DNA of 12,058 nt from NCBI RefSeq assembly GCF_006345805.1, contig NW_021827706.1, positions 1-12,058 on the forward strand, read 5' to 3'. Position 1 is the first letter of the stretch. Each line of letters opens with the position of its first letter. This DNA is from Octopus sinensis (Eukaryota). The translations under genes were made by a program, and so were the position numbers. The notes under the pieces are model-generated. The model did not search any database, had not been told where the DNA came from, and saw only the letters and a list, made by a program, of their open reading frames with translations. Shown here piece by piece: positions 1 through 12,058 of the stretch.

Positions 1-259
1 AATCATATTTTTTGTCACTTTTCATTTATCTTGCTCGCTTACATTTCTGGTGTTTGCTAAAGTTCCTTGAGAGCATTTCTTAGTGGTTAAGACCATAGCG
101 GATCTACTTCTGGCATAAGAGTTGTCCATATAGTGGTCATCACTCTCATATGTATGTAATACAATTTTCTGAACCTTCAGATTTTAATATGCTAGACCAC
201 TGGTTTTAAATTGATGTTAATCAAATAAATATCCAGTTTTTCACCCTCATTTTAAATTT

Positions 260-511
260 GTATATATATATATTACAGACATAAAAATATATACAGACAT
301 ATATATTGTCACTCGCACAAACACACATATTCATGTACATATATTTACACACACATACTCATGTATATGTGTATGTGTGTATATATGTGTGTGTGTGTAT
401 GTGTCTGTATGTAAGTGTGAATGTTCATATATAAACATATATACCTATGTAAATTACATACATATATATATACGTGTATAAGCATATATATATATACACA
501 CATATGCATGC

Positions 512-544
<33 letters not shown>

Positions 545-700
545 TGTATATGCACTTACGATTAAATATTCAAACTGTCGTATATATGGGTGTTTACAAA
601 TAAATGGAAGTTTATTTATTTGTATGTGTGTTAATGTGTGTCTGTACGCACACGCACACACACACATGCACACATACACACACACACACACTCACACACA
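260..700. repeat. Compound microsatellite (TA)n/(CA)n/(TG)n/(TATG)n
   Basis: Directly visible di- and tetranucleotide arrays; they explain ORFs 421..603, 425..691 and much of 474..830. Confidence 0.9.
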
Positions 701-819
701 CAAACAAACAAACTGCGTCTTGTGGTGTATTGAATTGGGTGTGCCAGTAAACTCCGTTATACGATCTTTCTTCAGTTTCTCTGAAGCAAGTATTTTCCAA
801 ATGTTTCTTAGTCAGCGCC

Positions 820-975
820 CAGTTTCATGACAAACTGAATCTACTTGCACCAACTCCACCCCTCCTCACATCTTCCGTAGATATACATTCAAATTTGTGC
901 TTTTTCTATACAATCCCAACACCATAGGAATTAATTTCACAGCCGAAGGCTAGGAAACACAGCACGAGATTATTG
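820..975 (-). pseudogene. Possible degraded non-LTR retrotransposon RT-thumb fragment (R4/Dong-like)
   Basis: Minus-strand translation across shifted frames gives SRAV, INSYGVGIV* and YLRKM*GGVELVQVD. These resemble, in the right order, the INSRAV / YGAGII.W / RLYLPRKEGGRGL motifs of R4-type elements. Stops and frameshifts are present; recognition is from memory only. Confidence 0.3.
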
Positions 976-1318
976 TATGTAATTCTTTATTTTATCATGG
1001 GTCACCATTTCATAACTAATATAACTACGAGTAACGTTACTTATCCTGGGAGCATCCGCGCAGCCGCTAGAAACTTGAAAACATACCGTAATCCAGGCGC
1101 CTGTAGGTTTCAGGAAGGGGGCCATCAGGAGAGAAGGTGCTTCGTTTCGGGTCCTTCATCTCGACGGCTTTACAACGCACCAGTCTCCAGCCCCTCAGTG
1201 ATGCGACCCTATTGCCCATCGGATCGACACGCTAATATTTGATCTTAAGTCCATTTCGGAATCATCACCACATTCAAACCGTGAAGTCGTACAGGTCTGA
1301 CTTGCAATATAAGCAAAC

Positions 1319-1335
1319 ATGTACCTGCCTCACAA
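1319..1335 (+). repeat. 17-bp target-site duplication, left copy (right copy 1934-1950)
   Basis: Identical ATGTACCTGCCTCACAA on both sides of the SINE array. Confidence 0.93.
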
Positions 1336-1934
1336 GGCGGCGAGCTGGCAGAACCGTTAGCACGTCGGGCGAAATGCTTAGCGGTATTTCGGCTGCTGTT
1401 ACGTTGTGAGTTCAAATTCCGCCGAGGTCGACTTTGCCTTTCATCCTTTCGGGGTCGATAAATTAAGTACCAGTTACGCACTGGGGTCGATGTAATTGAC
1501 TTAATCCGTTTGTCTGTCCTTGTTTGTCCTCTCTGTGTTTAGCCCCTTGTGGGTAGTAAAGAAATAGGTATTTCGTCTGCCGTTACGTTCTGAGTTCAAA
1601 TTCCGCCGAGGTCGACTTTGCCTTTCATCCTTTCGGGGTCGATAAATTAAGTACCAGTTACGCACTGGGGTCGATGTAATTGACTTAATCCGTTTGTCTG
1701 TCCTTGTTTGTCCTCTCTGTGTTTAGCCCCTTGTGGGTAGTAAAGAAATAGGTATTTCGTCTGCCGTTACGTTCTGAGTTCAAATTCCGCCGAGGTCGAC
1801 TTTGCCTTTCATCCTTTCGGGGTCGATAAATTAAGTACCAGTTACGCACTGGGGTCGATGTAATCGACTTAATCCGTTTGTCTGTCCTTGTTTGTCCCCT
1901 CTGTATTTAGCCCCTTGTGGGTAGTAAAGAAATA
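1336..1934 (+). mobile_element. tRNA-derived SINE (family A) with one head and three tandem 184-bp bodies
   Basis: Head GGCGGCGAGCTGGCAGAACCGTTAGCAC (A-box-like) at 1336-1382, B-box-like GAGTTCAAATTCC, core GCCTTTCATCCTTTCGGGGTCGATAAATTAAGTACC. Units start GGTATTTCG at 1383, 1567 and 1751. Flanked by a perfect direct repeat ATGTACCTGCCTCACAA at 1319-1335 and 1934-1950. Confidence 0.92.
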
Positions 1935-1964
1935 TGTACCTGCCTCACAATCTACACACCACCT

Positions 1965-2036
1965 CTCCATGCAGGTTTCGTCATCCCATTTCAACCATAT
2001 CCAGTAGCTGGCCCTCTCAGCTGTTGCTTGCATTTC
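1965..2036 (-). pseudogene. C-terminal fragment of a HERO-like (restriction-like endonuclease clade) non-LTR retrotransposon ORF
   Basis: Minus-strand frame reads EMQATAERASYWIWLKWDDETCME, matching the AE(K/R)AS.W(L/I)W.KR terminal motif typical of HERO-clade ORFs. An in-frame stop lies immediately upstream, so this is a truncated relic. Confidence 0.6.
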
Positions 2037-2312
2037 TTACAAGATGGCGTTGGCTGGACAATGACTGACACCGATTGATAACTACCGCTGTCTTGGTCTT
2101 TAATCATACATTTACTCAGCCAGACACGATCTGTATCTTAACAACAACTACATTGATATCAGCCTTCCCATATACGTAGGGAAGGATTAAGATTAGTCGT
2201 CCTCTTAATATCACCATCCCCCTTGCGTCCTCTTAATAGCACTGGGGTAAGACATTACATTATTAAGTCTAGGATGAAGATGAGGCACAGGCCATAGAAC
2301 TTCACCATCTTT

Positions 2313-2340
2313 ATCATCATCATCATCATCCATCATCATC

Positions 2341-2389
<49 letters not shown>

Positions 2390-2420
2390 CCATCATTATC
2401 ATCCTCATCATCATCATCAT
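2313..2420. repeat. (CAT)n microsatellite
   Basis: Long imperfect CAT array; explains the poly-Met ORF 2211..2429. Confidence 0.95.
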
Positions 2421-2452
2421 TATCAACAACAGCTCCTGGACACTACTATCTA

Positions 2453-2688
2453 GGACTCATAGGGCCGGTTACCCGGTTTCAGTGGTGTATAAGCGACCGA
2501 GATTGCATTCCTCCTGCACATGACGCTAGTCCTTCGCAGCGTAACTCATTTACAACTGACTGAACTGAAACAGCGTAAAATGAAGTGTTTTGCCCAAGAA
2601 CACAACGCACCGGCGAAGTCAGAGAATCGAAACCACGATCTTGCTATCTTAAGTGCAACACCCTAGCCGCTAGGCTAAGTGCCTTCAC
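2453..2688 (-). mobile_element. Diverged tRNA-derived SINE (family B, CORE/V-domain-like)
   Basis: Reverse complement reads GTGAAGGCACTTAGCCTAGCGGCTAGGG (A box), GGTTTCGATTC (B box), CTTGGGCAAAACACTT (CORE-like), CTGCGAAGGACTAGCGTC...GAAACCGGG (V-domain-like). Confidence 0.7.
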
Positions 2689-3214
2689 TTGATCTAAAAT
2701 CCATTGTCGCCTAAAAAAGCTTTATATACACAGCTAGGGATACAGTCTTTCCTTCTATCTTTTGACACTCATCAACCCACCTCAGTTTTTCCACTGTCTT
2801 CCTTCGTGCTCATTCCTAAATGCTGCTCATCCACCGCCTTCGTAGTCGTTTTATTCCTCTTTTATCGGGGATTTCTCTGCGCATGCCTATATACACAAGA
2901 GGTAAGATGTCATTGTATCGTCTCGTGTGACCAAATCTCTTCATTTCCTGCCTTTTAACAACCGACAGAACAATTTCTTCCCTGACACTCGTCTGTTCGA
3001 TTCCCTGTATATAATTTGCGAATTATCAATTTATAACATATCGATCCAAAAATCACGTTCGTTTTCTCGTTTTCAACATCCAATGTTCAGCAAACTGTGT
3101 GACAAAATTTTTATTTATTTATATGTCTTTGGTCAGTAAGTGCTATTTCCTATTTGCTTCTTTCTAGAAATCAAGAGGAAATTATTGCTATTTCCTTCAA
3201 ACTTTGCTTTTGTG

Positions 3215-3468
3215 ACCGGGACATCAATGTTTTGAAACTGACCTGTTTTCCATTACATTTCAGACAGATTCAGCGCTGAGTTGCTGAAGCAGAAATATCG
3301 TTACAGCAAATATTTGTACAATACCACAGATTTGCTTGTCAGTTGTTTGACCTTAACCACTTGAGCATGTCCCTTAGTGGCTGACAATATGTGCATCTCT
3401 GATCATGAGCATCATGATGGGAGAGCATCCCAGCCATGTGTTGAGAGGGATTCTTTGGGGATTTGAAT
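3215..3468. repeat. Probable interspersed repeat fragment, class unknown
   Basis: GTCAGTTGTTTGACCTTAACC...GAGCATGTCCCTTAGTGGCTGAC...CCATGTGTTGAGAGG resembles a common octopus dispersed repeat as recalled. No second copy in this window. Confidence 0.4.
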
Positions 3469-3526
3469 ACATGTAACAAAAGTTAAGTTTGAATGAAGTA
3501 TTAGCCATTTTTCATACGTTCTAAGG

Positions 3527-3584
3527 GTAAGCAAATAGAAAATTACAGTTGCTACCCAAGGACAAAAATCATGTTATACAGTGT
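3527..3584 (+). repeat. 58-bp dispersed direct repeat, copy 1 (copy 2 at 11604-11661)
   Basis: Ungapped alignment, 51/58 identical, starting GTAAGCAAATAG. Confidence 0.8.
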
Positions 3585-3710
3585 AATTGGCACCCTTATA
3601 GTGGTGTAGTAATTATAATTTCTCTTATAAAAATAACATTTGTTGTTATTGTAATTGTTTTATTTTCCCAAACAGGATCTAATTGTCCTCAAGCCACTGT
3701 AGCTGCAGCA

Positions 3711-4072
3711 GTGGAGGCGCAATGGCCCAATGGTTAGGGCAGCGGATTCGCGGTCGGAGGATCGCGGTTTCGATTCCCAGACCGGGCGTTGTGTGTGTTT
3801 ATTGAGCGAAAACACCTAAGCTCCACGAGGCTCCGGCAGGGGGGGGGGTGACGAACCCTGTTGTACTCTTTCGCTACAACTTTCTCTCACTCTTTCTTCC
3901 TGTTTCTTGTCCTCCCCGACTTCCTACGCAACCGCTGAGCCTGGATGCGCATTCATCCATCCGTCGATGCTCTCGTGTCGGGGGTTGACCTGCTTTCTCT
4001 TCTGCGGGTCTTACGATAGCAAAGGACCAACGTTTCGACTTCTCCCACTGGACGAAGACGCTACGCTCAACA
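3711..4072 (+). mobile_element. tRNA-derived SINE (family C, OR-like), full length with 12-bp TSD
   Basis: Head GTGGAGGCGCAATGGCCCAATGGTTAGGGC (A box), GGTTTCGATTCCC (B box). TSD GTAGCTGCAGCA at 3699-3710 and GTAGCTTCAGCA at 4073-4084. Confidence 0.88.
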
Positions 4073-4475
4073 GTAGCTTCAGCAAACCAGCATTTTATTT
4101 CTTTCATTGATTTCAAACTTTTCTTTATATTTTCCTGAATACTGAAATTCATCAACTTGTTTGGGCATGTTGTTTCAAATGAATTCGTTACTTTATTTTT
4201 TGTTATTTTACTAATTACCGTTATTTTGATAATTTCCTGCACATTTCTATTCTATACTTTCTTGCGGTTGTTTCAAACCGTGTTTGTTACGACTGTTTTC
4301 TTAACTAAAATTAATTGGTTAATTTTCACTGTGATTTGAAGAAGGTTATTGAATTGGAGAATAAGATGGGAAAGCATTTCAAAGGAAATGTGTTCTGTGG
4401 AAGGAAGAATTCACAGAAGTGTTTAGGTCGCACAAACAAAAATTAAATCCACGGAAACTAGTAATAATATACTGA

Positions 4476-4683
4476 TTTCAATTTTGGCTCGAGGCCAGCA
4501 ATTTCAGGGGAGGAGTAAGTCGATTAAATCAACTCCAGTACAGAACTGGTACTTGTTTTATCGACTCCAAAAAGGTGAAAGGCAAATTCGACCTCAGTGG
4601 AATTTGAACTCAGAACATAGAGACGGACGAAATGCTGCTAAGTATTTTTCCCAGGTTGCGAACGATTTTACCGGTTTACCGCC
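4476..4683 (-). mobile_element. Diverged family A SINE with an alternative 3' tail
   Basis: Reverse complement carries the GGCGG head, GAGTTCAAATTCC B box and GCCTTTCA..GTCGATAAA..GTACCAG core seen at 1336-1934. Confidence 0.8.
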
Positions 4684-4730
4684 TTGAAGAAAAGGATAAA
4701 GCCTTTCTTGAGTCACATAGACCCGGTTTC

Positions 4731-4834
4731 CGGGTCTATAGTAGGAGACACTTGCCCAAGGTGCCACGCAGCGTGATTGAACCCAGAACTGGGTTGTTGG
4801 GAAGCAAGCTTCTTACCACAGCCACGCCTGCACC
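4731..4834 (-). mobile_element. 5' part of a tRNA-derived SINE (family D, OK-like)
   Basis: Reverse complement reads GGTGCAGGCGTGGCTGTGGTAAG (A box), GGGTTCAATC (B box), CCTTGGGCAAGTGTC (CORE-like); 3'-truncated. Confidence 0.75.
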
Positions 4835-4963
4835 TATATATATACACACATACATATATAGATAAATAGAGAGACAGAAAGACAGATAGATAGACAGATA
4901 CAGATGTACATATATCGTGTGATATATGTGTTTTAAGCATGCAATATATATATAAAATAATAT

Positions 4964-5010
<47 letters not shown>

Positions 5011-5150
5011 GCACGTGTGTGTTTATATATATTACATATAATACATAGCACATAATACATATATTACATATATATATGTGTGTGTGTGTGTGTGTATTTA
5101 TATTTATATATTACATATGTATATTACATGTAATGCACCACACACACACA
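4835..5150. repeat. Compound (TA)n/(GATA)n/(TG)n/(CA)n microsatellite
   Basis: Directly visible. Confidence 0.85.
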
Positions 5151-5757
5151 AGGGTTTGTGTTTATGTGTATGTATATGTAAGATACATGTAATGTAGTTA
5201 GACCACAGTTTTTTTTTTTTTTGTGACTCATACGCCGTACAACGTAAACAGACATAAACATAATTCTGTTATGCTCTTCGTTCTGCATCAGATTTATCCA
5301 TTCTAACTACATTAAATTCATCTTCGCTTGTCTTATGTACGCTTGTCTTTCTGTTCCGCATAAAATGTTTATAGAATAATGGCTCACACAGTACTGAAGA
5401 AAGAGGAAGGAAGAGAAAAACAGATAGGGACAGAATGACAAACGGATGAAGCGACGTATATGCCTGCAGTCCGACAGAGACTCAGAATTCACTTGTGTCA
5501 CATTGCTGACTATAATGTCAGTGCATTTCCTCCGGGACCTTCCTTTCCCTTCGGTAAAACTTTAGGGTAAAGAATAAAGTATTTATTTTTGCCATCTGCC
5601 AGTTAGAATATTCTAAGCAGATAAAACAAGCAGAGAAATTGCAGATCTCGAACCATCCACGCCGGTGTGTTTGACTAACCTACGTGCAATCAGTTTGATC
5701 GATCTGGACTTATCTCGGGTGATTATTGCAAACATCACAACAACAACAACAACAACC

Positions 5758-6118
5758 GTGGAGGCGCAATGGCCCAGTGGTTAGGGCAGCGGACTCGCGG
5801 TCGTAAGAACGCGGTTTCGATTCCCAGACCGGGTATTGTGAGGTTTATCGAGCAACACATAAGCTCCACGAGGCTCCGGCAGGGGGTGGGGGTGACGAAC
5901 CCTGTTGTACTCTTTCGCTACAACTTTCTCTCACTCTGTCTTCCTGTTTCTTGTCTCCGACTTCCTACGCAACCGCTGAGCCTGGATGCGCATTCATCCA
6001 TCCGTCGATGCTCTCGGTGTCGGGGGTTGACCTGCTTTCTCTTCTGCGAGTCTTACGAATAGCAAAGGACCACGTTTCGGACTTCTCCCACTCTGGGACG
6101 AAGACGCTACGCTCAACA
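5758..6118 (+). mobile_element. Chimeric family C SINE at the duplication junction
   Basis: 5' flank and head match the copy at 8045; body, tail and 3' TSD (GTAGCTGCAGCA, 6119-6130) match the copy at 3711. Confidence 0.88.
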
Positions 6119-6520
6119 GTAGCTGCAGCAAACCAGCATTTTATTTCTTTCATTGATTTCAAACTTTTCTTTATATTTTCCTGAATTCTGAAATTCATCA
6201 ACTTGTTTGGGCATGTTGTTTCAAATGAATTCGTTACTTTATTTTTTGATTTTTACTAATTACCATTATTTTGACAGTTACCTGTACATTTCTTTTCTAT
6301 ACTTTCTTGCGGTTGTTTCAAACCGTGTTTGTTACGACTGTTTTCTTAACTAAAATTAATTGGTTAATTTTCACTGTGATTTGAAGAAGGTTATTGAATT
6401 GGAGAATAAGATGGGAAAGCATTTCAAAGGAAATGTGTTCTGTGGAAGGAAGAATTCACAGAAGTGTTTAGGTCGCACAAACAAAAATTAAATCCACGGA
6501 AACAAGTAATAATATACTGA

Positions 6521-6727
6521 TTTCAATTTTGGCTCGAGGCCAGCAATTTCAGTGGAGGAATAAGTCGATTAAATGAACCCATTTCAGAACTGGTACTTAT
6601 TTTATCGACTCCAAAAAGGTGAAAGGCAAATTCGATCTGAGTGGAATTTGAACTCAGAACGTAGAGACGGAAGAAATGCTGCTAAGTATTTTTCCCATTG
6701 TGCTAACGATTTTACCGGTTTACCGCC
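6521..6727 (-). mobile_element. Diverged family A SINE (duplicate of 4476-4683)
   Basis: Same motifs at the paralogous position. Confidence 0.8.
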
Positions 6728-6790
6728 TTGAAGAAAAGGATAAAGTCCTTCTTGAGTCTCATAGACTCATAGAACCGGTTCCTCGGTTTC

Positions 6791-6894
6791 CGGGTCTATA
6801 GTAGGAGACACTTACCCAAGGTGCCACGCTGCGCGATTGAACCCAGAACCGTGTTGTTGGGAAGCAAGCTTCTTACCACAGCCCCGCCTGCACC
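6791..6894 (-). mobile_element. 5' part of family D SINE (duplicate of 4731-4834)
   Basis: Same motifs at the paralogous position. Confidence 0.75.
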
Positions 6895-7452
<558 letters not shown>

Positions 7453-8044
7453 AAGAGTTCGTGTTTATGTGTATGTATATGTAAGATACATGTAATGTAG
7501 TTAGACCACAGTTTTTTTTGTGACTCATACGCCGTGCAACGTAAACAGACATAAACATAATTCTGTTATGCTCTTCGTTCTACATCAGATTTACCCATTC
7601 TAACTACATTAAAATTTATCTTTGATTGTCTTATCTACGCTTTCTGTTCCGCATAAAATGTTTATAGAATAATGGCTCACACAGTACTGAAGAAAGAGAA
7701 AGGAAGAGAAAAACAGATAGGGACAGAATGACAAACGGATGAAGCGACGTATATGCCTGCAGTCCGACAGAGATTCAGAATTCACTTGTGTCACATTGCT
7801 GACTATAATGTCAGTGCATTCCTTCCAGGACCTTCCTTCCCCTTCAGTAAAACTTTAGGGTAAAGAATAAAGTATTTATTTTTGCCATCTGCCAGTTAGA
7901 ATATTCTAAGCAGATAAAACAAGCAGAGAAATTGCAGATTTCGAACCATCGACGCCGGTGTGTTTGACAAACCTACGTGCAATGAGTTTGATCGACCTGG
8001 ACTTATCTCGGGCAACATCATCATCAACAACAACAACAACAACC

Positions 8045-8235
8045 GTGGAGGCGCAATGGCCCAGTGGTTAGGGCAGCGGACTCGCGGTCGTAAGAACGCG
8101 GTTTCGATTCCCAGACCGGGTATTGTGAGTGTTTATCGAGCAAAAACACATAAGCTCCACGAGGCTCCGGCGGAGGGTGGAGTGGTGCACCCCGCTGTAC
8201 TCTTTCACCACAACTTTCTCTCACTCTTTCTTCCT
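8045..8235 (+). mobile_element. Family C SINE, 3'-truncated
   Basis: Same head with A and B boxes, following an (AAC)n tract; similarity to the other copies ends after CTCTTTCTTCCT. Confidence 0.85.
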
Positions 8236-8525
8236 ACTTCTGCCACAAAGCAGAGGAACCATGGTGTAACCCACTATGGTATGGTAAACTTTCAGACCCC
8301 AGTCTAGATTGCGAATCCTCTGTACCCCATTATGGTTCAGCTCTCCATCCGTTAAAAGCCACCGTTTACGAAATAAGGATAACAACGTAGCTTTCGCGCC
8401 CGTGCAACCGCCAGTCTATCGCGTGTGGTGGGTAGATCTTCAAGTTGCCATGCGCATTCTTAGTGGTTTAGAGTAGACTCGAATTAGAGATTATTCTTTG
8501 TGGCTAATGGCGTGAGTTCTGATTG

Positions 8526-8633
8526 GAAGAAGAAGAAGAAGAAGAAGAAGAAGAGAAGAATAAGAAGAAGAAGAAGGAAGAAGAAGAAGAAGAAGAAAAC
8601 GACGAAGACGACGACGACGACAACAACAACAAC
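8526..8633. repeat. Compound trinucleotide microsatellite (GAA)n-(GAC)n-(AAC)n
   Basis: Directly visible. Confidence 0.92.
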
Positions 8634-8684
8634 CATACGCTGATATTATAGTAGAGTCCCAGACTGGAGCAATGTATTCTAATA

Positions 8685-8741
8685 GTTCTTTCTAATTTTG
8701 GCACAAAGCCAGAAATTTTAAGGCGAACAGGGTAAGCCGAT

Positions 8742-8745
<4 letters not shown>
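8685..8745 (-). mobile_element. 3' tail fragment of a family A SINE
   Basis: TTTTGGCACAAAGCCAGAAATTT...GTAAGCCGATTACAT aligns with 4482-4530; cut off by (TA)n. Confidence 0.55.
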
Positions 8746-8778
<33 letters not shown>

Positions 8779-8785
8779 TTCGATT

Positions 8786-8965
8786 TATTTCAGTCGTTTG
8801 ACTGCGGCCATGCTGGGGCATCGCCTTTCAGTCGAAGAAATCGACCCCAGGACTTATTCTTTGTAAGCCTGGTACTTATCCTAACGGCCTCTTTTACCGA
8901 ACTGCTAAGTTACGGGGACGTAAACACACCAACATTGTTTCTCAAGTGATGGTGGGGAGACAAAC
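8786..8965 (-). mobile_element. 3' part of a family D (OK-like) SINE
   Basis: TTTCAGTCGTTTGACTGCGGCCATGCTGG...ATCGACCCCAG...GGTACTTA...CTAAGTTACGGGGACGTAAACACACC. Shares the TCGACCCCAG and GGTACTTA motifs with family A; assignment to family D is from recalled consensus. Confidence 0.7.
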
Positions 8966-8979
8966 GCAATTTACAAAGA

Positions 8980-9034
8980 TACACACATAAATATATACAT
9001 ATACATATATATATATATATATTATCTATATATA

Positions 9035-9087
<53 letters not shown>

Positions 9088-9089
9088 TG

Positions 9090-9122
<33 letters not shown>

Positions 9123-9143
9123 TGTGTGTGTGGTGTGTGTATA
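8980..9143. repeat. (TA)n/(TG)n microsatellite
   Basis: Directly visible. Confidence 0.9.
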
Positions 9144-9391
9144 TACATTATTTACATTTGACGGATATTTGTGCTCATCTTGTTTGTTAACACAACGTTT
9201 CGGCTGGTATACCCTCCAGCCTTCATCAGGTGTCTTAGGGAAATTTCGAACCTGGTTTCTCATTCCTAAAGTATTTTTCGATGTTATATTATTGTTGTTG
9301 TTGTTGTTGTTGTTGTTAAGGCCACTTCTTGGAATCGAACTCGGAATCTTGGGGTTAGTAGCCCGCGCTCTTAACCACTAAGCCATATGCC
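9144..9391 (-). mobile_element. tRNA-headed short element carrying a hammerhead ribozyme (candidate SINE/retrozyme)
   Basis: A box TGGCTTAGTGG (9385-9375), B box GTTCGATTCC (9340-9331), (AAC)n spacer (9317-9292), then a hammerhead at 9234-9189. Confidence 0.75.
9189..9234 (-). ncRNA. Minimal type I hammerhead ribozyme
   Basis: 5'-GACAC CUGAUGA A GGCUGG agggUaUa CCAGCC GAAA CG UU^ GUGUU-3'. Both conserved core boxes present, perfect 6-bp stem II, 5-bp stem I (one G-U), loopless palindromic stem III (AACGUU), GUU cleavage triplet. Confidence 0.82.
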
Positions 9392-9394
9392 ACA

Positions 9395-9431
9395 CGGGTT
9401 CCTCACAGTTTCCGTCTACCAAATCCACTCA
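9395..9431 (-). mobile_element. Internal fragment of a family D SINE
   Basis: Reverse complement TGAGTGGATTTGGTAGACGGAAACTG..AACCCG matches the recalled segment that precedes this family's internal microsatellite. Confidence 0.55.
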
Positions 9432-9443
9432 TATATATATATA

Positions 9444-9629
9444 TAGGAGAAGAATTCTCAAAAAAAAAAGACGAAGACAGGTAGTGTAGACAACAAACAG
9501 ATGTATTAGTATAACGCTCGGGAATTGAAAAAGTCTTCAACGTTTCGAGCCTACGCTCTTCCACAAAAAGGAACACAGAAAGAAACAAGGAGAGAAAATA
9601 AAGAATGTGTAGTGGCTAGCAATCTATCA
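9444..9629 (-). mobile_element. Short microsatellite-embedded element with a degenerate hammerhead (Penelope-like terminal-repeat relic?)
   Basis: ~185-bp block between (TA)n and (CA)n tracts containing CTTT TTGTGGA A GAGC gtag GCTC GAAA CG TT GAAG (9570-9535). Confidence 0.5.
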
Positions 9630-9630
9630 T

Positions 9631-9680
<50 letters not shown>

Positions 9681-9738
9681 ATATATATATGTATGTATAT
9701 ATATATATATATATTATATATATACATACATACACACA

Positions 9739-9772
<34 letters not shown>

Positions 9773-9800
9773 ATATATATATATATAATATATATATATA
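9630..9800. repeat. (CA)n/(TA)n/(CATA)n microsatellite
   Basis: Directly visible. Confidence 0.9.
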
Positions 9801-9870
9801 ATTATCATGAGGCTAGCTAGCCTTTATGATTGTACCTATTTTAGAAAAAACATCATCATCATCATCGTTT

Positions 9871-9941
9871 CGTTAGCACACCGGACGAAAATGCTAGCGG
9901 CATTTCGTCCGGCTTTAACGTTCTGACGTTCAAAATTCCGC
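9871..9941 (+). mobile_element. Truncated head fragment of a family A SINE
   Basis: CGTTAGCACACCGGACGAAAATGCTAGCGGCATTTCGTCC...GTTCAAAATTCCGC aligns with 1355-1422. Confidence 0.7.
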
Positions 9942-10440
9942 GACATATCGTCAAGCGCTGCGTTGTTGGAGCTGTTTTAATATCATATTTCCGGTACTGA
10001 ATAACATTCAGAGAGACATAGTGTTGGAGTAAACCATAAACCCGATATTCTAATGAAGCACAATTACTAATTAACTTGTCATCGTGTGCTAATTAACTCG
10101 TTGATGTTGCAATATTGGAATGTCTTCCAAAATTTTGGCAACATTCTTTCATAAAAAAAAACATTTGTTCTTTACAAATATTGTTTCACAAATTGTTTAT
10201 TATTTTTTAGTGCGTCTTCCTACTGTTTTCTAATATTTTTCATGCTGTTATTGTTGATTTTGTCATTACTGTTTTTTTTGTTTTTATTCGTTGATGCTGT
10301 TATAGTTTTTGTTATTGTTGTTGTTGTTGTTGTTTTTTAAAATTTCTTTAATGCTGTCGTTATTGTTCGTGTCATTGGAGATTTGTGTTATTCGTGAGGA
10401 CAAAAAAAAGTCGGCAAAAGCAGTTGAAAGGCTCGCTTAA

Positions 10441-10878
10441 TGATGATCATGATGATGGTGGTGGTGGTGGTGGTGGTGGTAGTGGTGGTTTTGGTGGTGG
10501 CGGCGATACGACGACGATGATGATGGTGATGATGATGATGATGATGATGATTGATGATGATGATGATGATGATTGATGATGATGATGATGACAATTATAT
10601 AATGATGATGACTATGAAGAAAACAATTACGATGACGACTATGATCATGCTGATGACGACAATGATGATGACAATAACGACGGCAATGATAATGATGATG
10701 ATGATGATGTTGACGACGATGACGACGGCGACAACGACGTCGACGACGATGATGACGATAATTATGATGATAACGACGATGACGTCGATGACGACCATGA
10801 TGATGATGATGACGGCAATGATGATGATGACAATGATGGCAGTGATGATGATGATGATGATGGCGATGACGACAATAA
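10441..10878. repeat. Long compound (GAT)/(GAC)/(GGT) trinucleotide repeat
   Basis: Directly visible; explains ORFs 10385..10576, 10388..10594, 10551..11003 and 10595..10894. Confidence 0.92.
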
Positions 10879-11603
10879 TCGAACCATCAATCATTTTATT
10901 TGTATCAGTTCTATATGCGCCCCCTATGTTCTACTTACTTTTCCTTCGTCAGTTTGTCCTTTCAATCGTCTCTTTTATCATTTTACTTTTCCCATTTCAA
11001 TAGCAGAACATTTGGCCGTCTTTGTTTACTTTCCATGCCATCCACATTATCACCAATTGATGGATTTGTATTAGCAGGATGGTCTTTTCTCGGCTTCCTG
11101 GTCGTTAGCACTTGGCACTGAGGGCAGGGCAAGATTTTCCGCCATCCTCCTAACTGCAGTCAACGATGCTCAGGAAACAGCAACCCCTGAGATCAGATAT
11201 TGTTTTGCTGCTGGCTCTACTGTTCTCCAATTTTTTTCCTACCCACTACTGTCTTTCCATCTCCTAGGAGTAGAAACCCCTAAACACTTGGCTTTTACTT
11301 CCACGCATATAACATTTAAGCTTTCTGCCCTTTATCAACAGATTCATCACTTTTCCTTCTGCACCCACAAATGCACAGAATCAAAAGTGACCTGTCGTTT
11401 TGGGGAATCCTTAGTATGTTCACTAGTGCCGTTGCAACAACACCAGTTACTGCAGCCCCTGTAGTCTGTGGCCCGTACATTGTAACATGAGTTTGGTGAT
11501 TGTTGTGTGGAAACCGCTTCGTTCTGCCCATTGGCTAGGGTACTCTTAAAAAATTTTCTTGATGGAAATTGAAATCTTCTTCTTTCACAAAACAGAACTT
11601 GGA

Positions 11604-11661
11604 GTAAGCAAATAGGAAATAACAGTTGCTACCAAAGGACAAAAGTCGTGTTACACAGAGT
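11604..11661 (+). repeat. 58-bp dispersed direct repeat, copy 2
   Basis: 51/58 identical to 3527-3584. Confidence 0.8.
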
Positions 11662-11796
11662 CAACAGCACACTACAAACAACTCACACACGCTCAACATC
11701 TGTGGGTTTCAAACCTTTTCTTTTATCTATCAACAGTTTTCTTTTCCTGATATTCGCTCGAGGTCTTCTTGCTGCGATTCAACAAATTTAAATACC

Positions 11797-12016
11797 TATT
11801 TCTTTATTACCCACAAGGGGCTAAACATAGAGGGGACAAACAAGGACAGACATAGATATTAAGTCGATTACATCGACTTCAGTGCGTAACTGGTACTTAA
11901 TTTATCGACCCCGAAAGGATGAAAGGCAAAGTCGACCTCGGCGGAATTTAAGGTCGACTTTGCCTTTCATCCTTTCGGAGTCGATAAATTAAGTACCAAT
12001 TACGCACTGGAGTCGA
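11797..12016 (-). mobile_element. 5'-truncated family A SINE with a fold-back inverted duplication
   Basis: Minus-strand body 11797-11950 followed at once by a plus-strand partial copy 11951-12016; AAATACC occurs on both flanks (11790-11796, 12016-12022). Confidence 0.88.
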
Positions 12017-12058
12017 AATACCCCACATGAAAAATATTGCTGCCGTCATGATGATAGT

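What the first reader, a model, noticed from the sequence alone, without database searches (positions are those of the whole stretch)
9144..9391. Pol III tRNA head fused to a hammerhead ribozyme: candidate self-cleaving SINE/retrozyme
Seen: on the minus strand a tRNA-like head with good A and B boxes is followed by (AAC)n, ~55 nt of linker and a hammerhead with intact core. There is no TTTT on this strand between head and ribozyme (nor down to 9144), so a Pol III transcript could read through and have its 3' end set by self-cleavage after GUU (9194^9193). Known: minimal type I hammerheads occur in Penelope-like element terminal repeats and in metazoan non-LTR retrozymes, and Schistosoma Sm-alpha repeats combine Pol III boxes with hammerheads. 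Inference: this is a ~250-nt non-autonomous element that captured a Penelope-type ribozyme tail and may be mobilised by a Penelope-like RT. I do not know of a description of it in cephalopods, but cannot verify novelty.
Basis: partly seen in the sequence, partly recalled or inferred. Interest (0 to 1): 0.85.

Follow-up and report, generated by a model that had tools for sequence, protein, structure and literature searches.

The report
Penelope retrotransposon end with tRNA promoter
This 250-base repeat is the lone end-piece of a protein-coding Penelope-type retrotransposon that carries a tRNA-like promoter in front of its hammerhead ribozyme, and the pattern of its thousands of copies suggests the element is likely transcribed by RNA polymerase III, which would be unusual for a mobile element that encodes its own enzyme.

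Summary
In detail: A/B boxes, (AAC)8, a minimal type I hammerhead (cut 9194^9193), no TTTT for 792 nt. Head and tail are linked genome-wide (roughly 10^4 copies). But it is not a stand-alone SINE that captured a tail. It is the solo pseudo-LTR (pLTR) of an autonomous Penelope/Poseidon-type element: an RT + GIY-YIG ORF ends about 30 nt before the head, and the tail encodes the ORF's N-terminus, with the ribozyme inside the codons. Insertions show Penelope hallmarks: 5' inverted copy (13 of 30 vs 0 of 30 control), a ~30-nt tail on one end only (42 of 45), 8-13-bp target duplications (27 of 45). Self-cleavage does not set the copied 3' end: copies run 50-85 nt past the cut. The new part is the tRNA-like promoter inside the pLTR. 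About 79% of head-bearing copies stop within 31 nt of the head start (9% expected), and the 2.6-kb sense strand has no TTTT (P 0.001-0.065 by null). Likely mechanism: Pol III-initiated RNA, primed internally by the element's RT. Pol III use is inferred, not shown; hairpin-driven truncation of Pol II RNA is the main rival.

The parts
9144..9391 (-). Solo pseudo-LTR of a Penelope/Poseidon-type element (short 3' end, no optional tail, no inverted partner here)
   Evidence: Matches the 3' pLTR of ORF-bearing copies
9320..9391 (-). tRNA-like head inside the pLTR; predicted Pol III type 2 promoter
   Evidence: A/B boxes at tRNA spacing; both boxes intact in 56 of 103 copies
9375..9385 (-). A box
   Evidence: sequence
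9332..9340 (-). B box
   Evidence: sequence
9291..9317 (-). (AAC)n/(AAT)n spacer, length very variable between copies
9261..9263 (-). ATG that opens the element's ORF in ORF-linked copies; 9263-9144 are the first 40 codons
   Evidence: translations of 8 ORF-linked copies and of the window copy
9189..9234 (-). Minimal type I hammerhead (helix I 5 bp, helix II 6 bp, palindromic AACGUU in place of helix III); predicted cut 9194^9193
   Evidence: features as in PMC4209133
9144..9188 (-). Conserved family sequence past the cut, up to the short 3' end (predicted internal RT start site)
   Evidence: bimodal 3' ends; analogy to Anolis PAc, PMC11167929

Best explanation
The stretch is the solo pseudo-LTR of an autonomous Penelope/Poseidon-type retrotransposon whose pLTR contains a tRNA-like head, and it was likely copied from an RNA that Pol III started at that head and that the element's own RT primed internally, downstream of the uncleaved hammerhead. 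Shown: the order ORF stop, ~30 nt, head, (AAT)n, ATG, hammerhead, tail; the tail runs into the ORF in 5' pLTRs; Penelope-type insertion structure; 5' ends piled up at the head start; no TTTT on the sense strand. Inferred: Pol III starts about 1-7 nt upstream of the head in a 5' pLTR and reads into the ORF without meeting a terminator; RT priming at the first pLTR's tail gives a solo pLTR like this one, priming at a second pLTR gives ORF-containing copies; cDNA fold-back or template switching at the 5' end gives the head-to-head inverted copy. The ribozyme would cut only as a dimer or with protein help and is not needed to define the template.
For: Upstream 184 nt: 29 of 29 other loci are followed by head and/or tail, and upstream lie RT and GIY-YIG coding sequence. 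L231 (G000:C1:206745000-206753000) is a near full-length, broken copy: inverted tail, 5' pLTR piece, 2.3-kb ORF region, 3' pLTR. Tail abuts the ORF N-terminus in 25 of 30 loci; 7 of these keep the head in the 5' pLTR. Inverted upstream partner 13 of 30 vs 0 of 30 in another tRNA-headed family; 58 of 87 upstream, 0 of 87 downstream. One long and one short end in 42 of 45 two-ended insertions (P 4e-10); shared 8-13-nt flanks in 27 of 45 vs 20 of 1980 mismatched pairs. Probe just 5' of the head 889 hits, probe at the head start 4312 hits: 79% loss where ORF-region truncation predicts 9%; 54 of 60 heads start between -9 and +2. L231: 25 TTT runs, 0 TTTT in 2630 nt; a Neptune-type ORF of the same T content has 9. 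PAc primes internally, ~85-90 nt past its cut, on uncleaved RNA.
Against: No direct evidence of Pol III: the laid RNA runs had the head masked and show both directions equally, with 54-56% of reads running on into unlike sequence, i.e. passive read-through. A hairpin overlaps the head start, and other Penelope pLTRs begin at palindromes with no Pol III promoter (PMC3846280). 5' ends spread over -9 to +2 rather than one base. The TTTT gap is one family, so one observation; the codon-preserving null gives only P 0.065, and another PLE family has just 2 runs in 1770 nt. The three head-started 5' pLTR copies examined run only 339-861 nt into the ORF, so a head-started full-length copy was not seen. 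Drosophila Penelope uses a LINE-like internal promoter (abstract). How an uncapped Pol III RNA would be translated is unexplained.
Confidence: 0.6

Rival explanations
1. Same solo pLTR, but templates are Pol II or read-through RNAs. The tRNA-like head is a passenger (an old tRNA retrocopy or simple SINE that landed in the 3' UTR), and 5' ends pile up because a hairpin around the head start stops RT or triggers fold-back.
For: Hairpin spanning about -14 to +10; perfect fold-back junctions are common (16 of 72 strand entries); palindromes at pLTR 5' ends in rotifer Penelope; known PLE promoters are Pol II-like.
Against: Fold-back junctions keep only about 6-7 nt of upstream sequence, not the whole hairpin arm, as if the template ended there; many ends at the head start have no fold-back; it does not explain the missing TTTT.
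Confidence: 0.27
2. An independent SINE lineage: solo copies are themselves transcribed by Pol III and recopied in trans by the Penelope RT (closest to the first reader's idea, without the cleavage step).
For: Head-started copies outnumber ORF-linked ones about 4:1; 56 of 103 heads keep both boxes.
Against: The two sequence variants checked (core T/A; one or two AAC after the cut) occur in both solo and ORF-linked copies, so no solo-only subfamily was seen in this small test; PAc needs ORF sequence ~55 nt beyond the priming site, which solo copies lack if this element behaves alike.
Confidence: 0.1
3. Retrozyme-like element: cleavage sets RNA ends, circles form, and multimers are inserted.
For: Intact minimal hammerhead in the family majority; animal retrozymes derive from pLTRs (bioRxiv 2026.07.22.740005).
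Against: 1 direct tandem in 87 loci; 1 of 142 tail pieces and 0 of 29 position-ordered copies end at the cut; no read-end pile-up in three RNA runs (weak for short RNAs).
Confidence: 0.03

Closest known systems
Penelope/Poseidon-clade PLEs (Anolis PAc, PMC11167929; Adineta Pen2a, PMC3846280; D. virilis Penelope)
   Same: Single RT + C-terminal GIY-YIG ORF; ORF starts inside the pLTR; minimal hammerhead overlapping the first codons; adjacent 5' inverted copy; optional ~30-bp tail at one end; 8-13-bp duplications (9-10 bp in Pen2).
   Different: A tRNA-like head with A/B boxes sits in the pLTR; described PLE promoters are Pol II-like; most copies start at the head; sense strand lacks TTTT.
TRIMp3: Cassandra, Helenus, Ajax (PMC10886601)
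   Same: Small-RNA-derived Pol III promoter placed inside a terminal repeat.
   Different: Those are non-autonomous LTR elements of 0.3-1.3 kb; that paper argues autonomous partners must use Pol II. Here the repeat belongs to the ORF-bearing element itself.
Schistosoma SMalpha SINE-like retroposons (PMC8490949 passages; Pol III boxes recalled)
   Same: Short dispersed repeat with a type I hammerhead.
   Different: SMalpha has a canonical, tested ribozyme; no ORF-bearing parent was described in what I read.
Non-LTR retrozymes (bioRxiv 2026.07.22.740005)
   Same: pLTR-derived, type I hammerhead.
   Different: Defined by direct tandem units; this family is dispersed with inverted partners.
Octopus tRNA SINEs OK/OR1/OR2 and Twhinn (recalled, not seen)
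   Same: tRNA-headed high-copy repeats.
   Different: Could not compare sequences; no hammerhead or Penelope link appears in the octopus repeat papers read.

Membership tests
EN+ PLE, Penelope/Poseidon clade | Single ORF with RT then C-terminal GIY-YIG | tested here: met
   RVT_1 hit on L231 RT piece; GIY-YIG recognised by motif and by alignment to a Pfam-positive PLE nuclease; Pfam itself gave no hit on the 186-aa piece; copies are broken
EN+ PLE, Penelope/Poseidon clade | No Cys-rich linker between RT and nuclease (present in Neptune/Nematis) | tested here: met
   Absent in L231 and three relatives, present in L067/L284
EN+ PLE, Penelope/Poseidon clade | pLTRs, direct and inverted, containing the ORF start | tested here: met
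EN+ PLE, Penelope/Poseidon clade | Optional 30-40-bp tail at one end; short TSD | tested here: met
   42 of 45; 27 of 45
EN+ PLE, Penelope/Poseidon clade | Minimal hammerhead in the pLTR | tested here: met
   (sequence and structure only)
EN+ PLE, Penelope/Poseidon clade | RT phylogeny within the clade | not tested
   No named reference proteins were held; clade assignment rests on architecture
tRNA-derived SINE | tRNA-derived head with A and B boxes | tested here: met
   isotype unresolved
tRNA-derived SINE | Transcribed by Pol III | not testable with these tools
   indirect signs only
tRNA-derived SINE | Lineage separate from the autonomous partner, sharing only a 3' tail | tested here: not met
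   Whole unit, head included, is part of the ORF-bearing element
Non-LTR retrozyme | Direct tandem units each with a hammerhead | tested here: not met
   1 of 87
Non-LTR retrozyme | Self-cleaved or circular RNA | tested here: inconclusive
   No end pile-up in standard RNA-seq

The most novel reading that the evidence does not exclude
An autonomous, protein-coding retrotransposon whose full 2.6-kb template RNA is made by Pol III from a captured tRNA promoter in its pLTR, with the whole ORF selected to avoid TTTT, and which sheds thousands of SINE-like solo pLTRs by internal priming: a Penelope element and its own 'SINE' in one unit.
Probability: 0.4. Interest if true: 0.88.

Novelty: new variant of a known kind. 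Interest (0 to 1): 0.68.

Why it matters
Reviews treat autonomous retrotransposons as Pol II-transcribed and Pol III promoters as limited to short non-autonomous elements (PMC10886601). A Penelope element with a Pol III promoter in its pLTR would break that split, show one route by which a SINE-like family can arise, and tie the start of the template RNA to a known site, which makes the open questions of PLE replication (template ends, role of the hammerhead, origin of inverted copies and one-sided tails) testable on thousands of dated copies. Practically, repeat libraries probably label the solo copies as tRNA SINEs or tRNA pseudogenes.

Tried and rejected
Rfam and ARAGORN: no hit. Looking for a partner through the Pfam GIY-YIG family (30 of 150 scored loci fetched, 28 compared) and through a second PLE family (25 of 151 fetched) found hammerhead-bearing PLEs with no similarity to this tail; the parent was found instead from sequence shared upstream of the head in 3 loci. 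Selection on the ribozyme among genomic copies: none seen, core 6.7% changed vs 5.1-7.6% elsewhere; 29 of 63 unselected pieces keep all 11 core bases. The first inversion test (5 of 30) had a logic error for palindromic hits and was replaced (13 of 30); the control was 0 of 30 both times. A dimer energy evaluation failed (malformed structure) and is not used; dimer cleavage rests on the AACGUU palindrome and on PMC4209133. One search listed no holder on record as RNA; of its 24 rows only X20 and X22-X24 were laid. In one search the head was masked as repeat, so nothing was learned about 5' ends. Metagenome scan: 2 weak loci, uninformative. Protein search: 7 unnamed relatives at 56-68% identity with no DNA context, so whether they carry the head is open. 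Earlier-finding look-ups: nothing. Lunse et al. 2017 was not held. No tree was built. Dropped rows: duplicates L031 and L114 and the window's own locus were removed from counts; L201 and L220 from the truncation estimate.

Full report
Observation. The window is G000:C4177 in a 2.72-Gb assembly. The anatomy described is present at the stated coordinates. The hammerhead has the features listed for metazoan PLE minimal hammerheads in PMC4209133 (parts 1-2 of 4 read): short helix I, long helix II, one unpaired base before a G-C pair, and a palindrome in place of helix III; that paper found no cleavage by a single motif and low cleavage by multimers. My descriptor hit once in the window and never in 300 resamples. 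Rfam and ARAGORN miss both parts.

Family. An exact 34-mer of the ribozyme has 1551 matches, reversed control 0; 4 of 92 unselected pieces carry it exactly, giving a rough total of 10^4 to 10^5 pieces. Head and tail are linked: 26 of 29 head hits have the tail downstream, 22 of 29 tail hits and 15 of 29 position-ordered ribozyme hits have the head upstream on the same strand; the rest are mostly 5'-truncated. Copies differ from the majority by 5-8% with no excess conservation of the core, as expected for dead insertions from masters with an intact core. Reads or contigs matching the tail were laid from two organism codes, B and F.

Insertion structure. 58 of 87 loci have an inverted piece upstream and 0 of 87 downstream; 1 of 87 has a direct tandem. 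With a family-free test, 13 of 30 ribozyme loci against 0 of 30 loci of another tRNA-headed family have an inverted partner. 3' ends fall in two groups, about 50-60 and about 84 nt past the predicted cut; 1 of 142 pieces ends within 5 nt of the cut. In 45 two-ended insertions, 42 have the long end on one side only, and 27 share 8-13 nt of flank against 20 of 1980 mismatched pairs. These match the PLE hallmarks in PMC8557442 (passages) and PMC3846280 (passages). PMC11167929 (parts 1-3 of 4) explains the tail as two internal RT start sites downstream of the hammerhead, on uncleaved RNA.

The parent element. Three loci shared sequence directly 5' of the head. Searching with it gave 2282 first-look candidates; all 29 other fetched loci continue into head and/or tail, and upstream they encode a GIY-YIG nuclease and RT. 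L231 is a near full-length broken copy. Searching with its ORF start gave 344 candidates; in 25 of 30 fetched loci the tail runs straight into the ORF (four look like one insertion, two are arms of one palindrome), and 8 translated copies open at an ATG in the linker, so the ribozyme is coding sequence. In the window this ATG is 9263-9261. Seven 5' pLTRs keep the head: four follow an ORF end (partial tandem) and three start at the head. The Cys-rich linker of Neptune/Nematis is absent, so the architecture is Penelope/Poseidon; no tree was built. Seven unnamed relatives at 56-68% identity exist elsewhere.

What is unusual. First, the pLTR holds a tRNA-like head. ARAGORN of 103 copies at a relaxed score, mostly with anticodon ACT; 56 of 103 keep both boxes. 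A resemblance to tRNA-Arg is recalled and untested. Second, 5' ends pile up at the head: 889 hits for a 19-base probe just upstream against 4312 for 19 specified bases at the head start, a 79% loss over 31 nt where truncation in the ORF region (28 copies, mean 339 nt) predicts 9%. The head probe is the less conserved of the two in ORF-linked copies (11 of 24 vs 22 of 30, a set selected on the upstream part). In position-ordered loci 11 of 17 pieces end between -18 and +3; 54 of 60 heads start between -9 and +2, peaking at +1 and -6/-7, and 6 continue upstream (many of the 60 come from a head-selected set). Third, the sense strand lacks Pol III terminators: L231 has 25 TTT and 0 TTTT in 2630 nt; across 45,155 aligned nt of copies there are 15 scattered runs against 89 expected, none shared by more than 2 copies per bin. 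A Neptune-type ORF of equal T content has 9; a third family has 2 in 1770 nt. P is 0.001 (geometric), 0.013 (Fisher, two families) or 0.065 (codon-preserving null). The copies are not independent, so this is one observation.

Against. Three RNA-seq runs of one study (organism B) gave 5412-7365 reads each on the tail, equal in both directions, over half running on into unlike sequence, with no end pile-up; the head was masked. This shows read-through and says nothing on Pol III. A hairpin overlaps the head start, palindromic pLTR starts occur in rotifer Penelope, and Drosophila Penelope has a LINE-like promoter (abstract only). No head-started full-length copy was seen. Translation of a Pol III RNA is unexplained; protein may come from Pol II read-through.

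Mechanism. Shown: solo pLTR of a Penelope/Poseidon-type element (about 0.95). Inferred: Pol III start at the head and internal priming at the first tail (0.6 overall). Bolder: Pol III makes the full-length template (0.4).

Prior work. Searches returned no paper describing a PLE with a tRNA-derived promoter or a cephalopod hammerhead repeat. Read: bioRxiv 2026.07.22.740005 (parts 1-3 of 5), PMC13282606 (parts 1-2 of 3; its repeat library and supplement not seen and may hold this family), PMC8967140, PMC10886601 and PMC8490949 (passages); PMC11481361 and PMC3747384 had no hits for my terms. OK/OR SINEs, Twhinn and Lunse 2017 are recalled only. Dfam and Repbase were not available, so the family may already have a name, while the promoter arrangement appears undescribed in this library.

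Verdict. Real feature, new variant of a known kind, interest 0.68.

Noticed in passing
window 9452-9625, minus strand: A second, unrelated minimal-hammerhead repeat (core position 6 is U; same GAAACGUU), 2358 first-look candidates, ending in (TA)n, no inverted partners in 25 loci; two loci share ~780 nt upstream. Likely the pLTR of another PLE family.
   Followed up: partly
L110:1806-1904 (RNA runs X22-X24): 13 A>G or T>C sites at 9-27% of reads vs 0-4% of G000 copies, as ADAR editing of head-to-head hairpins would give; but several C>T and G>A sites are also raised and the runs are from another organism code, so it is weak.
   Followed up: partly
window 3713-3900, 5758-5950, 8046-8240, plus strand: Three copies of another tRNA-headed family (5316 exact hits to a 35-base probe); 0 of 30 have an inverted upstream partner; used as control.
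   Followed up: partly
L061-L090, L176-L200, L284: Many other PLE families, including Neptune-type ORFs of 780 aa with no stop and U3-A8 minimal hammerheads 400-850 nt after the stop.
   Followed up: partly
window 1383-1938 and 11790-12042: Three tandem 184-nt copies of an abundant repeat, and an inverted pair of the same family at the window end.
   Followed up: no
window about 3600-5700, 5700-8000: A ~2.1-2.3-kb segment appears duplicated in tandem at 96-98% identity; local duplication or assembly artefact.
   Followed up: no
P0001-P0007: Unnamed proteins 56-68% identical to the element's C-terminal part in other assemblies; host range and possible horizontal transfer not examined.
   Followed up: no
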